Assembly (NCBI RefSeq): GCF_000315625.1
Contig: NW_005434549.1
Location: forward strand, 136,004-200,003
DNA length: 64,000 bases
DNA from: Guillardia theta CCMP2712
Taxonomy: Eukaryota; Protista; Cryptophyta
Direction: 5' to 3'
Below are positions 1-64,000 of this stretch, piece by piece (within the stretch, counting starts at the first letter, position 1; every line of letters begins with the position of its first letter). The notes beneath the pieces were generated by a model. That model was not told where the DNA came from, made no database searches, and saw only the letters and a program-made list of their open reading frames with translations. The position numbers were made by a program, and so were the translations under genes.

Positions 1-740
1 TTGGGTGCTGGGTATGAGGCATACATGTAGTACGCCTCCCCGTAGACGTAGTTCTGGTCGACTTCCTGCACAAACATCTGGATCCTGGATGATGGACCAT
101 GGCCAGGGTTGAAGACAACTGTTCCACTGTCCACTCCTGCTGTTCCTACGACATCCACCACGTCGCCTCCCTGCACTGTCCTGAACTCGGCGGTCCTGCT
201 CCACCGCATTGGTATCACAAACTTCACCACGTTCCCCATCTCCTGACTGTATCTAATCGTTGCATATTGCAGCTCTGACGCTGTTACGGGCTTGAAGACA
301 CAAATGAATATAAACATGTAAGTAAGAAGTAAGAATGATGAGCTCCTCGCTCGAAAGTCCAAGCCTCTATTGCTGGTTACGCTGCTTCCCCTACCATGCG
401 ATAGTATGCCTAAGGAGTTGCCCATGTCATCCATGGCATCGCAACTATCGCAGGGATCTGTGAGTCTTGTTGCTCTTGTTCTGATCCTCTCAGACGCGTC
501 GCAGTGCATTCCAGAGCCTCGTCGCTCTCTTAAACCGTCATCGTCCGAGAGGAGGTAACGTAGGTCACGGTGCGGGGCTCCAGAAGAAGGAAATGCTTGC
601 GACTGTGAGGAGGCAGAGGAGGCAGAGGAGGCAGAGGAGGCAGAGGAGGAGGAGACTTGGAGACTCTCGAGGAGGATGCTTCTCTCTCCTGGACCAGCAG
701 GAGCTGCATGGCGAACCTCTCGCCGCCTCCGCCCTGCCAT
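1..740 (-). CDS. Partial gene (runs off left edge): probable secreted or surface protein
   Basis: Manual translation gives a stop-free minus-strand frame from ATG 740 to the window edge (246 codons; absent from the ORF track because it has no stop): MAGRRRREV...SSSFLLLTYMFIFICVFKPVTASELQYATIRYSQEMGNVVKFVIPMRWSRTAEF...QEVDQNYVYGEAYYMYASYPAP. A hydrophobic signal/anchor segment is followed by a beta-rich region. The true start may be a downstream ATG. Confidence 0.65.
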   Translation of the reverse strand, partial: MAGRRRREVRHAAPAGPGERSILLESLQVSSSSASSASSASSASSQSQAFPSSGAPHRDLRYLLSDDDGLRERRGSGMHCDASERIRTRATRLTDPCDSCDAMDDMGNSLGILSHGRGSSVTSNRGLDFRARSSSFLLLTYMFIFICVFKPVTASELQYATIRYSQEMGNVVKFVIPMRWSRTAEFRTVQGGDVVDVVGTAGVDSGTVVFNPGHGPSSRIQMFVQEVDQNYVYGEAYYMYASYPAP

Positions 741-1210
741 GGCCTTTCGAGATAGGGGGCAGGTCCAATCTCCTGTAGGGAGAAAAGAGGGTAGTCATTG
801 AATTTGGTGGGTAGGGGTATTGAGAGTACCCCTGATTTGTTTTTAACTATGACATATGGGGTACAATTCAAGGGCAATTGGGGGTGAAACATGGGAAATG
901 TGGTGTTCAATGGGGTGGGTACATCAAGTTAAGGGGTACCGGGATGCGAGACTCTAATCAGTCCCAGAGGTAATTGGGGGTAGTCAATCCTTCTGATCCG
1001 CCAATGATGGCTGACCGTATGGTATTTGGCCGCCGGTACCGGTCCCGGGCCTCAGTGATGACATGCACGTGCAACCCGCCTCAGAGACTGTCCTATTTTG
1101 TGAGCGACAGCATTGACAGGAGAGGAGGAGAGGAGGGAGAGGGAGAGGGAGAGGAGAGGAGAAGACAGACAGAGGATTGAAGCTATACAGCTGTGAAGAA
1201 GGTACGGAGA

Positions 1211-3211
1211 ATGGGGCGCGAGTCAGGAAGGAGGAGGGCTCGTAGAGAGATCGTCTACCACATGCACAAGAACGGTGTGAGCATGGAGGGCAGAAGGGAG
1301 ATGACGGAGCAGGAGGTGGAATACTTCATGGAGGCCATCAACATGGGGCAGAAACAGAAGTTCGGCCTTGTTAAGCTCAGCCAGCTCAACCTCGATGCAC
1401 TCGTTCCCTCCCCTGCGGACCTCCCCTGGCACCCCAGGACAACGCTCCTGGCCTACGCAGCCTGGAAGAAGAAGGATGGGGTGACTGGTGCTCTGCTGCG
1501 TGCAGGAGCGGACGCGAGTGTGCGGCATGACGAGCAGAGCGAGGAGAGGAGAGGCGACTCGTCTCAGATGTCCCGGGAATGTCTGGCGAAGGTGCAGGCG
1601 AGGACGGCAGTGTGGATTGTGAACGAGGTGGTTCGAATGCGAGCGAACATGGCGGCGGCGGAGGAGAGGCTGAGGGCCGAGGGCTGGGCATGCGCAGACT
1701 GCTCGAGTAGAGACGCCTGCTCCGTCCTCTGCTCCGAGTGTAAGAGAGTCACGTGCGAAATCTGCCTATGGGCCCGCTTGTCACGTGACTCCCACAGCTT
1801 CTGCGCGTGCGGGAGGGGAGACGTAGTGGAGCAGGTGCTGGCGGGCATGGGGGAGGAGCAAGATGGCAGCTCGATGGAGAGGAAGAGAGCCTCGTACGAG
1901 AGGTGGAGAGAACTACCAGGCAACCTGCCCTCCAAGGAGGAAGGCAAGCTGCAGCAGCTCAAGATCCCTTTCTTCCGTGCGATGCCCGAGGAGGAGGTGG
2001 CGAGGTTTTTCGTAGGAGCGACGAGGGGGCAGAGGATGAAGGAGCTGTGGAAGGCGAGCGTGAAGGGAGACGTGCTGCGACTGCGAGCTCTCGTCGACGT
2101 TGGTGTCGACGTGGATGGAAGAAACGAGTATGCCTTACTCCTGCTCCTGCTACACTGCTCCTCCTCCTCCTCCTCTTGTCCACTGCTTTTATCTTTCTTG
2201 TACGTCACTCGGTTTTCATTCTCGTCCGTTGTCTTCTCATGATATCTCATAATGTTGCTGCAGCAATTTTCTTTCATCATCTTGTTTCGTACGATCAGCT
2301 CACTGAACGTTCCTCCTGAATGTCAACTTGTCTTGTGTTGCAATGATCTGATCTCATCATTCCTCTCCTCTCTGCTCCCCATTCTCTATCTTCCTCCTGT
2401 CCTGTCCTGTCCTGTCATGTCATGTACCTTCGTCCTGTCCCGTCCCCCTTCTCTACCTCGTCTCCTCTCCTCTCCTGCTCCCTCACTGCCCCAACGTTTT
2501 ACAGGTACGGACAGACGGCATTGTTCATGACAGCGATGGCGGGTCATGCGGATGCTTTCAAGCTCTTGTACATCTGGGCAGGAGCAGACGAAACGCTCGC
2601 TGCCAACGGTGGGAGCACGTGCCAGCGGGTAGCGGCAGCGCGCCAGCATCGCTCCGTCCTCCAGGTCATGAAGGACTGCAAGGTCAAGGACATGGCAAGG
2701 TCGCTGGATTGTCTCCTCCTTGAGCAAGAGAAAGTTCGTACAGACTGGCTCAACGAACTCGTGCTCCCCCACTCCTCGTCCTCTTCCTCCTCCCCGTCAT
2801 CCTCCGCCTCCTCCTTCTCATCCTCAGTGCAACTGCTCATTGGTGACAGCGTCGACCATCCTGGAGCCGGCAGCTTCTTGCTCGACGAGTTGTTTCCTCC
2901 CCTTTTCCTCGACAGGCTGGAGAAACTTTGGGAGTCGCTGGACAGGACAGGAATGGTGGAGCCGGAGGGAGGAGGAGCAGAGAAAGGAGGAGCAGATTCG
3001 GAGGAGAAGATCTTTGGGGACAAAGAGGCAGCAGCAGAGTTTGCTTACAACAGAACATGCGGTCTTCAGAGATCTTACTTCTGCGATGACGAGGGATGGG
3101 TGAAGTGAGCTTGTCTTGCATGTTCTGTCGACCTCCCTCTGACTCTCCCTTTCCTCCTTGTCCTGGTCTTTTTTGCCCCACTCCTCCTCCTCCTCCTCCT
3201 CCTCCTCCTCC

Positions 3212-3261
<50 letters not shown>

Positions 3262-4772
3262 CTCCTCAGGTTTGGGATAGAAAGCGCTCTTAAGCGGGTG
3301 TATCAAGACGGTCTCATCGCAGGCTGGTGGCCGCGAGGTCTCTCGAGCTTCTCCTCGTCGCTGCTCACTGGACGGCAGGTGGAGGGCCGGAGGTTCTGCC
3401 CTACATGCGCTTCCTCTTCTACCCCCAGCCGGGCGGGTGAGTTCTACAGCTCCCCGTGACTAAGAGGAGTGGAAGAGAGGAAAGGAGCAAGGGGGGAGGG
3501 AGGGAGGGGGGGGGGGCAGGAGGGAGGGCAAGAGGGGAGGGAAAAGAGGAGTAAGGAAGGGGAGGAGCCAGGGGGGGAATTTAGGACCTCCCTCACCCCT
3601 ACTAATTCCAGATGACAAGACCCCTACCAATCCCCCACATGACCGCCGGAAAAAGTTCTTTCACCCATATTATAACATTTGGGATCCCGTTATCGTCACT
3701 GTCTCCCTCGAAACTCTTCGGGGATCTTGGGCCACAGGAGGACAGGTCCCAAAAGACACCTGGGCATCAGGTCTTACCCCCTCATGGAACCCCTCTCTTC
3801 TTACCCCATCCTTTCCCTTCCGATGTCATCTTCCTCCGCCACCCCTTTTATCCTTTCGTTGTATTGACGGACTTGNNNNNNNNNNNNNNNNNNNNNNNNN
3901 NNNNNNNNNNNNNNNNNNNNNNNNNNNNNNNNNNNNNNNNNNNNNNNNNNNNNNNNNNNNNNNNNNNNNNNNNNNGAGGTCTTTCCCTCCCCACGGACTC
4001 CCCTCCTTCCCTGCCCTCGCCTTTCCACGCCTGTCCTCCTCTCCTCCTCTCCTCCTCTCCTCCTCTCCTCCTCTCCTCCTCTCCTCCTCTCCTCCTCTCC
4101 TCTCTTCCCCCAACTCCCTTTCCTTCCTCCTTTCTCTCTTCGTCTCCTTTCCATCCTCCCCTGATCTCCCTCTCTCCTCTTCCCACTTCCGTTTCCCTTT
4201 CCTTCCTCCTTTCTCCTCTTCTCGCACCTCTCGTTTCACCTGTCCTTTTCGCAGTCGCCCCCAGCCTGACTTTCCACAGAGAAATTCGACGAGGACATTC
4301 CTGCTGTACCTCTCTGGGTGCGGCGAAGGAGGAGAGACGGTGAGAAGGAGAGGAGGAGGATGTTGAAGGGAGCACGAGGAGGGAGCAAGCAAGGGAGGAG
4401 GGAGTGGATCGGGGGGGTAACGGAAGTTCTAGGTGCTCCTCGAGCGGGAAGGACGGAACGTTCCGACGAGTGGGGAAATCCTTGGGACAGCAAAGCCGAT
4501 GAGGTGAGGGGGAATGGAGAGAAAGAGGAGGGGAAGCAGGAGGGGAAGCAGGAGGCCGCAGGAGAGTGGAGGTGGGTGGCTGAGAAGAAGACAAGAGAGG
4601 AAGCGAGCGAGCGAGGGGCGGGAGGAGGAGGACCTGAGGGAGGACCTGAGGGAGGAGGCTCTGATTGTCTCCACGCAGAGGTCGACTCCTGGTTTTTCCT
4701 CATGTCTGTCCGCATGCTGGGCTGCCAGTGATCGATGCGCCCAAGCTGCTGCTGCGAGGAGAGCTCTACTGA
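1211..4772 (+). CDS. Multi-exon ankyrin-repeat / Cys-rich Zn-finger / prolyl-4-hydroxylase-like 2OG-Fe(II) dioxygenase
   Basis: Exon 1 ends at 2127 and exon 2 starts at 2505, joining into an ankyrin repeat (DGRNE|YGQTALFMTAMAGH). Cys cluster CADC..CSEC..CEIC..CAC. Later exons: 3379-3436 (EVLPYMRFLFYPQPGG), 4280-4339 (STRTFLLYLSGCGEGGET), 4433-4503 and 4679-4772 (RGRLLVFPHVCPHAGLPVIDAPKLLLRGELY*). These match the P4Hc/2OG-Fe(II) pattern. The HxD exon is not visible and probably lies in the N gap. Confidence 0.8.
3876..3975. other. Assembly gap (100 N)
   Basis: Run of n within polypyrimidine-rich intronic sequence. Confidence 1.
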
Positions 4773-5494
4773 AGAACAAGGAGAGAAGAAGAGAGATGGG
4801 AGGGGGTGCAGGACAGGACAGGACAGGACAGGACAGGACAAAATAGGGAGAGGAGGGGAGAGGGAAGAAGAAGAGCGGGAAGGGACTTACATAGCAGGAG
4901 CTGGCAAAGTACAAAAAGAAAAGTTGATGGTGGTTGTGGATGGAACCATGAAGACCGTAGTAGATCGATGTAACGAATGACAAACTTTGTTTACTAAATA
5001 TTAGGAACACTGTAAGAAAGAAAGACACAAACATGCGACGACACAAGCTGAAGATCTCAAGGACATAAAACATCATCTTCAGTTCGTCGTTCAATCTTCC
5101 CAATCATCATCATCATCTCTCACTTCAACTGGAAGACAAGCAGAGTACATCATCATGTAAACAAACATCTACATCTTAAACTCATCTTTTACCGATAGAC
5201 CCACTCCTCATAGATACCCTTATAGATAGTCGTCTCTTCCCGATCCCGGGGAAAACTGTTGAATGCATACCCACGAAATTAGTTCCGCTTCTGCGATTTT
5301 TCTTGTTTTTTTTGAAATTTCCTCTGCCTTTTTGTGTAGTTTTTCGTTTGAAAATTGACAACCTTGGAAAACCCTTCCTCATGATATCCATACATACTTG
5401 TTGACAAGATAGCAACATTATACCTTCACATCTCAGAGAGTCAAGCCCCATCCTTCTCCTCCTTCCACCGTCTCCTCCTCCTTCCTCCACCACA

Positions 5495-8400
5495 TCATCT
5501 GCCGCCATAGCTCCCCGAAGGCAGCCCAGTGTCAAGTGTCCCGAACCCGCTGTTGCTGGAGCCGTCAACAGCGCTGAACATGGAGTCGCCGAGGTAGCCA
5601 TGATTGTCGTACTGACCCGAGGGAAGGAAGTCCGTGCTAGGCATGGAGGACATCCAGCCGCTCTGATCTGCCACGTTCCATCCTTCATTGGGCAAGCCCT
5701 GTCGCTGCATGGCGTAGAAGGGAGGCATGTTGTTCATAGGCATTCCCCCGTTGTACGAGCCCATCTCAAGCTGCTCCCCGTCATGCAAGCTCGGCTGGAA
5801 GAACTGCCAAGAACGTTCAGCTGCTGCTGTCTCCCACTCCTCCTCCCCGCCTCCAGCTCTACGTCCATCCTCCCTCCTCCCTCACCTGGTTCTCGGCATT
5901 GCCCATCATGCCGTTGAGGAGAGGACGCTGTTCCATCCCCATGGTCTGCCAACTTACGTCAACTTTGTTTCCACCTGCTCTCCTCCTCCAAGACCTGGAG
6001 CTGCTGCTGCTGCTGCTGCTGATCGATCAGTTTGCCCTGCGTCGAGAGCATATAGGCGACGCTGTTGGGCTTGCGAAGTTCATCGTCGCCATGGGCAAAC
6101 CAGCATCTGAAAAGATGGTTAGGAGAATGTGTACAAGAAAGATCCCTCACTTTGCGCCTCGCGGGCAGTTGGGCCAAAATTTGCACATTTTGGTCTAGCA
6201 GGAGAGAGTCTTAACAAGAACAGCAGAAAGCAGAAGAAAGCCAACAGCATGTTGGTTGCAGAGCAGAAATTTTCATCCTCCTTCTCGATCAAACAAGGCA
6301 CCCACAGACAAGCAGCGACTTGATTCGCACCTTGAACAACCAGGGCTCCTTGTTCGGCTCAATGATCTGCGATTTCCCAGCCATGGAAGACCCACCGAAT
6401 CCCTGAGACAGCAAGACTGTCAGCACGACTCTCGTTGACCGCAGCTGCGTTTCTCACATATGGTCCGTTAACGCCAACATTGAAGTTGTTCCCTAACAGA
6501 CGTTGAGAATGTCGAAGATCAGACAGAATAACAAACGATACCTCCTGATATGTTAGCGTGGAAGCTACGAAGACTTTCTTCGATCTGCGAAATGGAGAAC
6601 CTGACAAACAGGAGAAATTACATCTTCGCATCATCATCTTCTCGCTCCCTCACCCCATGTTGGACATGCGATCAATGAACTGATTAATCTCTTCATTGTT
6701 CTCTCCCGCAAAGAACTGGTTCAGACTTTCCGCTGTAGCAAGGGGAGCAAGACCAGCCGAGCTGGCAGGCGATCTGAAGAAAAACCTTAAGCTGACGAAT
6801 GATAATGCTTTGTTCCTCCTACCCTCCTCCTTGAAGAGCGACCGGAGAGTCGGTTCCGTTAATGAGGTAGATTTGAGTTGCGTTCAGTTTGCCCGTGAAA
6901 GGATTCCGCACGACTAGGAACTCGACTTCATCTCCGGCCATGAGAAGACGGTTAGCTCGGACCTATAAACAAGGATGTCACTGGTTTGTAGCAAAGGTAG
7001 TGAGACTTGAACCTCGCTGCCATGATAGAACAAATCTTCAGCATGAGATGCTGACTGGATGAAGCCATAACTCTCCTTCACCCACTTGACGATTCCCATC
7101 TCTCTGTTGCCGCGAATCGATGCGACGATCTGCTTGCCGTTCTGCTGAACCTGACAACACCATCAATGAGCAACCTGCTGGTTAACAGCAGGGCCGATGA
7201 TAGTGAACCATGTGCGAGTGTTAGGTTATAGTGGTGAGCGGATGGGATATAGAGGGTTAGAGGAGGTCTGGTCTTTCTTGATACCTGCACGAGCCCCGCC
7301 TGTGCAGCCTCATTGATGTAGTCAGCTACGCTGTTCACCCCGAGCCGAGTTTGCCAGTCGGGCACGAGAGACGCAAGCTTCTGTGAGATCAGCTCGACGT
7401 CCATCTCCTTCACCTGCGCCGCGAGGTCAACAAATTTGGCTGAGGGCCCGCAAGCTTACGTTAGTCGCCACTAAATGATCGCGGAGGATCTGAACCAGCG
7501 GAGAAAACCTTGCCTAACGGGAAGTGAGCGAGGAGGGAGAGAAAGATCCTTTATCACCTGCTCGTGCGAGCGTCGTCCGTTACTCTGCGGTCCGAACTGC
7601 CCGAGGCCGAATGCAGGATTCATATTCATACCTACAAAGTCTTGTCAACGCCCTGCGACTGGGTGAAGGGAACTTCACCTGGTAGAGCTCCTGGCTGCTG
7701 AGGCTGCATGCCCGGCATGAGGTTCTGCTGTTGCATCATGAACTGCCGAGCGAGAGGCTGCATTGACGCCCAGTTTGCGTTGTTGTTCGCCGGAATGTTG
7801 TTTGGAAGGAACCCTGGGTTCGGAACCTGATTGAAGTCTGTCAAGCGATGTCGTCCTGTACCGCGTCAACGTTCGACCTGGTTGCCCGAGATTTGCCCTG
7901 GGATCTGAGTAGCGGCGAGCATTCGCTGAACCTGCTCGTTCCACATCTGCTGCAGCGATCAGGGGAGGGACAAGGCAAGTGTTGACCGGCACCTGCAGCT
8001 GCTGCCCGTTGAGCGGCGGCATGTCCATCACTCCGCCATTCCCGGGCTGCATGTCACCTTGGGGTCTGAGGTTCATGTTGTCATGGAGGTGGAGGTTCTG
8101 GTAGACAATGTCAGCGGAGAAAAGGCAAGAAGGAGGAACAGACCATCTGGTTCCCGTTATTGTTCTCCTGCTGACCCACCACAGCATTCCTGGCTACCTC
8201 GTGGTCCATCCCCTTTCCTCGTAGAGACATCTGAGACATGGATGACATCATGTTGTTCATGTTGGCATGGTCCACGCTAAGGAAAACTTTCATTCTCTCG
8301 CAGTACGATATGCCATACACGACCTGGTATCGGGCTTTACAGCCCCGTGATCGTTCTCATCGCCCAGCACATCGAGCACGTTTCTGCGGAACAATTCCTC

Positions 8401-8939
8401 CATGTGATCGACCTCTCCTGCTTCTTCCTGCTGACCATTCATATTTCGGCCTCTTCCTTGTGGGGCTTTCAAGGAAAGTCACTCCTAACATCAGGCGCAT
8501 TCAAAGTGTCCAGCTCACCATCCTCTGCGCATCGAATTACAAGCTTGTCTCCTGCCATGATCTCATCCAATTCTTCCAAGATTGTTCCTCCATCAAGAGT
8601 CTCCACGCTGATGATTCGATTTACATTGAATTTCCTAGAGACAGCCTGTGCCAAACAAGTCAAAAGCAAATTTCTCTTTCGCGCGCTCATCACATTCAGA
8701 AACTCTTGCCAAGTATCTGGAACAATCAAAGCTTTCCCCTGTTCATTCGCTTGGAGGGGAGCATCCGGAGCGCACTTATACACCGTCACTCTCATCTTCT
8801 CAGTAGAGCTCAGGCGGCCTCTTGGAGGCGTGTTGGTTGGCCTCGCGCGCTGAACTGACGAACCAGCCGGCTCCTTGGCCGTGCTCACACCTATTTTCAT
8901 TCCATTCGCAGCACCTCTTCCTGCACTTTTCATTTTCAT
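5495..8939 (-). CDS. Multi-exon RNA-binding protein: KHA/DCX-like + N/Q/M-rich + LOTUS(OST-HTH)-like + cold-shock + UBA-like + CCCH Zn finger
   Basis: Spliced fragments: RVTVY..GKALIVPDTWQEFLN|AVSRKFNVNRIISVETLDGGTILEELDEIMAGDKLVI (~8800-8530); FSPLVQILRDHL..ELISQKLASLVPDWQTRLGVNSVADYINEAAQAGLVQ (~7510-7285); GIVKWVKESYGFIQSASHAEDLFYHGSEV..GDEVEF..RNPFTGKLNATQI (CSD, ~7100-6865); INQFIDRMSNMG|FSISQIEESLR (UBA-like); LFK|TKMCKFWPNCPRGAK|CWFAHGDDELR (CCCH, ~6340-6070); last exon ends at stop 5495. Most junctions are in-frame GT-AG introns of about 45-55 nt. Confidence 0.75.
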
Positions 8940-9699
8940 GCGCTCTATGGTTGACTTCCTGAACTGGAGAAAGAGGACGAACCGCGGCCACCGGAGAGGT
9001 TCCAAGATCTCTGGAGAATATCCAAGATCGCTGGAATATGGAAAGCTCTGGGAACAGGATGTTGTCAGAGGCTTGCCAACTTTGATCGACATGCTCCGAG
9101 CATTTATCTGCGTTACACAGAAACATCTTCTCTATCCTAATACAATGTTGACTGTCGATACACAGGCCTTGTGAGGACTAGCAACAAAAATGAACTTGAT
9201 CAATTATATGATTGATTTGCCTTGTCTGCCATTTCCGTGCTTTCAGGTTGGATCGATTCAATATCTAAGGGTGTGGCAATAAGGATCCAAACACTTAGAG
9301 ATGGTGAAATACAACAGAACATCTAGGTGATCAATGTCTTCAGAAGCAACTGCTTTCAATCTTAGGCACTGGGAGAAAAATGCAGTGGCATGAATGATGC
9401 ATGAAGGTTTGAGTGACATAAACTCATCAGTGAGGGTTGAGGTAAAATTGAAGAACAGTTGCAAGTTCAGCTACAAGAAACGGAGCAGCAATCTTAATGA
9501 AAAACTTCCTACTGACAAAATTTGAACCAGTCAACCGCATGATTTCTACACTGTTGTTGGAGAGTATTGGCACAAGAACGGCAGGTAAGGCAATGGAGGG
9601 ATAAACTGCGATGGGAAAGAGCACGAGGATAAGCAAAAGATCAGCATAGCGCAGTCAGATGGGCAACTAAGAGCATGAAGGGCACGTGGTAGCGGCGGA

Positions 9700-10520
9700 G
9701 GCGGCGGCGGAAGGGGATTGACGCTTGAGCAGGGTAGGTGGGGTGCTTCAAAGCATTGAATAGGGGGTGGTCTTTGTCCTAGGCAGTGTTGAGGTAGGGG
9801 TCCTAGAAACTTTATAGCGAAACCACTGCCAATAGATATGTAGGAGCGGGTCAACCCGGAAGGGGTAGTGTGAATCAATGGAAATGGAGAGAGAGGTGGG
9901 TAGTGCTGGGTGAAACAGGGGGTTGTCAAACATTAATATCTACAGACATAGGGTGGGTCATGCCGCAGTGCAGCCCGAGTAATTTGGTCATAATCGTCGA
10001 TGCAAATGGGGTGGGTAGTGTTATTACCTTTCAACATCAAGGCCTTTCAAGGGGGGTGGGGTACAAAGTTCAAAAAGTACCCGTCCTAAAATGCGGTCAA
10101 TACACGGTGGTCACGGAGGGGGTCACCACGGTACCTCCTGTGCCATGGGCTAAGAAACTTGAAAGGGGGTCGTCAACGGGGTGACCAGGGAGGGACTTTC
10201 AAAATGAGTCTAGTAAGGGGGGTCCTCAGTCTGAAAGGGTGGGGTCCTTGGGCTCAATACCTGCTGCTAGGAGGGGTGAAGGCTCCTATGTTATAATGGC
10301 CGCGCCCTATGAAGGTGGTACCAAGGTAGCAATAGGTGGGTACCATCATCTTACCGGGCGGCAGTGGCAGGGGGGTACCACCGGTGGTCGTAGCGGAATG
10401 CAACAGAGCTAAAATCAGTTTACTCTTTCGGCACAGAGGCTATTGAGTGACCCCCCATTTTGAGCGTTCAAAAGGGGGGTCCTGTTAGCTCGTGGAGTCG
10501 GGTAGTGACTCCATCAGGAG
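9700..10520. promoter_or_regulatory. GGGTA-rich island upstream of the CSD/CCCH gene
   Basis: Repeated ggggt/gggtggg/ggtacc words and no credible ORF. Similar patches lie upstream of other genes. Confidence 0.35.
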
Positions 10521-10725
10521 GCTTCAGTTTCAAGGGCCCGTTGAAATTCTTCTCTCACTTTTCAAACTTTTCCTATGACATCAACCAGACAGAGCCGCTC
10601 AAACAGTGACCTCTTGTGAAATCAGAAAGATTGAGGTAAAAGGTTTACTCAACTTGTCAATTGCCGTCCATTTTTCCGATCAGTTGACTAAACATTTTCT
10701 CAAAATGCGAACGAAAATAGATCGG

Positions 10726-11400
10726 CTCAGTGAGTCACAGGCTGAGTGACCGGGTGGCCCGTGAATCGGCTCTCACTGCCGTGGACCCCGGGACCCGGCG
10801 TGACGGTGAGCGGCCTCAGGCCCGTACTCCGCCGGGCAGGGACCATCCGATGATCCGGAGGCTGGCGGGCAGGCCACTGGCGGGGGCCGGGCCGGTGGCG
10901 GCGGCCGCACCGTCAGTGGCAAGGCCGCGGTTGGCCACAGGGCCAGCCTCAGGGCGGCGCAGTGCGTGGCCCGAGGCCGCCGCACTCCGAGGCTCGAGCC
11001 GCGTAGTACCGTCCGATCCCGAGGGCCGTACTAAGTACTCAAAACCACTCAGTGACTGCACTGCGGCAGGACCGTCGGCCGCCACCGCCGGCCCGGGCCT
11101 GACAGTCACGGCGGCGGTCGCCGAGTCGCACACCGTCACTGCTGCCCCCGGCAACTAACTAAGTTGGCAATCATGCCCTCGGCCGGCCGCACTGGCCCGG
11201 TCCTCCGGGCTCGAAGCTGATGTCTAAGTTTCGAAATATTTACATGCAAGCACTGTCATAACCGTGAAAGTCTCACTCACAACGGTGAGAGAGGTCGCGG
11301 ACTCGTCGTTGACTATGCCATGATGCCGCAGTGCATTCAACGCCGCCGCCCGGCGACCGGCCGGTAACCGTTGAACCTCGAGCTCTTAAAAGTGTCTACT
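10726..11400. repeat. GC-rich palindrome-rich intergenic island
   Basis: Dense ccgg/ggcc, ctcagtga, gtgac/gtcac, aactt/aagtt and gtac words. The same vocabulary recurs at 25860-26960, 28300-29170, 39330-39640, 44860-45170, 46680-46930 and 54400-55330. Confidence 0.65.
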
Positions 11401-11408
11401 TGCCGCCC

Positions 11409-12917
11409 TCAAGGAGGGCGAGGACGTCCGAGCTCAAGTTCATCATCCTGGCGATTGACTGAAGGGAAAGGATGAGCCCCAGCATACGTTGCTTCCTCCT
11501 CCGAGGGAGGCTCCTCCATCACCTTGGGGGATTCCTCGAACGCGTTCTCAGCATCTGCATCCGCCCCTGTTGACAACTTTGAGATGCAAACAGGAAGGGA
11601 GAAAGCTCTGCTCGAGCCAACCAGCTTCCACGAGAACCCGGATGACGTCTGCTCCAGCTCGTCAGATCCAAGGGCACAACTCAGAGATCGGATCGGACCT
11701 TTGTTCTGGTTGATGACGGCGACATGCAAGCTGTTTCAAGACAAAGCATCAGGCTACACGTGCGCTTCTTCACAGATCTCCTCACGGCGTGTTGGACTCT
11801 GGAGTTGTCGAGGCGACACTTGCTCCCTTCTCGAGCAGCATCCTGGCCAGATCAGCATGTCCAAACATGCTGGCGATGTGAAGCGCCGTAGTCCCTCCAG
11901 AGGTCTTCCCGCACCAACACAGTCACTATGAAAGTGCTACTTCAGTCCTGGTCTCATGTACCTGATCACGGTTCCGATCTGCAAGCCCGGACAGCTCGTA
12001 GGAGTCGTCAGTCTGCACCGAATCTACTGCGATTCCGGTAGCGATGAGCTCCGACACCCTCGCCACGTTCCCGTCCTCTGCCGCAATCCAGAAATCCTGA
12101 GGGCACATGAGACGATGTGAACTAGCAGGGAAGAAGTTGCGAGTGTATAGGGGAGAGAGAAAGTAGGAAGGGAAGGATGGGGGTCGGGAGAGGTGTATGG
12201 CGATCGCGAACAACAGTAGGGCAGGGGAAGCAAGGAAAGAACGCCGTTGAGCACCTGCATCGTCTCTTCGGAGACCCCCTCACTGTCCACCTCAGCTGCT
12301 GCAGGATGTCAGCTGAAGATGTTGCTGCGGCAACGGAGCTCCTACCCATTCGGAGCAGAGGGGTCATGAGGGAGCGGGCTTTCACTGCACTCGCAAGCCG
12401 TGTAATGCTGCTGCGAGGGATAACATGCTTGCTGACATGCCTGCTCACAGTCATGCTGAATGATTGTCAGCTGAACATGCACAACAAAACGATAACGCGT
12501 AAGAATAGTGTTCACCATGGAATGCGGGAGAAAGAAAAGGACTCTGCAAAGGTACCGTCGTTAGGATCAAACAGTGGAGGACGGGTTGGCAGTAGACAGC
12601 AATATCTAGATAGGTGTGCATCCAAGGAGGACCATACCACTACAACAGCAAAAGAAAGCAGATGAGAATCATTGCATGGACGGCCATCCAGCTCATCAGG
12701 AGCACTGAGGAGAGGAGGGAGAAATCATTCGATCCCGAAGGGCAGGAATGCTTGCTAAGGATCATCATCAACAACCGCTACATTCACGTAGCGGGACATG
12801 ATGCAGCATACCCGCGATGTTGGCCATCATGAGCAGAGAGAGGATCGCAACCGAGCTCACTCCTCCTCCTCCTCCTCCTCGCGCCCTTGCCTGCTTCACT
12901 GCCATAGCGGCCTCCAT
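11409..12917 (-). CDS. Multi-exon ankyrin-repeat protein, possible N-terminal signal peptide
   Basis: Spliced exons ~12098-11520 give DFWIAAEDGNVARVSELIATG..GGTTALHIASMFGHADLARMLLEKGASVASTTPESNTP|LHVAVINQNK|DVIRVLVEA|GADADAENAFEESPK. Putative first exon from ATG 12917 (..VSSVAILSLLMMANIA). Both ends uncertain. Confidence 0.7.
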
Positions 12918-13305
12918 GACACTTTACACGCCTGCTACCCACCCCTGCTCAAACCAGAATAGGAGGGGTAGAGTCTACCAAAATAATGCGAAGACGAGGA
13001 GGGGGAGGGGGAGGATAAGGATGAGGACGAGGACGAGGACGAGGACGAGGATGAGGATGAGGACGAGGATGAGGGTGGGAGTGAGGGGGAGAGAGTGAGG
13101 GGGAGGAGGAGGATATCATGAAGTCTACTTTGATGATGTCCGTGTTGATGGGAGGTTGTTCTATCGGAATCTCAAAATTTCATCATAGATACATCGCATG
13201 TTATGCTGTGTGCATGACGGTTCAAACCCGCTCCCTCTCACAACCCACAACTCCATCCCCTCGTTCTCATCTCTCAGTCTTCTCCTTCACTTCCTGGGCC
13301 ATAGA

Positions 13306-15912
13306 TCAAATCCATTTCCCCACCAAACATTCGCATCTAGCACAAACGTCAGCTTCCTGTACTGCCCCCATCTCCTCTCGCGTGCCCCTCCTTACCTTCC
13401 CACTCCTCTGAGCGTATGATCGCTGACACTGCAGCTGCCTCAGCGGCTGCAGGAAAAACTTTCGCAGCTTCGCCTGCCCTCGCATACTTCCTCCTCCGGT
13501 CAGATCGTCCTGTCCCGTCGTCACGCGCTCAAGACAGGAAATGAGAATTGGCAGGTGCAGGAAACCAGAACGAAGGGGAAGGGAGAGAGAGGGAGGAGAA
13601 AAGCGGGAGGAAGGTGGAGGTTGGTAGGCGCAGAAAGCAGGAGGACAGGGGAGGAAGGTGAAATTGACCGCACCCGGACATCGAGCTGTTCGAGGACAGA
13701 CTGAAACTCTAGTAGAAGATCGAGGTGACGGTCAGAGAGATCCAAAAGCTCCTACGTGAGCACGTGGTGAGGCAAAAAGATCAACATGCAGACAGGAAGG
13801 AGAAGGAGAAAGACTGGGAGGAGAAAGGGGGGGACGAAGGAGAAAGACTGGGAGGAGAAAGGGGGGACGAAGGAGGAAGGGGGCGGCAAGGATATGAAAG
13901 GGATGACATCGGCTGAATAGCACAGAAAGAGGAGAGAAGGGCACACCTGTTGAGCAAGGAACTGCAGCGACCGCCGGACCCGAGCAGCACGATGAGAAGT
14001 CCAGAGGAGGACGAGGTCACGGAAGGCGATGACACCCTTCTGATAGACCGACGGGGTGTGCGCCTGTCTGCTGCTTCCTCCACGTCAGGTGTAAAACAGA
14101 TCGGTCGAGTCGAGCGGGGAAGAGGAGGAGGAAGACATCAGGAGGGAGGGCACGAGGCTCACCAGCAGGAGGAGAGGTGGGCATCGTACTTTCGATTCTC
14201 CCTCTCGACGAGGAGGTTCAGCTCTTCATGCATCGAGTTCATCCTCTTGATCCAGACCTTCGCTCTCCTCCATCCCTCCACGATCTTCTCCAGCACCTTC
14301 AGCTCATCTTCTATCTCCCTCCGCTTCGACCCCCGCTCGTTTCCTCCGTTCACCCCGTCGCTCTCTGCGCTCTCTGCTCCGCCAAACCCGACCCCTTCCC
14401 CACTGCTGCTGCGGCCGTTTGACTCTCCTCCTGCTCCTCCTGCACCCCATTCTCCTCCTCCTCGCATGCCACCCCAGACTTCCACAGCAAGTCGCTCCAT
14501 GAACTCGACCATGACAAGGGCAACGCAGTCATACAGCTGAGAGACGAAAGCAAATTCGAGAATTCGGGATGAAAGGAAAAGGGGAAGGGAAGGAGGACAA
14601 GTAACAAAGGGGAAATACGAAACAGGAAGGGTGAAACACAGGAGTGCAGAAGAAAGAAATGGAAGAAAAATGTCAGACACGAAACACCAATAAGGTCGAT
14701 ATTACTTGGGTCCATTCTTTCCTCGCGAGTTTCTTTACCACCTGTCATCGGCATGAGCTCCGATCTTTATCGTTCATTCTTCTCGTCTTACATTACGGCA
14801 TCTGCTTGCTTCGTCCTCGTCAAAATCATCTTTTTCCATTCTTATTCTCAACCAGTTCCACCCTGGTAAGACAGAATCAGTCTCGAACTTTGAAAGCACC
14901 ACGTGCATTCATTTGTTTTCAGCATTTTGGAACGGGCAAATCAAAATCCGATGGCGTGAAAGCAATAAAAACAAGACAACAACGATGTCGAGTAATGTCT
15001 CTCGGGTAAAACATAGCAAATGAATGCTACAACAGCGCATCGATTCCGGCAACAGCACCAACTAAACCATCCTACCTGTCTGCAATTCACCAAAGACTTT
15101 CTCAATCTTTCTTCGTGTTTCTAGCCTGAAATGCTTCCATAACGGTCCATCCTGTAAACAAGAAAAGTCATCTCCACTTTTAGCTCCATCTCCACCATCA
15201 TCACAACAGCCATCTCCACCTTCACCAGAAATCAAATCAATCTCTCTCACCTGGATCCGATCAGAGTTCTGTCCAAAACAACAATCTTTCTCGACGACAA
15301 GCTGGGATACACTCAGTCCTTCGCTCGTTTCCCTCCGCTTTTCTCTCCCCTGTTCCCCTGCCTCCTCTCTCCCTCTCGCCTTCTTAATCGTTCTCTCCTC
15401 CCCATTCTCATCCCCTTTGCTCTTTTGTTTCTCACCTCCTTACAGAACTGATACCACAGCACATCGGATCTCAACGTAAGCGACCATTTCCGGCAAACTG
15501 ACATGCACAGCAGCAGCATGTCCTTCCACCCGACCCGGATCGCGATCTGCATCAGAACTTCTTCTGGAATGTTCCAGCGGAATTTTTCCTGCCCGCTGCT
15601 GCCACGATGACGATCTGAGAACCGGCGACTCTCTGAGGATGCAAGAGGGGAGCCATGGCCTTCCCCACCACCCCCTTTGATGGCAACCAGGCTGCTACCT
15701 TCCGCTGCACCCAGCCTCTTCCTGTCCAGAGCCTCGTCTTCCCCGTCACTCTCGTCCAGCAGGTCCTCGAGCATGTTGAACTCGTCCTTTGCGCATTCAT
15801 CGGCATCGGCTCGAGCGTTGGACATGGTTTGTGCTGCGTCGCCAGCGACATGGTCTCGGGGCGATGTGACGGATGAAAATCGACCGCTGAAGCCATGAAA
15901 CTCCAGGCTCAT
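13306..15912 (-). CDS. F-box protein with downstream cullin-N-terminal-repeat-like helical region
   Basis: F-box NIPEEVLMQIAIRVGWKDMLLLCMSVCRKWSLTLRSDVLWYQFC (ORF 15313-15912). Later exons: GWNWLRIRMEK..EASRCRN|VVKKLARK, LYDCVALVMVEFMERLA, ELKVLEKIVEGWRRAKVWIKRMNSMHEELN, TPSVYQKG|SLQF. 3' end uncertain. Confidence 0.65.
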
Positions 15913-16459
15913 GACGAGATAGCGATATAACAGGATGCTGCTGCACTTGGTCTAGCTCGTTTGAAAAGGATCTGCGGCAAAACGTAAGGGCACAGCAAAA
16001 CCACGATGATACGGTATTAGAAGAACACATTGCAAAGAACGTGACATTCATGATTCATGGTTTTGAACGCCATGCCATGCGCAGAGCAGATAATATTCAT
16101 AGCAAACACTCTGCCACTACCTTCGTATACCACCAGTGTCACCAACGTGTCAAGTTTGAAGCATCTCCTGCACACTTTCACTTGTTCGTAAAGAATTTTC
16201 TCTTCGTATCCCCCCTACCAGCCTTTCCGTGTTTGCTCATCTGTCGAGCCTCCCACATCATTCTTCTGACCATGTTCATGAGATGCTCTTCTTCTCACCT
16301 CCTTCCCTCCCTCCCTCCCTCCTTCTCCTTCCCCTCCCTCCTCCCCGCTCAAGCATGGCGGCTCATCTGCAACCATTCGGCTTCGGCCTGCCGGGCCGAG
16401 ACTTGGTAGGAACTGAACTACTTCCAACCGTTACATCACAGTTACAGTCGTTATTCTCT

Positions 16460-17350
16460 TCTTCTCGGGGGTCGGGGTGGTGGGTGTTGGGGGTGGGGTA
16501 GAATCGTTTTGTAGACAGTGGGTGGGTACAGGTCAATACAGACATGAGACCAGGGGTAGGTGGTAAAGATATGTGAATTTTGGGAACAGTGGGACTATCA
16601 GCAACTGAAGGGCTAGGTCAGAGCATATGGATTATATATTCTATCTCATTTATGAAAAGAGCTCTCTATAGGACGTGTTGTTCGTGTGTTCCATGTTTTG
16701 TCAAATACTACCGGTGGGTGGGTTAATAAGGAGGTCAACTCGATTGGGGAAGGGGGGTTACGGTGTAGGTAGGATCCATTTTGAAGGAGGCGTTGTCGGA
16801 ATGGTTGGTGGAATAATAAAAGTAGTACCACCTAGGTAGCCGATTATTCGATTGAAGCTCTAATATAAAATGGATATCCCTCTGACTTGGCCCTATAGTG
16901 CCCGCTACAGAGGAACTGCAGACTCCCAAACTCTTTTGTCTCCCAATGAGAGTACCCACCCACCCCAGCTTTCCATACCCCCCCCCCCCCCCCCCCCCGG
17001 CGATGCCCCGATGACCCACCCATCCTACACTTGATTCCCGGCTTTACTTCATCACCCCCCCATGTCTTTGACTACCTAATTGTTCAGCAGCGAATTTGCC
17101 ACACATATAAGGCATAGCATAGAGGAAGCTTTTTCTAAGTCACCTATTAGTAAATATTTCATTACATCTGATGTAATACCCTCCACTGCATATGTCATGA
17201 CCCATATAGGGTAGGTAGGGCGATCAAGGGATATATCATGCTTTTCCAGCAGGGGTAGGGGGTGGGTAGCCATAATCCAGGGGGGGGGTTATACAAAACA
17301 GCGGTGGGTAGGTTGTTCATAGCCGACATGTTCAATAACAATGGGGGGAA
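16460..17350. promoter_or_regulatory. GGGTA/TACCC-rich island in a divergent promoter region, with G4-like motif and C21 tract
   Basis: G-runs at 16467-16498 (GGGGG-GGGG-GGG-GGGGG-GGGG), C21 at 16978-16998 and many ggggta/gggtggg. It lies between the divergent F-box and bHLH-PAS genes. The regulatory role is inferred from position only. Confidence 0.4.
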
Positions 17351-17478
17351 AGGGAAAGGAAGGTGAAGAAGCAGCAGCAGGGGCAGCGAGGCGGCGGGAT
17401 GAGTGAGAGGAGAGGGGACATAGATCATGACAGGTCTTGCCTAGAAGAAGTGAACTAGGGTGGGACTGATCAGGGGAG

Positions 17479-17544
17479 GGAAGGAAAGTTCAGGACTGCT
17501 GGAAGGAAAGTTGAGGACTGCTGGAAGGAAAGTTGAGGACTGCT
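17479..17544 (+). repeat. 22-bp tandem repeat x3 upstream of the bHLH-PAS gene
   Basis: ggaaggaaagtt(c/g)aggactgct at 17479, 17501 and 17523. Confidence 0.9.
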
Positions 17545-17690
17545 CATACATCTGACTATCGAGCAGGAAGCAGGGGCTGATTGGAGGTGCAGGGCTCGCT
17601 CTCATCTTCGTTGTAAGTGGTGAATCTGACTGAAGTTTGACTGGAGATCGAAACATGTGAAAGCTCGGAACTTGCCTTGTCCGTCAAAGA

Positions 17691-20119
17691 ATGTCCGCCA
17701 ACAACTCAGACAGCAACAGCAAGGACTTGGATGGCTCCATGGGCGATGCAGATACTGGGCAGGATGAGGCGGGAGGAGCAGGAAACAACAAGTACCGCAG
17801 GAGGAATGTAGAGAGACATCTTGCAGCGGAGAGGGATCGCAGGAAGGCTACGAAGAGCAAGCTGCAAGAGCTGGATGCCCTCCTACCAGACTCGTCGAGC
17901 GGGCCCAGAACACTGAATCAATGCTTGAAGGTGGCATGGGAGCATATTAACGGCATTGTCAAGGGAAAGCAGGCAGGTGGCAGCCAAGAGAACTCTCAAG
18001 CTGGAGAGAGGTCTGTCCTGTCCTCTGCGATGGAGGCAAGCCCGAATGTTGGGGTTGGGGTTCTGAACAGGGAGTGGAAGTTCGTGAGAGCGAATCAGGC
18101 ACTGACGAAGGCAGTGAGCAACGGCCAGCCCCTCCTCGGGGTCAGCCTCCTCTCGATCGTGAACCCCTCCGATTCTCAGCCACTGGCCGATCTGCTCTCG
18201 AAGCTGAGCAGGTCGACGAGCAACGGGGGGGATAAGGTATTCATCAACATTCGATTTGCCGCCAGGGCTGGGTCAGCGCTCGATTTCAATCGCTACTACA
18301 AGCTCGACATCGTTTCTGTCAACGTGAGACCGAATGAGAAGGTTCAAATCCTCCTCGTCTACTTCGGACCCTCCTCAAGGTATCCCAACGTCGGTCCTCA
18401 GCCTGCTCCCCGGCCGCAAGGCCTTAGCCGGGCGGAGGAGCTGGTGAACAAGATCCCGATACTGCAAGGACTGGATCCCATGACGTTGTTAGAGGTCCTT
18501 TCGATGGCGCAGACTGCAGTTCTCGGCCCGGGAACCACCATCATCAACGCCGGGTATCCCCCGGGCCCGATGTTCTTTCTCGAGTCTGGCAAGTGTGTGG
18601 TGCAAGTGCGAGGGCGGCAGGTTGCCATGCTGGACGCGGGGGACTGCTTCGGTGAGATCTCGCTGCTGTCAGCCGAGCCGAGGACGGCAGATGTCATCAC
18701 GCTGACCCAGAGCACCGTCTTGCAACTCCCCGCTGTCCTTTTCCTGCAATGCGCGCACTCCAACCCAGCGTTGATGGGTAGGCTCCAGAACCTTGCGAAC
18801 TCAAGGTTGCTGCGCGATTCGGGCTCCTGGAGCCACTCCACGGGGCTTCCGATCGGAATGGGCCCGGCGCTGCTCGGGGTTCCTTCCCGGCCGATGCAGA
18901 GCGGAGGGTTGCAACAGCTGCCGCAGCTCCCGGTCAAGGTTGAGGGCTCGCTGCAGTTCCAGCCAGGCGGTGCCCAGCCCTTATCTTTTGGCATGCAAGC
19001 GCAGGGAGGATCGTTTGACGTCAAGGCGACGCCTGAAGAAGCTCCGATGGCGCAGAGCAAGGCAGCTCCGAGCCAGCTGGGCGCGGAGCCGTTGAGCTCG
19101 TCGAGTAGCTGGAGTAACTCCCAGTCAGCTTCTCTGCAGCCATTTGGAAACCAACCTGAGGTTTCCAGCGAAGTGACCAGCCAAGGCCTCGTGAGCATGA
19201 TCGAGGCCGGAAGCAACTGGGGAGGGGGGGTCGTGAGGAGGAGCAGCGGGCAAGTGGCTAGGCAAGACTCCATCATTCAGCTCATCGGGGACATCGCAGG
19301 AGAGGCGTCCGAGCCGATCGCTGGGCCATGGGCGTCGGACTTTGCAGATGGCGTCCTCGATGGAGGGAGGAACAACCTGCACAATCGATCGCGCACAGCG
19401 ACGCCGGACGGAGCGCACAGGTCCATGTCATGGGACAGCTTCGTGCGGGGAGAGTGCGACTTTTCGCGCCACCTCGCTCCTGCATCTCCTACCTCCTCTC
19501 ACAAGGACGGGCACGGAGGACGATCGGAGCAACCTCCGATCACGACGGAGAGGTTGACTCGCTGCCAGATGATTTCGAGCTGCTCCCCGTCCTGCATCGC
19601 CGACATGGCCAGCAGGCTGCGGTCAGTCGTGGCGGAGGAAGGGGATGTTCTGGTGCACCAGGGGTCGCCAGGGCGGTCGCTCTTCTTCATAGAGCAGGGG
19701 ACGTGTCATGTGATCGTTAACGGGCTCGTCGTGAGGACGCTGGGGCCCGGCGAGTGCTTCGGTGAAATCTCTCTGATAATGACGGAGATGGCAACCGCGG
19801 AGGTACGTGTTGCAGGCTCCCCTGCCTCTGCCCTTGCCTCGTCCTCGAGTGCGATGCTGGCTCCTTGCGCTGGCATGCTCTCCACTCCTCACTCCTCTCC
19901 TCCTCGCTCGCGTTCTCGCTCGCACGTTGTTGACTGGTCGGGGATCAGGTCATAGCCATGGAGAAGTGCGAGCTGCTGGAGGTAACGTCGCTCCTCCTCC
20001 TCCTGCCCTTGTGTTGACCTTGCGTGCCTTCAGCTCCCTGCGCGGGACGTCTGGGTGCTGCTGCCCGAGTATCCTGACCTTTACGGGTTGCTGAAGCAGC
20101 AGGTGAGGAGCAGGAGCAA

Positions 20120-20156
<37 letters not shown>

Positions 20157-20834
20157 CGGGGGTTGGGGGGGGGGAGGAAGGATAGGTGCTGGGGATAAAC
20201 GTGGGGAAGAGAAACAGGAACGCTGACGGGCAGTCAGGCAATAGACAACATCAATAGGGCTGGGATCTGCGACCTCTCAGCCTGGGGGACATATCTCCCA
20301 AGACCTCGCCGGGGAGAGAGATTTTGAGAAGCTCTTGGCNNNNNNNNNNNNNNNNNNNNNNNNNNNNNNNNNNNNNNNNNNNNNNNNNNNNNNNNNNNNN
20401 NNNNNNNNNNNNNNNNNNNNNNNNNNNNNNNNNNNNNNNCCTCCCCTCCCCTCCCCTCCCCTCCCCTCCCTCCCCTCCCTCCCTCCCCTCCCCCTCCCTC
20501 CCCTCCCCTCCCTCCCCTCCCCTCCCTCCCCTCCCTCCCTCCCTCCCCCTCCTCCCTCCTCCCTCCCTCCCCTCCTCCTCCTCCCCTCCTCCCTCCCTCA
20601 TCCCTTCCTTCTCCTTCCGACTTTTTCCGTTCTCGTCACTCTCCTGTCCTTCTTTTGCCTTCCTCCTCTCACACCTGTTGCTCTGGTGCCAGTAACGGAT
20701 CCGCAGGGAGGACAAACGACGACGCTCGACTCCTTGATAACAGGGGTGAGAACGAGAAGGAGGGAGAGGAGGAGGGAGAAGTGATGCGTATCAGCACTAG
20801 GATCAGGATACGGATTAGAACTAGAACCAATGAC

Positions 20835-20869
<35 letters not shown>

Positions 20870-21377
20870 AATCAAGAGCAGGGGAGGGTTAGAGGCAGTA
20901 GCAGCAGGGTGGGAACTTTTATTTCAGTCTCACTTACGTCAAGGTGATGGAGCTTGACAAGATTCTCAACGAGGAGAACGATCTCGATAGAGCCAAGTCT
21001 TGCGTCGCAGACCTGCGGCCACTGCTGCAGATGCTGATGAGGAGCGGTTACAGGTGGGGCTAGTTGCTCGATCTCCCCCTGCCTCTCCTCGCGCGCAGCT
21101 CTCCTCTCCACCTTCTTCCTTGTTTCCCGTCTCTTCTCTCCTCCATCGCCTCTGACCGCTCCCTCTCTTTCTCTCTTCCCGTTCCTCTCCTCTTTCCCTC
21201 TCCTCTCCTCTCTTCTTCTCCCTCTCCTCTTTCCCTCTCTTCTCCTCTCTTCTTCTCCCTCTCCTCTCTTCCTCTCTTTCTGTCTTGTTGGCTCTGCCCG
21301 ACCCTGATCTCTCTACAGGCCAGAGCCTATCGCACCGGACGATACATGATAAAGTTTTCAGTTCCCTCGTTTTCTAA
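17691..21377 (+). CDS. bHLH-PAS transcription factor with two cyclic-nucleotide-binding (cNMP) domains
   Basis: Exon 1 (17691-19802) contains: bHLH RHLAAERDRRKATKSKLQELDALLP..LNQCLKVAWEHI; PAS-like AMEASPNVGVGVLNREWKFVRANQAL..LLGVSLLSIVNPSD; cNMP-1 with PBC FGEISLLSAEPRTADV; cNMP-2 GDVLVHQGSPGRSLFFIEQG..FGEISLIMTEMATAE. cNMP-2 is completed by exons 19949-19981 (VIAMEKCELLE) and 20034-20102 (LPARDVWVLLPEYPDLYGLL). Further exons cross the gap to a probable stop at 21375-21377 (3' end tentative). Confidence 0.85.
20340..20439. other. Assembly gap (100 N)
   Basis: Run of n followed by a (ccct)n tract. Confidence 1.
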
Positions 21378-21524
21378 TTCATCGCAGTTAATAATCAAGG
21401 TAGATCGGACTGGTCGCGTCCTCCTATCATACACCTCACCTCTGCTTCTGCTTCTCCTCTCCCTCCGCTCCGTCGCTCTCTCCATGCTCTCATGGCATCT
21501 CATCTCCTTTCTCCTCCTCCTTGC

Positions 21525-23040
21525 TCATGTGTTGTTCCGCTCCGATCTCGCAGAGTTCTCGCGGATCGACTGAAGTTTCTGCCGGTCCTGCTCGCGCAGG
21601 CCGAGCTCGTCCGGGGGTTCTAGAGACCATGCGGGCTCCTCGGCGAGAGCAAGATGATACAACCTGATCCGATGTCACTGAGAGGAGAGGAGAGAACAAG
21701 AGCAGAGGAGAGGAAAAGAAGAAGAGGGGGAAGAAGAAAGAGAATGGGGCCGGGGGAGGGGGGAGAAGATGGGAGAGGAGGAAGGATGAGGTAGAGTCAG
21801 ATATGTTGAGACGGAAAGCTAAGGCGCGAAGGAGAGCGATGAAGAGGGATTGGAGGACTGCCAGGGCGGGCGAACGAGGAAGGGGAGAGGAAGAAAAGGA
21901 GATACCCGTCATTGCCACAGTTGTAGACGTAGTACGTGTTGTCGATTATTGGCTTCCTCCCGCTATCCCATTTTACAGTGCACTGAAGACAGTGAAGAGA
22001 GGTGAAGTCAGAAGGAAGCTGCGAGAGGGAGCAAGGGCGGGGGGGGAGGGATGGATGGATGGATGGAGGGAGGGAGGGAGGGAGGGAGGGAGGGAGGGAG
22101 GAGAGGGAGGGAGGGAGGGATGGATGGAGGGAGGGAGGGAGGGAGGGACGGAGGGAGGGAGGAGGAGAGGGACGGAGGGAGGGAAGGAGGGAGGGAGGGA
22201 GGGAGGGAAACAGGCCGTAAATGACTTCACCATGCCCATATAAGCTTCTCTCCCATTGTAGACCACAGTACCGATCCCATCGTCCAGATAGTCAGTTCCA
22301 TGTTCCTTGTCCCACAATCGCAAATATTCCTTTCCCGCGTCGCTGTGCAGCATTAGGACAAGACATGAGGAGGAGGAGGAGGAGGAGGAGGAGGAGGAGG
22401 AGGAGGAGGAGGAGGAGGAGGGCTAAAAGACCTCAGCTTGACGCGCAGCCCACTTGTGATCTTGAAATCTCGTCCGAGGATCTACCGATCAAGTAAGAAT
22501 CAACCTTTCCCACCTTCACCCTTCTCACTTTCTCGCATGTTTCTGCTATCTGCGGGCTCCGGAAATGTTTTGCGTGATATTGGGCCTTGAGAGGAGAGAC
22601 TCAGCAGACGTGCGAGCGGGGTTGTAATGAATCAACTCATGCATCTCGTCCTCGTATCAGCATCAGACGTCAACGCACCTGGGAATGACAGTTCCTGGGC
22701 ATCATTACCAGCCCAGAGATATCTGAGTTCTGACCAGACGCTGGAAGTTGCGCACATGGGTGGCCGGGAATCAGCATGCCTGTAGAGGTCGTGTGAAAAT
22801 TCTAACATCTCATCATCCTCTGTTCTCTCAACGTCATCAATTCTTCTGTCTTTCCCCTTCCCTCCAATCATCTATGATCTTGTTCTCTTGTTCTCTTGTT
22901 CGCTTGTTCTCTTGTTCGCTTGTTCTCTTCTCCATCTCATGACTGTCTTCCATCATCTTCATCGTCTTCTCAGCATCCTCTCCTTGTCTCCCTCGCTTCT
23001 TCTCTTCTCTTAGCCTCATTTCTCTCTGCCGCCTCCATGG
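21525..23040 (-). CDS. Small multi-exon protein with a MIB/HERC2-like (SH3-fold) domain
   Basis: Spliced: ITSGLRVKL|SDAGKEYLRLWDKEHGTDYLDDGIGTVVYNG..VKWDSGRKPIIDNTYYVYNCGNDG|LYHLALA..RNNT* (stop 21525-21527). Resembles the MIB-HERC2 pattern G.RV..W..D.G.GTV..V.WD.G..Y..G..G.YDL. 5' end uncertain. Confidence 0.55.
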
Positions 23041-23439
23041 TTTCTCCAACTGTTTTCCCTGAAGCCACCACCCCACCTACCTACCCTCATTTTGAAGATG
23101 AACAACCGGGTACTTAGACTACCCTACCCACAGTCGTCAGTTAGGCCAGCAATGGCGAACGGTAAAGCAGCGCAAGCAATGGGCGACGCTTGCCAGCATG
23201 GCAGGAGGGAGGAGCATGAGACCAGAGCTCCTGCATGCTGAGGGCCTCGAGGAAGCGAGATACAGCAGGAGATGAGAGCCGCAAGAGCTGCTCGCGTCCT
23301 CTCAGATCGTTGCTACCGGCGGCAATCATCGCTATGCCAGGCCTGAGCACAAGGCCCAGCAGCCGTTGAGCCCGACAGGCACGACGAGGGAGGGTTCTGA
23401 CGCCATGCTGCTGTGAACCTGTAGAGAGGACGTGAGGTT

Positions 23440-25821
23440 GTGCAGAGGAGGAGAGTGGGTCGCAAGGTAGCTGACGCCACCATGATTCGTGGCGGAGAAC
23501 GGAGGGCAAGATCGGCTCATGGGAGGAGGGAGGACATGAGAGATCGAGATCAAGGGATGGAGCACAGTAGGCTGCAAGGCAATGAAGATTCCATCCTGAA
23601 ACGAATGACGCTCAGAGAAGAAAACTTTGCCATGAAGCAATCCCTGCTGAACGAAGATGCGGAAAGGAACATTGGTCTTGCAATGAAGCTCAGCAGAGAT
23701 CTCGGAAACCAGCTGGACCAGCACAGGAGGGAAGAGAACGAGCTCGTGTCTGACTTGATCAGGTACCTCAAGAGAGCGATTGCGCATCAAGACCTATTCG
23801 AGACTCTCGTGTCGAAAGCTCGGAAAGATGTTCTGCATGCTGAGGTGATCGCAGACCACAAGTCCGCGGAGCTGCAGCGGGTGGAAGAGAGGATGAAGAG
23901 CCTTGAGAAGTCTTCCTCTGAAAGGATCGCGGAGCTGGAGGAGAGACTGCGGGAGGTGCAGGAGGAGCTGGACCAGGTGAAGATGGAGTCTCAGAAGCCT
24001 GCCTGGAAGGAGGAGCAGGAGGTACACGATCCCAACAGTCAGGTCACGAGCAAGGAGTGGTATGAAGCTGAGATCGCCTACCTCAACAACAGATGCTCTC
24101 AGCTCTCCGTGCAATGCGAGACACTCCTCATGCAGAGGGTTGCGAACTACAGTGAGAGCAGGTCCAACAACTCGAGCTGGAGGGAAGGCAATCGCTCGAG
24201 GAGGAACTCGTCTATCCAGCTGGCGTCCTTGTTGCCCGACGAATGCTACTCCCCTGCTCTTGCCGATGGTTGTGCTCAGACACAGGAGGAGGAGTTCACA
24301 GTAGCTGTGGCGGATTTCTCACCTCCACTCGTGCTGAGAGGGTCTCTATGTGACCCACCTCACCAGCTGCTCTTCAAGAGTCTCAACCCGTCGTCAGCTC
24401 CTGACCAGCGTGAGTTTGCGCTGTTTCTGCCTGACAACTTCAAGATGGTGTACGAGGTTTCCTCGTCCCCCGAGTCCAACAAGGGTCGGCAGCTGCGAAG
24501 GCGCAAGACGCTTCTCAGGAAGTCAAAGTCAATCAGACTTGACCAAGCTCGGTCGTTTGACGACATCTTGAGCATGCAGTTCGACGACAACCTTGCTCTG
24601 CTCCCTGTCCGAACTCTCTCCCGCTGGATAGGCGAGGTCTGGGTCGCTTTCATCCGCCACATGAAGGATGCCGAGGAGGCGGCAGCACCCGAAGAGACCT
24701 TGGCTGTTGCCACGAGCGAGAAGCTGTTCGGGTCCTTCATCTGGAAGCACTTCCTGCGCAAGGTGATGTAGCGAGCTGTAAGGAGACGCTACTGACTGAC
24801 TTTCTGACTGCAGTATGGCACTGATCAGATCGCCTCCCACCTACGGGACTTGGTCTGCAGCGCTCGCAAACACCGGGAGCATTATCCCAGGATCCGGATG
24901 TTCGCAGAGTTTGCAGGACTTGATGCCAAACGCCCTCTGAAAGCGCTCAAGACGTTTGTAATGCTCCTAGAACACATGCTCCCTCCCTCGTCCTTTGACG
25001 ACGACAATGCCTTGGTCTGGATCGCGGCCGAAGATATTGTGAACATCGTGAATCGAGAATTGAAGTTGAAGGTGTTGAAAGACAAGACCGACCGGTTCCT
25101 GAACGAGCTGCTGCCGAGACTGATAACTTGCCCTGACAAGGATCGCTCAAAAAGGATTGTTGACGTGGACATCTGTGCCGAGTGCTTGACCAACCTCATG
25201 CTGGAAGGAGACTACTCCGTGCTCGATCACATCCTTGAACCGGTCGTCAAGGTGTCGGAGGAGACAGACTCGATATCTCAAGAGATCTTTGAGCAGATCG
25301 TCTTCCGCCTGGACCCGACTGCTGACGAGGATGTGTGGGTGAAAAGATTTCACTCTCTGACCAAACAAGAGGCCGGGGAGGACGCAATATCGTGCGAAGA
25401 TATGATCACGATCTTCAAGCAGATTCCGCTCAAAGACTACGAGCGAACCGTGTTGGGTGATGAAGGAAAACAGCTCCACGTCTCCAATCACGTCCTTGTA
25501 CGAGCATCGTTGGAGCACTTTTGGTACAAGAACAACGTGAGGATCAGACAGACGATCCAAGACCTCGAAGACAAGCAAGCTCGTCTCACCGCCCTCCTCC
25601 GCAGGTTCAACTCAGTTTACTCTCGTTCCTCACCGTCAGTGGAGACAACCTTGGAGCTACTCATGTATTCGAGGATGATCACAGCAGAGCTGCTGCTGGA
25701 GAAGACAGAGACCATCTCCAAGAAGCACAAGGCTGCTCGCCCCTCCTACTTCCACAGCTCCTCCTCGAGGAATGCCAGCATCATCCGTGCGCTGCTTCCC
25801 CGAGGACACAGTTGCTTCTGA
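23440..25821 (+). CDS. Coiled-coil protein with helical C-terminal region (resembles TSNAXIP1-like/flagellar coiled-coil proteins)
   Basis: ORFs 23440-24771 and 24850-25821 are joined in frame by intron 24763-24813 (HFLRK|YGTDQIASHLRDLVCSARKHREHYPRIRMFAEFAG). Long E/K/R/L heptad region at the N terminus. Start uncertain. Confidence 0.75.
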
Positions 25822-25859
25822 CTTGGGACTTCAACTTCAAGCTCAAACTTCGGCGGCAA

Positions 25860-26960
25860 CTGACTCAGTGAGTGCCAGGCTCGGACGGTCTCACCGCTGT
25901 CACCAGGATTCCGAACGGTTCATCGGATTCAACGTGATCGGACTTGAAGGGCCTCGGCACTGCATGGTGTGGCGCGCCGGCGGCGGCCGGGCCGTCACCG
26001 TACTGCCCTGGCCGGCCAGAGCAGCTGCCGCTGCCAGCCTGAGGGCACTGCGGCAGGGCCCGGGCAGTCACTGAGTGCCGCTCAGCAGTGGCATGGTCAT
26101 CGGATAGAGTGATACTAACACTGACAGCAAGCTAGCGGCAACTCCGACGCAAACTTGAAGTTTACACTCGGATCCGATCAGTTACTACCACACTGACACG
26201 GACGTGGCGCCGAGTAGTGACTCAGTGACCGTACCGTACGGGCCGCCAGGGAGCCTATTAAACTTACTAGTTAGGCCCGAAACTCGGAACTTGGCTTCGG
26301 AACGAGCCCGGGCTCCGGGAGCCTGCCCGCCGGGCACTGCAGTCGACCGGCCGGCCGCGCCTGCCGTAGGCTAGCCTAGTCGAAACTTAGCGGCAGAGCC
26401 TCTGCCAGGACGTTCGTCGGAGCCCGCTTGCCCGCTGCCCGGCCCGGGCCGGCGGTGGCACCCGGCGACTCAGGCGACTCCGGCGGGCTCGGCAGGCCGC
26501 CCGGCCGCTCGCCGGGCCGCGGCTGTCGGCCGACTGATCCAACTTTCAGGTTTCAACTTGCGTAACGCGGCTGCCGGGTTGTCACCGGACGGTTCAAACA
26601 CTGACTGTACTCCCGGAGTTCGTGCTGTGCCACGACGGTGATGACTCACCTGACTCACCGATGCACGGTGTTTAATGAAAAGACATATGTTCAAGAAAGT
26701 TGCTTTCGAACATAATATTGTTCGAATACTATGATACGGCACTATAAGTGGGTCCGTGACGGCAATGCAATCATGCCGGCGGTCACGAGTCCAACCCGGT
26801 GTGACCAGCGGCTGCGGCCCGGGGACGCCGGCCCGGCGCCGCACTGCGGACTCCGCCATCAGCCCGCGGTCCGTGCCACGGTATCGGCAATTATCAGCGT
26901 CACGGTATTTGTTTTTTAGGCACTGGAATTTTAGCTGGTCATCAGCGCGTTACCAGTAAC
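25860..26960. repeat. GC-rich palindrome-rich intergenic island
   Basis: tgactcagtga at 25861 and 26218; ccgtaccgtacgg; cccggcccgggccgg; many aaactt. Confidence 0.65.
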
Positions 26961-27383
26961 GTGGCATTTTGCACAACACAATAAAGTCACGTTACTGGTA
27001 ACGTGATATTCTTGGGGAAGCTTCGAAACAGCATCGTTTGGTGATCAACACATCGATGGAACAATGACCCCCTACCTCCTCCCCGAAGTACCTACCCTCA
27101 CATCGGACTGCCTTCTTCCATCGTCCGCGATGTGCTAACGCTCTGTCTGTTGCTGTAACTTCCCAGCCATATCCTCCTTCCTCCCATCCATTCGCCCCTC
27201 CTGTCCCACCCCACCCCACCCCACCCCATCCCTCCTCCCTGCTTCTCTCTCTGTCCACCCATCCTCCCTGTCATTGCTTTCAGCATTGATATCTGTTGTC
27301 GCTGACCACATCGCAACCGGCAACACAAGAAGACCGTCCTGGGTGTTCAAGAGGCTCGACCACGCACGTTCGTCGTGCTCCCC

Positions 27384-28232
27384 ATGGCTGCGCATCCTGA
27401 TCAAGATAAAGTAGTACATCGCTCATCAGAGTCCTCAGTATCTTCGTGGGATCAAGCGAGTCTCCGGGAGGAGGAGAGGGCTGTGAGAGATTTGCTATTT
27501 GTGCAGTCTGGTTTCACTAGATGTCCGGAGGGAAAGTTTCGCTTCAGGAGAGAATTCCTAGCTCTCTCATCCATGAAACAGTTTCCATGTCCTGAAGCTG
27601 AGCAGGCGTATCAAAACTTCTTCAGGGAATGTCTTGCGGATACCCTGTGGCCCTACAACTACATGCTCATGATTGTTGCCTCGACGTTCCATGGAGGGGT
27701 GTTTCTTTTCCGGCTGTTTCGCAACAAACTCGGAGAGGATCCATCAGAAGACACGCTTCTGATCGTGAGGATTGTTATGGTGTCATGTACCTGGGTGGTG
27801 AATTTGAGATGGAGGACATTCTCCATGGCGACGAGGAGGAGATCGTCGACCTTCTTGAGTGTCGTGCTGAAACTGAGGTGTTTTATGCTATTTCTGGAAA
27901 ACTGCAAGAAGGACATAGACGTCAAGAGCGTCTTCCTGTCAGTGATTATCATATCGTTTGGCTCGATTTTCCTCACTGCTACTTGGATTGGTCACGTGGG
28001 CTTGACGGGGTTTGCTTGCTGTGCCAGGCATTTGTCGACACTGGTGACTCACGGAAGGTTCAGACATCGAGGATGGGAACTTGAGCACCTTCTTGCCTTT
28101 CTGATTGTCTTCGTCTCCACTTCTTTGGGGTCTCTCGTCCTTCATGAGCATCGGCGCAGGAGTTTCGCTCGGATATGGGAGGTAAGCAGTGACAACCCTG
28201 GAGCAGCCGCGAAACAGACGAAGAGGGAATGA
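27384..28232 (+). CDS. Orphan ~6-TM membrane protein resembling an adenylyl-cyclase-type membrane anchor, no catalytic domain
   Basis: Single ORF of 282 aa from ATG 27384. FPCPEAEQAYQNFF precedes about six hydrophobic segments, which are followed by HEHRRRSF. Confidence 0.65.
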   Translation: MAAHPDQDKVVHRSSESSVSSWDQASLREEERAVRDLLFVQSGFTRCPEGKFRFRREFLALSSMKQFPCPEAEQAYQNFFRECLADTLWPYNYMLMIVASTFHGGVFLFRLFRNKLGEDPSEDTLLIVRIVMVSCTWVVNLRWRTFSMATRRRSSTFLSVVLKLRCFMLFLENCKKDIDVKSVFLSVIIISFGSIFLTATWIGHVGLTGFACCARHLSTLVTHGRFRHRGWELEHLLAFLIVFVSTSLGSLVLHEHRRRSFARIWEVSSDNPGAAAKQTKRE

Positions 28233-28299
28233 GATGGGCAGGGAGGGATGTCTTTGGTATTCATAGGCCTCTGCGATTAAACCAGACGAGCACGGTTTT

Positions 28300-29170
28300 G
28301 CCAATGATTGACTCAGTGAGGTCACGGTGAGAGGCTCCATTCCGTCACAGTGAATGCCCAAGTTGGTTGACGCCGACCGGGTCCGACTCGCCGCTGAGCT
28401 TCCGATCCTCAACCGTTCGGAAGTTCAGTACTGCCAGTATACTGGCGGCCGGAGCCTCGGAGGCTGGGCCGCGCAGCGGCGGGCGGCCGTGACGGTGACC
28501 GTACTGTGACTCTCACGGTACTGAGCACTGATCGTCCGGGACCGTGCCCGGCTCAGCCGCCGGGCGGTGCCCGGCCGGGCCACGGACCCGGCCGGGCCGC
28601 CCCGGCCGGGCGCTGGACTCAAGTGCGCCGGGCTCCGACCGGCGGTGAAGTTACTATGTTGGCCGGGGCGTGGGCGAGTCCGCCGGCCGCCGCGGGCCCG
28701 GGGGGCCGGGCCCGGCCCCCGGGCGGCGTCACTGGCCCTGCCACGCGGCCCGCGGGCCGGGCCCCCGGGCGTACGCCGTAGTACGGTACGGTCACGGCGT
28801 CCGACCGGCGGCGTCTCACCGTCCGAGTCACGGCGTCCGATCACGGCGTCACCCGTGACCCGGGGTCACGGTGACCCGGCGCCGTGACTCGTGATCGGAC
28901 CGGGCCGCCGGGCCGTCGGGCGGCGGCGTACGGTACCGTACCGTAGCCTACCGTTCGGTAGTACCGTCACGGCCCCACGGTACGCTGCCGCGCCCGGGCT
29001 GGGCCGGGCCCCGGCGCCGCCAACGGATGATAGTTTTGAACTGACTCATCCGAGTCATTGTATGAGGTCCGATGCCACAGGCTGATGACTTTTACTCAAA
29101 GCCTGACGGTTAAAGTCAAAAAGGCTCATGACACGAGAGGCTCGCGAGCGGCGGCTGCCTGAGCGCGAGT
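28300..29170. repeat. GC-rich palindrome-rich intergenic island
   Basis: Perfect 14-bp palindrome gtacggtaccgtac at 28928-28941; hairpin gtgacc-cgg-ggtcac; runs of ccgggccgg. Confidence 0.65.
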
Positions 29171-29720
29171 CGCAAGGAGGGACTGGGCCCGGGGGGGGGG
29201 GTAGGGTAGTCAGAAGGCATTTTCTGGTACTGTAGAAGCAGTTTGTCAACTTCTTTTCAGTCAGGGGGTGGGTGGATGCGAGTCGGTTGCTGAGAGGCTC
29301 GGCGATCATCTGTAAAGTGGAGAAGGGGGGTGGTTTGAAGGGTGATTGGAGGGGTGGTGAGGGTTGTTAATTCTGACAGCAGGTCAGTAGCGCGATCAAC
29401 TTTACAATGTTCAATGCGGAGCATGGTTGACTGAGGACTCGAGGGCTGTAGAGTAGAAGGCGATGGCTGGGAGAAGAGGAGGAGGAAAGGTAGAGAGCTG
29501 TCAAGTTCAAGATGTTACACTTCGAGGCTCAGGCTGGTAGTTTCCGCCGCAAAACGTACTCGAGGCGCACATAGCAAGAGTGTCGAACGGTCATTGCATA
29601 TGTTAGCGGGTATGGCTTCAAAACAAGGAACGAGAGATGAGTGAGTGAGAGTAGATGTAACTTGATGCTCATCAACACTGCTCAGTGTGTTTGTCTCAAT
29701 GATGTGCTGCAGGACTTGCG

Positions 29721-32673
29721 ATGGCTTCCGCTTTCATCGTTCACAACCTTCAGAAGAAGATCCAGGCGGACAAGAGCAAGAAGACAGATCTCTCTTCTCC
29801 ATTGCAAGAGTCCAGCCGTCTTGAGCTCCCTGTGGATGGTTTTTTACGATCCGGGTTTCTCGAGAGGAAGCGTGTCACGGCGACCATAACGTGGCACAAG
29901 GTGAAGGCCGTGCTGACAGCAGAGGCGCTCCTGTTTGCAAGGCCGGACTCAAAGCTCGTCTCCGATGAGATTCCTCTGCATGAGATTACAGACATTCTCA
30001 CTGAAGCCTCGCTCGACAAGGGCCAAGACACCGCAAGCAAAGCCATCATCATCCAAACCACCAAGGATGGTCACAACAGCGGGAGAACCTACGTGTGCCG
30101 TCCGGACCCTGCGGAGTTTGACATGTGGTTCAACGATCTTCAACAGCAGTGTCAAGCTGCGAAGATTGCAAAAGAGCAAGCGAGAAGAGACGCTGAGAAT
30201 GCTGGTAGCCAACTTTCTCGGCTGAGAGCTAAGGTCTTGCGCGTGTATGAGTCGATATACAGCGAAGGCTTCTTCGCAACCATCCTCATGCTCTGCTTTT
30301 CTGTGGACGTGTGGGAAGCACAAGTTCTACCTGCTGATGGCTCAAGTGCGGCTGCGATGTTTGACACGTTCGATGTTGTCTTCACCAGCATCTTCACAGT
30401 TGAGCTGGCAGTGAACTTGTTTTCGCGCTCATCCCACTATTTCAAGCCCTTCTACTCCAACGGATGGAACATTCTGGACCTTGTGATAGTGATGATCTCT
30501 CTGATTGTCTTGTTCGCTCCCGGACTTCCTTCTCTTCAACCCCTCAGGCTTGTTCGCGTCTTCCGTGTCGCTCGCTTGTTTCGCAAGTTTCGCTCCTTGA
30601 ACCGCATCATCACGGCCCTGATCTCCGCTCTTGTCCCTGTGGCGAACAGCATGATCATCCTGCTTCTTGTCACTGCAATCTGGTCTGCCCTTGGCACTCA
30701 TCTCTTTCACGAGCAGAGCCCTGAGTTCTTCGGCAACTTTGCGTCCTCCCTTTTCACGGTAAAGCTCTCCCCAAGTACTAAGGGTCAAAGTGTTTGACTC
30801 GTTTGCTCATGCCTAGATGATTCAAGTCATGACAGGAGACGGGTAGTATTCTGCTTTCCTTGTCTTCTTCCCTTCTGTCCCCTCTTTTCTATATTCTCTC
30901 TGCCTCTGCCTCTGCCTCTGCCTCTGCCTCTTTCGTCTTGCTCTGACTAGTGTTGCAGCTGGGCTTCAGACGTTTCTCGTTCATTGTTCGACGATGGTAC
31001 AGTGAAGACAAGTCGAGACGTGTGGGTGGCGATGTTCTTTGTCTCCTACGCTCTGGTGGCCGGTGTCTTCCTGATCAACGTGGTGGTGGCGGTTCTCTTG
31101 GACGAGTTCATCTCTTCCATTCAGGCAGGAAAAGAAGCTCTCGAAGTGGCTAAGGCGGAGGAGGAGGACAGGAGGAAGAAGGCGAGGAGGTCCAACGGGG
31201 TGCTGGACCCGCTCACAGCTCACTTGTCACACTTCGTCTCGGAGAAGGACCTCAGGTCGAGGATCCACGAGACGTACGAGCGACTTGACTCGGACGGTTC
31301 GGGAGGTCTCAACTTCGAGGAGTTTCAGAAGGGTCTCAAGAAACTGCCGACGTCCTCGCCGATTCACATCCTCGAGGACGACTTCGAGGTGCTGACAGAG
31401 AACGGCAGGTTCTGCAACATCAGGAGAGAGTTCGGTAGCGATCAGTTCCAAGAGATTATGCGAGAGGAGCTGAAGCGATACTCCCAGCGAGTGCTGGCAA
31501 ACGCGATGCAAGAGACCCAGAGCTACGAGACGCTGGCGATGATGCTGACGCTGAAGCGGCTGGAGCTCATTGCTGAGAGCAATTCAAGGATCATCAAGTC
31601 CTGGGGCTTCTCCTCCAAGGGGGCCGGCATGCTGTCCGAGGTGTTTGCAACTCACGACCTCAACCAGGATGGTGTGCTGGACCTCAACGAGGCGAGAGAG
31701 GCGCTTCTGACCCTGGGAGTCCCCGACTTTAAGATAGATCACGTCCTAAGGGCCATGGACCTCGACGGAGACGAGAAGATCTCCAGAGAAGAGTTCCTCA
31801 GAGTCGGAGAGCACATGGAGAACACTGACGCTCGACTGGACCGTCTTGAGCACTCGGTCAATGACATCAAGACCATGATTCGTCTCCTCCTCTCCGCACC
31901 TGGCAAACCCGCTGAAGCTTCAGGTGACGCAAGGGTGTTAGCAGGTGGGAACGAGCATGTTGGAACGAGCATGAACTTCACTCTGCAGGCGATGGTGCAG
32001 GTGAAGGGAAGAAGCAGGAGAGCAACGGCAAGGACCAACGATTGCGACGAGCCTCATCGATGAAGTTGCTCAAAGTGAGCTGTGTCCTGCGCTCCTCTTC
32101 TTCTTTCCTCATCGTCTTCACCCCTCCTTCGCTCCTCTCCTTCTCCTCACCCCTCGGCTGCTTCGACCTTGTCATTATCCTGCAGGGTGCGTCCCCATCC
32201 CAGGTGCTGGACGAGCTGCTCGATGGCAGGAACACCCCTAAGTCGGACAAGAAACCCACCCGTTCTCAAGACAAGAAGCGACAACCAGCTGGCCATGGGG
32301 GGGAAGCAAAAGATCGAGCGCTCGTGCGAGATTGGTGGAGCAGGTATCAGGAAGATGACGACAAGTACGGCTCTGCTGCTCGACAGACCCGAGCTGCCAT
32401 GCCAGGTGACATGAAAAGATTGCTGATTGCGTGAGTGAAACATGCTGAGCAGAGTTGGTGCTTGTTGATGCTTTGAAGCAAGGGAACGGCTTCGACGAGC
32501 AGAACAGCCGGGAAAGGTCGATCAAGGGAAAGGAGAACAGCAGGAGAGAGGCAGTCAAGGCTCTGAGCAACAGAATTCTGTCGCAATCAAGACGGCACTC
32601 GGCCTCTGCGGTAGACCTTCGACAGCAAGAGAGCGAGGGCTTGGATAGATCTTTCCACGGAGCTCATGTATAA
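29721..32673 (+). CDS. PH domain + single-domain (1x6TM) voltage-gated cation channel (EukCat/BacNav-like) + EF-hands
   Basis: PH: LRSGFLERK..WHKVKAVLT..DEIPLHEI..GRTYVCR..FDMWFNDL. S4: LRLVRVFRVARLFRKFRSL. Pore FGNFASSLFT|MIQVMTGDG|WAS uses micro-exon 30817-30842. S6: FFVSYALVAGVFLINVVVAVLLDEF. EF loops DSDGSGGLNFEE, DLNQDGVLDLNE, DLDGDEKISREE. Further exons run to stop 32673. An upstream 5' exon is possible. Confidence 0.88.
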
Positions 32674-33038
32674 TTTATTTCTCAGCATCCAAACAATCTT
32701 GGCTCTGGTCAAGTGTTTTGCCTCAAAGATGGTTCGTTCTGATGTGATATTGCAAATAGAGAGTGCTTACAAGTCTAGTCATCCCCAGAAACAGTTGCTT
32801 GAATGTTTATCATACTAACTATGACGAACTTGATTTCATTATCCCACTAGCGGCCTTACCATTGTCTGGCCACATCTCAGGCTGCTCAACAGTGGCTGCA
32901 CAAGGCTAACTATTACGAATTAGGGGGAAGAGAGATGGCGCACACAACCATTGACAAGGTACAAGGAGAGAGTTTTATTCGTTTTCTCTAGAACGAAGAA
33001 TTCTTCAAAAATCGCGAGCATCCGTTGGATAAAATTCG

Positions 33039-33270
33039 CAGCTGACATTACAACCAGATGAATATCAGGAAGTATTCAGCTGACATCACAACCAGATGAA
33101 TATCAGGAAGTATTCAGCTGACATCACAACGAGATGAATATCAGGAAGTATTCAGCTGACATCACAACGAGATGAATATCAGGAAGTATTCAGCTGACAT
33201 CACAACGAGATGAATATCAGGAAGTATTCAGCTGACATCACAACGAGATGAATATCAGGAAGTATTCAGC
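33039..33270 (+). repeat. 38-bp minisatellite, 6 copies
   Basis: cagctgacat(c/t)acaac(g/c)agatgaatatcaggaagtatt at 33039, 33077, 33115, 33153, 33191 and 33229. No spacers. Confidence 0.95.
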
Positions 33271-33307
33271 CTTGAAATGAAAAACAAGGTCACAAGGAAG
33301 GCGCCAG

Positions 33308-33706
33308 TCACAAGGAACTTTCAACTTGATTTCCAGAATGATTTCCAGCCTTCTCTATTCCTGGCGACGATATTCCATCTTTGCTAACGAATGCATGCAA
33401 GCTATCATCAGATTCCATGGCCTGTTCCGTGTTCGAGCATTCGTTCTCCTCTATTTCAGTCTCTGCTGGGCCATTCTGCATCGGCTCGCTGTCGTGTGAT
33501 GGAGTTCTCATGAACGCAAGTATGCTCTCGTAATCGTCCAACCACTGAAAGCTCTCGTCAGCCTCATAGCCGATGTTGAAGTCTACGATGAGGTTGTGTC
33601 TTGTTGTGACAGGTGCTGTGATGAAGCTGCATCCGAAGAACTGGTCAAAAGTCTCCTTGCTCAGAGGCTCGCTCGCCATGTCCATCCCTGCAGGCGCCCG
33701 CATCAC
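33308..33706 (-). CDS. Hypothetical acidic protein (132 aa)
   Basis: ATG-started ORF with plausible composition and an upstream GGGTA/GC island. No recognisable domain. Confidence 0.4.
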   Translation of the reverse strand: MMRAPAGMDMASEPLSKETFDQFFGCSFITAPVTTRHNLIVDFNIGYEADESFQWLDDYESILAFMRTPSHDSEPMQNGPAETEIEENECSNTEQAMESDDSLHAFVSKDGISSPGIEKAGNHSGNQVESSL

Positions 33707-35303
33707 GAGGTACTTTCGTTTACTGGCCGCTTGCTTTTGGTTCTGAAAAAGGGTCCGACTACCTCGTGACCCACCTCGTGACAGTCGTGCAAGGAAGTCC
33801 GTTCAGATGGACAGGTAGGGGGGTCTTGAATATTTGCTAGTACCGCACTAGAATAATCGACTGGATATGCTGCCCTTCTCACACTATCAAATGTGCGTTG
33901 CGGCACCTTTTGAGCCTGAATGCTACCCCAACCATTTACTGTCAATGGACCCGTGGTTTAAGTTTAACTCAGCTAGGAGTCACGATACCCCCCTCTTTAT
34001 TCCTGTCAGCTGAAGCGTGACTTATTTAACAGTCGGCCCGGCCCGGCCCGGCCCAGTCACCGTGGACACTAGAAAGTTTAGCTGGATTAGAAAGCTTTTG
34101 ACCAGAGGGCTCCCTAAAAGAATATATTTGACCGCAGGATTTTAAGTTGTTCAAATATTTGGATTTATACATAAATCACCGTCTAAACTTTCAAATAAAA
34201 CCACGATTTTCATTTCGAACTGACCTCAAATCGAGCTGCTTCCCCGCCTCGCTGTCTCTGGTCAAAATGATGTGTACCATGTTCTCCTGGTCAAAGAAAT
34301 AAGAATAAAAATAATGTTAAAACACATTGATTGACAAAGGATAGGGACGTGCCTTTGAGGTCGTTGTCAGATTCCATCCAAACGCTGTGTTTTTGCATCG
34401 ATTGCAACTGACGACCCTCAAAGACTTGGGTTTTTTTATCGTTCTGACTTAGTCACAGTGAATCACAGAGAGTACCCCCTGGCCAAACTTTTCTTCTCTG
34501 TGGTACATGCTTTGAACCCCATATCATAGCTGATACATTCTATAATTGAAAGTCTAATATCAGAAGGCTTATATGGGGAGTAGACCTTCTCCAATCCGAA
34601 TAGCTCTTGTCCCATGACCCCGACAGATCGCACCCTTACGTAGCTCCTCAACCGCCTACAGCACAGGCAAGACAACGTGTATGTAGCCCGTGTGATTGAA
34701 AGTTAGAGGAGAGTGTTCTTGTTCATGTGAAGTCATTCCATGACAGTCATCGATGATCACTTGCACCAATTGTTGCATTGCGCTGTTGTTTCCTGAACTA
34801 CCACATGCAAATGCAAACTTGGAACAGGTCACAGTGCGTTGATAAGCAACGTGTCAGCGTTGGGGAAAGTGGCAACCATGGGAAGCTTAGTAAACTCCGC
34901 TAGTCTTAGAATATTAGGCGAAAGCAATGGCCTGCTTGGCCTGCTTAGAATTGTAGTGGGAACTGGCCGTTACTGATTTGTCTTTTCACGCGCCTCTTCC
35001 CATTGCGCACTTTTCCTTCGGGAGTGGTTGTATTATCTTGAATTTCATCCCGTGGTTTCTATCACTTTTGATAATATTCATATTGGTTCATTCTTACACG
35101 TGCTTTCTCTTGATGTGTTTGATTCCACCCTCCCCCACAGCGACGGATATGTAAATAGATGTCTTCTACTCCCGGTATACCAGCCGATATTGTGGACGCT
35201 GACTGTCGGCTCCGCAGGGTGAAGAAAGTGTGATGCAATTCATCTAGAAATTGATCGAAGGAAGAAGATACAAACTCGGAAACATCAAACCAGATACCAC
35301 AAG

Positions 35304-36352
35304 ATGCCTTTAGGTAAAACAAGGATCGAGAGAATACCCGACGATCGAACCCGACAGAACACCTTTCACAAGCGCAAGATGGGGCTCATGAAGAAAGCGA
35401 TAGAGCTCTCCATCCTGTGTGACTGTGACATCGCAATGGTCATTAAGAGCAAACCCACAGCCAACTGCAAGGAGGGGCGCTTGTTAGCGTACTGCAATTC
35501 GGATTTGAAGGTACTCGGAGTTGTTGGTCACCTTCCACTCATGCAACATTCAGGCTTTGTTAGAACAATGCCTGGATAACTTTCCTCAACAAATCTACAG
35601 CAACGAGGAGTATTCTCGATTCGAGAAGGTTTCTTGCTGAGGACTGCTCCGTCTTTTTGCTGACGAGCTACTGTCTGCAGGACAAGGATGATGATGACCT
35701 CTTGAAGGATGACGGGAAGATGATGTCAAACTCTCCTGAAAACTCGAACAGCAGCAGCCCCAAAGACTTCTGTATTGACAGCATGCGAGCATCTGGCCCT
35801 GACAACCATCAAGGGAAGAAGGCAGCGGATAATGACGCTGCCTGCGCGCTCATGGAGTTGGAGAGTGGAAAGCAGAGCTATCGGTCCCTGCTGGAAAAGA
35901 GCTGCCCTCGCACATCACCGAAGAACTCTGTGAAGGGCAGAGGTAAGCTGGATCATTCTGCCTGGAAGAGAGATCGAGAGTGCCATGAGAACTCGCTAGA
36001 ACCTGCTGAGAAAAGGACGCGGGATGTTAGCTACTCCAATGTGGCGTGCTACGACTCGCTGAGCTGCTCGTTCTTTCCGGACGCATTGGCGACAGACAGG
36101 CCGTTCAACTCAGTTGGCCTGCATGGAAAGCATGGAATGTCAGGAGTTGAGAATGTTCTCTTCTTGCAGAACTGTTGTGACTCGCCAAAGCAAAAGTCAA
36201 GCTCGATTTGCGCCAACGCGAATAGGCAAAGCCTAAATTTCTTTGAAGGTCATACTATCCTTGGCGGAACCTTGTTCGATGAGGCATTGGAGCATATAGA
36301 AGAGAGTGACAGAATGGGAAGATCTGGGATATTCAATCTGCAACAGATTTAG
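35304..36352 (+). CDS. MADS-box transcription factor, MEF2-like (type II)
   Basis: MPLGKTRIERIPDDRTRQNTFHKRKMGLMKKAIELSILCDCDIAMVI..LAYCNSDLK|ALL. Exons 35304-35510, 35554-35628 and 35681-36352 are in frame. Confidence 0.92.
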
Positions 36353-36483
36353 CAGTGTTTGCCAAGTTGGTGTACGTGTTCAGTGTATATACGTTGTTGA
36401 TTTCTATTTTTTTATACACAAAAAATGAATTGACGAATAAAGAGGCTGATATGTGCAAAGAAAGCTTGTTTTAACTGGAAATT

Positions 36484-37440
36484 TTACAGATGTATCCATG
36501 CAGAAACAATTCGATTCGTACGGCTGCTCGAAGGTCGTCTGATGATTGTATCCGGCTCCTCCTTGTAAATATTGTTTCTTGTTGCTGTTGCCACGTTCGT
36601 CAAGCTTGCTGTCTCTAGGCCATGACCGCACACTTCTTCTAGATGTGAGTGCAGCTCTGGGAAATCTGGTTGAGAGCCTGACGCACTGTTCGTCAAAACA
36701 ACAAAACCGCTCTGTTGAGCATAACTGAGAAGGTTGTGAAGCTCTTGCTGGTCCTTCTCATGGTGACAAACTTGCGAGGTTTGAGCTTGATGTTCAACTT
36801 CCTTTCTTGTTTCCTCGGGTGCTCCTGAAACGAATGAGGAGAATAAGATGGAGACAATAGGACTGAAAATTGTGGATATCCAATGAACTATGTTGTTCAA
36901 TAGTCGTTTCCATTGAGGATAGACTGTGGTGCTATTTTTGGTGCTGCTCCGAGCAACAGTGCATTTCCACTTGAGGCTGTCTTGTTGTTTCGTCCACTGA
37001 AGTTCTGGTGTGCATGACAGGTTCTCGCGTGGACCTCTCATAGAGACATAATATTCTCCCCATGATATCGACTTGGATTTCTGTCTGGGCTGCAGCCGGC
37101 CAAGAGATCGCTGTTTGACAGGGAGTTCTGGCTTCCTAAACTGACTAGGGCGGGAAGATGAAGATCCTTGTGCATCTAGCTTGAATGATCTTGATTGCAT
37201 GTTCTGATTCTTCTTCGATGCCATCTCTGTGCGGCAATGGTCTCGCTTTCTTGCATCAGCTAGCCAGCAATCAGGGAGGCTCGTCCTTTTCATCCAGCAT
37301 GCTCGGTCGTGCTCTTGACAGCGGTAATTCTCTCCACTGCATGGATCCATGACCGACGATCGAGATGTCTGAGTCATGGCGAAGTCATTTCTTCTGGCGG
37401 GCGCATCTTTGTCGACCTCTGCGCTAGCATACGGCGTCAT
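36484..37440 (-). CDS. Hypothetical protein (318 aa) with one amphipathic/hydrophobic segment
   Basis: Long ATG-started ORF convergent with the MADS gene; segment LLNNIVHWISTIFSPIVSILFSSFV. No domain recognised. Confidence 0.5.
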   Translation of the reverse strand: MTPYASAEVDKDAPARRNDFAMTQTSRSSVMDPCSGENYRCQEHDRACWMKRTSLPDCWLADARKRDHCRTEMASKKNQNMQSRSFKLDAQGSSSSRPSQFRKPELPVKQRSLGRLQPRQKSKSISWGEYYVSMRGPRENLSCTPELQWTKQQDSLKWKCTVARSSTKNSTTVYPQWKRLLNNIVHWISTIFSPIVSILFSSFVSGAPEETRKEVEHQAQTSQVCHHEKDQQELHNLLSYAQQSGFVVLTNSASGSQPDFPELHSHLEEVCGHGLETASLTNVATATRNNIYKEEPDTIIRRPSSSRTNRIVSAWIHL

Positions 37441-38349
37441 TGCGTCCGTGCTCCCACTGCCCGGCGCCTCTTGACTTTTTAGTACCGACCTTATAATTTA
37501 ATATGTGTTTTTGCAAACAAGGAAAATTGTTTTTTTAGATCTAAAATAGTTTTTCCTGGTCGAAAAGATTCATTTCCATGTAGCGATGACTTTAGCCCAT
37601 CCTTACTACGTATTCGACCAGTGTAAGGCCTCCCGTGAGAGTCAAGCTTTCATAGGGGTAGGGTGGCCACATAAGGGGGGTAGTACCCGGTACTCAAGGT
37701 TGTTTATCGTCATCCGCTCGGTCTATTTTTGTTCATGCTTATGGTTATCATTTCACTAGGTCTGTCAATAAGATAAATTGTCTATCCCAATACCCCTGCC
37801 ATTCCACAGGAGCTCCCCGGTGCTCCGAAACGATGGGGGTTCGTTGATGACACAGCAATAAGTTTTAGGTCCACGTTTGTCTGATGACAGCTCTTCGAAA
37901 GTCAAGTCCCCCTCAGAATTGAGAGCGGGCATCATCAAAGGCATCACAACACAACATAGCACATAAATTCGCTGCCTTGAATATAAAGCGTTGCATGTGA
38001 AGGACATCTGCCCTGCGGCAGTTCCAACCAAGAGGTTGAGAAAAAATGTCAAAGCTGCTTTTAGCGAGCTTGAATGACGAAAAGCAAAGAAGTGGGATTA
38101 AAGCTTATGTTGTGTTGAGCTAACAGATTAGATATAACAGGAAGTTCACTTCCTAACAGAAAGGAAGCCTTGAGGAGCAGCATTGGCATGCAAGTCTCAA
38201 GCAACTAGGTTGTTGGAGGCAAGAGAATGCGAGGAGAGCATACAACAAGTGATAGGAGAGAGTCTCAGGCAAAAACATCGAACTCTTTGCTTGACCCTTC
38301 ATGCGTAAGTGTCCTAGCCGTCAGCAGTAATCTGTCGTGCTCGTTGTGT

Positions 38350-39122
38350 TCTAGTGAACGCAGCAGTGATTGCTCTGGTGCACTCTCTGACTCCCGAAGA
38401 TTGTATACACAACATCGTAGAATATGCTCAGGGCAACGTTAGCAGTTGGCCAGTTGTATTTCCGGCGTGTTGATTCTTAAAGCTTAAAAAAAGATGACCT
38501 TGACGGTTTTCAAGGTTTATGGCTAGAATAAACCAACAAAACCAGGTGACACCAACATCCTGGAAGTGACTGCAAGTTTTCATAGCATCTTGAGCTCTAG
38601 ATGACATCGAATCTCATCGGCATCTTGAATTGCTTCAGGTGATCAATGGCCACTTGAAAACCAGTTTCCTTCGTGACAATTATGGTGTCACCATCTGCAT
38701 CACTTATATCCGAAGACCATCACTTCTCGTGCTCATTGCCAGTATCAAGTTCTACCTGTAAGGAATCTTCATCTTCTGAGGAAGGTATCTTCTGAGGGTG
38801 GTTTGGTCCAGCCAACCCTCTCCTTGCAATGAATGCACGCTTTCTACCAACAGCACACGTCACAACAGATTCAGGGGCATCACTCAAACCAATCATACAT
38901 CTTCTCATACGCGGACCATCCTCGAGATTTGGCGCACTGAGTCAACAAATCAATACAAACAAAAACTCTACAGATCAAGTGCTTTGAAACATGATCGATC
39001 ACTTACATTCTGTGAGTGTCCCAATGCATGTTGAAATCAAAACAAGGTCAGATCAGCAGGAAGATATGTGATGGTGTCAATCTCTTACGCAGCACTAGTG
39101 GATCCATACCAGATGTTGCCAT
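38350..39122 (-). CDS. Small multi-exon PB1-like domain protein
   Basis: Splicing GT at ~38755 to AG at ~38703 gives KMKIPYS|DADGDTIIVTKETGFQVAIDHL, the acidic OPCA-type PB1 motif (Y.D.DGD.I.I). Putative ATG 39122. 3' end uncertain. Confidence 0.45.
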
Positions 39123-39719
39123 TCGTTGATCAAGACATACCAGAAAATTCAAAATGAATGTCACTCCCTACCGACCGCATCTTTCAATCGCTCTCAGAGT
39201 CATGTATTGACCGTGGATCACCGGATGGATAAAATCCGGTGAAACATTTTTGTTTTAAATTATGGAAGCTTCATCTAGTTGCAATTTTTACTCAAAGTTA
39301 AGTTGCAATTCATTCTGAGTGATACTGGCCTGAGTCGCCGGGCGACTTCCGATCACACCGGGGCCCGCTCAGTTCCCTCCCCTCAGGCCCCCGCCCCCCG
39401 AAAAAAAAAGAATTGACTAGCCGCAAGCCATGCTGCCAATGGTCGCTTCTGAGGGAGCAGCGCTGTGAGGGGGCAGCGCTTCCATGGCGGCAGGCCCGTA
39501 TCACTTCTGCACACAGTAGGCCGCGCCTCAGGCCCTCCGCTCATCATCGACGGTGAGGCGTCAACCAGGCTACTGAGCCTCGAAGCCACACTGACTGACT
39601 CTGAGATGTACCTGGCGTAGTACGGTTGCCGGATCATATCAAAAGTTTAGAGGTGATCATTTTCCAACCTAAAACGGCAAACTTTCGACTTGGTCGCTTG
39701 CTGTAAGAAAAGGTGTAAG

Positions 39720-42700
39720 ATGAGCTCGGACAAGATAGGAGGCTACCTCAACGATCTTTCAAAGGTCCGTCCGACCCCCCGCATGATCCAGAGGGTTCGG
39801 TCGAGCTTCAGGAAGTCGAAGCAAAGGTCCAACAAGGCTGCCAAGGCAGCGGCTGAGATGCTGGCGATGGACTTACGGGATCAGAGGCTCATCAGGGGGA
39901 TCAACGGAAGGATGAGCTCAATGCAGACCTACACTACGATCGTGGCGGTAGTCTCCATCTTCCTGGGGATAATGACGAATGAGCTGTGTGTTGCGGGAGA
40001 ATATCGACTGTATCACACCAACGAGCAATTTGTGGAGGAGATGAGTAAGGAGAGGTGTAACCATGCAAACGCTGTGGAGGCTTGTAAGTTCATCCAGACA
40101 TTCCTGACCATCTGTCTACTTTCTTTGATTGTCCTCCAATTCCGACTCGGAATTCAGCTGGGGAAAGCAAAGCAAGGACTGGTTGACCGCAAGCACAAGG
40201 AGACACGGAATGAAGGGAGCGACATTCAGTTCGTGACGTGGCGTATGAGGATGAAACTAGCTAGCGAGCTCATTCTATGCAGCATCCACACGGTGAGATC
40301 TCTTGATCGGATCTTTGCTGAGAGGTTTTGTTGTCTCATTCGAGTTGTTGATATCAGTTGCCGTTGATCAACAACAGCATCAGGGTCGAAATGCTCGGTC
40401 AGAGAGTTTACTATCGCATCGATTCGCTCCTGTGCGCCATCCAGCTGCTGCGGGTGTACCATGTGTTCAGAGCGATGAAGTTGACAGTCTTCTACAAGTG
40501 CGTGCGAACTTGATTGATGGCTGGGAGTCACTCATCTTGCAGATATTTCAATATGGAAGAGAGCTTCATGCTGAGGGACGAACAAACTCTCAAGATGCTG
40601 CAAGACAGTCAGACGAGGTTTGGAATCTTGTCGTTTAAGGTCACCTGTGTTCTAGAGGCTACAACTGCTTCTGTTTATTCTCCTTCAGGTTGCAATTTCC
40701 AGGCATCCATTTGCGATGATATCGACGGGTCAGAACCTTGTTGTTGACTATATTTCACCTCTATCTACCATTCAAAGAACTAGATTTCCTTCGCACCCCC
40801 TGCCTCTGGATGCATGGATTTCTATCTTGTCTTCCTCCTTGCTCGCACCTCTCTCCCTTCCTTCTTCCCTCCCTCTTTCCCTCCCTCTCTTTCTCTGTCT
40901 CTCTCTGTCTCTCTCTGTCTCTCTGTCTGTCTCTCTCTCTCCTCTCCGCCATCTGCTTGCCTCTAGTCTGAACCTCTATCAGGTGCTTTCTTCATGATAT
41001 GCGTTGTGACCTATCTCTTCCGAATCGCTGAGGTGAGCACAACGATTTCTTTGCTTCGCGCTGATTTCCTTGCGTCCAAGGGCCCTGCCAATCAGCCTCA
41101 TTCAGCATATATCTGGGATCAGGTGCAGGCTGGCTCTTGCTTCAAGAATTCCTCTCACTATCCATCGACAGCTTTGGTTCATATTCGTCACTTTGACAAC
41201 TACAGGTTGCCCAATCTTGATTGTGACATGATAACAGCATAATAAGATATACAGGATATGGAGATCTGTCTCCTGTTACACATCTCGGCAGATTTGCAGC
41301 TGTTTGCACCATGGGAGTTGGTCCGATCATCGTTGCCTTCATGACTGGTCAAGTTCAAGCTTTCACGTGTTGTTGAGATGCTGAAATTACAGTCTCAGCT
41401 TCCATCACAAGGACTTTGAGCCTGAGCACCTTCGAGTCGTATATGATGTACAAGATGGTGATGGTGTCATGACTGTCGTCGGATGGTACGCTGACAGAGA
41501 TGTGTCGAAACAGGACTGCAATCATCTTCGTTTCAAGGTGAATCCACGTGAATGCTCACGAAGACTCCCTTGCATCCTTCATGTTTGCCTCCTCGTTACT
41601 TTTTTGTACCATTCATTTCACTTCTACCTTCTCCTCATGGCATCTCACCGTTTTCCTGGTTCATCCTTGCAGGTTCTCGAGTCAGCTGCTCGCATACTTC
41701 AGTTTTGGTGGAGGGCCAAGAAGCTGAGAGACTTCGAGGTCCATGGGAACCATTACTGGCGGAACAGGTCGCAACGACGATCGAGCATCTCAGCTCAAGC
41801 TCACATGGAGCAGAAGAGAATCGAAATTTACCGGTCTCAACTCAAACGCTCCTGCACAAGTCCCGCGATGTTCTGATAGTCATGGGAGCATCTAACTGTC
41901 GTCTCGTGGAGTCTTGTTTCTTGTTTGCTTTTCTCTTGACTGTGTTGATCTACTACTCTTGACTGTGTTGATCTACTACTCTTGACTGTGTTGATCTACT
42001 ACTCTTGACTGTGTTGATCTACTACTCTTGACTATGTTGATCTACTACTCTTGACTGTGTAGATCTACTACCCTTGACTGTGTTGATCTACTACTCTTGA
42101 CTGTGTTGAATCTACTACTCTTGACTGTGTTGATCTACTACTCTTGACTGTGTTGATCTACTACTCTTGACTGTGTTGATCTACTATGTTTGTTGGCTGC
42201 TCCTTGTTTCTTTCTTGCTTCTCAGTTTCATTGTGAGTGTGCAAGTTTCTGACACACATCCTCCACGTAGCTCCTTCTACCTCGCCATCGGAAATCTCAA
42301 GAGGTTTCACGAGCAGCACAACAACAACGTCCATCACCATGCCGACGTCTCAGATCAACAATCAGGCCAGAAGTTCGTTCCTGCAATGAAGAAGGCGAGG
42401 GCACCCTGCAACTTGCAACTCCCACCAAGAGATGAAGAGACGAAGAGGGAGAGGCTGCCGCACGCCGATGTTGACATCAAGAGGCTGTTGAACTTGATCA
42501 TCGAAGTCAAGGACGGCATGGAGACAATGCAGGTACATCTCCTTCGTATGATCGACCTGCAGCTCACCTGCCCCTTTAACGATTCTATCTCCCTCCCCTC
42601 AAAACATCCTTCTCCTCTCCTATTCTCTTCCTCTCCTCCTTTCCCCTCCTCCTCTCCTCCTCTCCTCCTCTCCTCCTCTCCTCCTCTCCTCCTCTCCTCC

Positions 42701-43245
42701 TCTCCTCCTCTCCTCCTCCTCCTCTCCTCCAGGACGAGATGCAGTCGCTGCGAGAAAAAGTGGACCTCCTCCTCTTGAACCAGCCAACTGCCCACCGTGC
42801 CACCGCCGACTCCTCCTCCTCCTTCCTGCAACCTACTCATACCGCCTCACTGCAGTCCTCCGCGACCGAGGACGACAGGGTAATCCAGACACTGGGGAGG
42901 AGGTACGCGAGGGAGTATCACGATCTGAAGCCTGCAATCTCCCTACCACCACGTGGACGCTCCCTACCACCACGTGGACGCTCCTCTGTATCAGCTCGAA
43001 CTGAGCTGGGGGTTGATGGAAACTCGGGCAGTTTCCTGCTCAACAGAGACAACGACGTTGTGCTCTACAGGCACGCGATGAGGGAGCGAGACTGGAGGGC
43101 AGGCAGCGAGCCAGTGGAGACTTCCTCTAAGATGTCCTCGGAGCAAGAGGACCCTGGAAGGAGACTGGAAGACAGGAGGCCGCGGGCAAGCTCTGAACCT
43201 CCTACCTCCAACCTCGTGCACTGGGAAAGAAAGTTTGACAGGTAA
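39720..43245 (+). CDS. Small/intermediate-conductance Ca2+-activated K+ channel-like protein (SK/KCNN family)
   Basis: S1 TIVAVVSIFLGIMTNEL; S2 ACKFIQTFLTICLLSLIVLQF; S3 LASELILCSIHT. Pore LWFIFVTLTTT|GYGDLSPVTHLGR (exons 41172-41205, 41255-41347). CaM-binding-like VLESAARILQFWWRAKK. An extra terminal exon to ~43693 is possible. Confidence 0.85.
41933..42186 (+). repeat. Intronic 23-bp minisatellite, 11 copies
   Basis: ctcttgactgtgttgatctacta repeated with a few substitutions and one 1-bp insertion. Confidence 0.95.
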
Positions 43246-44294
43246 GGAGTCAAAGTTCGTGGACTCGGGAAAACGAGGGAGAGGGAACATGCCAATGGAC
43301 AGGGAAAGGGTGTGTGTGGATGAATAGGAGGGAAGGAATGAGGAGGGGGATGACGAGGACAAGGATAAGGACGAGGAGCAGGGAGAAGAGGGAGGAGGGA
43401 GGAGGGAGGAGGGAGGAGGGAGGAGGGGGGGCTGGAGTTCAAGTAGACGGAGAGAGCAAGCTGGCAAGTGAAGGAGGAAACAAGGGAGTAGTAGGGTGCG
43501 AAGGCTCTGGAAAAGTAGAACACGTCAAGAGAAGATAAAGCAGAGCGCCGCGTATCACGATGATAAGATTCAAAGGAGAGATTCAGCAGCACTCAAGAAG
43601 TTTCAACCTGAAGAAAGCTTGTTTCACTTACCCATCGTTCTTCTTGCAGCACGAAATCGAAGTATGTTTGGAAGACGTCTACAAGGAGTTATGATACCTG
43701 AACATTGTTAGCCGGTTGTGAACGTGTAGAATGTTGACAGTAGAATTTACGAATTCATAGTACTGTTTTGTGTTTCAATGCATTCCTTTGCGTCCTGGCA
43801 CTTTATCTTTGCACAGATTTCGGCCTGAAGTCATGCAGTAGATGTTCTTGGATTTGAACCAAAAGGTCTTTAATCTCAACTTGCACAAGATAACAAACGT
43901 ATCATTCAGGAATCATTACAGAAATCATTGAAGCTGCTGTAAGGATGCTGCTTTCATCTGCCCACCAAGAACCCTGATCTGAAGCAAGAGTTGCAATATC
44001 TTCTACGGATCTGACATGTCACATCACAAGCGTTCATCTCTGAGGACGAACAACCACAAACTGCATGTCAGATGCTAGCGTTACACGCGCGATTCCTTGG
44101 AAGCTTCTGAAAGCATAGGAGACTGCATTTGCTTTGTAAATGTGAGGAATCGCGTCATCAGGGCTCAACTCAGCATGTCGTCTCAGACATCTGAGATACA
44201 CTCAAGTTGTATCCATTGAGATACGTGCATATCCCACCATGCACTGACACTCTCCTTCGTCCATGGAATGGAACAGTGAAATACATTTAAACCT

Positions 44295-44618
44295 TCACGG
44301 CGCGAATACGTTGAATCCATACACCCGGTTGATGATTACAACCATCCCTATCCATGCGAAGTTGATAAGGATAAAGCCAAATATTCCATAGAAGTACAGC
44401 TCAGAGAATTTCTGAGTAATGCTCGGTTGCCTTTCACTGTCCGCACTCGTTTCAACCTCTTCACTGTGTGCGCTTGCAACTGCTTGTAACTCAGTCTCGT
44501 TCAGACCGAGGTTGAGGTCGATATCAAACTCTTGCGTGCCCAGCAGCGCATGATCTATGGACACCCTCATTGTCGGCAGCCGCGCCATTGAAGCGTCTGC
44601 GTCCTCGGCTTCTGCCAT
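44295..44618 (-). CDS. Small C-terminally anchored membrane protein (107 aa), paralog of 45931-46320
   Basis: Contains RVSIDHALLGTQEFDIDL and TM LYFYGIFGFILINFAWIGMVVII; both motifs are shared with the neighbouring ORF. Confidence 0.65.
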   Translation of the reverse strand: MAEAEDADASMARLPTMRVSIDHALLGTQEFDIDLNLGLNETELQAVASAHSEEVETSADSERQPSITQKFSELYFYGIFGFILINFAWIGMVVIINRVYGFNVFAP

Positions 44619-45181
44619 ATCCTTCTGCGTCGCCTGGAAGGGAATAATTAAAAAAAGGAATTTATATCAAAATTAAAATATATTTAGCGATCTCATGGTC
44701 AAGGAACTTAATATGAACAATACTCTTTTCGATCGATCTTGTCTCCAAAACACACTGTTTAAGAAATGCTGACGTGTTTCGAAGGGTCGCAAGCCCTATC
44801 TGCTGAGGCGAGCTTGAGATCGACAAGTTCAAGAGGGCAAAAAGGTCGGAGAATTGCGACGCTACTTGCTGGACCGGTCCTACAAGCGTTCAAACAGGGG
44901 GTAGTACGTGACCCTACAGTTATGGCAAGCGGCGTCCGGCGGGCCGCTGTTACTAGCGCCCCTCCGTACTCAGTGCCACGGTGTGCGCCGGGTGTGAGGC
45001 TTACGTACTCGGAGGCTCAGTATCCCATAGCCTGGGCCGCGCCTGACTCTGTGAGAGTCGAGTCGCTCAGTGACGGTGAGTGGCGTCACTGAGTGGGGGC
45101 CCTGAGGCACGCTGATCGGACCGGCGGGCGCCGTGGGCGCGGCCATGCCCCGCGGCCACGGTGGACACTGTTCAATTTACG

Positions 45182-45466
45182 GTTGTCCTGCAGGAGGCCC
45201 TGGATCAGCTCTTTAAGCGCTTCCCCCTGGTCGGGGTCGAGAGCGAACACTTTGGCAACAGCATGCGCTGCTGCCTTGCGGACGTAGGGCGAGCTGTCGC
45301 GGACACACTGCTTGATCGCCATCACCTGCAGCTGAGCGATGAGGGCGACGCGGATGCTCGTCATGACGTGCAGCGCAGAGGAGCGGATGAGCTGGTTGGT
45401 GTCGGACAAGTCCTTCTGGAAGGTGTTGATGGTGAGGAGAGCCTCGTTGGACTTGAGCTCAGCGTA
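45182..45466 (-). pseudogene. Inverted 285-bp copy of AP-3 beta coding segment 48067-48351
   Basis: The reverse complement matches 48067-48351 colinearly with 4 substitutions seen by eye (including ALRVM to ALHVM). It has no start or stop of its own. Confidence 0.93.
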
Positions 45467-45930
45467 TTGGAGGGTGTGGGCACGACAGCGGCACTGCGGG
45501 AGCCTTGCGATGATGAGGGTTGGTTCTCTCTGTCTTTTCTTTCACCAGTATACGGGCAGTGCGACACTGATTGTAGTCAGGTTCAAGCCACCTCGACTCT
45601 CCTGATACCGTTGGTACTCGAGTTGTGATAGTTTGCCAGACTGAGCTTCAATCCCTTAGGCTGTTTACGCAGTTCCGACATCGAACATGCCATACTGGTA
45701 TGGCGATGACATGGCAAGTGATAAGTACAAAACATCAGTTTTCATGTTTCGCAGGTCTTCGCCCTGATCAGCGATGGCTGTGAATCATTCTGTGCAATCT
45801 GTCCCCAAAACTTGAAAACCACGGCTCAGTGGAGCGATGGTTGTGAGCATATTCGATGACATGCCTTTTTTGAATGACAAGAAAGCAAGAGGAGAAAAGA
45901 CATTTAATTTTGATAATAATGTTGTTTATA

Positions 45931-46320
45931 TCATCTTACGCTCAAGAACATAATCAATGCCATCCACACAAAATTAATTAATGCCATTCCTCCCACCAAA
46001 TATGTTGTCCCCATTGTCCAGGTTGGATCATCTACTGGAATGTCATTCTCAACAACAATGGTCTGGCCTTCAGATCCTGAAAACGCAGCCATTTCCTCTT
46101 CCTTCGTGTACTCAATAGGGATCTCGACTTCAATTTCCTGCCAGCCGTACAGGGCATGCTCAACCATAGCACGGATACACTTGGTTTCGCAGCATCTTTT
46201 TGAGAGGCGGCGTGTTGATCTGAAGGAACAGGAGCTCACAAGTCTTTGCTGGGCAGGTTCAGAGCAAACAGTATCAGCTTCTTCGATATGCGCAGCAGCA
46301 GGTTGAACGGTTGTTGCCAT
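45931..46320 (-). CDS. Small C-terminally anchored membrane protein (129 aa), paralog of 44295-44618
   Basis: Contains RAMVEHALYGWQEIEVEI and TM YLVGGMALINFVWMALIMFL. Confidence 0.65.
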   Translation of the reverse strand: MATTVQPAAAHIEEADTVCSEPAQQRLVSSCSFRSTRRLSKRCCETKCIRAMVEHALYGWQEIEVEIPIEYTKEEEMAAFSGSEGQTIVVENDIPVDDPTWTMGTTYLVGGMALINFVWMALIMFLSVR

Positions 46321-47835
46321 TGTGTAATCGTGGGTGCTGGCTAGCGTGTTGCGATTGCGAAGGCTTTTATGGCCTGCTGTAGTAAAAACACCCTTTTGGG
46401 GATTAGAGGAAGAGCTTACAGGATGGTTGTAAGCCCTGCAGACGTCGGTTTGTCATCATTGGCACGGTACGAGAATGCTGACACAAGTAGCAACGTTTGC
46501 AACCAAACGTTGCTTGTTGAAGACGTCGTTTATCATGATCAGTGTCAGCAGATGCCCATGAGCCTGAACGGAACATGCTCGCCTCCGAATGGTATATAGT
46601 AACAGCACGAAGGCAGCAAATATCTTCATAGCAATTAGTTAGAGTTTGAATTGAGCTTTTTGCGGCAGCTCCCAACAACAGACGGTCACGGGATCACCCT
46701 TGCTGTCACGAGGTCAAGAGTCTCGGCTCACGGCCGAATCACGCACTAGTGTGACCGTACAGTCAGTCACGGCACAATCTCAGTGATAGCAGGGCCCACC
46801 GGGCCCGGGCCCGGGCGGCAGCCGCGGGCCGGACCCGGACGGTTACACGAATCCAAACTGTTTGAGAATTCGTAACCGGTCGGTGCTTCGTCACTCGGGC
46901 AGCGCCTGTGCATGCAGCGCAGCTGAGCGGTGAGTGAAGAGAGGAAGAGAAGGGGGGGGTGGAGGGAGGACAGGAGGACAGGAGGACAGGAGGGCATGAG
47001 GACAGGAGGACAGGAGGACAGGAGGACAGGAGGACAGGAGGACAGGAGGACAGGAGGACAGGAGAAGACCGAGGAGGAGGAGAGAAGACGAGGAGTGGAG
47101 GAGAAGACGAGGAGTGGAGGAGAGGAGGAGAGGAGAGAAGGAGAGAAGGAGAGGAGGAGGAGAGGGGGGAAGGTAAGGAGGGGGAGAGGAAGAGAGGAAA
47201 GGAAAGGAGAGTATAAGTGGAGCAATTGAGGGGACATGAATATTGACAGATATGAGAGAGGATGAATGAAGCGAAGGGGTTTGGAGGATACTTGCAGGAT
47301 GCTTAGCAGAAGAATATTTAGAAGTGCAAAGACGAATGTTGAGGAGAGGGGAAATATGGTGGGGAGCTCATCAGGTGAGAGAGGTAAAGGTTCGAGTAAA
47401 GTCGCAGATGAGATGCGGAGAGTGTATAAGGAGCTGATGTGAACGGCCCTGCTTGTTGCACAAGCATCAACTCTTGCTCCTGCTCCTCGGGGACATCATC
47501 GGCCTCGTTCAAGAGATGCAAAGAGTGATGAGAACAGCAGATCAACAAGGGGAAGAATGTTTTAGTGAGTGAGCAGAAGAGGAGGGGAAACAGTAAGCAA
47601 GCTAGAACATCTTTTTCATTCCCGTATCCTAAGTTCTCTAGCTCTGTGCAAGTATCATTCTGTAGCTGCTGGTATCCTTAGTGTCATCTGGGTAGGATTG
47701 CGGTTGTTGTGCGATTGCAGATCACTTTGAGTTTTTAGACGGCCGTGTCCTCCTCTCATATTTGGATCTTGCAGGCTGGTCGTGTGCTGCTGGAGGCTGT
47801 AGAGCTTTAGAGGGTCGGCGGAAAAGTTTTTCACA

Positions 47836-50800
47836 ATGTCTCTGAGCGATGCGCACTACTTCGAGGAGATGGGAGTCAAGAAGTACGAGGAGATCCGACG
47901 GCTGCTGGACTCTCGTGAGAAGAAGGACAAGCTGGAAGGGATGAAAAGGCTGATGGCCATGATTTCCATCGGCAGAGATGCATCTAACTACTATCCGGAC
48001 GTCGTCAAGAACGTTGTGTCTGACTCGCTGGAGGTCAAGAAGCTGGTCTACCAGTTCCTCATTCACTACGCTGAGCTCAAGTCCAACGAGGCTCTCCTCA
48101 CCATCAACACCTTCCAGAAGGACTTGTCCGACACCAACCAGCTCATCCGCTCCTCTGCGCTGCGCGTTATGACGAGCATCCGCGTCGCCCTCATCGCTCA
48201 GCTTCAGGTGATGGCGATCAAGCAGTGTGTCCGCGACAGCTCGCCCTACGTCCGCAAGGCAGCAGCGCATGCTGTTGCCAAAGTGTTCGCGCTCGACCCC
48301 GACCAGGGGGAAGCGCTTAAAGAGCTGATCCAGGGCCTCCTGCAGGACAACTCCACCATGGTGCTCGGCAGTGCGGTGGCGGCGTTTAATGAAGTTTGCC
48401 CGGACAACTGGGACCTGATACATCCCAACTTCAGGAAGATGGTGCGGCTGTGCGCGGACACGGACGAATGGGGGCAGATTATGCTGCTGAACATGTTCAC
48501 TCGGTACGGCAGGAAGTTCTTCCTCGACCCGTCGACCCTCGAGAAGGAGCCCAAGGACACCAACGATGATGGGGAGAAGAAGAAGAAGAAGAAGAAGAAG
48601 AAGAAGGCCTTCTACTCCGACGATGAATCGTCGAAGAGCAGTAGCAGCAGCGAGTCAGAAAGCTCTTCTGAGGACGAGGATGAGGAGCCAGAGCTTGATC
48701 CGGACCACGCCATGCTCCTCTCGTCAACCCTCCCGCTGCTGAGGAGCAGAAACGCCGGAGTGGTGATGTCAGTGGCGACTCTCTTCCATTACCTGGCACC
48801 TCGAGCACAGGTGGCCAAGGTTGGAAAGAGCCTGGTCAGGGTGCTCAAGAACAATCGAGAGACGCAGTACCTGGTCCTCAAGAACATCGCTACTCTAGTC
48901 CTCAGCCGCCCGGAGATGTTCGATGGATCCGCCAAGGAGTTCTTCCTGCGGGCGCATGACAGCACGGCCTCTGCCCTGCTCAAGCTGGAGGTCTTGTCCC
49001 AGCTTGTCAACGAGAGCAACTCCCAGCTGATCATGCGCGAGTTCAACGCCTACATCAAAGACACGTCGAGAGATACCGTACTCATCGCTGCCACCATTCA
49101 AGCCATCGGCAGGGTCGCGGCCTGGCACCCTTCGCTCACCGACACCTGCCTGCGCGGCCTGATGACTCTCATCTCCAACTCCAAGAACGAGCAGATGGTG
49201 GCAGAGAGCGTCGTCGTCGTCCGAGCTCTCGTCCAGCAAGCTCCCGAGCAGCGGGTTCGCATCATCAAGCAGCTCATCAAGCGCCTGGAGAACATCAAGG
49301 CTGCCCCGGCTCGCGCGAGCGTCATCTGGATGGTGGGGGCCTATCACAACCTGATCCCTCAAGTCGCTCCTGACGTCCTCCGCGAACTCCTCAAAGTCTT
49401 CAAGACGGAGAGCACGCAGGTGAAGCTCCAGATCCTCAACCTGTCCTGCCGCCTGTTCCTCACCGAGCCCGACACGTGCACGCCCATGTTCGTCTACGTC
49501 CTCGACATGTCGCGCTACGACACGGACTTCGACATCCGCGACCGAGCCCGCATGATGCGCACCATCCTCTTGACGGACAAGTGCGACAAGCTCAAGGAAA
49601 AGGCGTCACAAATCTTCCTCGGGGAGCGCAAGGCCCCGGAGTTCTACGCGCCCTCGAGGGACAGCGAGTCGTTCTCGCTCAACTCTCTCTCGCACGCCGT
49701 CAGCCATCACGTGGCAGGCTACATCGAGATCCCCGACTTCCCCGAGGACGTGCCGGATGGGTCCATCCGGGACCCGATCATCTCCTCGTCGTCGGAACGG
49801 TCGGACAACAAGACGAGCAGCAAGAAGGACGAGAAGAGGATGAAGAGGGAGGTCAGTGACTTCTACAAGGAGTCTGACAGCAGCGGGTCTGAGGACGACT
49901 CGAGCGACAGCAGCGACGGGAAGGGCTCGTCGGACAGCGACAGTGACAGCGACTCTTCGTCCTCCAGCGACGACTCTGACTCCTCCAAGGGAAGCAGCTC
50001 CGACAGCGACGACTCGGCGCGGGAGAAGAAGGCCAGTCAGAAGAAGAAAGCTTCTGCCAAGAAGGCGAAGCAGGAGGAATCGTCCTCGGACACGGACTCC
50101 GACTCGGACGACTCCGACTCCGACTCTGACTCGGACAGCAGCACGGAGAGGAGGAAGAAGAAGCAGGAGGAAGCGAAGAAGAAGGCCAAGGCGGCAGAAC
50201 AGAAGGCTGCGGCAGCCAAGAAGGACGCGCCTCCTCCCTCCAAGAACAAGTCCAAGGAGGAGAAACCCAAGGCAAAGGCGCAGGAGCCGGTTGCTTCGCT
50301 CATCGACCTCGGAGACCAGCAGGGCGTCTCGTCGCTGCTGGATACTTCTACTCCCTCCTCCGCCAAGCCCCTCACCCTGCAGGTCGAGACGTCGGGAGGG
50401 ATCTCGCCGCAGGGCTCCAAGCAGGCTGCGGCGACGCCGACGGGCAAGGCAGCAGCGTCGATGCTGGACAAGGACAAGTTGCTCGTGCACAACCTGCTGC
50501 ACTTCGCCAACGGGGGAGGGCTGAACGTGGAGTACTGCTTCACGCGAGAAGAGAGCATGTACGGTGTTGGGATGAACACAGTCAAGCTCTCCCTGCACAA
50601 CACAACCAACGTGCTGATGCAGAACGTGAGGATCGGAGACAAGAGACTCGAAGCGGTGAGGCTGCTTGCTCTCGATGGAGGTGTTGGTGCTGATGCGTCG
50701 GCTGGCAGGGGATGGAGCTCGAGCCTTTCTCCGACGTCGCTCTTCTCCCTGCCTCCTCCACCAACTCCGTCAAAATCCACATCAACTTCGGGGGCAAGAT

Positions 50801-51514
50801 GAGGTCTGCCAAGTTCGACCTCGTCACGGATAAGGTGAGAAACCTCCTCTCCTGCTGGGGTGGAGCTGAGTCAGACGCGCAGGGAACGTACCCGGTGGCC
50901 CTGACACCCTCAGCTGGGGAGCTGGTGAACCCGCTGCTGCTGTCGGAGCCCGAGTTCGACGAGCTTGCAAAGGGTCTGCGAGGGATGCACGAATGCAAGC
51001 TGACCCTCCCCCCTGTCGATGACAAACCTGCGGAAGAGATCAGAGAGAAGGTTGCGGAAGCCTTTCCCTCATCGCTCTCCTTCTCCTCCCTCCTTCTACT
51101 CCCTCCTTTTTCCTCCTTTTCCCCCTTCCATCTACTTCTCCTTCCCTGACGTTACCGCGCAGGTTTTGTTGCTTTGTAATATGTATCCAGTGGACAGCCA
51201 GACCGAAGGCATCTATAAGGTAGGAGGAGGAGGAGGAGGAGGAGGAGGAGGAGGAGGAAAAGAGCTAACATGGGACAGTTTGCGGGAAGAGATCTCGGAG
51301 GAGAGGCGAAGAACGTCGTGCTGGTGGCGCTAGACGTGCAGGTGGGTGGTTGGCCTGAAGCTTGCGGGATCTGACAGCCAGCAGGGAACGCTGGTGGGTA
51401 GGAGTGAGAGCACGCTGCTGAGCCGGCAGATCGTCAAGGTAACTCAGAGGAGACCCGATCGGCTGCGAGCTTAATATGCCATGGCAGGAGCTGAAGGATG
51501 CCTTCTTGAAGTAG
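47836..51514 (+). CDS. AP3B: AP-3 adaptor complex subunit beta
   Basis: Adaptin-N trunk (KLEGMKRLMAMISIGRDAS..EVKKLVY..LLTINTFQKDLSD.NQLIRSSALRVM), AP3B-type acidic insert followed by LDPDH.LL, YDTDFDIRDRAR, S/D/K-rich hinge, and LLHFANGGGLNVEY appendage. Exon 1 is 47836-50655, then 50709-50834, 50883-51050, 51163-51219 and short exons to TAG 51512-51514. Confidence 0.95.
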
Positions 51515-51784
51515 CCTCCTCATCTTCTCCTCCTCCTCTCCTCCTCTTCCTCCTCCTCTCCTCTGCTTCTCTTCTCTTACTAAAGGCGTTGTCGCAACTT
51601 CTCGACTCTTTCTCTCACTCGCAAACACTCCAACTTTCAACTGAGCAGCAGCATCCCGCCAGTCTCTACCTGCTCCCCAGCAGGGGCCATGGCAGTACCA
51701 GCACATGCTGCTGGTGCTCCTCTAGTCTGGCAGCAGACAGGCCCAGCAGCTCCTCTATCCTCCCTTCCCCCCTTCCCCCAAGTA

Positions 51785-54070
51785 TCAGAATGAAAGTGTG
51801 TGATTGATACACATGGTGAAGATTTCAAATCTGCAAGTAAGAATGCGTATGTCTCTTCGAATATATTCAGCTCACTTGAAGTCATTCACTCGCAAGACTC
51901 TCCTCCTCTCAACATTCACCAGCATGATCATATTTTTACCATCAGCCTCCTGCAGATGTCTTTGTAAAGGTCCTGCACCATCGGTCAGTGAGCGCGACAT
52001 GGAGTTTGTAGTCTACGTTGTCCCCAGAGACTAGGTCTGAAACAAGCAGCAGAAGATTATCTTTGACCTCTTGGCCGTTGACTGGTTTGACCATACAGAG
52101 CAGTCAACGGCAAGAAACGTTTTTGATCGGCACAACTCACTCGCAACAATCTTGGAGAAGCGGAAGGAGAACCTGACTTTGTTCTTCTCTCCTTTGATGG
52201 AGCAAGAGTTGCTCGACCGGATGGTGACCTACAAGGGTTGTCATCATCCCAGCAGCAGATCTTGGTTGCACAAGAGTTTGTCGGCACCTTGTACTCTGTT
52301 AAAAGTTTGATCATGTCGCCGACAGCTTTTGCAAGCTCCTGTCAAGACTCTCAGATAAGGATACAGCTGGGGCATCAGAGCTCTGCCTTGGATGTGACAT
52401 TCGCCAGGTTTGAGCTCTTCTCAGCTCCTCTCAGCAACTGCATCTCCTCGGAGGCCTCCACGGAGATGCTGAGACATCCAGTAAGATCGACGAGATGTAA
52501 CGTGTACCAGCACCGTCTCTTGGGTGACTTGTAGATGCCGGAAGCACTTGTATCCCCCGATCGTTTGGTGTTGAACAGCTGCCTCTGTCTCGATGGCTCA
52601 CGCGTGGAAAGAAGCGTGAAGAACCAAACATACCATGGAGTTAGTCTGTGAAGCATTGCACCACAACGCAATGTTCTTGTTGTCGTGTGTTTGTGAGATG
52701 GCAGACTCGTGGTCCTCTGACTTCACTCTCAGGTCAATCCAAAATCGGTTTCCTTGGGCTCGCCCTGCAAGAAGTTGCTCAGCAGGTCCAACGAGTAACG
52801 GGGCACCAGACCTTGAGCATAGTACTGGTGGGGCAGGGAGTTAGGGAAGAGAAGCTCGTAGGCTACGTCAGGCAATGGCTGCACAATGGCCGCCTTCGTG
52901 CTCGTCGGTTGATCCTCCTTCCCAGGCTCGAGGTTGAACGAGGAGAAGTCACTCTGCAGGCGAGTCAGGGGCGAGCAGAGGGGATAGGAAGGATGACCAC
53001 TATCTCCTGATCGAACTCTTCTCCGAGGTCGATGAACCTGTCGTTCATGACTTGAATCCAAGGATGCTCCCACGCCTGCATCCAGTCGGTGGGTCATCGT
53101 CGGGCAGCTCTGGACCTGCTCACCTTGCTGATGTGGATGCGCTTCTTGGAGTCGATCTTCATGAAACCTCGGATCAAGTCCGAGACCTCTGCAAGATCGT
53201 CAAACATCCCCAGCACATCGTCACCAAGACCTGGGGAGCAGGAGGATGGGATGCTGTATATTCCTTTCTGTATCTTGTTGAACCTGAGGGCACAATCAAG
53301 TCAATGAGATCAAGGCAACCGGCGCCGCAGCTTACAGCTCTGGTTGGTTGTCTGCTCTGAAGGGACACCTCCCGACGACGAGGGTGTAGAGAGTCGCTCC
53401 CAGACTCCACAGGTCTATCGCTATTCCATCGTACTTCTGGCCCATGATGATTTCCGGTGCAGCGTAACTGACAGTCAAGTCATCCTTACTGTCCCGCGAG
53501 TCAAGATTCTCACCATGGGGTACCACAGATGGTCTTGAGAAGCTCTCCGGGTTTGATGTCATTGCTCAGCCCAAAGTCGGCAATCTTGCAGACGTACTTG
53601 CCAAAGTCCTGCTCTACCAGCAAGATGTTCTCAGGCTTCAGATCGCGGTGTGAGATCTCCTGCCGATGGCAGAAGTCAACCCCGCTCATGATCTGGGTGA
53701 AGAACTGCCGGGCCTCCAGCTCTTGTAGCTTCCCCTTGGAGACGACATAGTTGTACAGCTCTCCCCCACTCGCAAAGTCGAGGACAAGAAAGAGCTTCGT
53801 TCCTCTCTCGATGCACTCGTGCATTGATATGATGTTAGGGTGGGAGATGTTCTTCAGCACATGCATCTCCCGCAAAACCCTCTCCAGGTCCTTCACGTTG
53901 TGGATCCTCGACTTGTCCACAATCTTGACAGCAAAGACCTGATTCGTTGACACATGGGTAGCGAGCCTGACCTTGGAGTATGCTCCTGCCCCGATCACCT
54001 TCCCCAGGTCGTAGAACCCGATGTTCTTTGTGTCTCCTTCCTCCCTCTTGTCTGTTGCGGCGCTCGACAT
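51785..54070 (-). CDS. AMPK/SNF1/MARK-family Ser/Thr kinase with KA1-like C-terminus
   Basis: [51 protein letters not shown]|.YAAPE..KYDG..IDLWSLG. C-terminal exons IKLLTEYK|[35 protein letters not shown]|[14 protein letters not shown]. Confidence 0.92.
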
Positions 54071-54399
54071 GGCTCACGTCTCACAAGCTTACGACTCTGC
54101 ACAGCATGGAAGATGGGAGAATACGCTGCTGGCGCTATCCAAGTCTGCTGCCACACTCATGAGAGCGGTTGCTTTCCTCCATCGCCGTTGCAACTTGTTC
54201 ACCTTACATGTATCAAGGCAGCAACTCGAGCTGAAACGCTTTCATGGCAACACGTCTCCTTCCTCTCCTGCTCAATGACTGGTGCCTCCTCTTTCCCCTC
54301 CTTCCCTCCTGCTCCTCAGCCCTGCCGCCCCACCATGGAGGCCCCCAGAGCGGCAGTCGGACAACGCGGCATGCGGAGCTCAGCCAGTCTGACGATCCG

Positions 54400-55330
54400 A
54401 TCCGAGCCCGCCTCAAGGATCCAGCAGCTGACAGTCAACCGGACCTAACTGAACTCATCATATCTCAGTCACACGGCACGGTGGCCGGGCCCGCCGGGCC
54501 ACCGTGGCACGTTCGGAAGTTCCGAAGTGACACCCCCGGCCCCGCTGGTGTACGGTGACTCAAACTTCACCGTCAGCTCAGCTGGTGATCATCGGACGTC
54601 GGACCGTGGCAGTCCGACTGCCACGGGGGCCACCAGCGCCACCCCGTGGGGCCGGGCGGCCGGGGTGACTGCGGGCCGGGCCGGGGCGGGCAGCCTCACG
54701 GTGAGTCCGATCACGGCACCGTCGGTGGTGCGGCCTGGGCCCGGCGGGCGGCCGCCCGGCGCCGCTCAGCCCCGGCCGGGGGGCTCGGAGGCTCACTGCC
54801 GTGAGTCACGGATGCTCGGAGTGTCCGACCCCCAACTTGGCAAGCTGAGCCGCTGAATCACGGCGGATCCGGCCGCCGCGCCCCCCCGGGCATCCGATCC
54901 GACCGTGCCCGGGGCCCGGGGGCGACTCGCCGAGTCGTCGAAGCTCAGGGGCTCAGTGCCCGGGCCCCGGCGGGTGTGGCAGCGGCCCCCCGGAACTTCA
55001 AGGTGACTCTGGGACCCGGGCCGGGCCGGCAGCCGCGCCGGAGATCGGATGGGCCTGATCCGAGCCTGCCAGCCGGACCGTTAAAGATCACTGGCATGGA
55101 TTCCGGGTCCCAAGACTCGGCCGTCCGACTGAGTCAGGGTGAAAAAAATGATCTTTCATGCGGGAATCGGAAATTCGCTCTTGTCAGCCTCTGGGAGCCC
55201 AGTGGGCGGCCAGAGAGACTCAGTCCGAACTCAAGTTGGCGGACCGCACCGTCCCACCCAACGGCCTTGAGTACTTAAAGCCGCCTCCGAACCGTTTGCC
55301 GGAAACATCAAGTATCAGTGGCAGGAATGA
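54400..55330. repeat. GC-rich palindrome-rich intergenic island
   Basis: Same word set (gtgactc, ccgatc, aactt, cccggg). Lies upstream of the kinase and next to the inverted repeat. Confidence 0.65.
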
Positions 55331-55512
55331 AGCTGCGGTACGGTAGAAGATGCCAGAAGACCCGAGCACATTCAGTCAGTGTCATTTACAATGTATTGCA
55401 GTCTCCCAATCAAAAATAAAATTACAGCTTCTACGCGCAAAAAACCTAGATGGCCTCGGAGAGCCTCAACCCTCATACTGGTGACCGCGCGGACCAACTT
55501 CAACATTCACCA

Positions 55513-56589
55513 TCACATCTCTCGGTCTAACGCAGCCCGAGCGCGCTTGCCTCCCCTCTCCTCCTGCTCGTTCCTTTTCGCATCTCTCCTCTTCTGCGAC
55601 CGCTCCCTCGCCTTGTCGGTGATCTGCTTGTACTTGGCCACTGCCTCCTGGCAGTACTTGAGAGCAACCTTGTATTGCCTGTCTCGCTCGTCCAGGTACA
55701 TGGACGCCTTGAAGTCGTTGATGAGGTTGTCTCCCTTGCGCTTGGTGGTCCCCGTCATCAGCCCAGCCTGCAGCATCATGTTCGTCACGTCGTTGCTGTA
55801 GTCCGACCGGCTCATGTCGTGCGCCCTCTTCTCCTTCCCGCACTGCTGCACTGCCAGCTTCACGTCGCGAGCGACCTCGTTGAAGCTCGTGTGGATGTCC
55901 TCCATGTCCGGCACAGACCCTGGCTTGCGTGGTGTGACCACGACCGTCAATCCGCACAGGTGGAAATGTCTGCCCTCGCGCATGTACACCATCCGTCTCC
56001 CCTCCACCGCCAGCTGCTTGCCATCGCCGGAGTAGTCGATCTCCTCCATCGTCACGCCCCCTCCTCTAGCCAAGGCCATCTCGATGAAGCGATGCTCGAG
56101 ACGCTTGGACTCCTCCTTGTCCAGTACGAGCTGGTACTCTTCGATGCCCACCCGCGTGCGGACGCTCTCTTCCTGCATGATCGCCTCCTGCTCACCCGCC
56201 TCCTGCTGTCCTGCCTCCTGCTCGATCAGCATCTGCCGTATCAAGCCTTGATCGTATTCTGGTTCCTCCTGCTTCACGCTATTACTCAATGCGGCGTGAA
56301 TGCTGGGTCCGTTGTAGAGGGCCTCGCTGTGGTGCTGCACACTTTGCAGGGTGTTGTCCAGAAGATCATCGATCTCAAACCCCTGCAGATAGTCATCCAG
56401 GCAGTCATGGGAGAGCTGTGCTGTATCGTAGAGGATATGGGTGTCAGTGTCCCTCGGCAGCCAGAGCTCGAGCTCGTCGTCTTGCATGGTAGAGTTGTAC
56501 ATGTCGGTGGAGGTTTGCTGGAGGAGGGGAGGTGCTGAATATACAGAGCTGGCTCCTACCCCTACCCTTGAAGTATCTCGGTCGATCAT
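55513..56589 (-). CDS. Orphan intronless protein (358 aa; acidic N-half, basic coiled-coil C-terminus), copy A
   Basis: ORF track. GC3-rich codon usage. Near-identical to 57135-58211. The real start may be the internal MYNSTMQ. Confidence 0.75.
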   Translation of the reverse strand: MIDRDTSRVGVGASSVYSAPPLLQQTSTDMYNSTMQDDELELWLPRDTDTHILYDTAQLSHDCLDDYLQGFEIDDLLDNTLQSVQHHSEALYNGPSIHAALSNSVKQEEPEYDQGLIRQMLIEQEAGQQEAGEQEAIMQEESVRTRVGIEEYQLVLDKEESKRLEHRFIEMALARGGGVTMEEIDYSGDGKQLAVEGRRMVYMREGRHFHLCGLTVVVTPRKPGSVPDMEDIHTSFNEVARDVKLAVQQCGKEKRAHDMSRSDYSNDVTNMMLQAGLMTGTTKRKGDNLINDFKASMYLDERDRQYKVALKYCQEAVAKYKQITDKARERSQKRRDAKRNEQEERGGKRARAALDREM

Positions 56590-57134
56590 CCCTACCCCCT
56601 CTTACGAGCAATGTTGGCACAGGGAGGATGGCCGTACGTAGAACCCGTCCTTGGGACTACTTGTACCCCCTGTTGGTCCAATGGGAGAGGTAGGGGTGAT
56701 ATGCAGAGCCCCCTGTTGGTACCAGGCATGTGACATGGGGGTCCCAGTCTACCCCTCATTGTCGATGTTTCGATCACCCTACCCCCTCGTTTCTGAGATC
56801 CCACGAACGGGGACAAACCATCCCTCCAGTTCCTGGTCACAAATCTCGAGTTCCTGGTGACAAATTTATTTATTTAATTTGAAATATCCAGATATAATTT
56901 GAAACAATGATGAAAACATAGTTTAGCAACATGGACTAGACACCCGGTACCCAGTTCGAACCCTCAGGACCGGGTGGATAGGATCCCCATGTCACATGCT
57001 TGGTACCAACAGGGGGCTCTGCATATCACCCCTACCTCTCCCATTGGACCAACAGGGGGTACAAGTAGTCCCAAGGACGGGTTCTACGTACGGCCATCCT
57101 CCCGTGCCAACATTGCTCGTAAGAGGGGGTAGGG

Positions 57135-58211
57135 ATGATCGACCGAGATACTTCAAGGGTAGGGGTAGGAGCCAGCTCTGTATATTCGGAACCTCCCCTC
57201 CTCCAGCAAACCTCCACCGACATGTACAACTCTACCATGCAAGACGACGAGCTCGAGCTCTGGCTGCCGAGGGACACTGACACCCATATCCTCTACGATA
57301 CAGCACAGCTCTCCCATGACTGCCTGGATGACTATCTGCAGGGGTTTGAGATCGATGATCTTCTGGACAACACCCTGCACAGTGTGCAGCACCACAGCGA
57401 GGCCCTCTACAACGGACCCAGCATTCACGCCGCATTGAGTAATAGCGTGAAGCAGGAGGAACCAGAATACGATCAAGACTTGATACGGCAGATGCTGATC
57501 CAGCAGGAGGCAGGACAGCAGGAGGCGGGTGAGCAGGAGGCGATCATGCAGGAAGAGAGCGTCCGCACGCGGGTGGGCATCGAAGAGTACCAGCTCGTAC
57601 TGGACAAGGAGGAGTCCAAGCGTCTCGAGCATCGCTTCATCGAGATGGCCTTGGCTAGAGGAGGGGGCGTGACGATGGAGGAGATCGACTACTCCGGCGA
57701 TGGCAAGCAGCTGGCGGTGGAGGGGAGACGGATGGTGTACATGCGCGAGGGCAGACATTTCCACCTGTGCGGATTGACGGTCGTGGTCACACCACGCAAG
57801 CCAGAGTCTATGCCGGACATGGAGGACATCCACACGAGCTTCAACGAGGTCGCTCGCGACGTGAAGCTGGCAGTGCAGCAGTGCGGGAAGGAGAAGAGGG
57901 CGCACGACATGAGCCGGTCGGACTACAGCAACGACGTGACGAACATGATGCTGCAGGCTGGGCTGATGACGGGGACCACCAAGCGCAAGGGAGACAACCT
58001 CATCAACGACTTCAAGGCGTCCATGTACCTGGACGAGCGAGACAGGCAATACAAGGTTGCTCTCAAGTACTGCCAGGAGGCAGTGGCCAAGTACAAGCAG
58101 ATCACCGACAAGGCGAGGGAGCGGTCGCAGAAGAGGAGAGATGCGAAAAGGAACGAGCAGGAGGAGAGGGGAGGCAAGCGCACTCGGGCTGCGTTAGACC
58201 GAGAGATGTGA
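57135..58211 (+). CDS. Orphan intronless protein (358 aa), copy B
   Basis: ORF track. Differs from copy A at 7 residues. Confidence 0.75.
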   Translation: MIDRDTSRVGVGASSVYSEPPLLQQTSTDMYNSTMQDDELELWLPRDTDTHILYDTAQLSHDCLDDYLQGFEIDDLLDNTLHSVQHHSEALYNGPSIHAALSNSVKQEEPEYDQDLIRQMLIQQEAGQQEAGEQEAIMQEESVRTRVGIEEYQLVLDKEESKRLEHRFIEMALARGGGVTMEEIDYSGDGKQLAVEGRRMVYMREGRHFHLCGLTVVVTPRKPESMPDMEDIHTSFNEVARDVKLAVQQCGKEKRAHDMSRSDYSNDVTNMMLQAGLMTGTTKRKGDNLINDFKASMYLDERDRQYKVALKYCQEAVAKYKQITDKARERSQKRRDAKRNEQEERGGKRTRAALDREM

Positions 58212-59110
58212 TGGTGAATGTTGAAGTTGCTCCGCGCGGTCACCAGTATGAGGGTTGAGGCTCTCCGAGGCCATCTAGGTTTTTTGCGCGTAGAAGCTGT
58301 AATTTTATTTTTGATTGGGAGACTGCAATACATTGTAAATGACACTGACTGAATGTGCACGGGTCTACTTGACAATCAAGCATCCATGACACATCATTTT
58401 GAGACAAGTTGAACAAACAATCCTTCAACATGCATGTACACTGTGTTTGCTTTGTTTTCTTCTGTTTAGGACTCAATTTCCTCCTAGTATCCGCCTTCCT
58501 GCCTGACTGCAAGTTTACCTGCCTGACTGCCCGTCTGCCTTTTTGCCGTCTTGTTGGCACTTTAACGATCCGTTTGATCTTATGTGCCTGCCTGTCCTTT
58601 CGTTCTCCCGACTTCCCCACAATCCTCATTCATACCATACTCCAACTCCTCTTGTCTTCTTTCATCCACCTTGTTCATCAACTTGACTTTGTCGAACTGT
58701 ACGTCACAACCTGCCTGCCATCGATAATTATAGTTGCAACTCCCTTCCAACAAGCACTTGCCTCTTTGTCCTTACGAAACATGACACCATTCTAAGTATC
58801 TGCATTGTGTCCTCTTTCTGAATCTCTCTTTCACTCTCCTGCTGTCTTCTTCAGCATCATTCCCTTCCCCTCTCTCAGATCTTCGCCGCTGACGGAGACA
58901 TGTTTAATTGCCCCAGTGTGGGATATTTGGTTTTGAAAATTTGATCTCTGTTTTGTTGTCGGGGGGCAGTGTGTCACAAAATTGAAACTTTAAGGCTTAT
59001 TTAATCATTTGTTTTCAAATATACAGTAAAAACAATTCAATGGTGAATTAGTTTTGATGTCTACGTGAAATATCGAGAAAGCGCCTCCTAGTCCAAGCGC
59101 GGGAAGGATC

Positions 59111-62100
59111 ATGGCAGCGCCGACGTGCGCATGCCGCGAGCTCGGGAGGTTCGAGCCCAGTGGTCGGCGATGGCTGTCCGGGTCAGCGACGACTGTAGAG
59201 AGCAGCGAGCAGGTGAAGTCACTCCGATCCTCTCCTGAGCTTGCATGTGCGGCATGCTGGCTAACTTGTGCTGTTAGGGCGCGACACGGCACGTTTCAGA
59301 AAGCTACTTCCTGTATCCGTCGCAGAGAGACAGCTGGTCCATCGAGGAAGAGCTGTACATATCAGACAGGAAAGTTACGTGGAGCTCCGGGTCCAGGCCC
59401 GTGAAGAATTTCAGCTTCGAGGCACCTGTGCTACAGGCAGTATGGTGCAGTTTCCAGGGAGGGCGAATGGAGGATGAGATGATGGATCGACAGAGCAACA
59501 CGCTCGATCAGCTACCTGAGAACGTTTATCTTTGTGTTCTGATGAAGAACGAGCTTGCCGTGCACTCGTCTGATGGAGAAGAATACACCGTCTCCCTCCC
59601 TTTCCACGCGGTATGTTGGTGGAACTGTGTTCTTTTTGGCTGCTTCCGCTTTCAATCTGTTGCCGTCTTTCACTCCATCCATGTCGTCTTGTGACTCGTT
59701 TCTGCACGTGCAGACTAGGATGTGGGAGACTTCCGCAAGCTACTTGCTGATCGAAGCGGAGAATGAGAATGCGAACGGGCCGAGGATATTCAGCCTTTTG
59801 CATCCTCTCGCAGAACCAAAACCAGTTGGAATCTTGCAGGATGGCAAGCTGGACATTCTCCGACTCTCCTCATCTAAGGTCCCCTGCCTTGCGACAATGG
59901 TGACTGCACTGCCTCACTGTTGTGTACACGGCACAGGTGGAGAAGGTGTTTGACTGCGAGCAAGTGTTCTCTTCGGACGAAGCGTTCCTCCCCGTCCTCA
60001 TGACTTTTGACGAGACGTCCCGAGAGCGAGTCATCTGGGCCGTGAGCCGCCTTCCCGACAAGCAGTGGACTCCTGGTGAGCTAGGGCCCTTGCCGTGCCT
60101 ACCCATCATGACGCCTCACTGCAGCTACGACGCACCTGGCATGCTCGAGCTCGGGAGGCATCTCCTATGAAGAAGGGGATGCAGTCGCCATGGTCTACTC
60201 CCACCAGTTCGGATGGACAGCATGCGGGAGCATCGGGCTTGGAGCAGAGATCCGGAAGGACTGGAGGCCTAGTCACTGTGAGGTCGTGGTGAAGCCGGTG
60301 TGGAGAGCAGCGGGATCCGTGGAGTCGAAGACAGCGATCATCTACTCACAGTCTAACGACGATATGTTCCTCGGGTTGTTGCAGCCTGATGACAGGATGG
60401 CGGTCTACTCCGTCACATTTCGAGATGAGACCGCTCAAGATTTCAAACTTTCAGATCACAACCCGTCGGGATTCAAACCCCCAGACCACAACCCGCGAAA
60501 TTTGAAGCTCTCGGACCACACCCTCCAGTTCAAGAGCAGGTTGGCCGAGTCAAAGTTTGTTCCCAAGAAGATCATCAACAGCGTTGCTCAAGTGACAAGC
60601 ATCGAGGCGATGTGGGGGATCAGCATTTCTGACAGCACCTCAGTCGAGAAAGCTGCTCTAGCCCTCGTCATCAGCAACCAGAATGAGCTCATCCTCTACC
60701 AGGCCTTGAATCCCCTCTGTAAACTGCGACTCAGGGCTCCTTCCTCTAAGTACACCAGACTGTCGAACTCCGTCTGTGGGAGGGTGAACGTTGAGACGGA
60801 GGACGGACAGTGCTTCCGCTTCCAAGTCCCGTATGCCTCCTGCTCCCTGTCGCGCAGTGTGCTTGTCCAGATCCGGAACAACATGAGCGATGACTTCTAC
60901 CTGTACAGCAGGAGATGCATGCTCGCGCTGGAGTGGGGGGTCGTGGATGGAGAGAGCTGCCGCGACGGTCCAGGAGGAGAGTGGGGCTACCTAGCTGGAG
61001 TCCTGCAGGCCTTGATCGAGCAGCTGAAAATCCCGAGACACTTTGACGCCAGCGACGACTTTGACACGATGTTCCCAACCAACTCGATGCAGACTTCGTC
61101 CTCCTGGGAGCTCCTGCTGCAGTCTGAGTTCCACCTGCAGCAGCACAAGGGCGGGTCTCTGCCTCGTCTCCTCGCCGACTCGTGCCCTGGCGCCAGCAAG
61201 CCGTCCAGGTCGACCTGCTGTGTCTCGGACGTCCTTCTCTCGCGCTGGAGGGAGGCGAAGCTGCAGGTCTCGCCCGATGCCCTGACAGCGGAGCTGAGAA
61301 AGCTGCTGCTGGCGCTTCACCTCCTCTACGAGGACGTGAAGCTCAACGTGCTAATGCACGGTCAGCTTGTCAAGCTCGGCAGGCTGCTCCTGTTCCTGTC
61401 CTGCTCGCTGGGAGCGAAGAGCTACTGCGACTACTACATTCGCCATCACCCCGAGCTGAACAGCCTGGTAGGCGAGAAAGCCCTTTCTCAGCTGCTCATG
61501 GCCAAGACCGACGGGCTGGCGGACAAGATCCCGGACATCTGCCGGTGGGTCTGCGATCAGCTTGACGGCTACTTCCCCTCCCCAGAGGAGTTTGTCGACC
61601 CCAGCAGCAGGGTCCTCCCCATGACCTCCAAAGTCTGCAAGCTCTTCGCCTGCCTCACTGGAGACGTCGAGCAGCCGGCGGCCGACGGGCATCGAGGCAT
61701 CTCCGAGTTCGACCAGGTCAGGATGCAGAGCCACGACCGTCTGTCCCCCGTCCCCCACCTCCTCACGAGTGCGGAGCTCATGCGGCAAGCCTCGGGCATC
61801 AGCTTGCGGGAGCCGAAGCACAGCCGGCAGGTTAGCCACCCGGAGAGCGTTCGGAGCAGCCGAGCAGCGCAGACTCCGCACGGGCTGATCCAGGTGGGGG
61901 AGCTGGACGAGCGGAGGAGGATGGCGATGTGCGAGTCGGTGGTGGAGAAGATGATCGAGCTGGGGATGAGTAAGGAGGACATTGACTGCCTTCCTCTTGC
62001 CTTCGCCCTCCCCCTCCGCGAGTGCCTGTGGGCATGCAGGGCAAACCCGCCCAAGGGGTGGGGGATGGAGGCGTGTAGGCTGGTGTCCCGTGCAGACCTG

Positions 62101-62460
62101 GCGAGTCCCGTTGCTCCCCGGGCGATCAAAGTGACGGGGGTGGAGACGTACGACGTTTTCAAGGGGGACCTCATAGGGGAGATGAAGAGGGCGCGGCAGA
62201 GTCAGCAAGCAGGAGGAGGAGGAGGAGGGGAGGAATTTGCTGCGACTGACAAGTCGAATGTGGATGGCACGAGGATGGACGGAGAGTTTGCGAGGTTGCG
62301 ATTCGGCAAGGACAGGAGGCTGGTGGAGGTTCGCCGGTGCCTTTCCGCTGTCAATCCAGTGAGGATACAGATTTCGAGCACAGAGGTGAGCTGATAAAAC
62401 TGTTGATGGTGCCGGTAGTGGTGATGGCGATGATGGCGGTGGTTGTGGTGATGCTGATGC

Positions 62461-62502
<42 letters not shown>

Positions 62503-64000
62503 AGATGGAGATGATGATGATGATGATGGACAGTTTGAATGGGTGTTGCCGATCATAAGGACTCTGAGCTTGATGTTGATTATTCCTGATCACCTTCACT
62601 AATTTGTTCCATTTCCCCTTTCTCTCCTCCCCCTTACACACACTCCTCCCCCTCTTATTTCTAACTCCCTCCTCAGGTTACCGATCATGACATTCACTCA
62701 ACCAATCAGAACAAGCTCCAGCTTATCGCCCGTAGAACGCTCGCCCTCTCCGTAGGACGAGGCATGTTCACCCTTGGTACCGCTACTCCCCTCCCCACCG
62801 AGGCTCTCCCCATCCCTCCCCTCCAGCTCAGCGGCCGCCTGCAGTCCAACGATGCCCTGATCAAACTTGATGTCTCCCTCCTACCTGCCGACCATGCCGC
62901 CTGGCCCGAGTTCCACAACGGAGTGGCCGCAGCCCTGCGGCTCTCGCTCGGTCAGACGGCCATCTCTCGTACATGGATTGTATACAACAAGCCGGAAGTA
63001 GCAAACTTCTCGCATGCGGGGGTGCTGATGGGCCTCGGCCTACAGGGCCATCTCAAGGCTCTGGCGAAGCCGGACCTGTACAACTACCTGTGCCAGGACC
63101 ACGAGGCGACTCAGATCGGCATCATGCTGGGCATGGCGGCGTCGAAGCGCAGCACCATGGACGAGGCCGTGTTCCGCATGCTCTACGTCCACATTCCCTC
63201 CCTCCACCCCGCCAACTACCCGGACCTCGAAGTCGCTTCCCCCGTGCAAACGGCAGCGATCATGGGGCTCGGGCTGCTCTACATGGGGTCGAAGCATCGG
63301 AGGATCTGCGAAGTTCTGCTGGCGGAGATCGGGAGGAGGGCCACCAACGACAAGCTGCAGGACAGGGAGGGGTACGCGCTGGCTGCTGGACTGGCGCTGG
63401 GTCTGGTGACCCTCGGGCAGGGGAACTCAGCGGCTGGGCTAGCTGATCTCCAGCTGGAGAATATGCTGAGGAAGTACATCTCTGGGGGGAGGGCGGCGGA
63501 CGCGTCGCAGGCAGTGAGCAACGGGAGCGACCCGTCGCTGTGCTGCAGGATCAAGGAGGGGGAGAACGTGAACCTGGACGTGACGTCCCCCGGGGCGACG
63601 CTCGCGCTGGGCCTCATGTTCCTCCAGACCAACAGCAGGACCGTTGCTGCGAGGCTCGAAATCCCCTCGACCAACTTCATGCTGCAGGAAGTTCGGCCGG
63701 ACCTGATCCTGCTTCGCATCCTGGCAAGGAACCTCGTGCTCTGGGACAAGATCTCCCCCTCCTCCTCCTTCTTCGAGTCTCAGATCCCCGATATCGTCAA
63801 GGGGGCGTACCCCGAGCTGGATGACATGGAGCAGGGAGCTGAAAAGGACGGCAGGGCAGGGAAGCACACATGGGTCAACGACGTTGAGACCCTCCGGCAT
63901 GTGCATGCCAACATCGTCGCAGGCTGCTGCCTGTCCCTCGGACTCCGGTGACCCTCTTCCCCTCCTCCCTCCCTCCCTCCCTCCCTCCCTCCCTCCCTCC
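59111..64000 (+). CDS. APC1: Anaphase-promoting complex subunit 1 (3' partial)
   Basis: LLLALHLLYEDVKLN, LPLAFALPLRECL..CR.NPP..W, RLRFGKDRRLVEVRRCL, RTLALSVGRGMFT, WPEFHNGVAAAL, PC repeats (HAGVLMGLGLQGHL; EGYALAAGLALGLV; NLDVTSPGATLALGLMFL; RPDLILLRILARNL). Multi-exon; continues past 64000. Confidence 0.95.

Follow-up and report, generated by a model that had tools for sequence, protein, structure and literature searches.

A cryptophyte bHLH-PAS protein with three cyclic-nucleotide-binding domains, a candidate cyclic-nucleotide-responsive transcription factor of Guillardia theta

Introduction

The known eukaryotic effectors of cyclic nucleotides (cNMP) are PKA, PKG, Epac, the CNG/HCN channels and the Popeye proteins, and the known cAMP and cGMP signals reach the genes through kinases, for example PKA acting on CREB. 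The PKA regulatory subunits (PKA-R) combine a dimerisation/docking domain with tandem cyclic-nucleotide-binding (CNB) domains, and the PKG of Plasmodium holds one degenerate CNB beside functional ones. In the KCNH (EAG/hERG) channels, the PAS domain docks on the CNB-homology domain, which provides a precedent for PAS-CNB coupling. The cassette of these channels is non-canonical (PMC2246266). A direct route from cNMP to DNA binding has been documented so far in bacteria only, in the CRP family, and a 2007 survey of CNB families reported DNA-binding fusions among prokaryotes only (PMC2246266). Algal bHLH-PAS proteins were described together with RITMO1 (bHLH1a) of Phaeodactylum as single-PAS proteins with short C-terminal extensions, and the same paper lists a bHLH-PAS protein of G. 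theta (PMC6600994).

Here, a stretch of 64,000 nucleotides of the Guillardia theta genome (the window) was analysed. The locus at 17691-21349 of the plus strand is a nuclear gene, expressed and spliced as a single transcription unit. In the encoded protein, an N-terminal bHLH and one PAS domain are followed by CNB-1, a linker rich in Q, P and S, a conserved module of 80 residues, CNB-2, CNB-3 and, at the C terminus, a helix. The animal class II bHLH-PAS proteins (ARNT, ARNT2 and BMAL1) gave the best profile and structural matches and share the H-E-R basic region, the HLH and the PAS fold next to it; however, the sequence identity is only about 15-20%, and the G. theta protein has one PAS, a CNB in the position of PAS-B and about 740 further residues with two more CNBs. 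With RITMO1, it shares the bHLH, the single PAS and an origin in a secondary-plastid alga, whereas its C-terminal extension comprises about 740 residues and three CNBs, of which the descriptions of RITMO1-like proteins mention none. In bacterial CRP/CAP, a cNMP-binding domain is likewise covalently joined to a dimeric DNA-binding domain, but that part is a winged helix-turn-helix not homologous to the bHLH, and the order is reversed, the putative DNA-binding domain of the G. theta protein being N-terminal. The CNB-2/CNB-3 tandem resembles those of PKG and PKA-R, whereas Pfam found neither a kinase nor an RIIa domain in the full protein, in which HLH, PAS and cNMP_binding were the only families found. 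The KCNH channels also combine a PAS with a CNB-type domain; however, they are membrane channels without a DNA-binding domain, whereas the G. theta protein has a bHLH. The aureochromes of stramenopile algae are one-component sensor transcription factors too, but with a LOV photoreceptor as sensor, a bZIP as DNA-binding domain and no CNB.

Results

Gene structure and transcripts

The ORF at 17691-19955 (plus strand, 754 codons) is real, and an in-frame stop is located 10 codons 5' of its start codon, the ATG at 17691. Blastn analysis showed that two transcript contigs (L001 and L002) matched the gene at 100% with GT..AG junctions, and the transcript-based model yielded a protein of 969 residues. 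The features of the locus are listed in Table 1.

Table 1. Features of the G. theta locus, in window coordinates
Feature	Start	End	Strand	Evidence
5' UTR in L001/L002	17570	17690	+	Blastn, 100% from the first transcript base
Coding exon 1, 704 codons: bHLH, PAS, CNB-1, linker, conserved module, first two thirds of CNB-2	17691	19802	+	ORF; 100% transcript match; GT donor at 19803
bHLH, residues 35-95, basic region RRRNVERHLAAERDRRK with H-E-R	17793	17975	+	Pfam HLH, profile matches, AF2 helices
Single PAS domain, residues ~113-228	18027	18374	+	AF2 topology, Foldseek, PAS_4 in paralog
CNB-1, residues ~246-378, cassette G321-E322...R331-T332-A333 (GEISLLSAEPRTA)	18426	18824	+	Pfam; Foldseek; cassette listing
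Q/P/S-rich linker, poorly conserved, residues 379-519	18825	19247	+	Alignment A4; pN 0.19
Highly conserved 80-residue module, residues 520-600, conserved T-P and S-P sites	19248	19490	+	Alignment A4; pN 0.016
CNB-2, exon-1 part, residues ~620-704, Ala701 in Arg position (GEISLIMTEMATA)	19548	19802	+	Pfam stretch 648-725; cassette listing
Coding exon 2, 11 codons (VIAMEKCELLE), within CNB-2	19949	19981	+	Transcript alignment, GT..AG
Coding exon 3, 23 codons, end of CNB-2	20034	20102	+	Transcript alignment, GT..AG
Coding exon 4, broken off by assembly gap	20238	20339	+	Transcript alignment
Assembly gap (Ns) inside coding region, covering residues ~773-909, nearly all of CNB-3	20340	20439		Transcript versus assembly
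Coding micro-exon, 13 codons, GGQTTTLDSLITG	20707	20745	+	Transcript alignment, AG acceptor and GT donor
Coding exon, conserved C-terminal helix	20944	21053	+	Transcript alignment, GT..AG; conserved in alignment A4
Last coding exon, TGA at 21347-21349, then 3' UTR	21319	21349	+	Transcript alignment

An earlier reading of the sequence alone (the sequence-only reading) had placed the bHLH, PAS, CNB-1, linker and most of CNB-2 in one exon and had argued that the fusion is no splicing artefact. The ORF and the 100% transcript match located all of these parts within exon 1, and the fusion was found again in the paralog and the orthologs; the fusion is therefore not an artefact of splicing. The boundaries given by that reading needed revision, since exon 1 ends at 19802 instead of at the ORF stop, two micro-exons (coding exons 2 and 3) finish CNB-2, and the coding sequence stops at 21349 rather than reaching 21377. 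The junction of exon 2 was also seen in a partly unspliced transcript of Hanusia. A first intron with its donor at 19807 and its acceptor at 19956 was ruled out by the transcript junction 19802|19949. The long spliced 3' tail of the transcript contigs was rejected as a 3' UTR, since CT..AC at the ends of its introns assigns it to a convergent minus-strand gene, with which L001 and L002 are chimeric at the 3' end.

Both flanks of the assembly gap matched one transcript contig at 100% or nearly so, in the same order and on the same strand. Positions 2440-2849 of the mRNA (410 nt) had no counterpart in the window or in the rest of the assembly. Because the flanks share one mRNA and these 410 nt lack a counterpart, the gap breaks into an exon and far exceeds 100 nt in length, with 410 nt or more of the mRNA concealed in it. 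In reality it probably measures about 1 kb; in the paralog, the corresponding region extends over about 940 nt and contains several micro-exons. In the final 100 nt 5' of the gap, within exon 4, two small indel discrepancies between the assembly and the mRNA were observed. CNB-3 of the 969-residue protein is readable from the mRNA only and not from the genome, and it brings to three the number of cNMP domains, which had previously been counted as two.

The bHLH and PAS domains

The Pfam HLH family scored 19.7 bits (E 7.6e-4) in the 754-aa ORF searched as a single sequence, just under the cut-off of 20.7 bits, and 24.3 bits in a six-frame genome scan, above this cut-off. The AF2 model showed a helix (residues 32-64), a loop and a second helix (residues 75-94), the HLH part of the models being of low confidence (pLDDT about 50-57). 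In the HMM alignment, the H-E-R of RRRNVERHLAAERDRRK, which had been proposed as the signature of the basic region, aligned with the H-E-R of ARNT. ARNT2, ARNT and BMAL1 made up 14 of the 15 top matches of the N-terminal profile, collinear over the bHLH and PAS-A (E 0.003-0.05), and MITF was also among the profile matches to the bHLH.

A PAS fold was located directly C-terminal of the bHLH. Pfam PAS_4 gave an E value of 0.22 in the 754-aa ORF and of 3e-4 in the paralog, and the AF2 model contained five strands and helices in PAS order (pLDDT ~66-89). The best 50 PDB matches of the N-terminal model in Foldseek were all animal bHLH-PAS proteins (HIF/ARNT/NPAS/AHR/CLOCK-BMAL1, E about 3e-6), and the PAS domain by itself reached a TM of about 0.7 against animal bHLH-PAS structures. 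The nearest protein language-model cluster was a diatom HLH+PAS family (score 0.93, 175 shared features). Only one PAS was present, in place of the two repeats (PAS-A and PAS-B) of the animal family, and CNB-1 begins at about residue 246. Support for both folds came from HMMs, profiles and structures alike, and the bHLH, PAS and CNB folds are as named here.

The CNB domains

The cNMP_binding family of Pfam (PF00027) matched the 754-aa ORF in two stretches (1e-29) and the full protein in three (1e-52), and the beta-barrel fold was found as well, in line with the domain calls of the sequence-only reading. CNB-1 superposed on the CNBDs of HCN and MloK1 with an rmsd of 1.3-1.6 Å over ~130 residues (Foldseek), and the best PDB sequence matches of the CNB-2/CNB-3 tandem were Plasmodium PKG (6.5e-25) and PKA-RI. 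The cassettes had been read correctly, CNB-1 having the canonical Gly-Glu and Arg-Thr and CNB-2 lacking the Arg. The cassette of CNB-3 (G836 E837 ... R846 T847 V848) is canonical. The Arg of the phosphate-binding cassette (PBC) was missing from CNB-2 in every relative, and the Gly-Glu and Arg-Thr of CNB-1 and CNB-3 were kept exactly in Guillardia, Hanusia and the paralog.

A cGMP preference had been linked to the Thr that follows the Arg. This argument is weak: the structures nearest to CNB-1 are HCN domains, mostly solved with cAMP, and the Thr is therefore not diagnostic. The proposed CRP-like logic holds as an analogy and fails as homology, because the CNB domains belong to the eukaryotic PKG / PKA-R / HCN type. 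Neither HTH_Crp nor any other HTH family was detected in the protein by Pfam at E up to 1, and its layout differs from that of CRP/FNR.

The linker and the conserved module

Among the large segments, the linker had the highest pN; it may serve as an activation or spacer region. In the module of residues 520-600, 18 columns of alignment A4 were invariant even in the metagenome relative. The module matched no Pfam family, and the Atlas offered no usable match for it.

Relatives, selection and genome context

The G. theta paralog (P0003) on contig C9 lies at an ungapped locus and encodes the same domain order, including CNB-3 and the C-terminal helix; it is annotated by NCBI merely as a 164-aa fragment. 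Because of this fragment and of the gap that hides part of the gene in the window, annotation-based domain surveys would miss the architecture. An independent transcript of Hanusia phi encodes a full-length ortholog of 970 aa with the same architecture, and an N-terminal fragment of the family was found in Cryptomonas curvata. The architecture is also conserved on the marine metagenome contig L018 of an uncultured eukaryote, where bHLH and PAS exons lie ~0.8-1.9 kb 5' of an ORF with three CNBs, on the same strand. Two further metagenome contigs (L021 and L022) carry the N-terminal module, and both end just past the PAS region. Two G. theta paralogs and relatives in other cryptophytes make up a small, well-delimited family.

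The basic region, with its H-E-R and flanking arginines, hardly varied between Guillardia, Cryptomonas and the metagenome relative. Non-synonymous divergence (pN) from Hanusia, a comparison in which synonymous sites are saturated, was low, with values of 0.044 for the bHLH, 0.063 for the PAS, 0.10 for CNB-1, 0.047 for CNB-2 and 0.015 for CNB-3. Every module is under strong purifying selection. When the word index was searched with the N-terminal region or a profile, it returned cryptophyte-type relatives only, from which absence elsewhere does not follow; likewise, a shape search of the ESM Atlas returned no large cluster joining HLH and cNMP domains, which does not imply that none exists. At least 78 matches to class III cyclase domains were found in the G. 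theta genome, and cNMP signalling is therefore abundant in this organism.

Discussion

No description of a bHLH-PAS-CNB architecture was found in a full-text literature search, in which the bHLH-PAS proteins mentioned for G. theta were described with one PAS and a short extension at the C terminus; this agrees with the sequence-only reading, to which no characterised protein of such architecture was known. We favour, with a probability of roughly 0.55, the interpretation that the G. theta protein is a sensor transcription factor, a bHLH-PAS protein with three CNBs that responds to cNMP by the following mechanism. The HLH-PAS part is predicted to dimerise the protein, and the bHLH, given its H-E-R, would bind an E-box of the CACGTG type. 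Cyclic AMP or cGMP would bind CNB-1 and CNB-3, the holders of Gly-Glu and Arg-Thr, and CNB-2, without the Arg in all relatives, may act as a structural or relay domain. Ligand binding would shift the hinge and lid helices of the CNBs and would thereby alter the packing of PAS and bHLH, the geometry of the dimer or the access of co-activators. The level of the second messenger would in this way be coupled directly to transcription, without a kinase.

A less probable reading, which nevertheless deserves weight, is that of a bHLH-PAS factor whose CNBs do not sense cAMP or cGMP and act instead as docking modules, between proteins or within the molecule, or bind another small ligand. The CNBHD of KCNH channels has an intrinsic ligand, PKA-R of trypanosomes binds nucleosides, and CooA binds haem. 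CNB folds with ligands other than cNMP are documented (PMC2246266; PMC10959531), and these cases speak for such a role, as does the absence of the PBC Arg from CNB-2 in all relatives. In the most distant relative, P0167, the canonical Arg was found in none of the three cassettes, and the conserved function of the family may therefore be something other than cNMP binding. However, the cassettes of CNB-1 and CNB-3 are exact in Guillardia, Hanusia and the paralog, CNB-3 shows the strongest constraint (pN 0.015), and CNB-1 superposes closely on cAMP- and cGMP-bound HCN/MloK1 domains, all of which argue for cNMP as the ligand.

It is rather improbable that the protein does not bind DNA and that its HLH-PAS part serves only for dimerisation and docking, as in PKA-R, within a regulator or buffer that binds cNMP in the cytoplasm. 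The borderline Pfam HLH score and the likeness of the CNB-2/CNB-3 tandem to those of PKG and PKA-R would fit this role, but a near-invariant basic region would not be expected if dimerisation alone mattered, and the profile and fold matches reach across the basic region of the DNA-binding proteins ARNT, BMAL1 and HIF. An artefact, either a chimeric transcript assembly or two adjacent genes joined by read-through or by the gap, is extremely unlikely: the chimeric 3' end of the transcript contigs and the gap inside the gene might suggest it, but one uninterrupted genomic exon holds the bHLH, PAS, CNB-1 and most of CNB-2, and the ungapped paralog and the independent Hanusia transcript have the same order, so that it is refuted as regards domain order.

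If the sensor transcription factor interpretation is true, a DNA-binding protein with its own cNMP sensors would provide a direct, kinase-free route to the genes. It would also mean that the bHLH-PAS scaffold, known from the clock, hypoxia and xenobiotic sensors of animals, can exchange PAS-B for a different sensor domain. A eukaryotic DNA-binding module switched by cNMP could serve synthetic biology in combination with light-activated cyclases. We propose tentatively, at somewhat less than even odds, that this family provides the first case of eukaryotic transcription factors under direct gating by a cyclic nucleotide. It would add a new class to the eukaryotic cNMP effectors PKA, PKG, Epac, the CNG/HCN channels and the Popeye proteins, in which a CNB would have replaced the ligand-binding PAS-B and the many cyclases of the alga would be wired directly to E-box promoters.

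Architecture of the protein

The bHLH-PAS-cNMP fusion proposed in the sequence-only reading was confirmed, with the number of cNMP-binding domains corrected from two to three (CNB-1, CNB-2 and CNB-3 from the N- to the C-terminus). On the plus strand, the reading frame was open without interruption for 754 codons (17691-19955), and an in-frame stop codon lay 10 codons 5' of the ATG at 17691. A protein search revealed that the product was UniRef100_A0A6U6BUJ7 of G. theta (P0001, 969 aa), which was also present in MMETSP and JGI. The first 704 residues were 100% identical to the open frame, which identifies the window as cryptophyte nuclear DNA, from G. theta; it formed part of contig C125 of the 87-Mb assembly. 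Transcript contigs L001 and L002, both of which encoded P0001, matched the window blockwise at 100% identity, and the intron ends were canonical GT..AG once the junctions had been resolved. In contigs from presumed RNA runs, the fraction of sampled words of the gene stretch that was found was 0.56-0.75 in five studies and 0.29 in one more run, compared with an exon share of about 0.7 by arithmetic, which indirectly supported expression of the gene.

Exons of the bHLH-PAS-CNB gene and position of its conserved module
Feature	Position	Strand	Remark
5' UTR	from 17570	+	transcript alignment
Exon 1	17691-19802	+	704 codons
Conserved module (residues 520-600)	19248-19490	+	80 residues
Exon 2	19949-19981	+	transcript alignment
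Exon 3	20034-20102	+	transcript alignment
Exon 4	20238-20339	+	enters N gap
Micro-exon	20707-20745	+	transcript alignment
Exon	20944-21053	+	transcript alignment
Last coding exon	21319-21349	+	TGA at 21347-21349

In Pfam, the HLH score of the single sequence was borderline (19.7 bits against a cut-off of 20.7), and 24.3 bits were reached in a six-frame scan of the genome. When an N-terminal profile built from six sequences was run against PDB sequences, ARNT2, ARNT and BMAL1 made up 14 of the 15 best, with alignments collinear from the basic region through to PAS-A and the H-E-R residues aligned. In the AF2 model of residues 30-235, a PAS fold of five strands came after two long helices (pLDDT 66-89), and all of the model's best 50 Foldseek matches in the PDB were animal bHLH-PAS proteins (HIF, ARNT, NPAS, AHR and CLOCK-BMAL1; E about 3e-6, many alignments about 190 columns long). 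By language-model comparison, the nearest clusters were those of ARNT and of a diatom HLH+PAS family, the latter at 0.93 with 175 features in common.

The full protein matched Pfam cNMP_binding at 1e-52 in three stretches. CNB-1, in the AF2 model of residues 1-400, superposed on the cNMP-binding domains of HCN and MloK1 at 1.3-1.6 Å over about 130 residues, and the CNB-2/3 tandem was nearest in sequence to Plasmodium PKG (6.5e-25), followed by PKA-RI and HCN. The domains are of the eukaryotic type and not of the CRP type. The phosphate-binding cassette was G321-E322...R331-T332-A333 in CNB-1 and G836-E837...R846-T847-V848 in CNB-3. CNB-2 carried A701 at the expected Arg position, as had been noted from the sequence, and CNB-2 likewise had no Arg there in the paralog, in the ortholog of Hanusia and in one metagenome relative. 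The "RT" of the cassette, previously read as a sign of cGMP preference, was not diagnostic, as the nearest structures came from HCN, and the majority of these had been solved with cAMP. In the most distant relative, P0167, none of the three CNB domains had the canonical Arg, and this is the chief reason for caution before cNMP binding is assumed throughout the family.

Assembly gap and 3' end

Alignment of L001 and L002 showed that the flanks of the N gap belonged to one mRNA, in the same order and on the same strand. A 410-nt part of this mRNA (L001 2440-2849, residues about 773-909) had no counterpart in the window or the whole assembly, where the paralog alone matched (76-83%). The gap thus cuts an exon and hides nearly all of CNB-3. 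The real gap size is probably near 1 kb, because the equivalent stretch of the paralog spanned about 940 nt in several micro-exons. Just before the gap, exon 4 contained two small indels between genome and mRNA (5 G versus 6 G in a homopolymer run; GAGAT versus GAGGCT), which would break the frame if the genome were read literally and which suggest poor assembly quality at this edge. The neighbouring introns (20440-20600 and 21080-21300, including 21227-21269) were filled with long CT-rich tracts of low complexity (CCTCCC type), and these probably caused the assembly to break.

Past the stop codon (21350-23024), L001 and L002 ran on with three introns (about 21664/21906, 21982/22231 and 22342/22432) ending in CT..AC, and thus in GT..AG when read from the minus strand. 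A gene on that strand therefore converges on the bHLH-PAS-CNB gene and overlaps its 3' end, and the two were merged by unstranded assembly. No Pfam match was found for its ORFs. Alternative splicing near 22587-22678 distinguished L001 from L002.

Conservation of the family

The architecture is real and conserved, and its range so far comprises cryptophyte algae and marine metagenome contigs. A G. theta paralog with the same domain order was located on the minus strand of contig C9 (about 495.1-499.4 kb). Its transcript product (P0003, 1013 aa) had a long poly-Q linker, its CNB-3 region was divided among many micro-exons, and its NCBI annotation consisted only of a partial 164-aa hypothetical protein (EKX52191.1). 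Hanusia phi had a full-length ortholog of 970 aa, Cryptomonas curvata an N-terminal fragment, and several marine metagenome contigs carried pieces of the gene; in one of 58 kb (L018), an ORF with three CNB domains was preceded on the same strand by bHLH and PAS exons, at a distance of about 0.8-1.9 kb.

Between G. theta and Hanusia, synonymous sites were saturated (pS 0.5-0.8) and non-synonymous divergence was low, with pN of 0.044 in the bHLH, 0.063 in PAS, 0.10 in CNB-1, 0.016 in the module at residues 520-600, 0.047 in CNB-2, 0.015 in CNB-3 and 0.19 in the Q/P/S linker. Low pN at saturated synonymous sites shows that every module is functional, the degenerate CNB-2 and the 520-600 module among them. 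The latter, between CNB-1 and CNB-2, ranked with the best-conserved regions of the protein: 18 of its columns did not vary even in a distantly related metagenome sequence, and the motifs RSRTATP and APASP were conserved. No Pfam or Atlas match to it was found.

Comparison with known systems and proposed mechanism

The protein combined the bHLH and PAS of bHLH-PAS proteins and, like RITMO1-type algal proteins, had one PAS. The latter are described as having "short C-terminal extensions" (PMC6600994; also a preprint), whereas the G. theta protein had a CNB-bearing extension of 740 residues. The description "CRP-like" held for the working logic proposed here, but not for membership of the CRP family, since the protein had no HTH, its domain order was reversed and its CNBs were of the eukaryotic type. 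The 2007 classification of the CNB family placed fusions to DNA-binding parts in prokaryotes only (PMC2246266). A full-text literature search found no description of the bHLH-PAS-CNB architecture. The public database name was only "cyclic nucleotide-binding domain-containing protein", and the architecture was apparently not recognised before.

Beyond the observed architecture, expression and conservation, we infer a mechanism in which the HLH-PAS part would dimerise and bind a CACGTG-type E-box. CNB-1, which began 17 residues past PAS at the position of the animal ligand-binding PAS-B, may bind cAMP or cGMP together with CNB-3, with CNB-2 as a putative relay or scaffold and the Q-rich linker as a putative activation region. 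The ligand would then shift the hinge and lid of the CNB domains and so alter PAS/bHLH packing or co-activator access. Structurally, PAS-CNB coupling has a precedent in KCNH channels, where PAS and CNBHD dock.

Dozens of CNB-domain matches were observed in the G. theta genome. The class III adenylyl/guanylyl cyclase domain had at least 78 matches, which makes the messenger plentiful. Cyclic-nucleotide signalling is strongly expanded in G. theta, and a transcription factor gated directly by cNMP is a plausible and testable candidate function for this protein.

What the first reader, a model, noticed from the sequence alone, without database searches (positions are those of the whole stretch)
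29721..32673. PH-domain + single-repeat voltage-gated channel + EF-hands with TGDGW filter on a micro-exon
Seen: only one S1-S6 unit, with a strongly charged S4, filter T-G-D-G-W assembled from a 26-nt micro-exon (30817-30842), an N-terminal PH domain and three EF-hand loops. Established: single-domain EukCat/BacNav-like channels drive action potentials in some phytoplankton; PH domains often bind phosphoinositides. Inference: a homotetrameric cation (possibly Ca2+) channel integrating voltage, lipid and Ca2+ feedback. The PH fusion is unusual to my knowledge. The micro-exon could allow swapping or skipping of the filter.
Basis: partly seen in the sequence, partly recalled or inferred. Interest (0 to 1): 0.72.

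Follow-up and report, generated by a model that had tools for sequence, protein, structure and literature searches.

The report
PH-domain single-repeat voltage-gated channel gene
This is a real gene of the cryptophyte alga Guillardia theta for a one-repeat voltage-gated cation channel with a PH domain in front and a calmodulin-like calcium sensor behind; it is one of about 45 such genes in this genome, a design I found in no paper.

Summary
The gene (+ strand, 29721-32673) has six GT-AG exons and encodes about 851 aa. Exon 1 is one open frame holding a PH domain and S1-S5, with six Arg in S4. A 26-nt micro-exon (30817-30842) encodes MIQVMTGD plus two bases of the Gly codon, giving the filter TGDGW. 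Exon 3 holds S6 and three canonical EF loops in a calmodulin-like module.

RNA for this gene is nearly absent, so the splice model rests on relatives. A G. theta transcript matches paralog C133 exactly across its own 26-nt micro-exon. A Hanusia phi transcript reads the pore without a break. dN/dS against the C19 paralog is about 0.12.

It is an EukCatB-like channel: NavEh is the best solved single-repeat match. It is probably Ca2+-permeable, because every family filter carries Asp.

The PH fusion is not rare here. About 45 of 53 single-repeat loci have it, as do Hanusia and Rhodomonas, but no paper searched describes it. Filter swapping is not supported. Skipping the micro-exon shifts the frame, and no spare copy exists. 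This protein's PH lacks the canonical lipid-binding Arg (Val61).

The scan has already noted paralogs of this family elsewhere in this genome.

The parts
29721..30758 (+). Exon 1: one 346-codon open frame holding the N-terminal peptide, the PH domain, a linker and S1-S5
   Evidence: Translation. Pfam PH and Ion_trans. An in-frame TGA lies at 29700-29702. dN/dS against the C19 paralog is 0.12.
29721..29828 (+). N-terminal peptide (aa 1-36): MASAFIVHNL followed by a Lys-rich stretch. It is a candidate inactivation ball (inferred).
   Evidence: A hydrophobic MA(A/S)(A/V) start followed by basic residues is shared by 13 of 15 relatives. AF2 models a helix at aa 2-18 with low confidence. It resembles the NavEh N-helix as described in PMC9114117.
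29829..30197 (+). PH domain (aa 37-159): seven strands and a long C-terminal helix with the hallmark Trp136
   Evidence: Pfam 28.1 bits. AF2 pLDDT is about 90. Foldseek matches the PH domains of GRK2, Slm1, TAPP1 and ARAP3. The family profile hits the PLEKHA7, PLEKHA6 and TAPP1 PH domains. dN/dS is 0.09.
30255..30758 (+). S1-S5 of the single repeat (aa 179-346)
   Evidence: Pfam Ion_trans. Helices in the AF2 model. Foldseek matches NavEh 8j7m and NavAb.
30528..30605 (+). S4 voltage sensor (aa 270-295): Arg at 276, 279, 282, 285, 288 and 291, plus K289
   Evidence: Printed sequence. R276 is invariant, and R279 and R282 are nearly invariant.
30759..30816 (+). Intron 1 (58 nt, GT..AG, phase 0)
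   Evidence: It has diverged from the paralog while the splice sites are kept. An intron at this position is shared by at least 13 paralogs.
30817..30842 (+). 26-nt micro-exon: the end of the pore helix and filter residues T352, G353 and D354, plus the first two bases of the G355 codon
   Evidence: It differs from the C19 paralog at 3 of 26 bases, two of them synonymous and one changing Gly to Ser. The same 26-nt exon is present in 6 paralogs. Its inclusion is shown by transcript P0047 for paralog C133.
30843..30958 (+). Intron 2 (116 nt, phase 2), containing a (CTCTGC)x5.7 microsatellite
   Evidence: It has a large indel relative to the paralog. This intron is present only in the L003-L008 clade.
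30959..31923 (+). Exon 3: W356, the rest of the pore loop, S6, a helical linker and the calmodulin-like EF-hand module
   Evidence: Translation. Pfam. AF2. Foldseek matches troponin C and calmodulin. dN/dS is 0.13.
31287..31322 (+). EF-hand loop 1, DSDGSGGLNFEE; the family-wide signature is DGSGGL
   Evidence: D112, S114, G116, L117 and E121 of exon 3 are invariant.
31656..31691 (+). EF-hand loop 3, DLNQDGVLDLNE
   Evidence: EF-hand_7, aa 226-281 of exon 3.
31758..31793 (+). EF-hand loop 4, DLDGDEKISREE
31989..32074 (+). Exon 4 (86 nt), part of the low-complexity tail
   Evidence: The splice sites are conserved in the paralog and there is a 3-nt indel. Translation.
32186..32405 (+). Exon 5 (220 nt). 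The preceding 111-nt intron 4 (32075-32185) is in frame and free of stops, so it could be retained.
32453..32673 (+). Exon 6, ending at TAA 32671-32673. It follows a 47-nt intron (32406-32452).
   Evidence: LVLVDALK differs from the paralog by four synonymous changes. The frame is conserved at protein level (E 1e-13). Translation.

Best explanation
This is an intact, selectively constrained gene of Guillardia theta. It encodes one subunit (about 851 aa) of a single-repeat voltage-gated cation channel in the cryptophyte branch of the EukCatB-like channels. The domain order is shown by the sequence: a short hydrophobic-then-basic N-terminal peptide, a PH domain, a helical linker, S1-S4 with six Arg in S4, S5, a pore helix with filter TGDGW, S6, and a calmodulin-like module with three canonical Ca2+ loops. 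The rest is inferred. Four subunits probably form the pore, as in NavEh and BacNav. Depolarisation opens it. The ring of four Asp with Gly at filter position 4 probably makes it permeable to Ca2+, alone or together with Na+. Entering Ca2+ probably feeds back through the tethered EF-hand module. The PH domain sits directly under the voltage sensor as a cytosolic regulatory module. It may associate with the membrane or bind a partner, and it may control availability of the N-terminal peptide as an inactivation ball. The 26-nt micro-exon is a constitutive exon. It exists because two introns bracket the filter in a six-gene subclade. It is not a cassette for exchanging filters.
For: Domains are supported by Pfam and by AF2 with Foldseek for the PH plus voltage sensor and for the EF module. 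The gene model is supported by conserved splice sites with diverged introns and synonymous changes against the C19 paralog. It is also supported by the unbroken pore in the intronless relative L002/P0003 and in Hanusia transcript P0012. MMETSP transcript P0047 matches paralog L008 exactly across exon 1, its 26-nt micro-exon and exon 3. Constraint is shown by dN/dS of 0.12 for exon 1, 0.09 for the PH and 0.13 for exon 3. For family placement, NavEh (E. huxleyi EukCatB1) is the best solved single-repeat match to P0012, at 111 bits against 93 for NaChBac. The tree puts the gene in a starred cryptophyte clade next to a PH-less clade containing the haptophyte Haptolina. The literature assigns cryptophyte single-domain channels to EukCatB. 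For selectivity, the EhEUKCATB1 mutation E305D (TGESW to TGDSW) makes that channel permeable to Ca2+ and Ba2+. Gly at position 4 is a determinant of Ca2+ selectivity in CavMr, and CatSper3 and CatSper4 carry DGW. Every G. theta family filter I read has Asp. EhEUKCATB1 also has a C-terminal EF pair, and its currents are absent in Ca2+-free medium.
Against: No current has been measured for any cryptophyte member. RNA support for this particular gene is thin: two reads in a 6% sample of one RNA run and one 154-nt contig, with no junction reads. Placement in EukCatB was not tested against EukCatA, EukCatC, BacNav or CatSper reference sequences. The PH of this protein has Val61 where 11 of 15 relatives, and PLEKHA7 as aligned, have the canonical beta2 Arg, so specific phosphoinositide binding is doubtful. 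The N-terminal helix is modelled with low confidence. Tetramer formation is assumed from the family and was not tested.
Confidence: 0.75

Rival explanations
1. The PH domain is a true phosphoinositide sensor, so channel gating or inactivation depends on PIP2 or PIP3.
For: The PH fold is genuine and under strong constraint. The family profile's best solved matches are lipid-binding PH domains: PLEKHA7, TAPP1 and Akt1. The beta1 Lys/Arg cluster (R49, K50, R51) is conserved, and K60 and K62 flank beta2. The domain sits directly before S1 and so lies at the inner leaflet.
Against: The canonical beta2 Arg is Val61 in this gene, its C19 paralog and Hanusia P0012. From general knowledge, most PH domains bind phosphoinositides weakly or not at all. 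The top structural matches are GRK2 PH domains solved in complexes with G-beta-gamma.
Confidence: 0.3
2. The micro-exon is a regulatory switch. Regulated skipping or intron retention turns the gene off, or yields a pore-less PH plus voltage-sensor protein.
For: Skipping shifts the frame and gives a stop after 64 codons. Retaining intron 1 gives a stop after 12 codons. Hanusia transcripts P0013 and P0014 retain the introns around the micro-exon.
Against: There are no junction reads for this gene. The only exact G. theta transcript of a micro-exon paralog includes the exon. Intron retention is common in assembled transcriptomes. There is no alternative exon copy in either intron. Eleven paralogs encode the pore with no intron at all.
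Confidence: 0.12
3. The channel is Na+-selective, like the characterised coccolithophore EukCatB channels.
For: Its closest characterised relatives, EhEUKCATB1 (NavEh) and SaEUKCATB1, are fast Na+ channels. The filter shares T, G and W with TGESW.
Against: The Glu that determines Na+ selectivity is Asp here, and the E305D mutant of EhEUKCATB1 loses Na+ selectivity. The Ser after it is Gly here, as in CavMr and CatSper3/4.
Confidence: 0.12
4. This copy is a silent or decaying duplicate in a large family that includes pseudogenes.
For: Almost no RNA reads map here. Several paralogs carry stops (C53, C5, C56, C30 and C17:79903).
Against: All six exons are open and all splice sites are GT-AG. dN/dS is 0.09-0.13 at dS of about 1 against the nearest paralog.
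Confidence: 0.08

Closest known systems
EhEUKCATB1 / NavEh (Emiliania huxleyi EukCatB; PDB 7X5V, 8J7M)
   Same: Both are eukaryotic single-repeat 6TM voltage-gated channels expected to form homotetramers. Both have a TG[E/D][S/G]W filter and an EF-hand-type domain after S6. Both have an N-terminus with hydrophobic then basic residues. NavEh is the best solved single-repeat match by sequence and also appears among the fold matches.
   Different: NavEh has no PH domain. It is 542 aa against about 851 aa. Its filter has Glu and is Na+-selective, while this one has Asp. NavEh has a tall S5-P1 extracellular loop, and here that loop is only about ten residues. The EF module here is a full two-lobed calmodulin-like unit with three canonical loops.
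Diatom EukCatA channels
   Same: They are single-repeat channels of red-plastid algae. Some carry Asp at the key filter position and conduct both Na+ and Ca2+.
   Different: The literature places them in a different clade. No PH domain is reported for them. I did not compare sequences directly.
CavMr and CatSper3/4 (filters TLEGWVD, TVDGWTD, TQDGWVD)
   Same: They have Gly at filter position 4 and, in CatSper, the same D-G-W core linked to Ca2+ selectivity.
   Different: CavMr is bacterial with Glu at that position. CatSper is a heterotetramer of four different subunits. Neither has a PH domain or a fused EF module. This is a resemblance in the filter only, not shared family membership.
Animal channels that use calmodulin as a separate subunit (Cav, Nav, SK)
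   Same: A four-EF, two-lobed Ca2+ sensor sits at the cytosolic end of the pore. The Foldseek matches include calmodulin bound to the Cav1.2 IQ domain, to Nav1.5 and to SK channels.
   Different: Here the sensor is part of the channel polypeptide, and one of its four EF loops is degenerate.
Voltage-gated channels with N-terminal cytosolic sensor domains (KCNH PAS domain, Kv T1 domain), cited from general knowledge
   Same: A folded cytosolic domain sits directly before S1.
   Different: The fold is different. I found no described PH domain in that position in any voltage-gated channel.

Membership tests
Voltage-gated ion channel superfamily (Pfam Ion_trans PF00520) | A 6TM S1-S6 unit that matches the family profile above its curated cut-off | tested here: met
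   Exon 1 scores 85.3 bits against a cut-off of 25 (profile positions 6-179). Exon 3 continues the profile at positions 203-233. The unspliced relative P0012 scores 126 bits over positions 7-233.
Voltage-gated ion channel superfamily (Pfam Ion_trans PF00520) | S4 with basic residues at every third position | tested here: met
   R276, R279, R282, R285, R288 and R291. R276 is invariant in the family.
Voltage-gated ion channel superfamily (Pfam Ion_trans PF00520) | A pore loop with a T-x-[D/E]-x-W selectivity filter between S5 and S6 | tested here: met
   T352-G353-D354-G355-W356 across the micro-exon and exon 3. The same motif is unbroken in P0003, P0012, P0025 and P0047.
EukCat single-domain channels, clade B | One repeat per polypeptide in a eukaryote | tested here: met
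   There is only one match on contig C125. Transcripts of relatives hold a single Ion_trans domain. The gene has spliceosomal introns.
EukCat single-domain channels, clade B | Host is a haptophyte, cryptophyte or pelagophyte | tested here: met
   G000 encodes GUITHDRAFT_100126 exactly. Guillardia theta belongs to the Cryptophyceae. PMC6509283 assigns cryptophyte channels to clade B.
EukCat single-domain channels, clade B | Phylogenetic placement with clade B, separate from BacNav, CatSper, EukCatA and EukCatC | tested here: inconclusive
   In the tree the cryptophyte clade lies next to a clade containing Haptolina, inside a 98* clade rooted on 4-domain repeats. No BacNav, CatSper, EukCatA or EukCatC reference was available to include. 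NavEh is the best single-repeat match in the PDB.
EukCat single-domain channels, clade B | The conserved TGESW filter with Glu that marks the Na+-selective coccolithophore members | tested here: not met
   This gene has Asp354, and so does every G. theta paralog filter I read. This is a trait of the coccolithophore subgroup, not of the clade as defined by phylogeny.
PH domain (PF00169) | Profile match above the gathering score | tested here: met
   28.1 bits against 25.1, over aa 43-144. The family profile hits the PLEKHA7 PH domain at E 2e-4.
PH domain (PF00169) | A seven-stranded beta sandwich capped by a C-terminal helix carrying the conserved Trp | tested here: met
   AF2 gives seven strands between aa 41 and 128 and a helix at aa 130-159, with pLDDT about 90. 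W136 is invariant. Foldseek target-normalised TM-scores to the Slm1, TAPP1 and ARAP3 PH domains are 0.72-0.77.
Phosphoinositide-binding subclass of PH domains | Basic signature K-Xn-(K/R)-X-R in the beta1-beta2 region | tested here: not met
   The beta1 residues R49, K50 and R51 are present, but the beta2 position aligned to the Arg of PLEKHA7 and of 11 of 15 relatives is Val61, flanked by K60 and K62.
EF-hand / calmodulin-like module | Canonical 12-residue Ca2+ loops arranged in paired EF hands | tested here: met
   There are three EF-hand_1 matches and EF-hand_7 pairs. The loops begin at exon-3 aa 110, 233 and 267. A fourth loop is degenerate. Foldseek aligns about 200 columns to whole troponin C and calmodulin at E 3e-5, although the TM-scores are low.
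BacNav | A prokaryotic channel of about 270 aa, with no added domains beyond a C-terminal coiled coil | tested here: not met
   This is a eukaryotic gene with introns, a PH domain and an EF module. NaChBac and NavMs score lower than NavEh.

The most novel reading that the evidence does not exclude
The PH domain, together with the conserved hydrophobic-then-basic N-terminal peptide, forms a built-in controller of N-type inactivation or gating that depends on lipid or on a partner protein, in a homotetrameric Cav-like channel. On this reading cryptophytes expanded the design to about 45 genes to build a diversified excitability toolkit, possibly acting downstream of their many channelrhodopsins. 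It would be the first voltage-gated channel family with a covalently attached PH module acting on the gate.
Probability: 0.25. Interest if true: 0.8.

Novelty: new variant of a known kind. Interest (0 to 1): 0.58.

Why it matters
Single-repeat eukaryotic voltage-gated channels (EukCats) were described only in 2019. Only diatom and coccolithophore members have been characterised. This gene shows that the cryptophyte branch has a different design: a PH domain before the voltage sensor, an all-Asp Cav-like filter, and a tethered calmodulin-like sensor.

Guillardia theta, the source of the GtACR optogenetic tools, has about 45 copies of this design. A homotetrameric, probably Ca2+-permeable channel of modest size with two built-in regulatory modules is directly testable. 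The HEK-cell methods used for EukCatA and EukCatB would apply.

Such tests could show how a PH domain couples to a voltage sensor. They could also identify the depolarisation-activated Ca2+ entry pathway of cryptophytes.

There is also a practical point. The public JGI models of two paralogs that I checked drop or garble the pore helix and filter. Surveys that rely on those models would therefore misjudge this family.

Tried and rejected
- RNA evidence for this gene: read laying on 29200-33000 gave two reads from a 6% sample of one RNA run and one 154-nt contig. It gave no junction reads. The two runs that hold the locus carry the introns, so they are DNA. The splice model therefore could not be confirmed directly.
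- L001 as an orthologue: I first took metagenome contig L001 for an orthologue from another species. It is essentially the G. theta C19 paralog, so alignment A1 compares two paralogs.
- Last intron: my first choice of acceptor for the last exon (exon starting at 32479) broke the frame. The conserved frame requires the exon to start at 32453.
- PH domain against solved structures: the single sequence found nothing. Only the family profile did.
- Atlas searches: these returned only the family's own clusters and generic PH proteins.
- Neighbouring ORFs: none has a Pfam match.
- Searches not run: I did not run the large representative-protein search, because the family was already identified and that search returns no taxonomy.
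- All searches used single exons by reference or natural unbroken relatives. Full-length residue numbers are arithmetic.
- Rejected readings: a separate PH gene (it shares an exon with S1-S5), additional channel repeats (only one match on the contig), and mutually exclusive filter exons (the 58-nt and 116-nt introns hold no second copy).
Full report
**What is in the sequence**

The gene lies on the + strand. An ATG at 29721, preceded by an in-frame TGA 21 nt upstream, opens a 346-codon exon ending at 30758 before a GT. Pfam places a PH domain at aa 43-144 (28.1 bits, cut-off 25.1) and Ion_trans at aa 187-345 (85.3 bits) in this one exon. The PH and the channel therefore cannot be separate genes.

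A 58-nt intron follows. Then comes a 26-nt exon (30817-30842), flanked by AG and GT, which encodes MIQVMTGD plus GG. After a 116-nt intron, exon 3 starts at 30959 with C TGG GCT. This completes Gly and continues WASDVS. The filter is T352-G353-D354-G355-W356, and the Gly codon is split across the splice junction.

S4 has Arg at 276, 279, 282, 285, 288 and 291. Exon 3 carries the end of Ion_trans (S6) and three EF-hand matches. Their canonical loops are DSDGSGGLNFEE, DLNQDGVLDLNE and DLDGDEKISREE.

Comparison with a paralog and frame checks give my model of six exons:
- 29721-30758
- 30817-30842
- 30959-31923
- 31989-32074
- 32186-32405
- 32453-32673

This totals 2556 nt, or 851 aa. The last intron is only 47 nt. 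It is required by a frame that is conserved at protein level and by four synonymous differences in LVLVDALK. Intron 4 (111 nt) is in frame and free of stops, so it could be retained.

Every search used a single exon by reference or a natural unbroken relative.

**Is the micro-exon real?**

Direct RNA evidence for this gene is almost nil. There were two reads in a 6% sample of one RNA run, one 154-nt contig and no junction reads. The runs that hold the locus carry the introns, so they are DNA.

The support is comparative, and it is strong:
- Against the closest paralog (G000 C19, which is L004 and essentially also metagenome contig L001), the 26 nt differ at three bases. Two changes are synonymous and one changes Gly to Ser. 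Both introns have diverged and carry indels, while the AG and GT sites are kept.
- The intronless relative L002/P0003 and the Hanusia phi transcript P0012 read the pore without a break, as ...FFTMIQVVSGDSWAS... and ...LFTMIQVMTGDSWAS....
- The MMETSP transcript P0047 matches paralog L008 (C133) residue for residue: aa 1-338 from exon 1, aa 339-347 from its own 26-nt micro-exon and aa 348-676 from exon 3. The homologous micro-exon is thus spliced in G. theta mRNA.

Skipping the 26 nt shifts the frame and gives a stop after 64 codons. Retaining intron 1 gives a stop after 12 codons. Neither intron holds a second copy of the exon. Skipping could only switch the gene off.

**Organism and family**

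G000 has 87.1 Mb in 669 contigs and encodes GUITHDRAFT_100126 exactly. It is therefore Guillardia theta CCMP2712, a cryptophyte.

A six-frame search of the genome with exon 1 gave 122 matches. I fetched 52 loci and scanned them with family-specific profiles.
- Of 53 single-repeat genes, 45 have the PH-like module directly upstream of the voltage sensor, and 8 show none in the stretch I fetched.
- The exact 26-nt micro-exon occurs only in six genes, L003-L008.
- Seven more genes share the intron before the Met but lack the second intron.
- Eleven genes encode the pore with no intron there.
- The filters I read are TGDGW, TGDSW, TGDAW, TGDNW, TFDGW and TLDNW. Asp is present in all of them.

The gene is under purifying selection. 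dN/dS against the C19 paralog is 0.12 for exon 1, 0.09 for the PH alone, 0.11 for S1-S5 and 0.13 for exon 3, at dS of about 1.

**Relatives elsewhere**

Named relatives with the same PH-channel-EF layout occur in Hanusia phi (P0012-14, P0045-46) and in G. theta itself. Databases label these only as 'PH domain-containing' or 'EF-hand domain-containing' protein. The family PH profile also hits Rhodomonas salina (P0060, P0117) and many environmental proteins.

The haptophyte Haptolina (P0069) and the green alga Cymbomonas (P0030) have the channel without a PH.

I built a quick maximum-likelihood tree of S1-S5, rooted on repeats of 4-domain channels.
- A starred clade (95*) of 43 rows holds 35 of the 36 PH-bearing sequences in the tree. 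The 36th is G. theta locus L023, which falls outside it.
- Next to this clade lies a PH-less clade containing Haptolina and Cymbomonas.
- The window gene pairs with the C19 paralog, and Hanusia P0012 is sister to both.
- The eleven-row micro-exon subclade had already diversified before Guillardia and Hanusia split.

A single origin of the fusion is compatible with the tree but is not proven.

**Structure**

AF2 on exon 1, with 15 aligned relatives, gave a mean pLDDT of 77.6. It shows seven strands between aa 41 and 128 and a long helix at aa 130-159, with pLDDT about 90, followed by the transmembrane helices. A low-confidence helix covers aa 2-18.

Foldseek matches the PH domains of GRK2, Slm1, TAPP1 and ARAP3, with target-normalised TM-scores of 0.72-0.77 for the latter three. 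For the membrane part it matches NavEh and NavAb.

The family PH profile finds the PLEKHA7, PLEKHA6, TAPP1 and Akt1 PH domains by sequence. In that alignment the canonical beta2 Arg is present in 11 of 15 relatives. In this gene, its C19 paralog and Hanusia P0012 it is Val61, flanked by Lys60 and Lys62. The basic beta1 cluster (R49, K50, R51) is kept.

The region after S6 folds as two EF pairs (mean pLDDT 72.7) and aligns over about 200 columns to whole troponin C and calmodulin.

**Comparison with known channels**

The literature defines EukCatA (diatoms), EukCatB (haptophytes, cryptophytes and pelagophytes) and EukCatC (dinoflagellates).

EhEUKCATB1, also called NavEh, has the filter TGESWSE and a C-terminal EF pair, and it needs external Ca2+. 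Its E305D mutant (TGDSW) becomes permeable to Ca2+ and Ba2+. Its structure is a homotetramer in which an N-terminal helix, two hydrophobic turns followed by five Arg, plugs the open gate. NavEh is the best solved single-repeat match to the unbroken relative P0012, at 111 bits against 93 for NaChBac and 90 for NavMs.

Gly at filter position 4 is a determinant of Ca2+ selectivity in CavMr, and CatSper3 and CatSper4 carry DGW. From this I infer that TGDGW makes the channel permeable to Ca2+.

The window gene has Gly at position 4 where its closest paralog and the Hanusia relative P0012 have Ser. The codon for that residue straddles the 3' edge of the micro-exon.

The N-terminus, MASAFIVHNL followed by QKKIQADKSKK, is conserved in type in 13 of 15 relatives. 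It fits the description of the NavEh ball peptide. This is a lead and has not been tested.

**Novelty**

No paper in the searched library combines EukCat with pleckstrin. None combines cryptophyte, voltage-gated, PH domain and EF-hand. None relevant combines pleckstrin homology, voltage-gated and Guillardia. The two EukCat papers I read do not mention a PH domain.

The architecture exists in public databases only under automatic names. Two JGI models of paralogs mis-model the pore: GUITHDRAFT_100126 skips it and GUITHDRAFT_145749 reads through it.

This scan has already noted paralogs of this family on other DNA of the same genome, and one follow-up counted 45-50 genes. My independent count agrees.

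I class the finding as a new variant of a known kind. It is an EukCatB-like channel with an undescribed N-terminal PH module and a tethered calmodulin-like sensor. This gene is one ordinary, intact member of that family.

Noticed in passing
window 33039-33270: A tandem array of a 38-nt unit, 6.1 copies at 98% identity, lies about 370 nt downstream of the gene's stop.
   Followed up: no
window 30898-30931: A (CTCTGC)x5.7 microsatellite lies inside intron 2, directly after the micro-exon. The read tool skipped it as a repeat.
   Followed up: no
L005 (G000 C3) = P0048 GUITHDRAFT_100126; P0029 GUITHDRAFT_145749: The public JGI gene models of two paralogs mis-model the pore. One jumps from aa 322 to the WAS exon, dropping the pore helix and filter. 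The other reads through the introns.
   Followed up: partly
P0017, P0057, P0055, P0056, P0021 (environmental relatives): In these proteins the PH profile match is split (positions 1-40 and about 44-109). In P0017 an EF-hand pair (Pfam, aa 133-194) lies in the gap, so an EF pair appears to be inserted into a PH loop.
   Followed up: partly
P0049 cluster (57 members, 900 aa): This environmental family has an N-terminal EF pair, then the PH, then the channel. One member is filed as a 'Promethearchaeia archaeon' MAG protein (MGB1597082.1). It is probably a eukaryotic contig binned into an archaeal MAG.
   Followed up: no
G000 C53:209015-217799, C5:381093, C56:400727, C30:59389, C17:79903: Several family copies carry one to five in-match stops, so they may be pseudogenes or may hold unrecognised introns. 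Some copies sit in pairs: C292 has two in tandem, C166 and C53 each have an opposite-strand pair, and C265 has two on the same strand.
   Followed up: no
P0013, P0014 (Hanusia phi transcripts): Both transcripts retain the introns around the micro-exon. In P0014 the micro-exon can be read out of frame inside the retained stretch.
   Followed up: partly
window 32075-32185: Intron 4 is 111 nt, in frame and free of stops. Retaining it would add 37 residues. Hanusia P0012 seems to retain the homologous segment, which starts VS and ends LQ.
   Followed up: partly
G000 C42:207241-208629, C55:32318-33826, C4:139371, C8:605646, C25:325805 and others: The genome also holds long open frames (1200-1960 aa) with several matches to the S4-S5 region. 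These are multi-repeat, 4-domain-type channels alongside the single-repeat family.
   Followed up: no
L001 (ENA metagenome contig ERZ930064 k127_170670): This 'metagenome' contig is essentially the G. theta C19 paralog, with the same intron sequence and one residue different in the intron read-through. G. theta or a very close strain is therefore present in that sample.
   Followed up: partly
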